From NCBI GenBank assembly GCA_965603825.1, contig CBFDEM010000013.1, forward strand, positions 868,001-932,000: a stretch of DNA of 64,000 bases. Direction: 5' to 3'. A program made the translations under genes and the position numbers. Position 1 is the first letter of the stretch. Each line of letters opens with the position of its first letter. Under the pieces are notes generated by a model. It ran no database searches, was not told where the DNA came from, and was given only the letters and a program-made list of their open reading frames with translations. This document shows, piece after piece, positions 1 through 64,000 of this stretch. This DNA is from Blepharisma stoltei ATCC 30299. Its lineage: Eukaryota > Protista > Ciliophora.

Positions 1-251
1 GATCTGTCAGTGCCTATTTTTTGGCATCTTTTTCCATTACGTTCAGCAGGAATTTTAATTGGACTTATTTCTCTAAGAATAAAAGTTTTTCCAGCTGTTT
101 TTTTGAATTCTTGAGATATTTCATTTTGCGAGTTGCGGCGCTGTTCATAAAAATTTGAATTATTTACTGTCTGGATTGCTCTGGTAGCTAGATTTGGGAG
201 AACCTTTATATGAGACTCTATTGCTTGATGAATTTGAGAATCAAGAGACAT
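1..251 (-). CDS. hypothetical protein, 5' part (runs off window)
   Basis: ATG at 251 after an AT-rich leader; open frame MSLDSQIHQAIESHIKVLPNLATRAIQ... to the window edge. Confidence 0.6.
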   Translation of the reverse strand, partial: MSLDSQIHQAIESHIKVLPNLATRAIQTVNNSNFYEQRRNSQNEISQEFKKTAGKTFILREISPIKIPAERNGKRCQKIGTDR

Positions 252-276
252 TTTAATTTAATTAAATAACAAAAAA

Positions 277-1038
277 TTATGGTAGTGGGCCTAAATATCC
301 AGGCTCTCCAGGTCTTAATCTGTGAGATTTGCTGTACTGTGGATCAAAAACTTGAAGATTAGGATACTTAATTTCTTGGCTCCCAGGCTCTTGTTTTATT
401 GCTTCATAGCTCTGGTGTGATGGGTCAGTTGTATGCTGCACTTTTTCATATATGACATCTCCTTGTCTAATCAAAGCTGGCTCTATAGGCTTATCAAAAG
501 ACGCCTGAGGGATTTTGTCAGACTCTTGAAGGTTGCTTCCTAAATTCTGCTCATGCTGCGGCCTAGCTGGCGTACTTTGAATTTGTGTAAACCCCTGGTC
601 ATATTCAGGCTTAATATATCCAAATTGATAAAATCCTCCTTCAGCTGCTCCGTGTTGTAAATTAACTGGATAATACACAAATCTCAAAAATACCTGCCCA
701 GCATTTTTTTCTTGAAAATTTATCGCAAACCATCCTTCAAAATTTTTCATAAGAAATATATTTGCGAGTGGGATTTTTGCGTTGCCGATTTCTTCATCAC
801 CTTTTATAGGTCTTCTGTCCCATATAGAAACTTCAAGAGAGTCCTCATTTGTTACCAAAAAATTAAATTGCTCTTTTCAATTAGGGAATTTTCCGGCATT
901 TATATCAATATTTGAGCATAAAGTTTGTTTCCCGACTTTTATCATACAGTAAGGATCCATCGTGCCAAATGTTTCGACGTCTCTGACAAGCTTGGCGCTT
1001 GCAGGGTGTACAACTAAGATTCCTGATTGATTTGCCAT
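277..1038 (-). CDS. C2-domain protein (UGA=Trp at 877-879)
   Basis: ORFs 877..1071 and 277..858 join in frame through TGA: GKFPN-W-KEQFNF aligns with paralog GKVPNWNEQLNF; C2 motifs MDPYC, WDRRPIKGDEEIG. Confidence 0.88.
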
Positions 1039-1101
1039 TTTAATTAAAAAATTATGAGCCAACCAATTCATTTTTTTGTCAGATTTTAATTAAGCTATTA
1101 G

Positions 1102-1668
1102 TTAATCTGTTTTGCGCCTCTCAAATTTTAGAAGTGGATCTGTATCTGTTAATCCACCTGAAAATTCTTCTAGCTGAGCTTTAGTCTCGTGCTTTGGGGG
1201 TAGTGTAAAATCGTGCAATGGATGGGTTTCTTTTTCATGCTCAAAACCAATCAGCTTTGGCTCAATATTTCCTATTTTTGAAGGAAACTCTTGAGAGCCA
1301 GGACTAAATTTCATATAAATTCTAATCTGCCCAGCATTTTCGTTTTCATGATATATTCCGATTCAGTCTTCTAAAATATTTGTAGTAAAAATATTTTCTA
1401 AAGGAATTGTGGCACTTCCTATTTCTTGGTCGCCTTTAATTGTCCTCCTATCAATTACTGTAAGCTTTATATGGTTCTCACCAGAAATTTTAAATATGAA
1501 TTCATCACTCCAATGAGGGTTAGTCCCCCCGCTCTCACAGACTTTTGTGCTGAATATTTGATCATCAATTTTAATTTCACAGTAGGGACTCATAATTCCA
1601 AGCATTTCTACATCTCGTACTAATTTTGCACTTATAGGCTTTATATATAAAATACCAGATTTTTCCAT
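1102..1668 (-). CDS. C2-domain protein (UGA=Trp at 1363-1365)
   Basis: ILED-W-IGIYHENENAGQIRIYMKF joins two ORFs in frame; aligns with paralog FEDWVDLIHKGSVAGQIRL. Confidence 0.88.
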
Positions 1669-1823
1669 ATTATTTTTATGGAAAATTTGAATTTCTACAA
1701 TAGTTAATTTTCTGTTAAGCTTTATTAAATAAACAAATGTGAGAAGTAGCTTATAATTTATATTAAAATCTGCAAATTCAATCTGATAATTTAAATAAAT
1801 TAATCGTTTTTAATTAAAAAGAT

Positions 1824-2270
1824 CTAATATCCTTGCTGAGGAAGATGCTGCCCCATTCCTTGTTGGCCAACACCCTGTCCTGCACCCAGAAATTCTTCAT
1901 TGAACACTATCTGAAGTCTAATTTGGCCTGCCACACTTCCTTTATGAATCAAATCAACCCAGTCTTCAAACTGCTTCATGCTAATCACATTCATTAATGG
2001 AAGAGTTGCAGCGCCAAGTTCTTTATCTTTTGCCAGAGTTCTTTTGTCATAAACTAGAATATGGATTTGGTCCTCCCCAGACACTGAGAAGTTCAGCTGC
2101 TCATTCCAATTAGGGACCTTTCCGCCATTTTTGCAATAATTCGTTTTCTGCTCTTGTGGGCCAACTCTGATTAGCACATATGGATCCATTGTTCCTGTTG
2201 CCTTGTCCTTAATTAGCTTTGCGCTAATTGGTCTAACGATAAGGTTTCCGCGACGCAATTGCTGAGCCAT
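1824..2270 (-). CDS. C2-domain protein with G/Q-rich tail
   Basis: MDPYVLIRVG...PNWNEQLNF...YDKRTLAKDKELG; start placed at MAQQ by analogy to paralogs. Confidence 0.9.
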   Translation of the reverse strand: MAQQLRRGNLIVRPISAKLIKDKATGTMDPYVLIRVGPQEQKTNYCKNGGKVPNWNEQLNFSVSGEDQIHILVYDKRTLAKDKELGAATLPLMNVISMKQFEDWVDLIHKGSVAGQIRLQIVFNEEFLGAGQGVGQQGMGQHLPQQGY

Positions 2271-2649
2271 TTTATATTTATAAATTATAGGCCATTGTTT
2301 GCAAAAAATGGACATTTTCCAATCTGATAAGGAGAAATTAAAATAATGTGGTGAAGAAGTAAAGCGCTTTAGAATTTTTTATCAAAGGCAATTTTGAAAA
2401 GAAGTGCTTATTTAATTTGAGGAAATCGAATAAAAATTGTATAAGATGATTATATTTTTTGAAAAATGATATTTTCTTTAAAAATGAAGATTTGAAAGCT
2501 CATTTTTTTAAGCTTTTTTATCAAATTTACTCAAAAATTTAAAGGATTATATACATTCTTTTATAGCTTAAATTTTAGATAGTTCCTTTATTTATATTAA
2601 ATTATTCCACATAAAATCTGCCTAAAAATATAATCAATTTATTTCATAA

Positions 2650-3771
2650 ATGTCAGAGAAACCCAACTTTCGGCAACGAGCCATATCAGACCACGATATT
2701 CCTTCAAATTCTTCCCACCCCATCCGCATGCGCATATGTGAAGCCAATTTCGAAATAAATATCGCGACCCTCGGCTCTCAGCACCCTTACGTCCGTATCT
2801 TTTACGGAAACAACAAATGAAGAACCGAAGTCGCAAAAAATTCAGGAAAAACCCCAAAATGAGATATCGAGTACAAACTGGACCTTGAAGGCGACACAAT
2901 CCAAGTCGTAGTTTTCCACAAAGGCTTTTTCTTTTCAGACCCAGAAATAGGCAGATGCACCATTTGCTTAAGTGAAGTTGTACAAGGCCATCTCGTCGAA
3001 TGGTGAAATTTAACAACCCCAGCTGGCAGCCACGCTGGGGCAATTTTAATAGCTTTTGAAATCCCTGATAAAAGGATCCCAGATATAGCAGTCTCTATGT
3101 GGACAACTCATAACGCAAACAGCTCATGAGATGTAAGAGCCTGCAGGGCTTCTCCTATGGAGTGGAAGGTAAGGAAACAAAAAAACTCAAAATTCAAGCC
3201 GCAGCTGACACAAAGGACTCCAGACCGAAAATTTATGCATTTTTCGACAGAGCCAGATGAAGTGTATGATTTAGACCAAATAAAAACGGATTTGTCTGAA
3301 GAAAATGAAAGACTGAGAGCGCAAGAACTTAAGGTAAAGAAATTGTTTGCAAAACTAAAGGGGGAAAGTATTGCGCTAAAAGATGAGAAAATTGAGCTCA
3401 GGAAATGCAAAGAAATGCTGCAGGAAAAAGAAGAAAAAATTCTGCAGGATAAAAATGCGCTAGCGAATGAGAAATTGATGATAATGAAAGAAAAAGAAGA
3501 AATAGAAAAACTCAAGCTTCAGTTAAACCAGGATTATACTAAGCTTAAACAAGATAAATTAAAAATCTGCGCCCATAGGAAAGTCCTTGAAAAAAGGAGC
3601 AAAAAGATTTTTGAGACTATGAGACACATAGAGCGACACAAAGAAATGATCGAAAATTCTCCAAGCAAAATCAAAAATAAAGAAGACGGGTCTATTGATG
3701 ATGCTGAGCTTGACCAAGAACTGGACGACTATGACGTCGACATCAGTGATGGAGAGCTATATGAGCTTTAA
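2650..3771 (+). CDS. C2-domain plus coiled-coil protein (4 UGA=Trp: 2818, 2860, 3004, 3127)
   Basis: ATG 2650 is in frame with ORF 3157..3771; QHPYVRIFYGNNK-W-RTEVAKNSGKTPK-W-DIE and VVFHKGFFFSDPEIGRC are C2-like; K/E-rich coiled coil follows. Confidence 0.85.
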
Positions 3772-3798
3772 AGTATGTAAACTTAATGATAATAATAA

Positions 3799-4887
3799 AT
3801 GATTGCCATCATTCTATTGCTTAATATTGTAGCTTCTGAGGACCCAGCAGCATGTCCAAAGTACAAATGCAAGACCAAGGACATTAAGTTTCCTGACGCC
3901 AGCGTCTGTATGCTCTATAACTCTAACGACACTACATATTACGTCAGCTCATGTGACCATGGGTATTATTGTGCAGCTCTTCTAGAAGAAAAAAGCGCCA
4001 GCTGCACGAAGCCACTGCCTCCATCTCCTAATACAAAATTACCTGGGGAAAGCTGCTTTTATGCAGAAGACTGCTATTTAAATAGCACCTGCATTTCTGG
4101 GTATTGCAAAGGAGTCCAAGAAAGCAATTACTGCTATAGCCACGAAGACTGTGATGTAGGGCTCAGGTGTAATGAAAATAAATGCAAAACACAAATTCCA
4201 GCTGAAAGCAAAGGCTGCATTGATGACTCAGACTGTGTTAATAATGCTGGCTGTGATATCCAAGACTTAACTGATCCGTCAGTCAATATCTGCAAGAATT
4301 ATTTCACAATTGAAAATTATCAGTCAGTTAACCTGAATTGCACAACTGACGGACAAATAAATTACATGTGCGATTCTGGATTTTGTATCCAGCAAACTGA
4401 GAATTCAATTCCTCAATGCTACCCAGCCCCAAAGTCAAGCAAAAAAATTCCAACTCTTTGTGCATCCCATAATGATTGCATATCTAAAACAGACGGGGAG
4501 TTAAATTTGAATTTTACTAGTGAATGTCTCTGTGGGCTTAATCAAAAAGGAAATAGATATTGTGACGTTTTCCCTGGGGACAGCCCTTATGTCAATTATG
4601 CAAAAATAATCCAGTCGTGGGTGAAGAGTAAGGCTATATTAAAATGCAATACATATGCAAGGTTCAGTGTAAACTGTATGGAAACTTGGTGGGATAAAAA
4701 GAAAATGGATGAGCTTATATATTATGATTATTATGTAGACGTCTATTCTTTGATTCATGAAGCGGAGGATTGCGTGGTTGAGGCTTATTTTTCAAGCTAT
4801 TGGGAAGCTAAAAAGGCGTATGATAAGGAAAGCTTGGCTAGTGTTTTAGGGGTTACAGCATGGATGCTTTATGCAATAGATTTTTAA
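3799..4887 (+). CDS. Cys-rich secreted/GPI-anchored surface protein
   Basis: N-terminal hydrophobic signal, repeated CxxxxDC motifs, hydrophobic C-terminal tail. Confidence 0.8.
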   Translation: MIAIILLLNIVASEDPAACPKYKCKTKDIKFPDASVCMLYNSNDTTYYVSSCDHGYYCAALLEEKSASCTKPLPPSPNTKLPGESCFYAEDCYLNSTCISGYCKGVQESNYCYSHEDCDVGLRCNENKCKTQIPAESKGCIDDSDCVNNAGCDIQDLTDPSVNICKNYFTIENYQSVNLNCTTDGQINYMCDSGFCIQQTENSIPQCYPAPKSSKKIPTLCASHNDCISKTDGELNLNFTSECLCGLNQKGNRYCDVFPGDSPYVNYAKIIQSWVKSKAILKCNTYARFSVNCMETWWDKKKMDELIYYDYYVDVYSLIHEAEDCVVEAYFSSYWEAKKAYDKESLASVLGVTAWMLYAIDF

Positions 4888-5336
4888 GTAATAGATTGAG
4901 TTTAATCTAATAAAAGGATTATTCTATTTATTAATCGGATAATTATATTATAGTTTTTAATAATAGCCATTTTAAGTTTATTCATTTTATAGGAATTCCA
5001 TAGATGATAATTAAATAAAACTAATAATATTCTCAGCGTATAGAAAAATAGTAGTTAAAAATTATATAAATAAGATTATGTAGCTTTAAGGATTATGGTA
5101 AAAATCAAAGATAAAAAAATTAAATAGTTCTCTTTTCAATGTGGCAAGCTCAGAAAATTATTATTTTTCTCAAAATCCTAGGCCATCTCCAAATTTCCTA
5201 GTCATATCTGTCCTTCTCTACTTCTATCCCCTAAAACCGCTTTAAAATTCAAATCTCATCCTAAAAACCAATAATAAAGATTTATATTATTCAATCAGTT
5301 TCTTTAAAACCATTCTAAAAATAAATCTAATAAACA

Positions 5337-7736
5337 ATGCTCACACAATCTGCATTAACAAGCTTTCAAGCAAACTCAAAAAGCGCCTTCAGCAATGATG
5401 GGCAGCTAACAGACCGTACTCGTGAGCTCCGTCGCGAAATAAAAGAAGTCCTTGATTTTGAATATGATCATCATGTCCTCGAAGTCAAAAGACATCGCTC
5501 ATTTTTCTCAAATAAAGAGCAGACTACACTGAAAAGGCAGCTTGACAAGCTGATATCGTCAAATAAAGAAAAAAGGAGAACTTTGCGAAAACTTGTGATG
5601 GAGACAAGAAATTATGACCCTTTTGCAAGTGATTTCTCAACCTGCAAACTTTTTAACGAAGGCTCTTTTACTGAGAGAGCATCAATAGTATCAAGCATAA
5701 TCGCCCCATCACGCGAAGATATCATAGAAAAAATCGAAAGATACAACCAAAAAATCGAAGAAGCAGAACAAGAAAAATTAAAAATTGAGTGTGTCCTAAC
5801 AAAAGAAAAAGAAGGAAATCTAATATGGAAAGAAAGAATCCAGCAGCTCAGCGAAATGCACAGAAGGGTGACTAAAAGCCACGAAATTTCGCTGATTTCT
5901 AAACAAAGAGCTATTAACAACCTCATTTTAGGGCAAAATGAGACGATTCTCTATAAGCAAGAAATGTCGAGGCGTCAAGAAGAATACGTCCAAGTCTATA
6001 CTGAGCAGCGCAAAAGATACGATGAAATTCAAGAAGAAATTGACAATATCGTCACAAATATCAGTGGAAATGCTATAAAACAGGCTGAAAGAAGACGGGA
6101 AATAACCACTATGATTGACAAGCTTGAAAAGCAGCTGAGAAGGCATGAAAAAGAAATAAGGGAAAAAGAGAGGCTGGAAAACGCTTATCAGAGCTACCAG
6201 GAGCAGCTCAGTATAATTAATGAAGTCTTAGAAAGATATGACAGAGACACTTTTGACTGTCTTGACGAGGAATCTTTGACTGGGATTATTGATATGTATA
6301 AGTTCTTGATTTATCAAGAAACGTCACTGAGCTCAAGATTCCAAGAGCTGACTCTGGATTTTTTAGCACTGCAAAAGCGCTATGAAGTATTAGATGGGGA
6401 GTTGCAGGTGTTAAAGACTAATAATGATGAATTTGGAGGTCAAGAAACAAATTTACCGAATACGTTTAATATGATGAAATTTTCATTAGAGGATAATTTA
6501 TCGTCAAAAAATGACTATACTGAAGAGTCAGAGATGCTTATTTTGAAACTTTATTTGATTATTATGAATCTTGCGATACTGTCTATTAACTCTATGAGGA
6601 CTATTAATGAAAGATGCCCGAGATTAGGGCTTGATAAAGAGCCGGAGTATATGGAAGCTGCTTCTACTATAGAAGAGCTGCAAAAAGGGTTTTTGAAGAA
6701 GCGGGAAAGCTCAATCACAAAATCTCCTGTCATCCCAAAGCTGTATAAAACTGAATTTTTTGACCAATATCAAGAGAATTTTTCAATAGAAAATTTCAAG
6801 AAAAATGTAATGCCATATATTTCTCTAAAAAAAACAGAAATAATTTCCTGCTTTAAAAAAGCGTTCAAAGACAACGAAGATTCCAAGCTTTTTGCGAATT
6901 TAATTAAAGAACAGCCTATGATTTTGTATTTCACAAATTCAAAAATCCTTGACAATTATCTGAATAATAAGAATAAAGAGCCAGCTCAAGGCTCTCTGCA
7001 TGCATTTTTAGATATAATTGAGCTGATTTCTACAGGCCATATGCTGTATCAGCATCAGTTTATGCGGCTGAGCTCGGTTATTTCTCCATTAATTTTAAGC
7101 TTGAATTCTAAGCGTGTATATGAGCTAGAAGAGCTTGAGATGTTACTGTCTAAAATCCAAGAAATAAATCATGAGCCAAGGGCTGAAGAACCCTCACAAG
7201 TCAGAAGAGTTACTAGAATTCCAACAATAATTAAAGAAAGGACTGTCAATAAATTTATCCCTGTCGAAGAAAATGAGGTAGACTCTCCAGTGGTATATAA
7301 AATAGTCGAGCCTTCGAGGTCACAAGAAAAACTAAATGTAAGGCTGACTGATGAAGAAGCGGCAATAAAGCGAATGAAAAGCATATTGCCAAAGCCGATT
7401 ATGGAAAAAGTAAATAAGTCATATGGGTCTGATGAGAATGAGAGGGTGCTTGAGGGGACAATTAATGTCAAAGACATAAGGAAAAACTTGTCGCAGTTTT
7501 CGCCAAGAAACATCCTTTATGAAGTCAAAGATATTGAGAGGAAAATAAAGAGGGTGAAAACTGCTGAAAAGAAGGCTGGAAATAGAAATAAAGCAAATTT
7601 AATTGATGTCCCGCTGCAGTTTAGGTTTTATAGCAAACCCTGGGGGTTAATACAGAAAGCGCTGAACAGCAGAGATATTAGTAAAGATAACACTAGGCCT
7701 TCGACACAGCACAAGACAGCGAGGACTTCTAATTAG
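5337..7736 (+). CDS. coiled-coil protein of unknown function (799 aa)
   Basis: long uninterrupted ORF with E/K/Q-rich heptads. Confidence 0.8.
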   Translation: MLTQSALTSFQANSKSAFSNDGQLTDRTRELRREIKEVLDFEYDHHVLEVKRHRSFFSNKEQTTLKRQLDKLISSNKEKRRTLRKLVMETRNYDPFASDFSTCKLFNEGSFTERASIVSSIIAPSREDIIEKIERYNQKIEEAEQEKLKIECVLTKEKEGNLIWKERIQQLSEMHRRVTKSHEISLISKQRAINNLILGQNETILYKQEMSRRQEEYVQVYTEQRKRYDEIQEEIDNIVTNISGNAIKQAERRREITTMIDKLEKQLRRHEKEIREKERLENAYQSYQEQLSIINEVLERYDRDTFDCLDEESLTGIIDMYKFLIYQETSLSSRFQELTLDFLALQKRYEVLDGELQVLKTNNDEFGGQETNLPNTFNMMKFSLEDNLSSKNDYTEESEMLILKLYLIIMNLAILSINSMRTINERCPRLGLDKEPEYMEAASTIEELQKGFLKKRESSITKSPVIPKLYKTEFFDQYQENFSIENFKKNVMPYISLKKTEIISCFKKAFKDNEDSKLFANLIKEQPMILYFTNSKILDNYLNNKNKEPAQGSLHAFLDIIELISTGHMLYQHQFMRLSSVISPLILSLNSKRVYELEELEMLLSKIQEINHEPRAEEPSQVRRVTRIPTIIKERTVNKFIPVEENEVDSPVVYKIVEPSRSQEKLNVRLTDEEAAIKRMKSILPKPIMEKVNKSYGSDENERVLEGTINVKDIRKNLSQFSPRNILYEVKDIERKIKRVKTAEKKAGNRNKANLIDVPLQFRFYSKPWGLIQKALNSRDISKDNTRPSTQHKTARTSN

Positions 7737-7991
7737 TATTGATAAAGTATTATATGAATAAATTTCCTTAAATCTTTTTATTAAAAAAAACCCTTTTTAA
7801 TCTTCAAAAAGGTTTATTATAGCTCAAAAAAATGATAGAATATTTTATTGACTCTATGTTGCAAAATAAAATCTTATTTAAACAATTTGTCTTTATTTTG
7901 CATCCCTAAAACCTTTATATTCACTCTTCTATATAATTTTTTTTCTTGTTCCTAAAGCTTCAATACATTTTATTTTAAATCTCATATTTAA

Positions 7992-10409
7992 ATGCTAACT
8001 TCAACCTCATCTCCTACACGGTCGTTTTATGATCCGCCAGACCCTTACAATCCTGCTATTGTTGATGACCTTCTCCGTGGCGCCAATGACTGGAGGAACA
8101 TTCAAGACATCGTTCGCCTCACTTTCAAAGCTCTCAGTGACACAGTCAGAGCACAAGGCCAAGCTCTCAAAGAAATCGAGCGTCAAATGCCATCTCGCCT
8201 TACCCGCTCTGAATTCCACTCCGCGCTTGCCCAAAAAGCTGATTTTACTACAGTTTCTGAACAAATAGCTGATTTACGGACTTCTTTAGAAAACAGAAGC
8301 ACTTTTATAGAGCTCCAAGCCAGAATTGATGACAAAGTCTCTCATAGTGAACTCAGCTATCTTCTAAGCACAAAAGCATCAATTGATGACTTAAACGTAA
8401 TTGCAGACGCAAAAATATCAGCCAATGAGATGAAATCAACTGTTCACGATATTTATTCAAGGCTAGAGTTTATTCAATCAGAGATAAATCGTCAAATTCA
8501 AGCATTGCCAACAATGAAAGACTTAGAAGAGCTCAGTTTTGAGGTCAAAGGAAAAGCAGGCATAAAAGATGTAGAAGACATGCTGAAGTTTTTAGATGAC
8601 AAGCAGACCTCAACTGTGGGGAAAAAAGCTAATAGGAATGATGTGGACAGTGCACTTAGCAGAAAAGCAGACTTAGCAGACATCAAAAAGATCATGGGAG
8701 CACTAGAGACGAAAGCAGAACAGGAATGTGTAGAACAAATCCAGGCTGCTCTTGACGACAAAGTTGACAGAGGCGAGCTCAATCAAGTAATTATTAGAGA
8801 CATAAGCCAAAAAGCAGACAGAAGAGAAATCGACGCTTTACAAGAGTTCACGAGGGAAATCAAAAGAGACCTAGAAACCAGGGTTTCTGACGCCAGCATC
8901 AACATTGAATCCTATTTCAAATCCCTCAAGAACGAAACTGAACAAATAAGAACTTCCTTTGCCACAAGCCTCGGCAACAAAGCAGATGTCAGAGAAATTG
9001 ACAAAATCCTTACAGGTCTGCACAGAAAAGCAGAAACAGACCACGTCAACGACTGGATTAATCTCGCTAAAAAAGAGTTCAGTGAGCAGCTAAATGCTAA
9101 GACCTCAGAGCTGAAAGCCCAACTCAGGAACCATGAAGAAGCCATTTTTGAAAAAACCACAAATAACGAGCAAGCTTCTAAAAGCCTAGACCATGACGTA
9201 AAAAATATAAAAGACCAGCTCAAAGCGCTCCTCGAGGAAAAAAAAATCGATAAAGACGAAAACTTAAAATTCGTGAAAAATTCGATTTCGCAAAGCAAAA
9301 GCGAAATTAATGCAGATATTCACACAATTTCTGAAGAAATAGATAGGATTATGAGGACTATAGAAGAAATAAACTCAGTGAAGTCTTCAAAAGACGAACT
9401 GAGTGATTTATATGACCAAATATCAGCAAGGATGGAAGAGAAAGCTGACCACAGCGACTTAGACAAAATTGTTTCAAATGCTCAGAGGGATTCTTTGAAC
9501 TCAGTGCAGTCCTTAAAAGATGATTTTAGGGTCAAGGTGTCTCGGCTGGAAAATGAAATTTACTCAAAACTTGACCAAAAAGTGTCCATGGCTGAACTTC
9601 ATACCTATTTAAGCGAAAAAGTCGACGTATCTCAAGTAAACCGGCTTATAGGCTCCAAAGCTTCTCAAGACGAAATCACCACAGTCCGACGTGAAATAGA
9701 ACGAATCTTCCAAGAGCTTAAACTCCGCGCTCTCAAAGAAGATATGGAGCATCATATTTTGACTACGAAAAACGCCTTAGAAGAAGTAGGAAAAGACATG
9801 CTTCTAAAAGCCAGCATAAAAGATATTTGCACCTTATTAGACATGAAGGCAAGCGTAGAAGACGTAAACCAAGCCCTTATGGACATCCACAAAGAGCTAG
9901 ACACCAAGGCAAACCATCAAGAAGTCGTCGAACATATGAACGAGCAGTCATTAATTAATGAAGCCTTGTGCAGCGAAAATACAGTAGGAAGATGGATATG
10001 GAAAAGCAGCGAGGTCAAGAACGGCTTTGCGATTCCCTGGGAAATTCAGAGTGTTAACACTTGTCCAGAAAATTTCTTGTGGGAGCCTGAAGGGACTAAT
10101 TTAATTGTGGTGGCGCCAGGGCTGTATGAGGTGATGTTTGGGTTTTATTCAAAAAAGAAGCCAACGGTACAGCTGCTGGTAAACGGAGAACCGATATTGT
10201 CTGCAGTGAATAATGCATCGTAAGGAATATTTAGATATGTAATACACCATAGCAGTGGACGGCTAAAAGGGGTAAATTCTCATGCGTCAGGAAATATTAC
10301 AGGGCTGACCTTGATTGACTTCTTAGCATTGCCAGCAAGATCAAGGCTCTCAATTTCGTATACAGGAGACTCAAACGCAGAAGGATTCTTTGGATTGAGG
10401 AAGCTTTAG
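7992..10409 (+). CDS. repetitive coiled-coil protein (KA[D/N] repeats) with C-terminal beta-rich (C1q/TNF-like) domain; one 15-nt intron
   Basis: join(7992..10219,10235..10409); splicing gives AVNNAS-YVIHHSSGRLK...LTLIDFLALPARSRLSISY...GLRKL*; APGLYEVMFGF motif. Confidence 0.85.
10220..10234 (+). other. 15-nt spliceosomal intron GTAAGGAATATTTAG
   Basis: GT..AG with A at -6; removal eliminates an in-frame TAA and extends the ORF. Confidence 0.88.
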
Positions 10410-10451
10410 AATTTAAAATAATTTAAAAGATAATCAGTAATCTTAGATTAT

Positions 10452-11661
10452 CTAAAAGTTAAAAATGATTGCAAGAAGATTTAATGCGATCAATGATAGC
10501 ACTGAGCTGCTGTCATTTTTATATCCATCAATTGCCCTAGCCAGCCCTACTCTATAGTTATCCATATCAAAAGTAATATAAAACCTTCTAATAAAGACAT
10601 CTCCTAGCAGCCAGCTTTCTTGTTCCTGATGACTTAAGGGCACTAAATAAGATCCACTAATAGGATAAAAGTAATCTTGAGATTCTAAAGTATATTCTTT
10701 CCCATTTACCACAAATGTAAGTTTTGGATAATCGCTGCTCGGTTTATTAAAACAAATAACAAAATTTTCATTGTCAGGATAATACTGACATCCATGCTTT
10801 TTCACCAGATCATTTTGTATGCTGTTAACTGTGTCAGAAGGTCCAAAAATAAAGCTACTCCCTGTATCAATAATTGCTGGGATATTAATATTTAAAGTAT
10901 GGTCTCCGAATTTGACACTTTCACACATAATTTCCCAATAGCCAGGGTTGACAGCTGTGTCGTTAATTATGCTCACATAAGTGAACTCTTTTTGGGTTGA
11001 ATACGTAGCGAGGTCTGAGCCATCAATCATAAGATTTGATTGCGGTCTTTTTCCAAGCCAATTCAAGAAAAAGGAAAATTGGCGGTTTTTGATTTTTCCT
11101 TGCTTTTGAAGCTGAGTTACTAAGGATGGGTAGTCTTCCAGTCGGTCCAGAGCGAAACCTACTGAGCCGTCAGCTCTGTAGTTGTCATTGTCTTCTTCAT
11201 TATTAGCTAGCAGAAAAGCATAATCGGTTGCATTAATTGAAGAAGAGTCTCCTATCGCCACTGTATCTGTTACCATTTCTCCAGAAATTTCGCCTTTGAG
11301 GTAAGTAATAGTCTTATTGACTCCAAGGCTTTTGTAAGTGGTTGAGTTCGAAGGAGAAAAAGTATTGTTGCATTTGTGGCATGTGGTGCAGCCTTTTTCA
11401 ATAACCCAAAGAATAGTGCTGCTTGTATCAAAGAGGCATGAGAAAGATTGCGCTGGGGTGCCTATAGAAATCATGCCGTAATATTGTGCCTAGGTAGAAA
11501 GTTACATTCTGATAATTTGTGATTGTTGAAGAGCTTCCTCCAAGAGATTTTTCGATAGATTTATAATGCATTCAAAACTCTTCATACGAAGAATATGGAG
11601 ATTTGAGATCTATTGATATAAGAGAGAAAACGAATGGGAGAGAAAACAAAAGGAAAAGCAT
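10452..11661 (-). CDS. pepsin-family (A1) aspartic protease 1, signal peptide and GPI-like tail; first motif DTS
   Basis: join(11661..11506,11489..10452); UGA=Trp at 11572-11574; motifs FDTSS and IDTGS, WLLGDVFIR. Confidence 0.9.
11490..11505 (-). other. 16-nt intron GTAACTTTCTACCTAG
   Basis: joins NYQN|AQYYG; same position as the introns of the three paralogs. Confidence 0.88.
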
Positions 11662-11697
11662 TTTTTCTGTATTATTAGATATTTATTAGATGCGAAA

Positions 11698-12936
11698 TTA
11701 AAAATTAAAGAGTAAGCCTATTACGCAACTAATCGCTGCAAATATCAAATTGTTTGCTGCACTTGGGTCAGCCCACACAAATGAGCTCGAAATTGATCTT
11801 GCAAAACCAATCCTTTCTTCATCCATATCGAAACTTATATAAAAGTTCCTAATAAAACTGTCTCCCAAAAGCCACTGATTTTGACTCAATGGTGAAATTG
11901 GTAGAATATAGATATCATCAATAGCATCATAAAACAGATATTGCCCTATATCGAGAGCATATGAAGTCCCATCAAATACCCAATTCAATATTGGACCATT
12001 AGTGCCTTCAGGGCATACGACTAATCCATCTGACTCTGAATACTTACATTTATGGTTATTTATAAATTCTTTCCAGATCTTTTCGACTGATTTCTTAGGG
12101 CCATAAATAAAGCTCGTCCCAGTATCAATAATAGCCTCATTGCCAGAATCAAGGACTTCATCTCCCATTTTCATACGGTCACAGTCTATTTCCCAGTAGC
12201 CAGGGTTTTTCTTGGTATTTGTGATTAGGTCGACATATGTGAAAGAAGTTTGGTTGGGGAGGGCGTAGGTAGATAAGCTGCTTCCGTCAATCATGAGGTT
12301 AGATGATAGTGATTTGCTCTTCCAGTCGAGGAAAAAGGCAAATTGGCGGTTTTGGATTTGACCTGCTTTTTTAAGAGCAGTAATCAAGCTTGAATAGCCT
12401 TCTCCTAGGCCATCTAGTCCAAATCCTACCAATCCATCTGCTTGGAATCCATCGTTGTCTTCTTCATGGTCAGCCAAAAGAAATGCAAAGCTTTTTGCAG
12501 AAACTGATCCAGTATCTCCAATAGTAATAGTGTCTTCAGCCATAAATCCATCAGTTTCTCCTTTCAAGTAAGTCAACTGCACAGGCTTGGTTAAATTTAA
12601 GTACGTATTCGAATTCTTTGGGTTGAATGTATTATTGCATTTGTGGCAGCTTGAGCAGCCATTTTGTACCACCCAAACAGTTGTGCTGCCTGTATCAAAA
12701 AGACAAGAGAAAGACTGTGGAGGAGTGCCAAGGGTGATGCTTCCATAATATTGAAACTAAATTAATTTTACATTTTCAAAGTTTGTTATTGCAGTCGAAG
12801 AAGTTAGAGACCATTTCTTCTGAGCTTTTGAGTTTCTATAGTGTTCCAAGAATTCATGATAGGTATTGAAAGGAGATTGAAGGTCTATAGAAATTGTGGC
12901 AATAGCCAAAGGAATGAAACCAAAAAGCCATAACAT
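11698..12936 (-). CDS. pepsin-family (A1) aspartic protease 2
   Basis: join(12936..12772,12756..11698); two DTG motifs, signal peptide, hydrophobic C-tail. Confidence 0.92.
12757..12771 (-). other. 15-nt intron GTAAAATTAATTTAG
   Basis: joins NFEN|FQYYG. Confidence 0.9.
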
Positions 12937-13510
12937 TTTTATTAATTCAACATTTGACATGAGAGAATATTATGAAGATATTCAAAAATGATATTTAATT
13001 GGTACTGAGAATTGGCCTGACCTCTTAACCCTGTAGATGATGCTTGATATGGATGGGGAACTTGAGGAAGAGAGTGAAGTGCTTGATATGTGAATCGCTA
13101 GGTTTATAGAAGGAGCACAACAATACTGAACTAATAGCCAAGAGGTGATAGATGCAGGATTTTAAGATTCTAACTAGTTATCTGGCCTCAAAAGAGCTTT
13201 TGCAAGTTGCCTAATTTGTCTTAAAAGATATATAATTTGTGATAGACTGATACTGTCTTAATAAAACGCTGCTAGCCTATCAATAAGGCAAAAAGGTTGT
13301 TGTGGAGTGCCTTAAATTAAGCCAAATTTAAGACATTTTAATAATATATATTCTGCCTCCAAGAGCTTTGATAGATTTATAATATAATCTAAATATTTAT
13401 ATAAAGAGCATAAAAAGAAAACACATATAGGTGCAAAAAAGCAATTGTGAGAGAAAATGCAAGAAAAAACATTTATACCATATGACAAGACAATTACTCT
13501 AAAGCGATGA

Positions 13511-14752
13511 TTAAAAGTTAAAGAGTAAACCTAATACACAGCTAATTGCTGCATATACTAAATTGTTTGCAGAATCATCAACAAGACCAGATGAGCTCAC
13601 TTTTGATCTTGCAAAGCCAATTCTGCTATTGTCCACATCAAAACTGATATAATAATTCCTAATAAAGACATCACCTAAAAGCCACTGATTTTGATTCCAT
13701 GCCTGAATCGGCAGAATATACAAGTCATCAGGCTCATCATAATAAAGATACTGTTTTCCGTTTAATGTGTATTGTTTTCCGTTAAAAACCCAAGTCAATA
13801 TCGGATAATTGCTTTCATTAGGCTTTGTTTTACATAAAACAAGATCTTCTGATTCAGAATATCCGCAGCCACTGATTTCTAAAACTGAATTGTATATAGC
13901 TCTGACAGAACTTACTGGGCCATATATAAAGCTAGTTCCAGTGTCAATAATACAAGGAGAGCCCATATCAAGAGCTGTGCCGTCACATTGGAATTGGTCA
14001 CTGCTGATTTCCCAATAACCAGGGTTAATTTGGGTATCTGTTATGAGGTTTACATAAGTAAAAGCAGTTTCATTGGCATATGTAGCTAAGTCGCTACCAT
14101 CAATCATAAGGTTAGATTTTGGCGACCTGTCGAGCCAATTGAGGAAAAAGGCAAATTGGCGATTTTGAATTTGACCTGCAGTTTTAAGAGCAGTAAGTAA
14201 GCTTGGGTAGCCATCTCCTAAGCTATCTAGTGCAAATCCTACCAGTCCGTCTGCTTGGAACCCATCGTTATCTTCTTCATTATCTGCCAAAAGAAACGCG
14301 AATTTAGTAGCAGAAACTTTCTCATTGTTTCCAATGCTGATGGTGTCTTCAGCCATGAATCCGTCAGTTTCTCCTTTCAAGTAAGACAATTTCGCTGCTA
14401 CTGTTAAGTTCTTATATGTATCGGATTTGTCTGGGGTAAATGTATGCTTGCATTTGTGGCAGGTTTTGCAGCCAGTTTGTACCACCCAAACAGTTGTGCT
14501 GCCTGTGTCGAACACGCATGTGAAAGGCTGTGAAGGAGAGCCTAGACCGATGCTACCGTAATATTGAAGCTAAGTTAATTTTACATTTTCGTAATTTGTG
14601 ATTGGGGTTGAAGGAGAATTAAGGGATGATCTGCTTTTAGCTTTTCCAGCTCTATAGTGATTTAAGTATTCATGGTAGTTCTTAAAAGGAGATTGCAGGT
14701 CTATAGAGATTGTAGCGAAGGCTAAAGAAATTAAACTGCAAAGCCAAAACAT
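13511..14752 (-). CDS. pepsin-family (A1) aspartic protease 3
   Basis: join(14752..14585,14569..13511); FDTGS and IDTGT motifs. Confidence 0.92.
14570..14584 (-). other. 15-nt intron GTAAAATTAACTTAG
   Basis: joins NYEN|LQYYG. Confidence 0.9.
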
Positions 14753-15410
14753 TTTTATTGATTCACCATTTGATCAATATGGATATAAAATTCAATTTTA
14801 TGCAAAAATTAATAGCTTTTAATAAGAATTTATGAATCAACTATCTATAATAAGCCAATTGTGGAAAAAATAAGAGGGTTTTTATTATATAATGGTATAA
14901 GCATAAACTCCTTTCAAGGTAAATCAAATAATGGCATTATAAAGAATTTCAATCAATAATTTTTTGAGTTCTTTTAATGATTCCAAACAATTAGAATAAG
15001 AAAATGCAAATTTAAAATTAAAATAGTCTGCATATGAGCGAGAGATACCCATAGCTAAAGGTAAAAAAGGAATAAAAATTGATATTTTATAAAAAACAGG
15101 AGAAAGGCTTCATTTTGAGGTTTATAATTTATATCGGTCTTTTTCTCATAGGGATTTTATTTTTGTAATAGCATTTCTTAGCAACTCTTTGCATTCCAAG
15201 ACCTTATCAAACCTCTCAAAATATTGGCTAAATGTGCAACCATAAATTTCTTATATTTCTGAAAATGAAATATAATAAGAATAATATTTTTGTATGAGAT
15301 ATCATAAGAAATAATATTTAAGAATTTTGAATTATACAAATCACGGCTTAACTATTAACTAAATTTTAGCTGTTTTTATTTTAGATTTTTTAAATTAATC
15401 TTTAACCTAA

Positions 15411-16628
15411 CTATAGGCTAAAGTAAATTATAGCCGCAATACTCCAGGCTGTAGCAATTAAATTGGAAGCCCCATTTGATGCGCTCGCTATAGATCTTGC
15501 CAGTCCAACTCTCAAATTGTCCATATCAAAAGTGATATAAAAGTTTCTTATAAAGACATCTCCAAGAAGCCAAGATTCTTCCTCATATGGACATATAGGC
15601 AAATAAAAATACCCGCTCCAAGAATCCTCGTAAAAGTATTGCAGCGGCTCCAAAACATAGCTTTTTCCATTAATCGCTAACTCAAAAATCGGGTACTTAT
15701 GATCCTTAGGATTTTTCCAACATCTCACAAGTCCTGACTCTAATTCATACTCACATTCATGGTTACTTAACAATTCACTTTGAATAGCCTGCACAGCTCT
15801 ACTTGGCCCATAAATAAAGCTTGTCCCGGTATCAATTACAACTGGGATTTGCAAATTCAGCTCATTTTCATTAAATTTTACACTATCGCACAAAATTTCC
15901 CAAAAAAAAGGATCAGTGCTAGTTAAATTTACATAAGTAAATTCAGTATCATTTGAGTATTTTTCTAGGTCATACCCATCAATCATTAAGTTAGATTTAG
16001 GAGATTGCCCTAGCCAGTTCAAGAAAAATGCGAATTGGCGGTTTTGGATTTTTCCTTGGTTTTTTAAGACAGAAACCAAAGAAGGATAGCCCTGCCCCAG
16101 ACTGTCAAACGCAAAGCCTGCAAGTCCATCAGGTCTATATCCATCATTATCCTTTTCATCATTAGCTAATAAAAATGCATAATTTTCAGCTGAAACTGAA
16201 GAAGAGTCTCCAATAGAAATAGTTTCGGCTGACATTTGGCCAGCAGTGTAGCCTTTTAAATACTGAATTGAAAGGTCTTCAGATAGGTCTTGGAAGGTTG
16301 AAGAGGCGGATGGGTCAAAAGTATTACTGCAGAGGTGGCAGGTTGTGCAGCCTTTTTCTACAACCCAAACCGTTGTGGAGCCTGTGTCAAATAGACAACT
16401 GAAATTCTGAGGAGGAGTTCCTAAAGAAATTGTCCCATAGTATTGGGCCTATTTTAAGCTTACATTTTGGTAGTTTGATAAAACTGATGAAGAATACCCA
16501 AGTGCCTTTTGCTTTGAGACTAGGCTGATGTAGCGCTTTCAAAACTCGCTGTAAGACTTATAGGGGGAATTCAGCTCTATTGAAATTGAAGCTAAAACAA
16601 GAGGGAGAGACAAGAAGAGAAACCACAT
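15411..16628 (-). CDS. pepsin-family (A1) aspartic protease 4
   Basis: join(16628..16464,16448..15411); UGA=Trp at 16539-16541 (EF-W, same codon as protease 1); FDTGS and IDTGT. Confidence 0.9.
16449..16463 (-). other. 15-nt intron GTAAGCTTAAAATAG
   Basis: joins NYQN|AQYYG. Confidence 0.9.
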
Positions 16629-16956
16629 TTAGAATTTATAAGGACAGCCATAAAATATGGAAACTTTTATATAGCATTGGAATTATGATTTTTGAAGCTG
16701 ATATTAGAGGATTTAAATTATCAAGTATTTTGATTATATTTATCTGCTGCCATTATCTATAATTAATACACATTTATTTAAAATCCATTTTCTAGAATAG
16801 AAGATATTGAGCTTTTTTAATCAAAAGAAACTGTGAATTTATATAAACAGCTTGCTATACAATTTAATCCCTAAATAATCTAAATTTACTTTAAATAATA
16901 ATTTTATAGTAAAATGTATTATTATCTTTAGTATTTATCACACTAAAGGAAAATCT

Positions 16957-17811
16957 TTAGATCGGATTAACCTTATAGTTCAATAAACTCTCGCACACCC
17001 CAGATATAATTTTTTCAGAGTAATCTTGGTATCTTTTGATACCATCCTCTTCCTCACTATTAAGATCATCTATTTTTTCATTTTTATGAACCAAATTTTC
17101 TTCAAGCTTCTTCAAAAATGAAATCCTTTTACTTTTCTTCTCTGAAAAAAGCTGGCTTGGGATACGATCAACCGACCCAGCTCTCCCCAAACTTATTTCT
17201 GACTTAGCTTGCTTCAGCAACTTTGGCAAAAATTTCGCTTCTCTGCTTAAAACTTACAGTTTTTTTATTTCAGTCCCTAAAATACTCTCTGCCCTTAAAG
17301 TATTTGCCTGCTTAGGGAAAATTCCTTTTTCCTCCATCGTCTTAAGCTGGCTCGATACTTTTTCCTGGATTTCTTCATACTGCCCTTTCAAAGCCAGGCT
17401 AACCTTTTTCTTCATTTCCTGCTTTTCTTCTACTGTTAGCTCTTCATTAAAAATTTGTCGATGAGACTTCATAAAAGGCCCTTCTCTGCTTCTCCTTCAT
17501 GAGCTGTTATTTCTATGACAATCAATTCTTGACTTTGAATTTTGAAAAGGTGTATGATTTCTCACCGAAAGATGACTAAAAAACCTCGATAATTCCTCAA
17601 AAGAGTCTGTATGCTGAGTCGGTGACTTTCTTTTTAGCTTAATTTCTGGGGTTTTAAGCTCATATCTATTAACACTCACTTTTGGACGAACCTCTCTTTC
17701 CCTTCTCCCATATGTAGACTTACTCCTCTCCTTTTCAGACTTATCAACCCTTATATGTGGGTTCGGCGACTGGTTCAGTAGGTATACAATTCTCCCTTTT
17801 TTGCTTCTCAT
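16957..17811 (-). CDS. basic, K/E/S-rich hypothetical protein (1 UGA, one 15-nt intron)
   Basis: three track ORFs merge via TGA 17497-17499 and intron 17243..17257 into a 279-aa protein. Confidence 0.75.
17243..17257 (-). other. 15-nt intron GTAAGTTTTAAGCAG
   Basis: removal gives EIKKL-EAKFLPK in frame; A at -6. Confidence 0.8.
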
Positions 17812-17853
17812 AATTTCATGATTTTCTAACAAATTAAAATTATTTTCTATTAC

Positions 17854-20800
17854 TTATAAATGAAGATAAATCAATAGCAGAGCTCCAAAGGTTACAATTG
17901 GGCTAGCTGCTGAGGTAGAGTTGTTGTCTGATGATATTGTCCCTGCTTGGGTAATGATTTGTAATTTTGACATGACGTCGTCGCTCATTATTCTTGGCAG
18001 TCTTGCATTGTTATTTTTTGAGGTAATGACTACGACGTAACTGCTTTCTGGTAACAAGTTTGAATAAGTGATGGTGACAGTTGTATTTACAGCTACTGTT
18101 TGGTTATAAACCATAGTGGCAGGTTTTCCATAAGCGTTAACTCCTAAGGTGACTTGTCGGGAGGATGGGATGACGTCGCCGTCATTGATTATTTGCATAT
18201 AAAGGGTTCCGGCTGTTGCGCATTTCAAAGTTATGGTTACAGCTGTTTTTGTAGTTGTGGTCGCAGAAGGTGCTTCAATCCAAGTCGGCCTTGGGTTTGA
18301 TAATACTGTGATGGACTGAGCTATATTATAAGTCAAGTCCAGCGTAATTCCATAAGCAGATAATCTTTTATTTAGCTCTGATGGAATTGCCATATAGGTA
18401 ACTGAGTCTTGAGGGCTTGGCAAAGAAGAGGTAGGGTCTGAGTATATATAATAGCTAGCTGTAGTATAAGAAGAATCATCTAAATACCTAGAGGTTGGGG
18501 TTATATAAGCAATCAGAGATGAAGATATGGCTAACTGCTGAGCCAGCACATTAATAACGGTCGTTGTAAGTAATGTCGAATTGACAGCTGATGCAAATTT
18601 AAGAGTAATCATAATTGAGTCATAATACTCCGCTGTATAAAAATCAACAGAAAATACACTTTCCATCACATTTTGATTCAAATCTATCAAAATTCCATAC
18701 AAAATATAGTCGTGCTCTGTTGTCAGCCCAGAAATTGTAAACTCGTATATGAAGCTTGCCCCAATGTAGCCTGTATAGTACCCTGCTGTATTATTTGAGG
18801 CATAGCTAATTAGGCTTGTATTAGAAGGCAAAGCCAAACCTCTTTCTCCATAGGTGTAATAGAATATAGAGGCTTCTGTCGCTTGGAATGATATGTCGAC
18901 CATATGCTGTTGCTTTGGATTATTTATCACAAATGAGGCAATTCCAGGGTCAGTTGTGTCATAGTTTGAAATAGTCACGTGGAGGGATGAGCTTGACAGG
19001 TAAAATGAGGCTGCGTCAGTCCCTGCTAATTGGAGAGCTATTGTATATATTCCTACAGTAATGGTTGCACCAACTGTAATGGTAAAGCTGCCTTTTGTAG
19101 ACCCTGCTGCAAATGATAAGGCTGAAACTGTGATTAAACTGGGAGGTGTAAAGGTCACTGATAAACCGCTTGAAGGTGCAGTCTCTAAGTATACATAAAG
19201 TGGGATTGAGGTACTGCCTGTCATAAGTGTAGGAATACCTTCAAAGCTGACTGCATAATTATTTTCATTGCTTATAATTAGTCTAGAAATAGGTGGATCG
19301 TTATATAAGTCATAAGTATCTCCAGTCATTGTCCATTTTATAGTATAATTCCCAGTACTAGAGCCTGTTGGGCACATAACGGTAAAAGCTGAGGATATTG
19401 ACCCTTTGCTAAGATTAATTGATGTAGGCGAAATAGTCACCAAATTTTGAACACCATTTCCTAACAACTGATAAGTAAATACCAAATCAGACCTCACTGG
19501 CATTTTCGTCGAAGAAGTATGTATATAAAACGTAATCTGAGTCCCTGGGGTGATTTCTAACACCCCATCAGCAGTACTAATAATAATATCCTGTTTTTCG
19601 TCTATATAGCTCACAACGTCTCCACTTGATGCAGTTCCATAGCTTCTGTCTACAATTGACATTGTATCCACATTAAAAACTGACATCACAAAAGCCTTGC
19701 TGATTCCTTCTGAAGATGAGGACTTTACATCTTTAAAAGTAGTCTGCAAGTAATAAGAAGACCCAATACTGCCTGACGCCCCTGACATCACAAGTAAATT
19801 GTGGTAAGGGTTAGAACAGGTGACTGAGGATACCCAAGAAGAGGTTGCTGTGGACGTTGCTTTGGAGACTGCAAGGGTTGAGCAGTTATAGGAGTCGCTA
19901 AGACCTGGGAGCTCTCTGTCAAAGTTTTCCATAGGGAACCTGTACCAGATTTGGAACTTGCTTGGAATTGAGGAGAAGGTAGACGTAAATGTATAGGCAG
20001 CTGTTGCAAAAATAGAGTAATTGTCAAGAGAAATAGAGTTAAGAGTTAAAAGGGCTGGAAGATTAGATATTGTCACAGTCAGTGAAGATGTTAATTGATC
20101 AATTACTTTGTTGTTTGCATCAATTGAGACTATTGAAAAGGCGCTTGTGGTTGTTGAGGATATAGGGTTAGGCACATTTTCAATGATGATATTAAAAGCT
20201 GTCCCTGCAGCAGTCTGAGCGAAGCCACTGAGGACTACTCCGCGCATATAAGAAGAGCTGTCACAAGTCAAGGCACCAGTCAGGAGGATACCTGCAGATG
20301 AGGAACACCTTAGCTCGCCCATAAAAGCAGGGTACTCCTTAGGGAACCAAATGACTATTGAAAAAGTAGTATTCAGCTGTGAAGCTGTAGTTAACGAGAA
20401 ATTATAAGTTGCCAATTCAGCCGCATTTTTAGGCCAAAAGTTGACTGTAGCTTGAATAGCAGTTGTCGTTGCTGTATAAGTGTTTAAATAGAATGCGGAA
20501 GACGGAGAACTAGGATTAGTCGACATTGTAAGACTACTCCACATTGACGAAATCTGTATAGGGGATGTACTATTGGTAGGAACTGTTATATCAGGAATTA
20601 TCAGAATCATTTCAATCCCAGCTGGGAAGCTTTTATAAGGTTGAATTGTAATTACATTCCCAGATTTAGAGCAGGATGAGTACTGAAGATTGAATATGCA
20701 ATTGCTGGTATCCATTGTAGATGGTAAAGAAAAACTGCTTGGGACTGTGATAGTAAGGCTTCCTCCATGAGGCACAGAAGAGTCAAGTGAAAAATCAAGC

Positions 20801-23800
20801 AGAAATTGGCCTTTAGTGCCAGCTGACATTGGGAAAAAAGAGAGGGCTGTAATATATACACTCCCAGATACAGCAGCACTCGTCATATTAAAGCCTGTAT
20901 AAGTAGCACTATCAATGGTTAGCGTTGCTGATGAATCATAATAGGTCGTCACTGAAAAAGAGCCACTTGTAGCTGTAGATGGATTTTTGACTGTCAAAAC
21001 TTTTACAGAAAAAGAAGTTCCAGCAGCTATTGTAGTGAATCCTGTAATTTTAATAGTCTGAGAGCTAAAAGTACAGGTTGAAGCACTTGATAATAAATAT
21101 GAATATGAGCAGGTACTGTATACTAAGTCAAAACCACTTGGAAATGTTATTACGATATATCCTCCTGCTGGAATAGAAGTAGGGTTTACTATGGAAAATC
21201 TAAAAGTGACATCTCCTGCAGTCTGATGCATTGAATTGGGAGACACTGAAAGAGTTAAAGTATTATGAGTTGCAGAGGTTAATGATACCGAAGAACTGGC
21301 TTGGACTGCCAAAGTGCTATTTGTTATCATAGTAACTTGAAGATTTCCTGAGCCAGATCCTTCATATGGCCCGTTTTTCATTCCTACAATATTAAGAATG
21401 CTTGAAGCTGAATGGCTTATAACGTCGTCTATTGTCATATAAACTGCTGGCGCATATGAATTCTGGAAAAGGCTGTATTTAGTTATTGGAATTGAGTCAA
21501 TGCTCATAGAAAAGCTTTTGGAATTAATACTCCAGAGAGCCGGGAAAACGATTAATAAGAGATCATAAGCTTGGGAATCTGCTGTAGGAAGCTGTAAGGT
21601 AACATTCAAAGGTGTAACAGTCCCTACAATAGTATTGTCTCTGGATATCGTAGATGTTGTCCATGTAGAGGCTGTACTCGAAAAAGTCACTGAAATAGAA
21701 CTTTGCTGGACAATTTGGGAGACTGAATTGCTGTCTGTATAGCCAGACTTTATAGTTATGCTTGTAGTAGCTAAACTTGCCCCATTTTGGATTAATAAAG
21801 TAAAACTTATAAGTGTCCCTGCTGCAATTGAATCGAAATTTGTAATTTTAACATTAGAAGAACCGCTAGCTGTAGTCAAAGTGCAAGTCACTGAGGCTGT
21901 CTTTAAATCCTTTAGTGTATATGGTGAGCAAGGGATTGAAGTCGCTGTAGAATAGGCATATCCTGTCCCTAACTTGTCTGGGAATGCAGATGAGGTTGGA
22001 AAATCAACTGAGAAAAATAGTTTCCTGTTATTTACTATAGTAAGAGCTTGATCAACTTGGATGCTAAAAGTATAAGGATAATAAATGCTGACAGCCTTAG
22101 AATATGAAATTCCTGTTTTTCCAGCAGAAGTATCGAATGCTTTTGGATTTAGAGTTGTTTGAAGAGTAGTCAATGATTGGCTACCTATTTTGATAACCCA
22201 TTCGAGAGGATGAGATTTAGAGCTTGCAAGTGTAGGATAATTGAATCCAAGAGCTGGGGCTATTTTAATGGTTGAAGCTATACTAGAGCCAGTATAAGTT
22301 GTTTGGAAATAAATAGACTGACCACTTCAAGTTGGAGAAGAAATAGTGGTCAAAGCAGCATTGCTGCTATCCAACCATGTTAGCGTTATTATATCTCCTG
22401 CCGTAATGCTGCAATCGCTCGGCATATAAATAGTAAAACTTTCTATGCCTGAATATGTACGAGTCAGGCCAATAGTAGCATAGCCAGTTCCTCCAGCATT
22501 GTTCTGGTATGTAAATGAAGTAGATGTAGGTTGGGATCCAGAATACGATGACGCCAATGTAAAGCCCCAGGTTGCTGAATTTGTATCTATAGTCATTGAA
22601 CTTGAATTAATCGTAACTGACGTCGTTATTGTTGCAGAAGTGATACTAGATGATCCAACAGTTAATAAATTTGCAACTGAAATAGTTTTTCCTGCATCTA
22701 TTGCTCCAAAGTTACTTATTGTAGCAACAGTCCCACTCACTGCGCATGAATAAAAGCTTCCATCAGTTTTGTTAGGCAATCCACTTACAATATAGCAAGA
22801 GCTTGAATCTAAGGTTGCTTTATAATCAATAGTAATAGTTCCCCCTACGGGCACTGCAGTTTGAGTTGTAAAATTCAGTAATGTATATAATGTATTTCCG
22901 CTAGAAAAGTCACTCCCACTTGTATAGGGGTCATGTGAGATTGAGCTTATTACACCTGCTGGGACTGCAAGACTAGATATTGATGCCCTGTCGACGATAA
23001 TTTCTGAGTTCGGCATTATTGTTTGGACTATGAAATTTGCTGCACTAGCAGACAAGCTGTAATAGGGATTCATAATTGAAGTCACTTTAATCCCGACTTG
23101 AACGCCTGAGGCTAAATTTTGAGAAAGACCTGATAAAGTGAGGATGTTTCCTGAGCTTGTGCATGTATAAGTGCCAGGAATCACAGCGACCCCTGTTGAA
23201 TAAGCTACAGGAATGCATGAGGTAGTTGAAGTTATTGAAAAAGGGCTTGGGATAGTTATCGTAAAAGTAGAGCCAGCTGATAGAGAGCTGGCAAGCGTAA
23301 AAGTAAATGTATAGTCACTAGTTTTTGTCAGTGCAATCGTGGTTGAGGTTACTGCCCCAGTCATCGAGGTTACTGACTTAGCAAACCCGATTACCCCAAA
23401 AGCATCGTTAGAATCAATGATTTGTCCTCCATTATGCATTTGTGAGTAGATTGTAAAGTATCCAGTTCCCATAGAGCTTGATGGATTAGTTATATTTGGA
23501 ACTTTTACCCTTAAGCGGGTAACTGAAGAGATTGTTGATGAGAGGGTGATTGTGACAATAACATTGTTTGATTCAGAGCAGGAGTGGACTACATCATTGA
23601 TTAAACAGCTTTGCCCAGTGCCCATGCCTATATCTGAAAACTGGCTTGGGAAAACTATGATTAAATAGTCGCCTGCTGAGATTCCTTGCTCGATCTCCAT
23701 GAAAAACCAATAATCGACTCCAGTTTCACCCGCGTTTGCAGAGGAAGGAGAGACTGGATTAGGCTTGGAAGTATCTGCAATAAGATAAGAGTTTGCCAGG

Positions 23801-23832
23801 CTGAATAAGAAGATAAACAGATATCGAACCAT
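17854..23832 (-). CDS. giant (~1992 aa) Ser/Thr-rich surface protein with repeated beta-sandwich modules, signal peptide and GPI-like tail
   Basis: ORFs 22327..23832 and 17854..22173 are one frame separated only by TGA at 22327-22329; recurring Y-x-F-x-F...G-x-x-I-x-I-x-FP motifs. Confidence 0.88.
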
Positions 23833-24278
23833 TTTATGTTTGTTAGACGATCAAATTTATTAAAAAATTCAGTTTTTTTTGTACTGCTGAAGAAGGGAGA
23901 GATAATAAAGACTGATTAAATTAGAAGAAATAAAATATTGAATTTGCGGAAGCTGCAAAACTTAGTTTTCAAGATTGAGAAGTTTGAATTTGGCTCCTGA
24001 AAAAGCCATATTATGAATTAAAAAAAACAACCCGACAGATTATTTGAAAAAGTATGATAGTGGATTACTGAAAATATAATTAATGCGAAAATAGAATCTC
24101 TGAAATTTGTAGATTTTATAGTGAATTTATTTTGATAATTAATAAACTAAATTAATTTATTAATTAAATTATTGTAGTAAAAGCTTATTATATTTCAAAA
24201 CCTTTTTGCTTTTGACAAGAATTTAATAGACAAATATAAATTTCTAATATATATTTCACTTAAACAATTTCTTATAAT

Positions 24279-25022
24279 ATGAATTTTTGGGAGCTGGAGA
24301 TAGCCGATGAAATTCCCAGCATTTTAAAAAATCGTGAACTCCATGGGACCACTGACATCTATTATATAGGAATAGTTGGATATCCAGGAATTGGCAAAGT
24401 AATTTCTAAATAGACAGTTTCAGCTGATTTTCTCAAAAAAGAAATCAACTCACGTCTAGAAAATCTTTATCCTTCTCCTTATGTTTTCACAGAGTTTTGC
24501 AAGGTAATCCCAATGGATGGATTTCATCTCTACAAATACGAGCTTGACGATATGCCAAATCCTAAAGAAATGCATTTTCGAAGAGGGGCGCATTTTACAT
24601 TTGACCCTCAAAATCTCTATTACAAACTTTCCCATTTAAAACTAGGAAACCACCCTATAAACTTCCCTTCATTTTCACATACACTTGACGATCCTCAAGA
24701 AGATACTATACAAGTTGATCCAAATATTGTGAAAGTTGTAATTATTGAAGGACTGTATTTATACTGTGAGCTGCCTATTTGAAAAGAAATAAGGGAAATT
24801 ATTGATTATAAAATTTATATAGATGGGAATTTAGATGAGGCAATGGATAGAGTTGTGCAAAGAAATGCAAGATGTTTAAATATGAGCCTTGAAGAAACGG
24901 CGTATAAGGTACAGCATAATGATAGGCTGAATGCAGGGGTTGTGGAAGAATCAAGGAGATATGCAGATAAAGTTTTTAGGTATCAGGAAAAACCAAGAGA
25001 AATTTTGAGGCTATATGAATAA
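24279..25022 (+). CDS. P-loop kinase of the uridine kinase/pantothenate kinase (YFH7-like) family
   Basis: join(24279..24398,24414..25022); Walker A GYPGIGK|T, MDGFHLY, RRGAHFTFD, IIEGLYL; UGA=Trp at 24780-24782. Confidence 0.88.
24399..24413 (+). other. 15-nt intron GTAATTTCTAAATAG inside the Walker A motif
   Basis: removal reconstitutes GxxGxGKT. Confidence 0.92.
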
Positions 25023-25120
25023 AATTAAAATATAATTTAATTATAGCTCAATAATATTATTGCTATTTTATAAGCTAATTATTAAAGGTTTTAACTTTCA
25101 TTTTTGAGTTTAATTTTAAT

Positions 25121-25885
25121 ATGGATCCATGGCAACTTAAACTTCTCTGTTTATCTAATCCTCCTCAATCCATTACAGTAGCACCACCTTCTCCACACTT
25201 CCCTTCTTCTGATAACCCTCCTTCTTCACTCCGAGTCCCAGAATATCTTATCGAGCAGACCATAATTTCCGAAAAAATTCAAGAATCCCAATACAATAAA
25301 ATTGGAGGCTACAAACCTTTAGAATTCTTAGAAACAATTGATATTGCAGCCCCAAAAGCAAAAAAAACTCAGCCCAAGCCTTCAAATCCTCTCCCAGTCC
25401 AAAAATTCATTATTGACAATTCTGAGTACGAAAAGTCCTATGATGAGCTCCAAAGATTAAATTCTGAGCTAGCCCAACAAAAGGAAAATGCAGAATATAA
25501 AAAAAAGCTGGATTTATTAGAAAAAACTTTAAATAGAATTGAAAATGTATCAATAAGACTGAATGAAATTTCTGACAAAAAAACACAAGAGAGATTAAGT
25601 GAGCTGGCTTTTGAAAATGAGAAAAGTGACATCAAAGACATTTTGAAAAAAATGAATAAAGAGACTGATAAAGATGAGGAAAGCAGAATAGGGGAATTAT
25701 TGGCAAAAAATAAAGCCATTTATAGCGAAGTTGATACATATTTAGATAGTAGGAAGAGCAAAGTTGTAAATAGGCCGAGCTGTATTCAAGTAAATCCAAT
25801 GCGAGTAGCAAAAATAAGAAGGGTGTCTCAAGTCAAAGTTGTTAAATATCCTCCAATTTCGCGTTTTAAAAGCACAAATTTCTAA
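25121..25885 (+). CDS. hypothetical protein (Pro-rich N-terminus, coiled coil)
   Basis: 254-aa ORF with ATG and TAA. Confidence 0.7.
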   Translation: MDPWQLKLLCLSNPPQSITVAPPSPHFPSSDNPPSSLRVPEYLIEQTIISEKIQESQYNKIGGYKPLEFLETIDIAAPKAKKTQPKPSNPLPVQKFIIDNSEYEKSYDELQRLNSELAQQKENAEYKKKLDLLEKTLNRIENVSIRLNEISDKKTQERLSELAFENEKSDIKDILKKMNKETDKDEESRIGELLAKNKAIYSEVDTYLDSRKSKVVNRPSCIQVNPMRVAKIRRVSQVKVVKYPPISRFKSTNF

Positions 25886-26017
25886 TTATAATGAAATATT
25901 AACGAAAACCTTAATGACTCATTAATTTTTTTTGCAAATTCAATCATTAGAGAAAATTTTTCTTACTGATGACAATAATGAAATAAAGATTTCAAGCTAA
26001 ATAAACTTGAATATAAA

Positions 26018-26830
26018 ATGGAAGAAAGTAACCAACCCAATTCTTCTCAATACGACTCCAAAAAGCTCCTCTACAAATACCAGTTCGCCTTTCTCCTCAT
26101 GCAACGATCATTCAGCTCAATGGGCAAAATAATTTCTACTTGGGAAACCCGCCAGCTTTTCAAATCCATTTCAGTCTGGAAAATCCACTGTTTAGACTCC
26201 CCAAAGCTCGAAAAAGCCCAAATCCAAGCAATTCTTTCTACCATACAGTCTAAGCTTGACAACTTAAATTCAGTCCTATCCTCAAGGGTCAAGCAAAATA
26301 TGCATGCAAATCTGCTTCGGATTTTGAAATGCGCAAAGCTGAAACACGTTCTTGATAAGGCTAAGCAAGAACAAGAAACAATACAGGCAGGACATCAGCA
26401 AGAATTAGACGCAATGACCCAAGAACTCAGCAATCTTCAAGAGAAGCAAAAAGAACTGGAAAGTCTGGTGAAAGATTTCAAAACGAAAGAAAATCAATAT
26501 AAAGACCAAATCAACGATTTAAAAGCAGGCAGAGTTCAAAATGCGGCAGCCATTGAAAGAAGTAGAAAGCTAGCCCAAGAAAAAGAAGAAGAACTGATGG
26601 AAAGAATTGAGGATTTAAGAGAAGAAAACGCACAATTAAGTGAAAAATTAGCTGCAGTCGAAAATAATGTGACTACATTTATCCAAGAAATGGGAACATT
26701 ATTGGAAGCCAGCGAAGAGTCTAATAAAAAGAGAGCTAGTGTAAGTAGTAGCCAAAAGCCTAAAAAGACTGGTAAAACTGGAAAAAGAAGCAGAGGGCCG
26801 ACTATAACTTTGGATTTGGGTAAGTGATAA
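26018..26830 (+). CDS. coiled-coil hypothetical protein
   Basis: 269-aa ORF; terminal TGA is followed immediately by TAA (26828-26830), taken as the stop under UGA=Trp. Confidence 0.75.
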
Positions 26831-26931
26831 ACTAATAATATTTTATTATGTGAAGAAGTAGATTAATATTATTTTTCTCTGATTTCAGCTATTATTATTA
26901 GAATTCTAATAATTTTAGTTGACATAATAAA

Positions 26932-28182
26932 ATGCACAAGGATTTTTTGCTCATATTTACACTTTTAAGCTGACAAATAGTTCTGGGCAAGCTAGCAGAA
27001 AAATTTATTACGATTTCTCCTGAAAGCCAATGAGAATATATCAGTAAATTTACTTGTGATCCAGGTAAAGGATCCTGAGAACTAAAAGCAAAAATCCATA
27101 GGCCTAGTGATCTCTCCAGTACACAATTTTTATCGCTAGAAACCTCTATTTACTTGGATACTAATTGGGACGAAACTTTAAGTTTCCCAGCTTGTAAAGA
27201 CAAATTATCTTCAAGTAAAGGGATAAAAAACGTCAAAATTCCTCTCAATGGAGACTGATCTGAGCTCATTAAAGGAACTTTTTCTCAAACTTCCCCTCAC
27301 GTTTGGTTCTTTGCCCTCTCAAATTGCAATGCAACAATCAATAATTCTCATGAAATCCGTGTAGAAATGCATTTTTTAAATTCTGATAAATCAGAATTCT
27401 CAACAGAAGATAAAGACTTACTGCTACTATATATTGCAATTTTTATAGTTTTTGCATTAACTTTATCAAGAAATATTTATCACCTTATTAAGGTTTTCAA
27501 GCAAACCAGTGAAATTACTCCAAATTTAATGATGCTAAACTCAGCAATTTTAATAGAGTTTTTTGGGTTGGTCTTTGAAGTTGCCCATTTGTTAGTTTAT
27601 TATAGTAATGGAAAAGGGTGGATTATATTTGATTTCTTTTATCATTGCTTGTTTATAGTTTCAGGGCTAGTTGTGAGCTTTTTATTCTTGATAATGGCTG
27701 ATGGCTGAAGCTTGAAATATAAAGATTTCCCAAATTTTGAAGAGCTGATACCGATTTTACTATTGCAGGTGCTGATAAACATCTTATTTGTAGGGTTCAG
27801 CAAAGTTATTGATGATTCCTACTACAAATTTAGCGATTTTGAAGGAATTCCAGGCGCTTTGATGCTTATTTTTAAAATCTGTATTTGGTGCTGGTTTATT
27901 TTTACCATAAAATCACAATTTAATTCTTTGCCCCCAAGAAAAGCCTCCTTTTTAATGAATTTTTCAGTTTTAGTATCTTTTTACCTATTAGGCCTGCCTC
28001 TGCTAGTATCCATTTCCTGGCAATTCAAAAACTACCTGCGAAACCGAATCGTAAAAATCGGCTACAATTTGATACAAATCCTGGTCTATTTTTTACTTAC
28101 ACATTTATTTAGTGACAAGAGCAATTACTATAAGATTTCTACTCTCTCAGAAAGTAGCCTGCCTGGAAAAAGAGCCTACTAA
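26932..28182 (+). CDS. GPR180/TMEM145-like (intimal thickness-related receptor family) multi-pass membrane protein; 5 UGA=Trp
   Basis: ATG 26932; TGA at 26971, 27031, 27076, 27256, 27706; signal peptide, luminal domain with HVWFFALSNC and EFSTED, about 7 TM segments, DG-W motif. Confidence 0.82.
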
Positions 28183-28216
28183 TGTGCTTTTATAAGCTTA
28201 TTAATTTAAATTGAGC

Positions 28217-30247
28217 TTAAATTTCTTCATCAACAGTCACTTCTTGTAAAGCAGATTCTAGCTCTCCAGAAGCTTCAAATCTTGATATATAATTTTTCGG
28301 TGCAAAAGGACAAGCAGCCGTAAATAAATCATGTTCTCTCCCCTGGACATAATCAAAAGCTTCAATCGGCAGCACAAACCACCTTAATTCTTCTTTATCG
28401 TCTGGGATCACAAAAGCATCCTCAGCATAATTGCAGCCTTCATATCTTTTTTCTTTAATTTCTGCCAAAAATCCTCTAGCTATTTCTAAATACTGAGGTA
28501 AATTTTTTTCTTTTGTTAAATCCATTTTTTGGTAATGCATTTTTCCAGACTCATAAGAAATGTCACTGAGCCATTTGCGGATTTTTTTCCTGCCTTCTTT
28601 GGTGAATTCTCTATGCATAAAAGCAGCACGGTCCATCATAAATTGATACTGAGGCAAAAACCATATAGCATTTTCTGCTACAAATTCCAAGGCGTCTAAA
28701 ATGTAATCAATTGTATCTTCGGTCGCAAAATAATTGAAATTTATCCTTACAAAGCCAGGCCGGAATAAGTCAAAACCATCTGCTAAGACTTCCTGAAAAG
28801 ATTTGGCAAGCTCGTATTCGATATTTAATAAATTAAATGCATAAGGCCCAGCACAAGCGCAGCCACCTCTGCATTCAATTCCAAATAAATCGTTCAGCAG
28901 TGCAGCCATAAAGCTGTGGTGGAAAAATCTGTTCCCACATCTGATTAAAAACGAAAAAATTGGTAATCGATTGATTTCACAATTCCCTAGCAGAGCAATA
29001 TTAGGGTTTTGTGACAGCCTTGCCAATATTTTTTTAGCAATTTCAAATTCTCTTGCCTCAATGGTTTCTACACCTACAGCTTCTTTAAGCTGGAATACAA
29101 GGCCAGCTCTGATGGCTCCAATTATATCAGGAGTCCCTCCTTCTTCTCTTGCTTCTGGGTCTAATACATAAGTATGGTCTCTTTCTGTGACATAAAATAC
29201 AGTCCCACCACCAGGCGAAACTGGGATATCATTTCCAAGTAAACGCTTTTTTACTACCAGCATCCCAGGGGTTCCTGGACCTCCTGGGAATTTGTGAGGG
29301 GAAATAAAAATCGCGTCTAGAGGACTCATAGGCGGATTCATGTTAATTTTCACATATGGGGCTGCGGCTGCATAGTCAAAAAAGGCAAGGGCGTTGTACT
29401 TGTGGAGCAGGGTCGCAATGGCTTCTACATCACTCACGATCCCTGTCACATTAGAAGCTGCAGAAAAAGAGCCGAGCTTGCAAGGAAAAGCTTGATATTT
29501 AATAAGCTCATTTTCTAGAAATTCTAAGTCAATTTTCCCTTGTTTGCATTCAGGGATTTGTATTACTTCAGCCCCAGCCTCTCTCCATGGTAAAATATTC
29601 GAGTGGTGCTCAAACACAGAAATAAATACAATTGGCTTGGATGGGTCTGGAGGGATATGTTTTGCTCTTTTTGCCAAATTTCCCTGGTGTATTTCTGAAG
29701 AAGTATGTTCCAGAAAATTTCCCTGGGTTTTAAAGTACATTTCACATAGAGTGCACTCATAAATCCCAAGGTGATTTTCTTTGAAATAGCAATGTTTGTG
29801 GCCCCATTCAGTCTTTTTAAGGACTTCTACCAGTTTATTGATAGAAGATGTGGACCCGCTGCCACAGAAAATTACGACGTCTTCATCACTGGCGCCGACA
29901 CATCGGGATATGATTGATCTGGCTTCACTTCGGAAAAAGGTGGTCTGAAGGCCTACCCAAGATGTGGAGGTATGGGTATTGGCGTAGTTTGGCATTATTA
30001 CGTCTCTTATATAGTCCTCGATAAAGGTAAGAGGCCTTCCTGAGGCTGTGTAATCGGCATAAATTAGAGGACGCTGTCCGAAAGGTGTAGTAAACATATA
30101 GCGATCGCCTATTACAGAGTCGCAGATAGTGTTTAGAAGAGCTGTATTCATGGTAGGGTGGGAATTGGAGGTTTTTGATTCTTCTTGTGGCTGAGTTTCT
30201 GAGGATGTTTTGTGTTGAGGATTTATTTGATTTGGAGCCACAGACAT
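28217..30247 (-). CDS. PLP-dependent aminotransferase class V (cysteine desulfurase-like) with internal C2H2 zinc finger
   Basis: YADYTASG, EHHSNILPW, DYAAAAPY, SPHKFPGGPG (PLP Lys), GGTPDI, RGGCACAG. Confidence 0.9.
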   Translation of the reverse strand: MSVAPNQINPQHKTSSETQPQEESKTSNSHPTMNTALLNTICDSVIGDRYMFTTPFGQRPLIYADYTASGRPLTFIEDYIRDVIMPNYANTHTSTSWVGLQTTFFRSEARSIISRCVGASDEDVVIFCGSGSTSSINKLVEVLKKTEWGHKHCYFKENHLGIYECTLCEMYFKTQGNFLEHTSSEIHQGNLAKRAKHIPPDPSKPIVFISVFEHHSNILPWREAGAEVIQIPECKQGKIDLEFLENELIKYQAFPCKLGSFSAASNVTGIVSDVEAIATLLHKYNALAFFDYAAAAPYVKINMNPPMSPLDAIFISPHKFPGGPGTPGMLVVKKRLLGNDIPVSPGGGTVFYVTERDHTYVLDPEAREEGGTPDIIGAIRAGLVFQLKEAVGVETIEAREFEIAKKILARLSQNPNIALLGNCEINRLPIFSFLIRCGNRFFHHSFMAALLNDLFGIECRGGCACAGPYAFNLLNIEYELAKSFQEVLADGFDLFRPGFVRINFNYFATEDTIDYILDALEFVAENAIWFLPQYQFMMDRAAFMHREFTKEGRKKIRKWLSDISYESGKMHYQKMDLTKEKNLPQYLEIARGFLAEIKEKRYEGCNYAEDAFVIPDDKEELRWFVLPIEAFDYVQGREHDLFTAACPFAPKNYISRFEASGELESALQEVTVDEEI

Positions 30248-31763
30248 TATTGTAATAAAATAAATTTGAATAATTTCATTGAAAGTGCAAGGGATTTTTA
30301 TATAGCTCGCAATTAGGCTTATTTATTTTTATTTTCAATTAAGAGCTTGAAAAGGCTAATTCTAGTGTCAGAATTATTTATTAAAATTTATTAAAATTAT
30401 ATTCTAGTAAAATTCCAAAGGATAGGAAATTTGAGGTTAAAGAATAAAGGAGAACGATTTTTAGTGCATTTAAATAATTGAATGCTTAAAATATATTTTA
30501 ATTTTTTTAACCAAATATTCAGTAATAAAAACAGTAGCATATAAAGCCATTTTGAAAACATATTTATCAAGCTAGGGGTTTTCATTTTAATACAGAAATA
30601 TATTAAAAAGACATTCACGAATTTATTTTTTTAGCGCAAGTCGGAGTAATTTTATTTTTGCAGCTTACTGTATTTGGCAGACTTTTTTTATTGAGCCGTA
30701 AACCAGCTCTCCAGTTGGACTATGATTTTAGAGCTTGGAGGCTATATGCTCTTAAATATTATCCAATTAATCTTATAAAGTTTCTGAAATACCTCTCCCC
30801 TTCTTATGACTTTCGACAATTATGGCTTTGATGATCTGCTAAATATAGTCTTTTTAAATCTCAGAAGGAAATCTAAACTTGCTTTAAAGGTCAAAATTAT
30901 TTCAAGATCCATCAACTCCCTGATGACGCCATCCTTAATTACGTAGCATTGATAGAATTAAAATCAATAACTTTAGGTCTTTTGAGATAGAAACAATAGT
31001 TTGAAAGGAAGCTAAGCTTATATGCATTGACCCCATGATTTTCATTGAGGCAATAATTTTTTCTGTCTTATAATTTTCTAAAAAATTATAAATCTCATAA
31101 ACTAGTAAGTAAGATAGAGGATATCTCGCAAAAAATCTTGCCATATAATTCAGATTCAGATATTTCAGACATTGATTTTTAATTTAAGACAAAAATGATG
31201 ACGTAAAATTTGCCTAAAATAAATGGCATAATTATAGTAAAATATCAATTGGATTGCAATATAATTTTCTTCTTTCCTAATTATATTACAATTAAAATCA
31301 TTGTTAAGCAAACATGCTATCCTAGCTAAGCAATAAATATTAAAATATTCAACTCACGAGCGTTAGATAAAAAATAAAAAATTATCTTAATTAGTTAAAA
31401 AATAATTAAAATATGAGAAGTTTTTAATAAAACTATAATTATAAGAAAATCTAACCACAGATTCAGTATGAAATCACATCCATGATAACTTAGGAACAAA
31501 AGTATTATCGAATTCAAAATTGCGATTTTCTTGCACTATTTCAAAGCCATAAAAATTCGCTAAATTATTTTAAGGAGATCCCAAAATTAAGTATAAATTT
31601 AAGCATCCAAATCATTGTTTTAGAAAAATAGGCAAGCAGTGTAATCATAGTTAACAATATAAAATATTAAGCTAAACACTTTCAAGTTAAATGCTTGTTT
31701 CACCATTTTACCATATTCCCGACCTATATTTATTGCCATTAAATTTAAGGAAAGCTATTAAGC

Positions 31764-32123
31764 TTAAGGGAATCCAATAACTGATTCGTGATAAGGAACC
31801 ATGTTGCAAGACAGCTTATGGTAGACTAAGTTGTCTTGCTCGAAGTTATGATGTTCGACTTCAAATTCCCACCCCCACTTCATAACTCTCATGACTTGGT
31901 AGCCACATAAGAAAAATAAACCAAATAATCCAAGCCTAAAAAATGTAATGTGGCTAAATATCACCTTTTCACCATTTCTTTCAAAGGATCCGCATGGGCG
32001 GATCAGGTGTCTGTTGTTTGGAAGTTCATTTCTTGGGATCAGACCAGGAATTTCCAATGGAACACGTCGTCTAACAGCTTCTCTTTCCCAAGTCATAAGC
32101 TGAGTCCATGTAAATTTTGACAT
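31764..32123 (-). CDS. small single-TM protein, possibly mitochondrial inner-membrane
   Basis: 119-aa ORF, GC-richer than its flanks, one hydrophobic segment (FFRLGLFGLFFLCGY). Confidence 0.65.
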   Translation of the reverse strand: MSKFTWTQLMTWEREAVRRRVPLEIPGLIPRNELPNNRHLIRPCGSFERNGEKVIFSHITFFRLGLFGLFFLCGYQVMRVMKWGWEFEVEHHNFEQDNLVYHKLSCNMVPYHESVIGFP

Positions 32124-32892
32124 TTTCTAATATTACAGGGAATTTCACCATTTTCAAAAAACATACCTGTCGAGCTGTTTAAAAAGCCATTTTTTTGCCA
32201 TTAAATATTTTATTCTTAAAATGAATCTCTCCACACAGCTTCTTTGTTACCTTTGAGTATCTTAAACTAATTCATTGAGAAGCATTTAGGTATTTTTATT
32301 TTTAAGCAGTTGAATCAAGTATAAAAAGCTGAAAAACCAGAATAATTTAAAAATTAAGATTATAATAAATAATTCTTATAGTGAAATCAAAACAAAAAAG
32401 TAAGGCTTTAATATATCAATATTTTAAGCATAAAATAATTTATAAAAGATAGCATCATTTGGTTTAATTAAAAGATGCTGGCTATTTTAGCTATTAGTAG
32501 ATTATAAGTCGAAATACTTATACCGCAAGAAGTTTTTTTATTATTAGGTAATTGGTTTACCATAAATTTGTGATATAGCATGCTAAAATAACGCAGGGCT
32601 AAAATAATCAAAGAACAAACTTTTAATTCAGCGAGTATGATAGAATTCACAAGAAAAATTCTTTAAAAATCATCCTTAAAAATTATAATAAATTGCATTT
32701 TTACCTTAGCATTATTTATATAATTTACTGATTTTAAAGAAAAATAAACCTCTGATTTTTAAGCTAAAATTTTTCAGTATACAATTATAGGGGCTTTAGC
32801 TTTTTCTACCATTAGAAGATTTGAAGTTGATTTTAGCTCAATTTTTCAGTAGCTATAACAAAACTATATGAAACCCTTATTATCTAAATAAA

Positions 32893-33567
32893 CTAATTTA
32901 TGATCTTATTAGTAAATTTGCTTGATGAGCGTCATACAGATGATAAAGTGCTCTCTGCTAAGGTCTTGAGATGTTTTAATTGTTTATTTTTCAAATCAAA
33001 CTGTATAAGTCTGTAATCATTAGTTATAAAGTAAAAGCTTTCTTCATATAGCAAAGAATCTAAAATATTAAAGAATTTTTTAATCCCTTTTTTCAGTTGA
33101 ACATTGTTAATCTTAACTATATCTTCTTGATATTTTATTTTTGCAGCTTTTTCAGGAGACAAATTTAAGAGTGATTCAATGAAGCTACTGCTGTTGAACT
33201 GATTGATTTTATCTAAGGTGGCACATAAATATATATATTCATTTAATCTTTTTTCTATAAATAAAATCTTTTCTAATGATTTTTCAACTTTTTCTTCTAT
33301 TTGCATTACTAGTATTGATGCTTCTTGGAGTAACGTTAGTCGATCTTGCTTTATTTTCTGCTTTAAGCCTTTTAAAAATTCAGAAATTATTTTTCTGGTT
33401 TGAGGATCAGGATTTTTCATGATTGGAGTGAAATGGTGGCTTCCAGGTGTTTCTCCATGCTCTCCAAGGTGGCTTTGGCATAAAAACACAGATTTATTAT
33501 CAGAACAATCACATAGATAAATTGGTTTGTTTGAGCAATTTATTGAGCAAGTAATCAACTCATCCAT
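32893..33567 (-). CDS. family A (ZnF-coiled coil-Kelch-like) copy A0 with in-frame deletion of most of the propeller
   Basis: MDELITCSINC...HHF N-terminus fused at ~33060 to SLLYEESFYFIT...KHLKTL, then a novel tail through TGA 32932 to TAG 32893. Confidence 0.6.
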
Positions 33568-34388
33568 AATTGTATTCCTTCTACAAAAATTCCATAAATT
33601 TAAAGGAATTTGATAAGACACACTATTAAAATTCAATTTAAAAATATAATGATATCAGCTAGAAGCCTCATTTTAGAAATTAATTCTATTTAGTCTTGGG
33701 TAATTTTTTTAAAATCTTTTATTCAATATTGGAAATAAATATATTGTGGAGCAAGGATTAGCTCAATTATTTATTAGTTTTTGGCACAATTTATTCATAG
33801 ACTTATTTTTTGAGTAAAATATAAGATTCATGTCTGTATTAAATAAATAATTTATATCTTGAGGCAATGAATTAACAGAGAACAAATTAACAATATTTTG
33901 TAGTCTTTATTTTAAATAATCAAAACAAATTTATCTCTAATCTACTACCAAGACAGATCTTTGACTTGCCCAGCGTGTCTTATCTTGAAATTTTGCATTA
34001 GATAATAATAATTTTAAGCTGCACTGATTATTAATTTACCTAAACTTAATTTCAGCTTAAAATTTATAAAAATCTCGATGAATAATAAATTCAGCTGATA
34101 TTGCTCAGTATACTGAAAATAATGTTCATAGGAAAAGCTTTTTCAGTGTCGCTGTAATCAGAAGACAAGAATGCTCTTCCAGACCTGAAAGAAATCAACT
34201 ATTAGCATAAGTGCATAATACCTGCAAGCTCCATTCTTTTCTTTACTTGGCTTTATTTTAACATAAGATTTAATTCTAAAATGCTAGAAGATGAATCCGC
34301 CAGCATTTACCTTATTTTTTCTATTTGTATCAAAATTAAATTCCTATTTAAGATTATGAATCTTTAATTTAAAAAAATTAAAGTTAAA

Positions 34389-35669
34389 TTATAAGGTCTT
34401 GAGATGTTTTAATTGTTTATTTTTCAAATCAAATTCAATGAGTCTGTAGTCACAAGTTATGAAGTAAAAGCTATCTTTATATAGCAATGAATAAGAATGG
34501 CGAGGATAACCTTCTCCAAATATGTTAGAAGTCCCAAATTGTGTTCATGTATTGATATCGTTTAAGCTACTTTCATAGCAGGATCTATTGTACTGAATTA
34601 TATAAGCTTTGTTTTTGGTTGCTAAAATAGTCTTTCCTGTGCTAGTATTTAATGTAATTGGAACATTTGTATATGAATTATTTGAAATATTGTGTCCGTA
34701 TAGATATTGAGATTCATAACCTACAATTAATATCACACCATTAATAAAAGCACAAGAAATAAATCTGTTGCCTGATACTGGATACTGAGCAATTGCATTT
34801 CAATTGTTTGATACAAGCGAAAATTTAAAAGAAGCGTTTCCATACCCTCCAAACATGTAAACAAAATCATCAACTGCAATAAGTCCAGAATAGTTACTGT
34901 ACCGAGAAGAATCCAAAGGAATTATTAAGTTTTTTGGGGTTATAATAAAAGTTTCTGAATCGAAGCAACAAAACACAAAGCCATCATTTAGCAAGCAAGT
35001 TGGATCTCATCCTTTTCAGTTTTTATTTATGTTTTGAGAAATTGAGGTTTGCGACACAACATCAACGGCAAATAGAACTCTGTCTCTAAAATATTTTATG
35101 ATTGGTTCTACTTTTATAGGCCCTAAGCCTTCAAAGTTGTCAATATCAAATAAAAGTTTTGCTTCTTTAACAGAAAATAGACTTTCTATTTTTTCTTTTA
35201 TACCAGAGTTGTTAATCATCATTATATCTTCTTGCAATTTTATTTTTACTGCATCTTCAGGAGATAATTTTAATGCTGATTCAATGAAGCTCTTGCTGTT
35301 TAGATTATTGACTTCTTCCAAGGTATCGCATAAACGTATATACTCGTCTAATCTTTTTTCTATACTTAAAAGCTTTCTTAATGATTTCTCAGTTGATTCC
35401 TTTACTTGTTTTATTAGCAAGGATGATTCTTGAATTATTTTTGACCGATCTTGCTTTACTTGAAGCTTTAAGTTTTTCAAAAATTTATAAATAGTGATTT
35501 TGGTTTGTAGGTCTGGATTTATCATGATTCGAGTGAAATGATGATTCCCAGCTGATTCTCCATGCGTTCCAAGATGATTATAGCATATAAAGATTTTTTT
35601 ATCTGCGCAATCGCATACATAAATTGGCTTATTTTGACAACCTATTGAACAAGTCACAAGCTCATCCAT
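34389..35669 (-). CDS. family A copy A1: B-box-like Zn finger, coiled coil and Kelch-like propeller (426 aa, 4 UGA=Trp)
   Basis: 1281-nt frame via TGA at 35016, 35007, 34800, 34545; CxxxC-x6-CxC-x6-CxxH-x3-H-x6-HH; FVYMFGG Kelch motif. Confidence 0.85.
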
Positions 35670-36533
35670 TATTTATCAAACTCTACAAATATATATTTTT
35701 AACTGGGCTTATTCTGAATAATAATTAATGAATCGACTGATTTAAATGAGAAATTAGAATTTATTTAACTAATGCGTAATAGGTAAACAATTATTAAATG
35801 GAATTAATTGGAAAAGACATTAAATTCTCTTGCCTTGTCAGTAATAAAACTAGCAAAATCAGAGATGCAACACCCGCAAGCTCTTTTTCAACTTTTTAGA
35901 TTATTTTTGTATTAATTATTCAATTCTAACCACTTATTAAGAAAAAGTGGAACTGTAAAGAGATACGTTTGTTCAAATATTGATAATATGTTTTCCAGGC
36001 TTTTTATTGAAACCAGACAAAATGGAAGCTGTGGAACATGATTGCTTGCTTTTCTGTATTATTTGCTTTAGTCGTCGCAGAGGAATGAATATATGGCTTG
36101 CTGCTCTTAGCCAATTCACGAAGATTATTGCAGAAACTCACTTTCTATCTGTCCCCATTCCAGAAAATCTGGATTCCATTTGTAAGATTTCCTTTCGAGC
36201 CAACCAGAGCATTTGCACAAAGTAATGAGTTTTTATCTTTAACAATACTTGGGAGTAATTAAAAGTATATTAGTCATATTGGTGAAATCAATGTTCTCAA
36301 GATCGTAGAGTTTATTAATAGCAGCATGATCAGAAAGACTAAAATGATCTTCCAGACCTAAAAGAACTCCATCTATTAGTATAAGCACATAATACCTGCA
36401 AGTCCTTTCTTTTATTTGGCTTTATTTTAATATCAATATTTATTTCTAAAATGTTAGTAGATGAATTCTTTAATTTTTTAACTTATTTTTTATCTTTGTA
36501 TAAATTAAATTCCTTCTTAAGATTATATTAAAT

Positions 36534-37814
36534 TTATAAGGTCTTGAGATGCTTTAATTGTTTATTTTTCAAATCAAATTCAATGAGTCTGTAGTCACAA
36601 GTTATGAAGTAAAAGCTATCTTTATATAGCAATGAATAAGAATGGCGAGGCCAACCTTCTCCAAATATGTTAGAAGTCCCAAATTGTGTTCATGTATTGA
36701 TATCGTTTAAGCCACTTTCATAGCAGGATCTATTAAAGTCAATTATATAAGCTTTGTCTTTGGTTGCTAAAATAGTCTTTCCTGTGCTACTATTTAATGT
36801 AATTGGAACATTTGTATATGAATTATTTGAAATATTGTATCCGTATAGATATGGAGATTCATAACCTCCAATTAATATCACACTATTAATAAAAGCACAA
36901 GAAATAATTCTGTTGCCTGATACTGGATACTGAGCAATTGCATTTCAATTTTTTGATACAAGCGAAAATTTAAATGAAGCGTTTCCTACTCCTCCAAACA
37001 TGTAAACAAAATCATCAATTGCAATAAGTCCAGAACAGTTACTGTATCGAGAAGAATCCAAAGGAATTATTAAGTTTTTTGGGGTTATAATAAAAGTTTC
37101 TGAATCAAAGCAACAAAACACAGAGCCATCATTTAGCAAGCAAGTTGGATCCCATCCTTTTCAGTTCTTATTTATATTTTGTGAAATTGAGTTTTGTGAC
37201 ACAACATCAACAGCAAATAGATCTCTGATTTTAAAATATTTTATTATTGACTCTACTTTTATAGGCCTCAAGACTTCAAAGTTGTCAATATCAAATAAAA
37301 GTTTTGCTTCTTTAACAGAAAATAGATTTTCTATTTTTTCTTTTATACCAGAGTTGTTAATCTTTATTATATCTTCTTGCAATTTTATTTTTACTGCATC
37401 TTCAAGAGATAATTTTAATGCTGATTCAATGAAGCTCTTGCTGTTTAGATTGTTGATTTCTTCCAAGGTATCGCATAAACGTATATACTCGTCTAATCTT
37501 TTTTCTATACTTAAAAGCTTTCTTAATGATTTCTCAGTTGATTCCTTTACTTGCTTTATTAGCAAGGATGATTCTTGAATTATTTTTGACCGATCTTGCT
37601 TTACTTGAAGCTTTAAGTTTTTCAAAAATTTATAAATAGTGATTTTGGTTTGTAGGTCTGGATTTATCATGATTCGAGTGAAATGATGATTCCCAGCTGA
37701 TTCTACATGCGTTCCAAGATGATTATAGCATATAAAGATTTTTTTATCTGAGCAATCGCATACATAAATTGGCTTATTTTGACAACCTATTGAACAAGTC
37801 ACAAGCTCATCCAT
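36534..37814 (-). CDS. family A copy A2 (426 aa, 3 UGA=Trp)
   Basis: 1281-nt frame via TGA at 37161, 36945, 36690; near-identical to A1. Confidence 0.85.
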
Positions 37815-38429
37815 TATTTATCAAACTCTACAAATATATATTTTTAACTGGGCTTATTCTGAATAATAATTAATGAATCGACTGATTTAAATGAGAAATT
37901 AGAATTCCAAATACTAATTAACTACTTAGTTGGATCACAATTAAAAAATTTTGCGCTTTTCAAAGATTGTCTGTAGTTTTTCAGCTTCTTATTTAAAAAA
38001 ATACACAAAGATTAAATAAATCAAATAAAATTCACAGTAAATGCACAAGTGTGAAAAATTGTGATGATTTTTTTCTTGATATAGCTTTTCTGTTTAAATC
38101 GCAAATTTTAAGTGTGACTGATACAGAAGTTTCGTCAATCATCAATTTATTTTCTAAAATTTTATATTTTACTTAGCTAATGCCAAATTATTAAACAATT
38201 ATTAAATCGAATTAACTGGAAAAGACAATAAATTCTCTTGCTTGTCAGTAATAAAACGTGTGAAACCAGAGATGCAATACCCGTGCTCTTTTTAGATTAT
38301 TTTTGTATCAAAATACAATTCTAACTCTTTTTTACGTTAAATTACTTCTGCCTTCTAAATGGCAGTCCAATATGTTTTTAAATATTTATGTCGATTAAAG
38401 TACAAACTTTTAAACAATAATTTTATTAA

Positions 38430-39737
38430 TTAATCAGAAAGAAAATATAATACCTGCAAGTTCCATTTGAGAAGCTTTAATTGTTTATTTTTCAAATCAA
38501 ATTCAATGAGCTTATTCCCACAAGTTATAAAGTAAAAGCTATCTTTATATAGCAATGAATAAGAATGGCGAGGATAACCTTCTTCAAGCATATTTGCAGT
38601 CCCAAATGGTGTTCATGTATTGATATCGTTTAAGCCACTTTCATAACAGGATCTATTGTAGTCAATTATATAAGCTTTGTTTTTGGTTGCTAAAATAGTC
38701 TTTCCTGTTTTACTATTTAATGTAATTGGAACATTTGTATATGAATTATTTGAAATATTGTATCCGTATAGATATGGAGATTCATAACCTACAATTAATA
38801 TCACACTATTAATAAAAGCACAAGAAATATATCTGTTGCCTGATACTGGATATTGAGCAATTGTATTTCAATGTTTTGATCCAAGCGAAAATTTAAATGA
38901 AGCGTTTCCAGATCCTCCAAACATGTAAACAAAATCATCAATTGCAATAAGTCCAGAATAGTTACTGTATCGAGAAGAATCCAAAGGAATTATTAAGTGT
39001 TTTGGGGTTATAATAAAAGTTTCTGAATCGAAGCAACAAAACACAGAGCCATCATTTAGCAAGCAAGTTGGATCCCATCCTTTTCAGTTCTTATTTATAT
39101 TTTGTGAAATTGAGGTTTGTGACACAACATCAACAGCAAATAGATCTCTGTTTTTAAAATATTTTATGATTGGCTCTACTTTTATAGGCCTCAAGACTTC
39201 AAAGTTGTCAATATCAAATAAAAGTTTAGCTTCTTTAACAGAGAATAGACTTTCTATTTTTTCTTTTATACCAGAGTTGTTAATCATCATTATATCTTCC
39301 TGTAATTTTATTTTTCTAGAATCTTCAGGAGATAATTTTAATGCTGATTCAATAAAGCTCTTGCTGTTCAGATTATTGACTTCCTCCAAAGTATCGCATA
39401 AGCGTATATACTCGTCTAATCTTTTTTCTATACTTATAAGCTCCCCTAATGATTTCTCAGCTGCTTCATTTATTTTCTTTATTAAAAAGGATGATTCTTG
39501 AATTAATTTTGACCGATTTTGCTTTACTTGAAGCTTTAAGCTTTTCAAAAATTTAGAAATAGTAATTTTGGTTTGTAGCTCTGGATTTTTCATGATTCGA
39601 GTGAAATGATGCTTCCCAGCTGATTCTCCATGTGTCACAAGATGATTATTGCATATAAAGATCTCTTTATCCGAGCAGTCGCATGCAACAATTGGCTTAT
39701 TTTGGCAACCTACTGAACAAGTCACAAGCTCATCCAT
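38430..39737 (-). CDS. family A copy A3 with altered C-terminus
   Basis: frame via TGA at 39084, 38868, 38613; a deletion at ~38468 removes the normal stop and gives ...LKLLKWNLQVLYFLSD*. Confidence 0.78.
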
Positions 39738-40882
39738 TATTTATCAAACTCTCCAAATATATATTTTAAATGGGCAAAAGAAGTCTTATTCTGAATTATA
39801 ATTAATGAATCGACTGATTTAAATGAGAAACTAGAATTCCAAATACTAATTAACTTCTTAGTTTAGTTGGATCGCAATAAAATATTTGCATTCTCAATAG
39901 ATTTTATGCTTCGTATTGAGAAAGCGCACAAACTTTACGATAAATCAAATAAAATTCACATAAAATGCACACATAGGCTATATTGTGATGATCTTTTTCT
40001 TGATAAAGCTTTTTTTGTTTAGACTGCAAATTTTAAGTGTGACTTATACAGAAGTTTTGCAATCATCAATTTATTTTCTAAAAATTTTAGATTTTATTTA
40101 ACTAATGCGTAATAGGTAAACAATTATTAAAAAGGAGTTAATTGGAAAAGACATTAAACTCTCTTGCCTTTCAGTAATAAACTAGCAAAATCAGAGATGC
40201 AACACTCGCAAGCTCTTTTTCAACTTTTTAGATTATTTTTGGATCAAAGTATTGAATTCTATTTACTTTTTAAGAAGAAGTAAACTGTAAAAATATAAGT
40301 TTGTGCAAATATTGATAATATGCTTTTCAGGCCTTCATTGGAGCCAGACCAAATGGAAGTTGTGAAAAATGGTCGCTTATTTCCTTGCATCATTTGCTTT
40401 AGTCGGCGCAGAGGAATGAAATATACGGCGCGCTGCTCTTAGCCAATTCAGAAGATTGTTGCAGAAACTCTCTTTCTATCTGTCCTCATTGCAGAGCACC
40501 TGGATTCCGTTTACGAGATCAACTTTTTGAGCAAATAAAGCATTTGCCTAGATTAATTAGTTTTTATCTATAAGAATACTTGGGAATTATTAAAAGTTTA
40601 TTAGTCGTATTGATTAACCAATGCTCTCAAGAGCGTTGAGTTGATTAATAACAATATAATCAAAAAGACAAAAATACCCTCCCAGACCTGAAAGAAATCT
40701 AACTATTAGTATAAGCATAATACCTGCAAGCTCCTTTCTTTTATTTGTTTGCTTCATTTTAAAATCAAGATTATTATTTTAAAATATTATGAGATGAATT
40801 CTTCAGCTTTTAACTTATTTTTATATTTGTATCAAAATTAAATTCCTATTTAAAATTATTAATCTAAAAAATTAAAGTTAAG

Positions 40883-42163
40883 CTATAAGGTCTTGAAATG
40901 TTTTAATTGTTTATTTTTCAAATCAAATTCAATGAGTTTGTAGTTGTAAGTTATAAAGTAAAAACTATCTTTATATAGCAATGAATACGAATGGCGAGGA
41001 TAATTGTGGTCAAGCATGCTAGCAGTCCCAAATGGTGTTCATGTATTGATATCGTTTAAGCCACTTTCATAGCAGGAGCTACTGTACTGAATTATATAAG
41101 CTTTGTTTTTGGTTGCTAAAATAGTCTTTCCTGTGCTACTATTTAATGTAATTGGAACATTTGTATATGAATTATTTGAAATATTATATCCGTATAGATA
41201 TGGGGATTCATAACCTACAATTAATATCACACCATTAATAAAAGCACAAGAAATAAATCTGTTGCCTGATACTGGATACTGAGCAATTGCATTTCAATTT
41301 TTTGATACAAGCGAAAATTTAAATGAAGCGTTTCCATACCCTCCAAACATGTAAATAAAATTATCAATTGCGATAATTCCAGAGCAGTTACTGTACCGAG
41401 AAGAATCCAAAGGAATTATTAAGTTTTTTGGAGTTATAATAAAAGTTTCTGAATCGAAGCAGCAAAACACAGAGCCATCATTTAACAAGCAAGTTGGATC
41501 TCCAATTTTAGAGTTCTTATTTATGTTTTGTGAAATTGAGGTTTGTGACACAACATCAACGGCAAATAGATCTCTGTTTTTAAAATATTTTATGATTGGC
41601 TCTACTTTTATAGGCCCCAAGCCTTCAAAATTGTCAATATCAAATAAAAGTTTTGCTTCTTTAACAGAAAATAGACTTTCAATTTTTTCTTTTATACCAG
41701 AGTTGTTAATTTTTATTATATCTTCTTGTAATTTTATTTTTACTGCATCTTCAGGAGATAATTTTAATGCTGATTCAATAAAGCTCTTGTTGTTTAGATT
41801 GTTGACTTCTTCCAAGGTATCGCATAACCGTATATACTCGTCTAATCTTTTTTCTATACTTATAAGCTCTTCTAATGATTTCTCAGTTGTTTCCTTTATT
41901 TGCTTCATTAGCAAAAATGATTCTTGAATTACTTTTGATCGGTCTTGCTTTACTTGAAGCTTTAAGCTTTTCAAAAATTTAGAAATAGTAATTTTGGTTT
42001 GCAGGTCTGGATTTGTCATGATTAGAGTGAAATGATGCTTTCCAGCTGATGATCCATGCGTTCCAAGATGATTATTGCATATAAAGACCGCTATATCTGA
42101 GCAATCGCATACATAAATTGGCTTATTTTGACAATTTATTGAACAAGTCACAAGTTCATCCAT
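40883..42163 (-). CDS. family A copy A4 (426 aa, 2 UGA=Trp)
   Basis: 1281-nt frame via TGA at 41294 and 41039; ends in TAG. Confidence 0.85.
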
Positions 42164-42998
42164 TATTTATCAAACTCTACAAATATATATTTTAAATCGG
42201 CAAACAAGTTTTATTCTGAATAATAATTAATGAATCGACCGATTTAAATGAGGAATTAGAATCCCAAATACTAATTAACTGCTTAGTTGGATCGCAATAA
42301 AACATTTGCATTCTTCTATAGATTTTCTGCTCCGTATTGAGAAAAGGCACAAAGCTTATAATAAATAAAAAAATTCACAATAAATGCACAGGTGTGCAAT
42401 GTTTTGATGATTTTTTTATTTATATAGCTTTTTTTGTTTAGATCTCAAATTTTAAGTGTGTAAAAAGATTTTAGGCAATCATCATTATTAGCTAATCGGT
42501 AAACAATTACTAAATGGAATTAATTGGAAAAGACAATAAATTCTCTTGCCTTGTCAGTAATAAAACTAGCGAAATCAGAGGTGAAATACCCACAAGCTCT
42601 TTTTCTTTCTTGTGGTTAGTTTTGTATCAAGCATTGAATTCTAAATACTATTATGAGCTGGTTGGCTCGAAAGGTTGATAGTGCAAATGGAATCCAGATT
42701 CCCTGCAATGAGGACAGATAAAAAGAGTTTATTAGCTATATTGGTGAAACCAATGCTCTCAAGAGCTCGAGTTTATTGAAAACAGTATAATCAGAAAGAA
42801 AAGAATGCCTCTCAGACCTAAAAGAACTTCAACTATTTTAGCACAAGCACATAATACCTACGAGCTCCATTCTTTTCTTTGTTTGGCTATTTTAATATCA
42901 AGACTTAATTCTAAAATTCTTACTAGATGAATTCTTCAGTTTTTTAACTAATTTTTTCTCTTTGTATAAATTAAATCCTATTTAAGATTATATTAAAG

Positions 42999-44275
42999 TT
43001 ATAAGGTCTTGAGATGCTTTAATTGTTTATTCCTCAAATCAAATTCAATGAGTTTGTAGTCGCAGGTTATAAAGTAAAAACTATCTTTATATAGCAATGA
43101 ATAAGAATGGCGAGAATCACCTTGTCTAAACGTGATAGCAGCCCCAAACGGTGTTCATGTATTGATATCGTTTAAGCCACTTTCATAACAGGATCTATTG
43201 TACTGAATTATATAAGCTTTATTTTTGGTTGCTAAAATAGTCTTTCCTGTGTTAGTGTTTAATGTAATCGGACCATTTGTATATGAATTATTTGAAATAC
43301 TATAGCCGTATAGACATGAAGATTGATAGCCTACAATTAATATCACACCATTAATAAAAGCACAGAAATATATGCGTTGCCTGATACTGGATACTGAGCA
43401 ATTGCATTTCAATTTTTTGATCCAAGCGAAAATTTAAATGAAGCGTTTCCATACCCCCCAAACATGTAAACAAAATCATCAATTGCAATAAGTCCAGAAC
43501 AGTTACTGTATCGAGAAGAATTCAAAGGGATTATTGAGTTTTGGAGTTATAATAAAAGTTTCTGATTCAAAGCAACAAAACACAGAGTCATCATTTAGCA
43601 AGCAAGTTGGATCTCATCCTTGTCAGTTCTTATTTATATTTTGAGAAATTGAGGTTTGTGACACAACATCAACAGCAAATAGATCTTTGATTTTGAAATA
43701 TTTTATGATTTGCTCTATTTTTATTGGCTTCAAGCCTTCAAAATTGTCAATATCAAATAAAAGCTTTGCTTCTTTAACAGAAAATAGACTTTCTATTTTT
43801 TCTTTTATACCAGAGTTGTTAATCATCATTATATCTTCTCGTAATTTTATTTCTAATGCATCTTCAGGAGATAATTTTAACGCTGATTCAATAAAGCTCT
43901 TGCTGTTTAGATTGTTCACTTCTTCCAAAGTATCGCATAAACGTGTATATTCGTTTAATCTTTTTTCTATACTTAGAAGCTTTTCTAATGATTTCTTAGC
44001 TGCTTCATTTATTTGCTTTATTAGCAAGGATGATTCTTGAATTATTTTTGACCGGTCTTGCTTTACTTAAAGCTTTAAGTTTTTCAAAAATTTAGAAATA
44101 GTAATTTGGTTTGTAGGTCTGGATTTTTAATTATTCGAGTAAAATGATGTTTCCCAGCTGATTCTACATGCATCCCAAGATGATTATTGCATATAAAGAC
44201 CCCTTTATCCGAGCAATCGCATACATAAATTGACTTATTTTGACAATCTATTGAACAAGTCACAAGCTCATCCAT
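42999..44275 (-). pseudogene. family A copy A5, pseudogene
   Basis: 1277 nt (4 short); deletions near 44105, 43540 and 43365, plus a CAA>TAA nonsense change at 44067-44069. Confidence 0.8.
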
Positions 44276-45134
44276 ATTTACAACTCTACAAAAATATATT
44301 TTAAATCGGCAAACAAGTTTTATTCTGAATAATAATTAATGAATTGACTGATTTAAATGATTTAAATGAGGAATTATATTCCAAATACTAATTAACTCCT
44401 TATTTGGATCACAATAAAATATTTCCATTCTTCAATAGATTTTCTGTTTGCATTGAGAAAAGGCACAAAGCTTATGATAAATTAAATAAAATTGACAGTA
44501 AATTAACAGGCGCGCAATATTGTGATGATTTGTTTCTTGAAATAGCTTTTTTGTTTAGATTGCAAATTTTAAGTGTGTAAAAAGAATTTAGGCATCAATT
44601 TATTTGTTAAAAATTTTAGATTTTATTTAACTAATGCCTGGCAGGTAAACGATTACTAAATGGAATTAATTGGAAAAGACATAAAATTCTTTTGCCTTTC
44701 CACTAATAAAACTAGCTAAATCAGAGACGAAATACCCGCAAGCTCTTTTTCCTTTTTTATATTATTTTGTAATTAAGGTGTTATTAAATTATTGTTACAA
44801 TATAAAAAGCTGAAATTTTAGTATTGAAATATAGCCTTTATAATAAATTCGGTGATGATTTGAGGATATGAGCCCATAAAGGCTAAATTAATAACAAAAT
44901 TGCAAATGAAATTAAATGAGTGACTGAAATTTATAATAGCATATATTCTAACTAATTATTAAAAGAGCTCCATCTATCAGCATAAGCACATAATACCTAC
45001 ACCTGCTTTCTTTTATTTGCTTGGCTATTTTAATACCAAGATTTAATTCTAAAATATTAGAAGATAAATTCTTCAGTTTTTTAATTATTTTTTCTCTTTG
45101 TGTAAATTAAATGCTATTTAAGATTATATTAAAG

Positions 45135-46403
45135 TTATAAGGTCTTGAGATGTTTTAGTTGTTTATTTTTCAAATCAAATTCAATGAGTTTGTAGTCGCA
45201 AGTTATAAAGTAAAAGCTATCTTTATATAGCAATGAATAAGAATGGCGAGAATCACCTTGTCTAAACGTGCCATCAGACCTAAATGATGTCCATGCATTG
45301 ATATCGTTTAAGCCGCTTTCATAACAGTAGTTATTGTACTGAATTATATAAGCTTTATTTTTGGTTGCTAAAATAGTCTTTCCTGTGCCGACAAATAGCG
45401 TAATTAGAACATTTGTATATGAATTATTTGAAATATTGTATCCGTATAAATTTGGAGATTGATAACCTCCGATTAATATCACACCATTAATAAAAGCACA
45501 AGAAATATATGCGTTGCCTGATACTGGATACTGAGCAATTGCATTTCCATTTTTTGATCTAAGGGAAAATTTAAATGAAGCGTTTCCATACCCTCCAAAC
45601 ATGTAAACAAAATTATCAATTGCAATAAGTCCAGAGCAGTTACTGTACCGAGAAGAATCTAAAGGTATTATTAAGTTTTTTGGGGTTATAATAAAAGTTT
45701 CTGATTCAAAGCAACAAAACACAGAGCCATCATTTAGCAAGCAAGTTGGATCCCATCCTTTTCAGTTCTTATTTATGTTTTGAGAAATTGAGGTTTGTGA
45801 CACAATATCAACGGCAAATAGATCTCTGTTTTTAAAATATTTTAATTTTGTAGGCCCCAAGCCTTCAAAATTGTCAATATCAAATAAAAGTTTTGCTTCT
45901 TTAACAGAAAATAGACTTTCTATTTTTTCTTTTATACCAGAGTTGTTAATCTTCATTATATCTTCATGTAATTTTATTTTTAATGCATCTTCAGGAGATA
46001 ATTTTAATGCTGGCTTAATGAAGCTCTTGCTGTTTAGATTGTTCACTTCTTCAAAGGTATCGCATAAACGTATATACTTGTCTAATCTTTTTTCTATCCT
46101 TAGAAGTTTTCCTAATGATTTCTCAACTGCTTCATTTATTTGCTTCATTAGCAAGGATGATTCTTGAATTATTTTTGACCGGTCTTGTTTTACTTGAAGC
46201 TTTAAGTTTTTTAAAAAATTAGAAATAGTAATTTTGGTTTGTAGGTCTGGATTTTTTATGATTCGAGTGAAATGATGCTTTCCAGCTGATTCTACATGCA
46301 TCCCAAGATGATTATTGCATATAAAGACCCCTTTATCCGAGCAGTCGCATACATAAATTGGCTTATTTTGACAATCTATTGAACAAGTCGTAAGTTCATC
46401 CAT
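45135..46403 (-). CDS. family A copy A6 (422 aa, 1 UGA=Trp)
   Basis: frame via TGA 45762; 12-nt in-frame deletion relative to A1. Confidence 0.85.
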
Positions 46404-47310
46404 TATTTATCAAACACTACAAATATATAATTTTAAAGGGGCTTATTCTGAATAATAATTAATGAATCGACTAATTTAAATGAGAAACTAGAATTCCAAA
46501 TATTAATTAACTGCTTAGTTGGGTCGCAATAAAACATTTGCATTCTTCAATAGATTTAGGCACAAAGCTTAAACATAAAATAGCTATTTAAAGGAAAAAA
46601 TCATCACAATATTGTATACCTGCGCATTTACTTTTAATTTTATTTGACTAAAATTTAAGGGGTTTACTGCTTTAGATATAGAATAGTTATAATCAATCTA
46701 AATGATAAAAACAGCAGCATACTTTTGTCACGAATAATGCTCATTAGATTTAATTGACTTTATATTTTATAAAGACATATTCACTTTCCTAATCGGAAGT
46801 AGAGCACAGCTAAAGCACAATAGCATAATTTCTTTGAATATTTCCTTATTGAGCTTCTAAATATGAAGCATGAGAATTTTTGTTTTTTAGCCCATTTTAT
46901 TGGTGTCCAAGATTTTACAGCTAATACACAATATGCTCGATGCTACATAAGGATTGATTTAACGTTTTTCTCTTGAGCTGGAAGGACATTTATTTCTAAA
47001 ACCTTTCCATAATAAGGTATAGATGATATTTGATTTATAAATTATGCTTAGAATTAATGTTTACAATTTTTATATTTAAAATCATTAATTAAACTATAAG
47101 GTTTTAAGGCGTTTTAATTCTATTTTCTAGTCTTCAAATTTAATTGAATTAGCCTGAGAGTAGTAGTTACAAAGTAAAAGCTATCTTTATAAAGCAAAGG
47201 ATATGAATGGCGACAATCATTATAAGTAAGCATGCTAGCAGTTCCAAGTGTTGTCCATGTATTGATATCATTATAGTTGCTTTCATAGAAGTTTTTGCTG
47301 TAATCAATTA

Positions 47311-47383
47311 TGCATTTATAGATGAATTTGAATACAGTGCTCTATAAATATAATCAGCTGCTCAATTCTAACAAAAATAAATA
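47311..47383. mobile_element. 73-bp TA-bounded insertion, IES-like
   Basis: paralog CAATTA|TATAAGC is interrupted; TAT direct repeat at 47309-47311 and 47382-47384; imperfect inverted ends TATGCATTTATAG.. / TATTTATTTTTG.. Confidence 0.65.
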
Positions 47384-47437
47384 TATAAGCTCTATTTTTA
47401 GTAGCCAAGCAAGTTTTTCCTGTATTAGAATTTAATG

Positions 47438-47541
47438 CTTAATTAATTATCCATATTTTCTAAACTCAAACCCTAAAGTTAAGGCCCAAGCCTTTTTCTC
47501 TTTTTGAAGCATATTACTATTGTAATGTGTAAAATTTAATG
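47438..47541. mobile_element. 104-bp insertion flanked by 9-bp direct repeat AATTTAATG, IES-like
   Basis: repeat copies at 47429-47437 and 47533-47541; absent from the six full-length family-A paralogs. Confidence 0.6.
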
Positions 47542-48117
47542 TGATAGGGATATTTGCGTATAAATTATTCGAAACAATATATCCATGCATACTTGGAGAA
47601 TCATAGCCTCCAATTAATATCGCACCATTAATAAATGCACAAGAAATATATCTGTTATTTGACACTGGATACTGAGCAATCGCTGTTCAATCGTTTAGCT
47701 CTTGTGAAAATTTTAATGAAGCATTGGCAGTTCCTTCAAACATATAAACAAAATAATTAACTGCAATGAGCCCAGAAAGTGGACCATATTTAGAGGAGTC
47801 CAAAGGAATTATTGAATTATTTGGAGTGATAATAAAAGTTTCTGCCTGGAAGCAGCAAAAAACAGAGCCATCATCCAGTAAACAAGTTGGATCTCACTCT
47901 TGAAAATTTTTATTAATATTTTGTGAGGCTGAGCTTTGTGATATAACATCAGCAACAAATAGATCTTTGCCTTTAAAATATTTAATATTTCGTTCAAAAA
48001 CTTTATAATTATTGACGTCAAATGCACTTTTGGGATCTTGAACGATAAAGAGATTTTCTCGTCTTTCTTTCAAATTTTCGTTATTAATCTTTACTATGTC
48101 TCTTGATATTTTATTCT

Positions 48118-48617
48118 TTGCTACAGCACTCTTATTTATAATAAGAATTTGATTGCAATGCATTTGGATATTTCTTAAGCTCTAATATTAAGACTTCTTT
48201 ATAAGCCTTCTATATATCACAGCCATTTTCCAGATTTTATATGCATATAAGTACAAAATCGTATTCCAGGCATCTAAAAACCAAAGCACAAAATAGAAAT
48301 ATTCTTAACAATTAATACCTAAAGGCTTTAGTTGCATATACAAAATTCCAAATGTAGAATTCAAAAGAATATTCTCGCCAATAAATCTTAAACATAAAAA
48401 TTAAATAAACAATAGCTTGATTATACTTAAAAATTATATAAAACTTGCTAAGATTATAAAAAATAATAATTATCTCGTGGCCCATTATAAACAGTAGAAG
48501 CACTTAGGTCACTTATTAAAAATTGTAACCCAAAAAAAGCTTTCTTAATTTATTCATAAAATCATCATTTGCATTTGCTGAAGCCATTTTCAGCAATAAG
48601 CTATACTTCTATAAACA
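48118..48617 (+). repeat. ~500-bp upstream block co-duplicated with family B genes (copy at 52257..52756; diverged copy ~58200..58615)
   Basis: direct alignment by eye, e.g. GAATTTGATTGCAATGCATT..GGATATTTCTTAAGCTCT and ATTCATAAAATCATCATTTGCATTT. Confidence 0.85.
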
Positions 48618-49922
48618 ATGTTTAGTGGTAGATGCTTTAAGGAAAACTGCTATAATAAGCTTGCTGGGAAATGTGAATGCGAAGGAAATATACTATTTTG
48701 CATTGAGCATGCACCTGAACATTTCCAAAAATCCAACAGTAAAAGGCATCAATGGTTGAGCTCCTACATCAAGCCAGCAGATGAAATCAAGCAGCCAATC
48801 ATTGAGAAGTTGACTGAGCTTAAAAAAGATATTAAAGGATACAGAAATGAAGTAATTGCAGAAGCAAGTGAAGTAATCAAAAACCTTAAAATTGCATTTG
48901 GGAAATATCTCGATCAAATTAATCATATAGAAAAAAGATGCACCAAAATAATTGAAGGACTGATGAGCGGAGAACAGTTTCTTGATGTCTCTGCTGAAGA
49001 TGATATGGAAAGTGTGCTTAAACTTAATGCCCAAAGAGCCCAATTAAGAATGGCTGAATGGGGTGCAAAACAATGCTACTTGGATTATAGGGAAATAAAT
49101 GAAGTTATTAGCAGAACTTATGAAAATCCTTTTAATCCTTTTAGAAAGGCCATAGAAGATACTATTGAATCAAATGAGCTATCATTTTTTAGGCATAACT
49201 CTCAAAATTTTACTACAATAAATTTAGATAGCTTTCAGGTAACTTCTACGATTACTCTTCCAGTTCAGGAAAATATTCATGGATATACCCAAAGCTGCAT
49301 ACTGCCTGATAAATCTTATTTTTATTTCGGCAATGCAACTATCAATTCAGGACTAACATTTACGGTAGACAAAAATAAAACCGTTCGACTATTGCAAAAA
49401 GCAAAACAAGGTTGCTATATTGATGCTGCTTTTTATAAGAATTTTATGTATTTGATAGGAGGAAGTACTAATATGGCTGAAAGGTATGATTTTGCCAAAA
49501 ATTCGTGGGAAAGTATAGCTCCAGTACCTCAAGGTTTGAATTTCAGTTACAGCTGCAGTGCTTTATTGAAAGATTCAATTCTTATAGCTGGATATTATTT
49601 GAATAAAATGATATGCTATAGCATTAGTCAAAATAACTATAAAGATGTTCCTAATTTAGTGCTGAATGCTAATTGTCATAAATTTATGATGAGAGGAAAC
49701 AACAGAATTTATTTAGTAGAGAAAGGAAACAGAATTATGGAAAGCGCTGAAAACGATTATTCAAGCTGGACTCAGGTAGGCGACTGTGGTATTGCAAATG
49801 GCGGTACACTTCAATCAAGTATTGTTCGTTATAAAGGTTCTCTTTACTCCATTCATTATGATAGCCAACTATGGAAATTCGATCTGGCTTCAAAGCAAAT
49901 CTCTCAAGTAAAAAACGTCTAG
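48618..49922 (+). CDS. family B copy B1: B-box-like Zn finger, coiled coil and Kelch-like propeller (434 aa)
   Basis: CxxxxC-x7-CxC-x6-CxxH-x3-H-x8-H; FMYLIGG...AERYDF...W Kelch motif; intact. Confidence 0.88.
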   Translation: MFSGRCFKENCYNKLAGKCECEGNILFCIEHAPEHFQKSNSKRHQWLSSYIKPADEIKQPIIEKLTELKKDIKGYRNEVIAEASEVIKNLKIAFGKYLDQINHIEKRCTKIIEGLMSGEQFLDVSAEDDMESVLKLNAQRAQLRMAEWGAKQCYLDYREINEVISRTYENPFNPFRKAIEDTIESNELSFFRHNSQNFTTINLDSFQVTSTITLPVQENIHGYTQSCILPDKSYFYFGNATINSGLTFTVDKNKTVRLLQKAKQGCYIDAAFYKNFMYLIGGSTNMAERYDFAKNSWESIAPVPQGLNFSYSCSALLKDSILIAGYYLNKMICYSISQNNYKDVPNLVLNANCHKFMMRGNNRIYLVEKGNRIMESAENDYSSWTQVGDCGIANGGTLQSSIVRYKGSLYSIHYDSQLWKFDLASKQISQVKNV

Positions 49923-50094
49923 ATTTAAATTTAAGTTTTATATTGAGATTTCATACTAAAGCTAAACTTCCTTCCAACTTTGAAACCCGCTATTTGTAGG
50001 CTGCATGTGACCTATTTTAATGAGATATGCATCCTTTATAATTATAAGAATAATATTCTGGTTATATTTTTTCTTATCAGTACCTGGTGTTCTA

Positions 50095-50666
50095 TTAAGG
50101 ATGAGTTATAACATTTGACCATGCATTCTCTTCATTACCTTGATTTTTATCAGGATGATATATAAATAATAAGCGTCTCTTTTTGGCTTCAACGGCTTCA
50201 TTGCTTGAGTACTCGTATAGTTCAAATACTTCAAGTGCAACCTTATACATATCCTTCTTAAACTCTATGCTGTCTTCCTTTCTTATAGCTATAGCATACT
50301 CTTGGAAGCTAAATATTTTCCAGCTTTATAGCCTACAATTCCGCCAATAGCTGCACCTATAGCAGATCCTATTCCTGGAAAAATGATGGTTCCAATAATA
50401 CATCCAATGCTAGCTCCTAATAAACTTCCCAATAATCCACCTCCTTCATTACATAATTCTTTGAAGGCTTCACTCCCAGAAATTCTTCCAAACATCCATC
50501 TTGCAATTATCTGAGAACAATTAACAAGCGCACTCGTAAGCGCATAGCCCATTGGATTCATCCAGGTGCTAAGAAAGTTAGCATTATTTGCAACTGCTGC
50601 TGATGCCGCTGTAACCATTCCTTCAATTGCTTGCTTTCTCCTTGAAGATGTTTTGCCACTTCCCAT
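50095..50666 (-). pseudogene. glycine-zipper membrane protein with C-terminal DnaJ (J) domain, frameshifted
   Basis: GGLLGSLLGASIG...GSAIGAAIGGIVG; a shifted frame after ~50295 reads KVALEVFELYEYSSNEAVEAKKRRLLFIYHPDKN (HPD at 50149-50157). Confidence 0.65.
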
Positions 50667-51357
50667 TATATTTTATATAGGGGAATTCATCTATAAAAAT
50701 GTCATATAGCTATAGTCTAATTCAACCCTTACTAAATAATAATTAGGCTATTTATTCAAAATATCGAAATTGTATGACTGAATAAAAGATTAATTGAAAT
50801 TATTTGCTATAGCTTTTGAATTTAAAGCTGCGTAAGGGTGGGTCGGGAGTATACTTGAATTCTTGGTAATACGGATTTTGGCAGCACACAAAAGGTTGAA
50901 TTTAATCTGAAGACTAAATATTTACATTGTTCAATAAAACTCTATAGATTTTTTGCTTCATATTGAGAAAGCGTACAAAGTTTATGCTAAATCAAGAAAA
51001 ATCTATACTAAATGCACAGGTGCGCAATATTTCGAAGATATTTTTCTTGATATAGCTTTGTTTTTTCGGAAATCATCAATTTATTATTAGATTTTATTAA
51101 CTAACTTAATAATTAAACAATGAAAATATTAAATACTCTTGCTTTATCAGTAATAAAACTGGCGAAATCATAGATGCAATACCACAAGTTTTTTTCGTCT
51201 TTTTAGATCATTTTTGTATCAAGGTCTTGAATTATAATCAGTTATTAAGGTATTTCCGTTTTCTTTTTCCTCAAATTTTACAGCTAGCACTGAATTTTAT
51301 ATATATTTACCATTGGTTCCAGAGAGATAATTCACACAAGAATTATATTTAAAGTCG

Positions 51358-51562
51358 ATTATAAAGTTTTAAGATGCTTTAATTGATTCTTTTTAGGTCA
51401 AATTGGATAAGCCTGCACTCAAAAGTTGTAATTAAAAAATATTTTCTAATTGCAAAGATTATGAACGACGAGAAGCTTGTTGAAATATGTGGTTCATTCC
51501 AATTGATGCTCATGCTTTGTTATTGTGTAAGCCACTTTCATAATAATTTCTATTGCAGTCAA
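51358..51562 (-). pseudogene. decayed 3' fragment of a family A gene
   Basis: remnant of ...YYESGL...IQFDLKKNQLKHLKTL*. Confidence 0.6.
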
Positions 51563-51884
51563 CATGGGTTTAACAGGAATTTGATTTAAAAATTCTATAT
51601 ATACTTGGTAACTTGGTAACCAACTGCGAAGAGTTGAGAGTAAGATGAGCCATCTTGATCGTAAGCACATATCATTCAAGAATAATAAACATTTGATAAG
51701 AGAGTCTTATAGGCTGTCATGTGTCAAAAACAAATTGAGGAATGAAGTCCGATCATAAAAGATTGCTATACACTAAATAAATTAATGCAAATTGTAATAA
51801 ATCTAAGAAATTAAGTTACCTATCATTAAAAATTGCAAAAAGATAAATTTATATATAAAATTGCTAATGCAACTTAAGTTATCA

Positions 51885-52245
51885 AAATTTCAGCATGCTT
51901 TTAAAAAAATTTTGGCAAATCAATGAAGTTGGTAAAAGATGCACCAAAATTAATATAAAACTATAATGTGAAAAAGAGCTTCTGAATGCTGCTACTAAAG
52001 ATGATATAGAAAACTTGCTCAAACTCAATATTGAGAGAGCCAATTCCAAAAGGATGAGTTTAGTACAATCGCTGACAAATGAATTATAGGAAAATGAATG
52101 AGACTTATTAAATCTTTTCAATCCTTTATTGGAGCTGTTGGAAATGAAATTGAATCAAATGAACTGTCATCCTTTAGGCACAATGCTTCATTTTTTATTA
52201 TAAATTTAGAGAGATTGGAAATTTCTTCCATAAGTACTCTTGATT
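51885..52245 (+). pseudogene. decayed middle fragment of a family B gene
   Basis: remnants KRCTK, KDDIENLLKLN, EIESNELSSFRHN with stops and frameshifts. Confidence 0.6.
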
Positions 52246-52256
52246 TTCAATTCTAA

Positions 52257-52756
52257 TTGCTGTAGCACTCCTTTTATAAGAAGAATTTGATTGCAATGCA
52301 TTGGATATTTCTTAAGCTCTCATATTAACACTTCTTTATAAACCTTCTCCATTTTTCAAATTTTTATATGTATATAAATAGAAAATCGTATTTCAGGCAT
52401 CTAAACACCAAAGCACATAATAGAAATATTCTTAATAATTAATACCTTCAAGGCTTTGGTTGGGCAAGCAAAATTCCAAATTTAGCATTTAAAAGAATAT
52501 TCTAGTCAATAAATCTCAAACATAAAAATTAAATAAATAATAGCTTGATTATACTTAAAATTGTATAAAACTTGCTAAGATTATAAAAATAATAATTATC
52601 TAATTTTGAGTAGAAGTCAATTATAAACTACAGAAAATCTTAAGCCACTTATTTAAAATTGTAACCCAAAACAGTTGCTTTTCTTAACTTATTCATAAAA
52701 TCATCATTTGCATTTACTGAAGCCATTTTCAGCAATTAGCTATATCTCTATAAAAA
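52257..52756 (+). repeat. second copy of the family B upstream block
   Basis: aligns with 48118..48617. Confidence 0.85.
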
Positions 52757-54038
52757 ATGCTTAGTTGCAGATGCTTTAAGGAAAACTGCTATAATAAACC
52801 TGCTGGGAAATGTAAATGCGAAAGAAATGTACTATTTTTCATTGAGCATGCACCTGAGCATTTCCAAAAACCCTGCAATAGAAGTCATCAATGGCTGAGC
52901 CCTGACATCAAGCCAGCAGATGAAATCAGCCAACCAATTATTATAAAGCTGATAGAGCTCAAAAAAGATATTGAAGGATATAGAAATAAAATAATTTCAG
53001 AAGCAAATGAAGTAATCAACAACTTTAAAACTACATTTGGGGAGTATCTAGATCAAATTAATAACATAGAAAAAAGATGAAGTAAAATCATTGAAGGACT
53101 GATGAGTGGAGAAAAGTCTCTTGATGACTCTGCTGAAGATGATATGGAAAATGTGTTTAAACTTTATGCTGAAAGAGCCCCTAGATGAGATTCAAAACAA
53201 TATTGTTTGGACTATAGCGAAATATATGCAGCTATAAGCAAAACTTATGAAATTCCTTTTAAAGAGGCCATAGAAGATACTATTAAATCAAGTGAACTAT
53301 CATTTTTTATGAGTAACTCTCAAAATTTCACTACAATAAATTTAGATAGCTTTAAGATAACTTCTACGGTTACTCTTCCAGTTCAGGAAAGAATTCATCC
53401 ATATACCTCAAGCTGTATGCTGCCTAATAAATCGTATTTTTATTTCGGCAATCCAAATACGAATTCAGGTCTTACATTCACAATTGACAAAAATTACAAT
53501 GTTAAGCAACTGCAAAAGTCAAAACCAGGCAGCTATATTGATTCTGTTTTTTATGAGAATTTTATGTATTTGATAGGAGGAGACACCAATATGGCTGAAA
53601 GGTATGATTTCGTCCAAAATCAGTGGGAAAGTCTAGCTCCAGTACCTCAAGGTTTGAATTTCGATTTTAGCTGCAGTTTTTATTTAAAGATTCAATTCTT
53701 ATAGCTGGATTAAATTTCAATAAGATGATATGCTACAGCATCAGTCAAAACAGCTATAAAGATGTACCTAATTTAGTACTAAATGTTAGTTATTGCAAAT
53801 TTATGATGAGAGGGAACAACAGGATTTATTTAGTCGAGAAAGGATGCAGGATTTAGAAAGCGCTGAAAACAATTATTCAGGTTGGGCTCAAGTATGTGGC
53901 TGTGGCATTGCAAATGACCGTCAACTTCAATCAAGTATTGTTCGTCATAAAGGGTCTCTTTATTTCATTCATTTTGATAGCCAACTATGGAAATTCGATC
54001 TCACTTCAAAGCGGCTATCTTATCTAAAAAACGTCTAG
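52757..54038 (+). pseudogene. family B copy B2, frameshifted
   Basis: 1-nt deletions near 53678 and 53853, in-frame deletions, Zn ligand C>F (LFFIEH). Confidence 0.75.
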
Positions 54039-54439
54039 ATTTAAATTTAATTCTTTTACTTGGAATTGCATATATTTCAACTAATTATTTAATTAAATAA
54101 AATCTTGAATATCAAACTGGATATAATTTTTTTTGAATAAACATATCAGCCTTTATCATTCACATTTAAGACTTTTTGAACCCATATTCGAATTGAGTCT
54201 TTTGCTAAAATTAAATAATTCCCTGTAAATTTATAACAGTTTATAGAGTTCTCGTTGTATTTTATTCTATGAATTAATTTACCTGACACAATCAATAAAT
54301 GAGAAATGGTTTTTAGTTAGGAAGATATAATACACTTACAAAGCATTATTCCTCTAATTTTCTCATTAATTAAGAGATTTAATAAAATTTCTGCACTTAG
54401 AAATGATAAGTTTTTCAATTTTTCTATCTTTTGGTTCAA

Positions 54440-54660
54440 AAATTGCTTTTATGCATTATTTCACTCATCTTACAGTTAGAAAAATTTGAAAAAGCCACAA
54501 ATGATAAAGTAAAATCTGCATCTCTTAAATCGCTATTGGAAAAATCAGTTCTAAGAAAAGAGATATTTAACAAATCTGCATAGGGATTGTAATATTTAGC
54601 AAATTTGATCATCAAAGGAAATCCAATTTTTATTCAGCGTTGCTTGAAGCTAAATTATTC
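54440..54660 (-). pseudogene. pentapeptide-repeat gene relic (NACHT/WD40-associated type)
   Basis: minus strand reads NLASSNA...NITIP/YADLLNISFLRTDFSNSDLRDADFTLSFVAFSNFSNCKMSEI with frameshifts. Confidence 0.5.
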
Positions 54661-55855
54661 CTTCTGAATACCTGGAAAAAAGCATAATTTGATAAAGTCT
54701 TTGCTTATGTTTTTTGATTCTTCATTGATGAGTGAGATTTAATTGAAGAGATATTTTCTATATTTTTGATATTATTGAGAATCTTTTCAATTAAATCTTT
54801 CTTTAGAGCTGATGATTTACCAAATTTTATTCTTCCAGGATTTTCTTGAATATGTTTAATTGAAGGTAGAGAGTTTTTTTTGCCCCTAGAAATCTGCTAT
54901 TTAGAATTCCAACTACAAAATCTAAAAATCCTTGTTTACTTGACAACTACTTTTGAATTTCAATGGAAAATTCATGCATGTCCTTCAAATTGCCTACTAA
55001 AATTATTTTTTATTGTAGCAATCCAAAATGGCAGTTCAGACTTGCTTTTACGATTGGCAAGAATAAAAATGCCAAACAACTATAAAATTCATAAGTTAAC
55101 TCTTAATTTTTATACTTGCTAAGGTGATATTATACGCTTGCTGAAAGATATAATTTTAAGCAAAAAGAGTGGCAAAGCTTTGCTCCTACCTCAAGACCCA
55201 GTGTTTTGCTATAGTATAGCAGCTATTATAATAACTAACAAATTGCATAAGGAACTAAGTGACAGTCCGTAATTTATCTTTCTTCGAAGGAATTATCTCA
55301 AGTAAAAACTGTCTAGGATAAATTTAATAAAAGTTGAATTGCTCTAAATTTTATATCTAAATTATAAAACTAAATATTTTATTGATAATAATTTTATACA
55401 AGTTTGCATAAGAATAGGCAATAGACAATGCACATTATGATTAAGCTTACCTATGTTTTCTAAGGCTGCATGATTCAATTCCATATATAGTTATCTTTCT
55501 GAAAATTGAGCCTGAAAGCTCTAAAGATGACAGTAAAATTCATTATTTATATGATAAAAATGCTAGAGCGAATAAAATTTGCTATTTTGTTGCTCCTAAT
55601 TATTGCTCTTTTTATTTATAAGTAAATAATTCGAATTTCTAGTTTTAAATAAATTGATTATTCCAGTCAATACACCTTAAATTGTAAAATTTTTGGTTGA
55701 ATAAAATACTCTTATTGTTTGCATAAATAAAAATAAACCCAATTTAAAAGATCAATTGAGATTATAAAGCTTAATATTTCTCCCATTTTTTGTGGAAAAC
55801 CATAATGGCTACTGATGTTGATTTAATATCTTAATAGACATCAAATCTATAAAAA

Positions 55856-57288
55856 ATGTTTAGTGGCAGATGCTTCAAAGCTGACTGCTATAATAAGATT
55901 GTTGGAAAATGTGAATGCGAAGGAAATGTACTATTTTGCTCTGAGCATGCATTCGAGCATTTCCGAAAAACACCCTCTAAAGGTCACATATTACGAGATT
56001 CTTACATTAAGCCTGCCAATGACATCAAGCAGCCAATCATTCAAAAGTTGACAGAGCTTAAAAAAGATATGCATAATTTTCTGAATGCAATTAAACATGC
56101 TTTATCAACATTAAAATAAATAAATAAATTAAATATAAGAATATTAAAAATAATTAATAGCTATTAAAATTTTTGTTTAATTCTATCAAACTGTATATTA
56201 AAGCATTCAGAAGTCAAGCAATAACTAATGCAGGTGAAGTTATCAAAAATTATAAAATCGCTTTTGGAAAATACATAGATGAAATTAATTTTATTGATAA
56301 AAGATGTAGTAGTTTGATTGATGTTTTGAATAATGGAAAAGAGGTTCTTGACATCTCTGGGGAAAATGACTTGGAAAGTATTATCAAACTAAATGCCCAG
56401 GCTGCTCAACTAAAAATGCTTGGGTGGGATGTAAAGAAATGCTATTTCAACGCACAGGAATTAAGTACCTCTATAAGCAAAATATGTGAAATCCCCTTCA
56501 ATCCTTTTGGAAAGGCGATAGAAGATATGATTGAATCAAACGAACTTTCATTTTTTAGACATAGCTCTCAAAATTTTACAACAATAAACTTAGACAGCTT
56601 TGAAGTGACTTCTACAATTGCACTTCAAACTCAAGAACCAATCCATGGATATACCTCAAGCTGCATGCTGCCTGATAAGTCCTATTTTTATTTCGGCAAT
56701 GTAAATTACAATTCAGGACTAACATTTATTATTGATAGAAATAAAAATGTTAGACAATTACAAAAATCAAAACCAAGTGGTTATATTGATCCTATTTTTT
56801 ATAATAACTTTATGTACTTGATAGGGGGACAGAATAATATAGCTGAAAGATATAACATTGCTCAAAATTCATGGGAAAGTATAGCTCCAGTACCTCAAGG
56901 TTTTAATTACACTTATAGCTGCAATGCTTTATTGAAAGATTCAATCCTTATAACTGGATATCATTTCAATAAAACGATGTGCTACAGCATAAGTCAAAAC
57001 AATTATAAAGATGTACCCAGTTTAGTGCTAAATGTGAATTATTATAAATTTATGATGAGAGGAAACAACAGGATTTATTTAGTCGAGAAAGGATTAAGGA
57101 TTATAGAAAGCGCTGAAAATGATTATTCAAGCTGGACTCAGGTAGGTGGCTGTAGCATTTCAAATAGCCCTTGACTTCAATCAAGCATTGTTCGATATAA
57201 AGGCTCTCTTTACTTCATTCATTATAACAACCAACTATGGAAATTCGATCTGGCTTCAAAACAAATTTCTCAAGTAAAAAGCGTCTAG
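55856..57288 (+). CDS. family B copy B3, intact except for a 128-bp IES-like insertion (434 aa after removal; UGA=Trp at 57172)
   Basis: 1433-128=1305 nt, the same length as B1 and B4; junction KKD-I-KAFR matches paralog KKDIKAYR. Confidence 0.78.
56071..56198. mobile_element. 128-bp AT-rich, TA-bounded insertion, IES-like
   Basis: ATAT direct repeat at 56067-56070 and 56195-56198; inward ends TATGCATAATTT / TATACAGTTTG; no GT-AG. Confidence 0.75.
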
Positions 57289-58615
57289 ACTTAAATTTAA
57301 TTCTTTATATCGAAATTGCATATTTTGTAAGTAAGTAAGTAATTTAAAATAATCAAACTTAAAATATGCAACTGCAGATATAAATATATATTGAAAACCA
57401 TAACTACCAACTCATGAATCACTTTATCCCAAAACCAAAGAAACTTTTTTATGATTTAGAAAGAGCTTAACGAAATGTAATTATATTGCTGCAAGGACTC
57501 TGATTAGATTAAATAAATATGGTATTTCGGGGACATGCTTTGTAACTCCGAAATTTTTCAAATCCTGCTTTATCTCTGAATTTTAATAAATTTGCCATGT
57601 TTACTTTTCCTCGACTTCTTCTGATCCTGTCGTCAAATATTTTTAAATTGACCTTAGTTTATTTAACATGGCATTCTTCGCAAATATTATTTTTACCATC
57701 GTCTGAATTCTGATTCCTAATCACCATCAGGCTTATTGGCCCGTATCTCCACGCTGCTTTTATCCTCCCTTTTTGCATCAACTCGATTCATACTTCAAAA
57801 CTGAGCCTTTCCTAAATTTAGAGTGTTTATTTGCATGCCATATGTTGCTTTAATGATATTTCTTTCTAGCTTTTCTTATTCTTTCAATGATTTTTCGCTT
57901 TCCTTTTAAAAGCCCTTTTGGAGTTATTTATACTTTATTGGATCTCAGACCCATTATTTTAATGATATATGGCTTATCCAATTCTTATTTTAACAGTAAA
58001 TTATTGTAAAGATTTTGATCTGGTGTGATTTTATCGTTTAAAGTTTTAAGTAAATGTGCTGAAATTTAGAATGCGATGAAATTTAAATATTTTTTAAAAA
58101 AAGAATAAACTCTCTTGATTCATATATTGATCATTCTCATTATTTTTAAGTCAAGCAAGATAGGCTTTATTGAATTTTTTTCATAGGCATGGTAAATTTC
58201 TCTAAGAGATGTTTTATAAGCATATAAGAATAGAAAGCCATATTTCGGACATCAAAATAGTTACAACAAAGTATAAAATAGAATATTCTAGAGAATTAAT
58301 GCTTTAGCGGTTTATTGCTTAAGCATATTCAAAATTTAGCATTCAAAAGCGGATTATTCCAGTAAATAAATCTCAAAAAAATTGAAATAAGTAATTAACT
58401 CAAGTAAAGCTTTTATTTATTATAACTTGATAAGACATAAAGTTAATGATATGTAAAAAATAATAATTCTCCAATTTTGAGTAGAAGTCCATAATAAACT
58501 ATTGAGCCTTTAAGTAATATATAAAAAATTGCAACTAAAAACAAAAAATATTTAATTTGCTCATAAAATCATCAATTTGCATTTACTTAAGACATTTTTT
58601 GAGATTCTATAATAA

Positions 58616-59920
58616 ATGCTCAGTGGTAAATGCTTCAAGGAAAACTGCTACAATAAGCTTGTTGGCAAATGTAGATGCGAAGAAAATATACTATTCTGCA
58701 ATGAGCACTTACCTGAGCATTTCCAAAAGTCCAGCAATAAAGGGCATCAATGGTTGAGCTCGCACTTCAAGCCAGCAGATGATATAAAGCAGCCAATTAT
58801 TCAGAAGTTGACTGAGCTTAAAAAAGATATTAAAGCATATAGAAATAAAGCGCTTAGAGAAGCAAGTGAAATAATCAAAAACTTTAAAACTACATTTGGG
58901 AAATATCTAGATCAGATTAATTATATTGATAACAGATGCAGCAAAATAATTGAAGGGCTGAATAGTGGAGAAGAGTTTCTTGACGTCTCTACTGAAGATG
59001 ATATGGAAAGTGTGCTTAAACTTAATGCACAGAGAGCCCAATTAAGAATGGCTGGATGGGATACAAAACAATGCTGTTTGGACTATAGTGAAATAAATGC
59101 AGCTATAAGTAAAACTTATATAACTCCCTTCAATCCATTTGTAAAGGGCATAGAAGATGCTGTTGAGTCAAATGAACTCTCTTTTTTTAGGAGTGGCTCT
59201 CAAAATTTTGCCACAATAAACTTAGATAGTTTTCAGGTAACTTCTACGATTACTCTTCAAATTGCGGAAAGCATTCATGCGCATACTTCAAGCTGCATAC
59301 TGCCTGATAAATCTTATTTTTATTTTGGTAATCCAAGTTATAATTATGGCACTACATTTATGGTAGACAAAAATAAAACCGTTCGACTATTGCAAAAAGC
59401 AAAACAAGGTTGCTATATTGATTCTGTTTTTTATAAGAATTTTATGTATTTGATAGGAGGAAGTGCTAATATGGCTGAAAGGTATGATTTTGCACAAAAT
59501 CAGTGGCAAAGCTTAGCTCCAGTACCTCAAGGCTTGAGTTTTCAATATAGCTGCAGTATATTATTGAAAGATTCGATTCTTATAACTGGATATAGTCTCA
59601 ATAAAATGATATGCTACAACATCATTCAAAACAATTATAAAGATGTGCCCAATTTAGTGCTAAATGTGAATTATTATAAATTTATGATTAGAGGGAATAA
59701 CAGAATTTATTTAGTTGAGAAAGGATGCAGAATTATGGAAAGCGCTGAAAACGATTATTCAGGCTGGACTCAAGTAGGTGGCTGCGGTATTGCAAATAAC
59801 GCCCCACTTCAATCAAGTATTGTTCGTTATAAAGGCTTTCTTTACTTCATTCATTTTGATAGCCAACTATGGAAATTCGATCTGGCTTCAAAGCAAATTT
59901 CTCAAGTAAAAAACGTCTAG
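58616..59920 (+). CDS. family B copy B4 (434 aa, intact)
   Basis: uninterrupted ORF collinear with B1. Confidence 0.88.
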   Translation: MLSGKCFKENCYNKLVGKCRCEENILFCNEHLPEHFQKSSNKGHQWLSSHFKPADDIKQPIIQKLTELKKDIKAYRNKALREASEIIKNFKTTFGKYLDQINYIDNRCSKIIEGLNSGEEFLDVSTEDDMESVLKLNAQRAQLRMAGWDTKQCCLDYSEINAAISKTYITPFNPFVKGIEDAVESNELSFFRSGSQNFATINLDSFQVTSTITLQIAESIHAHTSSCILPDKSYFYFGNPSYNYGTTFMVDKNKTVRLLQKAKQGCYIDSVFYKNFMYLIGGSANMAERYDFAQNQWQSLAPVPQGLSFQYSCSILLKDSILITGYSLNKMICYNIIQNNYKDVPNLVLNVNYYKFMIRGNNRIYLVEKGCRIMESAENDYSGWTQVGGCGIANNAPLQSSIVRYKGFLYFIHFDSQLWKFDLASKQISQVKNV

Positions 59921-60229
59921 ATTTAAATTTAATTCTTTACATTGAAATAATTTATAAATAAGTAATTAAAAAAGCACAGACTTAAGCCTAGAATTATATA
60001 CAATAGAAATATCGAATTATTCAAGCCAAAAGTTATAAAATCACTGAAAAAATAAAAGACAAGTATAAAATCAATAAATATATACAATTCAGCTATGGTA
60101 TAATAACTTATTCCTCTCCATGAGTTACTTTTTTAAAAAATTAATTCCTACCTGATATGGAGAGCTGTTCATAGATTGAAATAGATTAAATTTTAAAATT
60201 AAGCCTTTAAATCTCAAGAATCTGTAAAT

Positions 60230-61505
60230 ATGTCAATTAGTAGGTGCTTTGTTGATGGCTGTATGAGCAAGCTCTTTGGAAAGTGTGAATGTGAAGGAAT
60301 CGTCTTATTTTGCAAAGAGCACGCTGTTGATCACGTAGTAAAACCATCTTCTAAAGGACATCAATGCTTGAGGCTTTACTTTAGGCCAGCAGACGAAATT
60401 AGGCAGCCAATTATCGATAAGCTGAAGGAATTCAAAAATGATATCAAAAAATATAGAAATGCAGCAATTGCTAATGCAAATGAAATAATCAACAATTTTA
60501 AAAATGAACTTGGAAAATATATCAATAAAATCAATGAAGTAGAAATGAGATGTAATAAAATGATTGAGATTTTATATAGTGGAGAAGAGGTTCTTGATAT
60601 CTTTACTCAAGACGATATGGAAAACGTGTTGAAATTAAATGCTACTGGAACTAAAGAGTGCATCGCCGATTGAAATATAGACGAATACCAATTGGATTAC
60701 AAGGATATAAATGCAGCTATTAAAAACATTTATAAAATCCCTTTTAAGATTTATTGGGTAATTGAATCGAACAAGCTTTCCTTTTTTAGAGCAAATTCTT
60801 CAAGTTTTACTACTATCAACTTAGGTTTTTTCTACAGTAGCTCTTCCAACTTGAGAACCAGATCAAGAATATGCTAGAAGCTGCATACTTCCAGATGGAT
60901 CTTATTTTTACTGTTGCAATCGGAATTCTACATCAGGCCTCACATTTATCATTGACAAAAATCAAAATTGCAAAAGGCTGCAAAGCTCAAAATTTAATAT
61001 GAATGTTGATCCTATTTTTTACAATAATTTTATCTACTTGATTGGTGGAAATTATAATCTGGCTGAGAGGTACGATTTTAAACGAAACGTGTGGGAAAAG
61101 ATGGCAAAAATACCTCAGGGTTTGAATTTACAATATAGTTGTAATGCGAGATATAGAGATTCCATTCTTATAGCAGCCTACAATCTTCATAAAATAATAA
61201 TTTATAACACATCTCAAAATAACTATCAAGACGTCCCGAATTTGGCATTGAGTTGTGGGTGATTTAAATTGATGCTAAAAGGGAACAATAGAATTTATTT
61301 GCTTGAGAGAAATAGAAGTATTTTCGAAAGTGCTGAAAACAGCATTTTAAGCTGAAGTCATATAGGAACTAATAGCATTCCAGCTGAATATTATCAGTCA
61401 AGCTTTGTTCTGTATAAGAAATGCTATTATATTGTTGATTATGGCAATAAACTCTGAAAATTTGATTTAACTTCAAAGCAAGCATCTTATATAAACACTG
61501 TCTAA
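60230..61505 (+). pseudogene. family B copy B5, frameshifted
   Basis: ~11-nt deletion at ~60830; TGA at conserved Trp sites (60671, 61353, 61455 in L-W-KFD); ends TAA 61503-61505. Confidence 0.72.
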
Positions 61506-61711
61506 AATAAGTTATCTTGATTTAATAATCCTCTATTTATATTTGCAAATAAATTGGAGTATTAAGATTGCCTTTATATCTGAGTGTTGCTTATTTGGGT
61601 CTTTTTCTAGCGTTTAATGAGCAGTAAAAAGGCAAAGGCTGCTAGTTATATTTCAGTAATTTCTTTGCACTTTATTAGCAGCATTATCTATTAAGTGTAT
61701 TAATATATTTA

Positions 61712-61784
61712 ATAATTATATACAATTAATTTTTTTAGATGTGAATAATAATTATGTACAATTTAATTATTTTTAGATATGAAT
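61712..61784. repeat. imperfect tandem duplication of a ~36-bp AT-rich unit
   Basis: AATAATTAT[A/G]TACAATT..ATTTTT..AGAT[G/A]TGAAT twice. Confidence 0.55.
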
Positions 61785-62327
61785 CTAGTCTGGAGATAGC
61801 AATTTTGGCGTGTGTGAAAAATACTTTGTGTGCTCCAACTTATAAAAAAGCATTACTAAATTTGATTATATTATAATATTAACATAAATGAGTCTCGATT
61901 TAAGTCATCAAAGCAACAAAACCACTGCTGGCTAATTGCAGGGAAATTGATCTCCCTCAGAAAATCAACTAATAAACAGATCAAAGTAGTATAACATTAC
62001 TGAGACGTTAAGCAGCTTTATGTTTTTATTTCTCCGTCAGCATAGCAAGGGGTATTTATTAGAATGCAATAATTTATTAATAAATACAATTTTAAGAGTA
62101 GCTGCATAGATTTAGTAGCTATAAAGGATATTGCTTAACAACCCTTATAGTAAAAGTTATAAGCTAAAAAAATAATTCATCCTAGCAATGCTGAAATTGA
62201 AACATTTTCCTATGTTAAATAATGAAATCTGTAAAAAGTGCCTAAAATCTCGGCTGAGGGATTTTATAGGCTTATAAAATTATTATTTTAGTCCTTAAAA
62301 CAATTAAGCCATCATGAATCTATAAAA

Positions 62328-63620
62328 ATGTTTAGCGGTAGGTGCTTCAAAGATGGTTGCACAAGCAAGCTGCATGGAATATGCAAATGTGAGGGACTCA
62401 TCCTATTTTGCAAAGAGCATGGACTTGAGCATGTAGAAAGTCCAACTCCTAAAGGACATCAAATCGTAAGATGCTATTTTAAGCCAGCAGAAGAAATCAA
62501 GAAGCCGATTATCGATAAGCTTATAGAATTCAAAAGAGATATAAAAAATTTAGGATTGAAGCGATTGCTAAGGCCAATGAAATTATAAATAATTTTAAAG
62601 TTGCGTTTGGGAAATATATCAATCAAATAAACGAGGCTGAAGCAAGATGCGACAAAATGATTGAAATTTTATATAATGGACGAGAGTTTCTTGATATTGC
62701 TACTGAAGATAATATGGAAAATATTTTAAAATTAAACGCTACAGACATTCAACAAAAGACGATCTGGTGAAATATAAGCCAATTAAGCTACAAAGAAGTA
62801 AATGAAGCTATTGAAAATATGTATAAACACCCTTTTGTGGCTTACTTTGCAGGAACTTTAGAAGATGAAATTGAATCAAACGAGCTTTCATTTTTCAGAC
62901 ATAATTCTTCAAATTTTGCAACTATAAACTTAGATAATTTACAGATTTCTTCTACAGTAACTCTCCCAACTCAAGAATCAATCCATGGGTATACAGGAAG
63001 CTGCATACTTCCTGATAAAACTTATTTTTATGGCTGCAATAATAATTCTAGTTCAGCCACCACATTTACGATCGACAAAAATAAAAATTTAAAGCAGCTG
63101 CAAAACTCAAAGGTTAATTATAATGTTTTTCCTATTTTTTTCAATAATTATATCTATTTAATAGGAGGAAACAATAATCTGGCTGAGAGGTATGATTTTA
63201 AACAAAATGTGAGAAAGTATGGCTCCTCTGCCCCAAGGTTTAAATTTTAACTACAGCTGTAATGCGCGATTTAGAGATTCAATATTTATAACAAGCCAGA
63301 GTCTTCAAAAAGTAATAGTTTATAGCATTACCCAAAATAGCTACCAAGAGATTTCGAATTTGGCATTGAGTGTTAGTTATAAATTGATACTTAAAGGAAA
63401 CAGAAGAATTTATGTATTTGAGAAAGGGGGAAGAATTTTCGAAAGCGGTGAAAACAATTTTTCAAGTTGGACTCAAATAGGAACTAATAGCATTCCGGGT
63501 AACCCTGGCCATTCAAGTATCGTTTATTATAAAGGTTCCATTTACTTTGTTCAGCATCAATATCAGCTCTGGAAGTTCGATCTCACTTCAAAGCAAGCAT
63601 CTCAAGTAACAACTTTCTAA
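62328..63620 (+). pseudogene. family B copy B6, two small deletions (pseudogene or assembly error)
   Basis: 1-nt loss in an A-run at ~62545 and a 2-nt (TG) loss at ~63210; otherwise collinear with B1, B4 and B5. Confidence 0.65.
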
Positions 63621-64000
63621 AAATAAAGATTTATCGCTTTAATAAAATTCGATTTATATAGCATCAAATTGCATAATGCATTATCGCTCGTTATTTCATC
63701 ACATGATTATAATTAGTTGTTTTATTAAGTCTTGCAAAAAGTAAAGAGCATAACTCTGTTAATATTTCAATCAGCCTTACTATTGAGTTGCAGAATATAC
63801 ACTGTATAGCGTCTTTACGCTCATGGATCTTCTTTTCGATATCTCCGAGAAATTAGGAGTTGATTTTACTTTTACCATTGTATTTGAGATGAGAAGGACT
63901 AAAACGTGAAAAACAGCCGGGCTCTATCGAGATGTGATGGGCAGAGGATCAAGAGTAGGATTTCCGTTATACCTGTGGAACATAGGGAAAGCTATAAAGT

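Follow-up and report, generated by a model that had tools for sequence, protein, structure and literature searches.

The window, a stretch of 64,000 nucleotides at positions 868,001-932,000 of MAC contig 13 of Blepharisma stoltei ATCC 30299, carries an A-family gene array (34-48 kb) and a B-family gene array (48-64 kb). The contig is 941,580 bp long and ends 9,580 bp past the window, which makes both arrays subtelomeric; the B-family gene B3 lies ~18 kb from the contig end. The MAC genome of this species comprises 41 Mbp in 64 telomere-to-telomere contigs and reads UGA as Trp; the assembly was made in Flye from HiFi sequencing of a MAC-enriched fraction, and its genes were predicted by Intronarrator (PMC9942806). 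In the public annotation B3 appears as two genes, one of 87 aa and one of 290 aa (P0001, starting at an internal Met at 56416), without a 434-aa product. Pfam returned only borderline Kelch matches for the pieces of B3, and UniRef lists one B3 paralog as a B-box domain protein.

The two parts of B3 are separated by a 128-nt segment with a G+C content of 0.148 (85% A+T), bracketed by ATAT at 56067-56070 and again at 56195-56198. Positions 1-214 and 339 onward of B3 align without gaps to three paralogs and overlap by 4 nt at the junction (Table 1). Coordinates, base composition and paralog alignment all agree with the initial annotation, which had described a very AT-rich 128-bp insert between two ATAT repeats, and on re-reading the ends were indeed found to run inward as TATGCA on the left and TATACA on the right. 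A TA-containing direct repeat on both sides is what is expected of a Blepharisma-type IES, although a flanking repeat of at least 4 nt would arise by chance in ~3-4% of cases at the local base composition (our estimate) and is modest evidence alone. According to the available text of a preprint on Blepharisma IESs, short elements most often have repeats of the ATAT type, and their ends follow the weak consensus TAT rrn ttt t (10.1101/2022.05.02.489906). The ends of the B3 element, TATGCATAATTTT and TATACAGTTTG, fit in part, although so weak a consensus cannot discriminate; their TATGC and TATAC termini recur in two excised IESs, those at 56613 and 59245. A search of the insert for clear terminal inverted repeats found only TATRCA (5/6 positions), and a 9-nt subterminal inverted pair lies at unequal distances from the two ends. 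Slippage growth of the tandem arrays inside the insert may be the reason why the element measures 128 nt instead of ~110 nt.

Table 1. Features of gene B3 and of the corresponding insertion site (site alpha, codon 71) in its paralogs. Positions are those of the window.
Feature	Position	Strand	Description
B3 coding part 1	55856..56070	+	Codons 1-71, Cys/His-rich B-box-like N-terminus; ATG at 55856
B3 coding part 2	56199..57288	+	Kelch-like C-terminal part; stop TAG 57286-57288
Insert with both ATAT repeats	56067..56198	+	132 nt; excisable unit 128 nt in any of five registers
Tandem arrays within the insert	56113..56153	+	(AAAT)x5.2 at 56114-56135; 15-nt period x2.9 at 56113-56153
4-nt overlap of the B3 flanks in paralogs	48829-48832, 52968-52971, 58827-58830	+	Alignment
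IES junction upstream of B3	55830..55833	+	58 bp, repeat CTTA, 23 nt upstream of ATG; absent from MAC
IES junction in B3	56429..56430	+	201 bp, repeat AT; absent from MAC
IES junction in B3	56613..56614	+	120 bp, repeat TA; absent from MAC
Site alpha, B1	48829..48833	+	Junction of excised 108-bp IES, repeat ATATT
Site alpha, B2	52968..52972	+	Junction of excised 111-bp IES, repeat ATATT; sequence highly similar to B1 IES
Site alpha, B4	58827..58830	+	Empty in germline scaffold and MAC; reads as the B3 junction would after removal
Site alpha, B5 (distant paralog)	60441..60444	+	Junction of excised 114-bp IES, repeat ATAT

As it stands, the B3 frame reads into the insert and reaches a stop at 56117-56119, 17 codons downstream, which yields the 87-aa ORF. 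When the 128 nt were taken out by script, leaving one repeat, a 1305-nt ORF of 434 aa was obtained (UGA=Trp), equal in length to B1 (48618) and B4 (58616), just as had been proposed from the sequence at the outset. The accompanying claim that the insert is the sole lesion of the gene also held, with the remainder open and a dN/dS of about 0.26: the individual values were 0.27 against B1 and 0.25 against B4 (dS 0.62 and 0.74), compared with 0.32 between B1 and B4, and the first 71 codons, upstream of the insert, are under equal constraint. In a substitution-only neutral simulation, stop-free sequences made up 28% at 2% divergence and 4% at 5%. B3 shows past purifying selection and no other lesion, and from this selection and the intact frame it follows that the element was excised efficiently for nearly all of the history of the gene. 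Either the failure of excision in B3 is recent, or excision continues in a share of copies large enough for selection to act on the gene.

For comparison with the germline, pieces of contig CAJZBQ010000013.1 of assembly GCA_914767885.1 (1,256,929 bp, 1.335x the length of MAC contig 13) were aligned to the window. They are 99.5-100% identical to it (most blocks 100%), save for insertions with short flanking direct repeats. This contig looks as a scaffold of the "MAC+IES" assembly should, in which IESs were rebuilt from micronucleus-enriched long reads and placed into the MAC reference, as far as the available text of the preprint describes it (10.1101/2022.05.02.489906). The 128-nt element of B3 is present in the scaffold too, which includes the MAC reference by construction, so that its presence there is not independent.

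In positions 25296-64000 of the window, 42 true IESs of 51-900 bp were mapped in this way, a density of about 1.1 per kb that differs little from the genome-wide value, given 39,799 IESs in 41 Mbp. Their G+C content ranges from 0.17 to 0.51, and the B3 element (0.15) lies below all of them. At least 10 of the 42 have TTA/TAA/TGA repeats and CTCCCCC...GGGGGAG ends (e.g. at junctions 25328, 28494, 46100, 47048 and 52432); these look like the abundant Pogo-derived MITE family reported for the species, judged by the part of that report available to us. The IESs at 48578-48598, 43861-43875, 62958-62973 and 52240-52251 have long flanking repeats, 12-21 nt with slight imperfections, instead of TA-type ones. 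Within the A family, the spacers at 37906-38162, 39838-40087 and 44377-44616 hold 240-255 bp that are missing from the copy at 35754-35764, where the junction overlap is 8-11 nt and adjoins the junction of a 66-bp IES at 35759; this segment may have been lost by deletion in the germline or by an imprecise excision that became fixed. Gene A7 (minus strand, 47130-48163), a 5'-truncated copy of 288 aa versus 422-426 aa, contains a 73-bp insert at 47309-47381 with a TAT repeat and the left end TATGCAT, as well as a 104-bp insert at 47430-47533 with the 8-nt repeat ATTTAATG on the plus strand. Removal of both restores the frame relative to six paralogs. None of these six has a germline IES at either site, so the A7 inserts are without the positional support that B3 has. 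They may represent IESs peculiar to this lineage that have been retained, or else simple insertions into a dead copy.

The six B paralogs were aligned in their MAC form, and the IES junctions were mapped onto the alignment. The B3 insert falls in column 211, at codon 71, between the Asp and the Ile of KKD/I, and at this very nucleotide excised IESs are found in B1, B2 and B5 (Table 1). A random insertion into a gene of 1305 nt would hit it well under 1% of the time, and by position the B3 element is homologous with these proven IESs. No IES at site alpha was found in B6 on comparison of the germline scaffold with the MAC; the empty site in B4 suggests precise loss of the IES from that gene. 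In the tree of the family B5 and B6 branch outside B1-B4, so the IES at site alpha is ancestral to the B array, and B6, like B4, would have lost it precisely. Four distant paralogs on other contigs (P0004-P0007) have no IES at site alpha and carry theirs at codons ~330 and ~401-404; it follows that the site either originated in the array of contig 13 or has persisted nowhere else. The IES site at codon ~330 is common to B2 and these four paralogs.

Sequence comparison of the elements gave a different picture. The B1 and B2 IESs at site alpha are clearly homologous (z = 29), whereas global alignment against dinucleotide shuffles detected no significant similarity of the B3 element to the IESs of B1 and B2 (p 0.25 and 0.05) or of B5 (p 0.99), and likewise none between the B5 IES and those of B1 and B2. 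The homology of the B3 element to its sister IESs is therefore one of position only. Conserved position with diverged sequence is usual for old Paramecium IESs. A second shared site, at column 632 (codon 210), is occupied in B2 (125 bp, 53365), B3 (120 bp, 56613) and B4 (111 bp, 59245), and all three IESs are excised. That positions are kept among paralogs and sequences are not can be seen at 53365, 56613, 59245 and 62958. Excision is independent of the function of the host gene, given that the IESs of B2 (52757-54075), B5 (60230-61545) and B6 (62331-63650), genes broken by stops or frameshifts, are cleanly excised.

Retention in B3 is selective. The 128-nt element is present in the HiFi/Flye MAC consensus and thus departs from an ordinary IES, which is removed from somatic DNA. 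The 201-bp and 120-bp IESs of the same gene, both within 550 bp of the insert, are absent from that consensus, as is the 58-bp IES upstream of the start codon. With three nearby IESs gone and the 128-nt element kept, micronuclear contamination is not the explanation; the state of the consensus, built from HiFi reads that span the four sites, implies that most MAC molecules excised three of the elements and kept the fourth.

We conclude that the 128-nt segment is most probably an old ancestral germline IES that stays unexcised in most somatic copies of B3 and thereby splits the gene. The name that suits it best is retained (or former) IES rather than working IES. The initial annotation had inferred an IES retained in somatic DNA, and the excised IESs at the same codon of B1, B2 and B5, together with the selectivity of retention, now support that part of its proposal. 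The ancestor of the B-box/Kelch tandem array of contig 13 would already have carried an IES at codon 71. In B1, B2 and B5 it is removed precisely during macronuclear development, presumably by a PiggyMac-type excisase acting at the TA-containing repeat, while in B3 it would no longer be removed from most somatic copies and so is part of the MAC consensus, where its stop divides the gene into the 87-aa N-terminal and 290-aa C-terminal ORFs.

The cause that we favor would act in cis: by growth of its AAAT and 15-nt arrays, the B3 element may have reached 128 bp at 15% G+C and so have left both the length class and the helical phase of the "periodic" IESs of ~110 bp, with little RNA-guided rescue available to it. 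The periodic class has a length peak at ~110 bp and low scnRNA coverage, and in the available text of the preprint it is attributed to geometric constraints of the excisase (10.1101/2022.05.02.489906). The sister IESs (108-114 bp) lie within this peak; the B3 element exceeds them by about 18 bp. The idea is weakened by the neighboring IESs of 120, 125, 131 and 136 bp, which are excised normally, so that length alone is no bar; the ends of the B3 element look normal, which also counts against a defect in cis.

These normal ends, resembling those of excised neighbors, would be expected if the element were the same ancestral IES with its cis signals intact and its retention were epigenetic or clonal, the main alternative, which we consider distinctly less probable. 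In the epigenetic form, the IES would have been retained once by chance and then protected by the maternal MAC through scnRNA scanning, as for the maternally controlled IESs of Paramecium; in the clonal form, retention would have been fixed by amitotic assortment in the long-cultured strain ATCC 30299, and re-excision would be possible in another lineage. An otherwise intact B3, constrained until recently, is in keeping with either form. So are the scnRNA-like 24-nt RNAs that exist in Blepharisma, as well as the stress laid on a continuum of excision and on partial retention hidden by assemblies, a matter discussed in general terms in the available text of the preprint (10.1101/2022.05.02.489906). 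Against this alternative stands the low scnRNA coverage of short, old Blepharisma IESs. The short, old IESs of Paramecium are likewise the least dependent on the RNA pathway.

An independent and recent insertion at an ATAT hot spot, after loss of the ancestral IES as in B4, is unlikely. The newcomer would be a MITE-like or filler insert to which the excisase is blind, no more than normal MAC-destined DNA within a gene that died recently; its flanking 4-nt repeat could then be a target-site duplication, the weak TATRCA terminal and 9-nt subterminal inverted repeats would belong to it, and the nearby truncated A7 offers two inserts that have no IES counterpart in the paralogs. The dissimilarity of the B3 element to its sister IESs would also be explained, but this point is weightless given that the true IES of B5 is equally unlike those of B1 and B2. 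Against a newcomer speaks that the insert sits at precisely the nucleotide where three paralogs carry an IES. A search of the 41.5-Mb MAC genome and ~80 kb of the germline scaffold (~13 Mb of germline-limited DNA lie outside this search) moreover returned the insert itself as its only match. The very young MITE that the initial annotation had offered as an alternative is thus not supported: the insert is single-copy within the searched DNA, has no clear TIRs, and occupies a site that predates the split of the paralogs.

An assembly artefact, in which micronuclear or minority IES-plus reads entered the MAC consensus, is very unlikely. A MAC-enriched fraction is never entirely free of micronuclear DNA, but Flye takes the majority, and the IESs 230 and 415 nt downstream and 230 nt upstream, all of which HiFi reads would span together with the insert, are missing from the same consensus. 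Least credible of all is an unusual spliceosomal intron. Removal of the segment does restore the frame; the gene family, however, is intronless, and the public annotation did not splice the segment, with Intronarrator taking its introns from RNA-seq. The five registers begin with AT, TA, AT, TG and GC and end with GT, TA, AT, TA and AT, respectively, none giving GT..AG, in line with the earlier argument against an intron, and at 128 nt the segment compares with Blepharisma introns that are predominantly 15-16 bp long (PMC9942806).

Among known elements, the retained IES of B3 is most readily set beside the short TA-bound IESs of Blepharisma. As these are described in the available text of Seah et al. 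(10.1101/2022.05.02.489906), it shares with them the alternating T/A repeat and, in part, the TAT-purine ends; unlike the periodic class as given there (65-115 bp), it measures 128 bp. It is also non-repetitive, intragenic and within the size range of its neighbors, and differs from such IESs in being part of the MAC reference consensus. Partially or fully retained IESs are known from Paramecium MACs, with retention scores, maternally inherited retention and switches such as mtA. Here, too, a TA-bound intragenic IES stays in somatic copies and breaks an ORF, and paralogs keep the position of an IES while its sequence diverges; Blepharisma, however, belongs to another ciliate subphylum, and retention in B3 is known from the assembly consensus alone. 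Cryptic IESs resemble the B3 element in that both belong to the MAC reference and have at their borders a TA-containing repeat open to cutting by the excisase, yet they are erroneous cuts in true MAC-destined DNA, whereas the B3 element goes back to a true IES site and splits a gene of which it forms no part. With BogoMITEs and other Pogo-derived MITE IESs it has in common that it is short, non-autonomous and flanked by a TA-containing repeat. A BogoMITE, as far as the accessible description goes, measures about 390 bp; there are about 8000 of them, and they combine TTA/TAA repeats with C-run/G-run ends, of which junctions 47048 and 52432 give examples. The B3 element, in contrast, is single-copy and has no such ends.

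Retention of IESs as such is already known, well so in Paramecium, and the B3 case is one more instance. The available text of the Blepharisma preprint cites Vitali 2019 and Catania 2021 on the subject (10.1101/2022.05.02.489906). The B array adds a matched natural set on the question of which features lead the Blepharisma excisase to cut. One IES has left four descendants at a single codon of a single family: those of B1, B2 and B5, 108-114 bp long, are cut out, whereas that of B3, 128 bp long with tandem expansions and 15% G+C, is retained next to two IESs that are still excised from the same gene. The comparison also corrects the public annotation, in which one gene is split into products of 87 and 290 aa, and B3 may show how a gene begins to die when DNA splicing fails. 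It is conceivable, at rather long odds, that retention serves as a heritable, reversible DNA-splicing switch, in which excising or keeping an old IES turns a subtelomeric B-box/Kelch member on or off and the state is handed on by the maternal MAC to its successor. If that were so, B3 would be a heterotrich parallel to the control of mating type in Paramecium, and the epigenetic inheritance of IES states from MAC to MAC would predate the split of the two ciliate subphyla.
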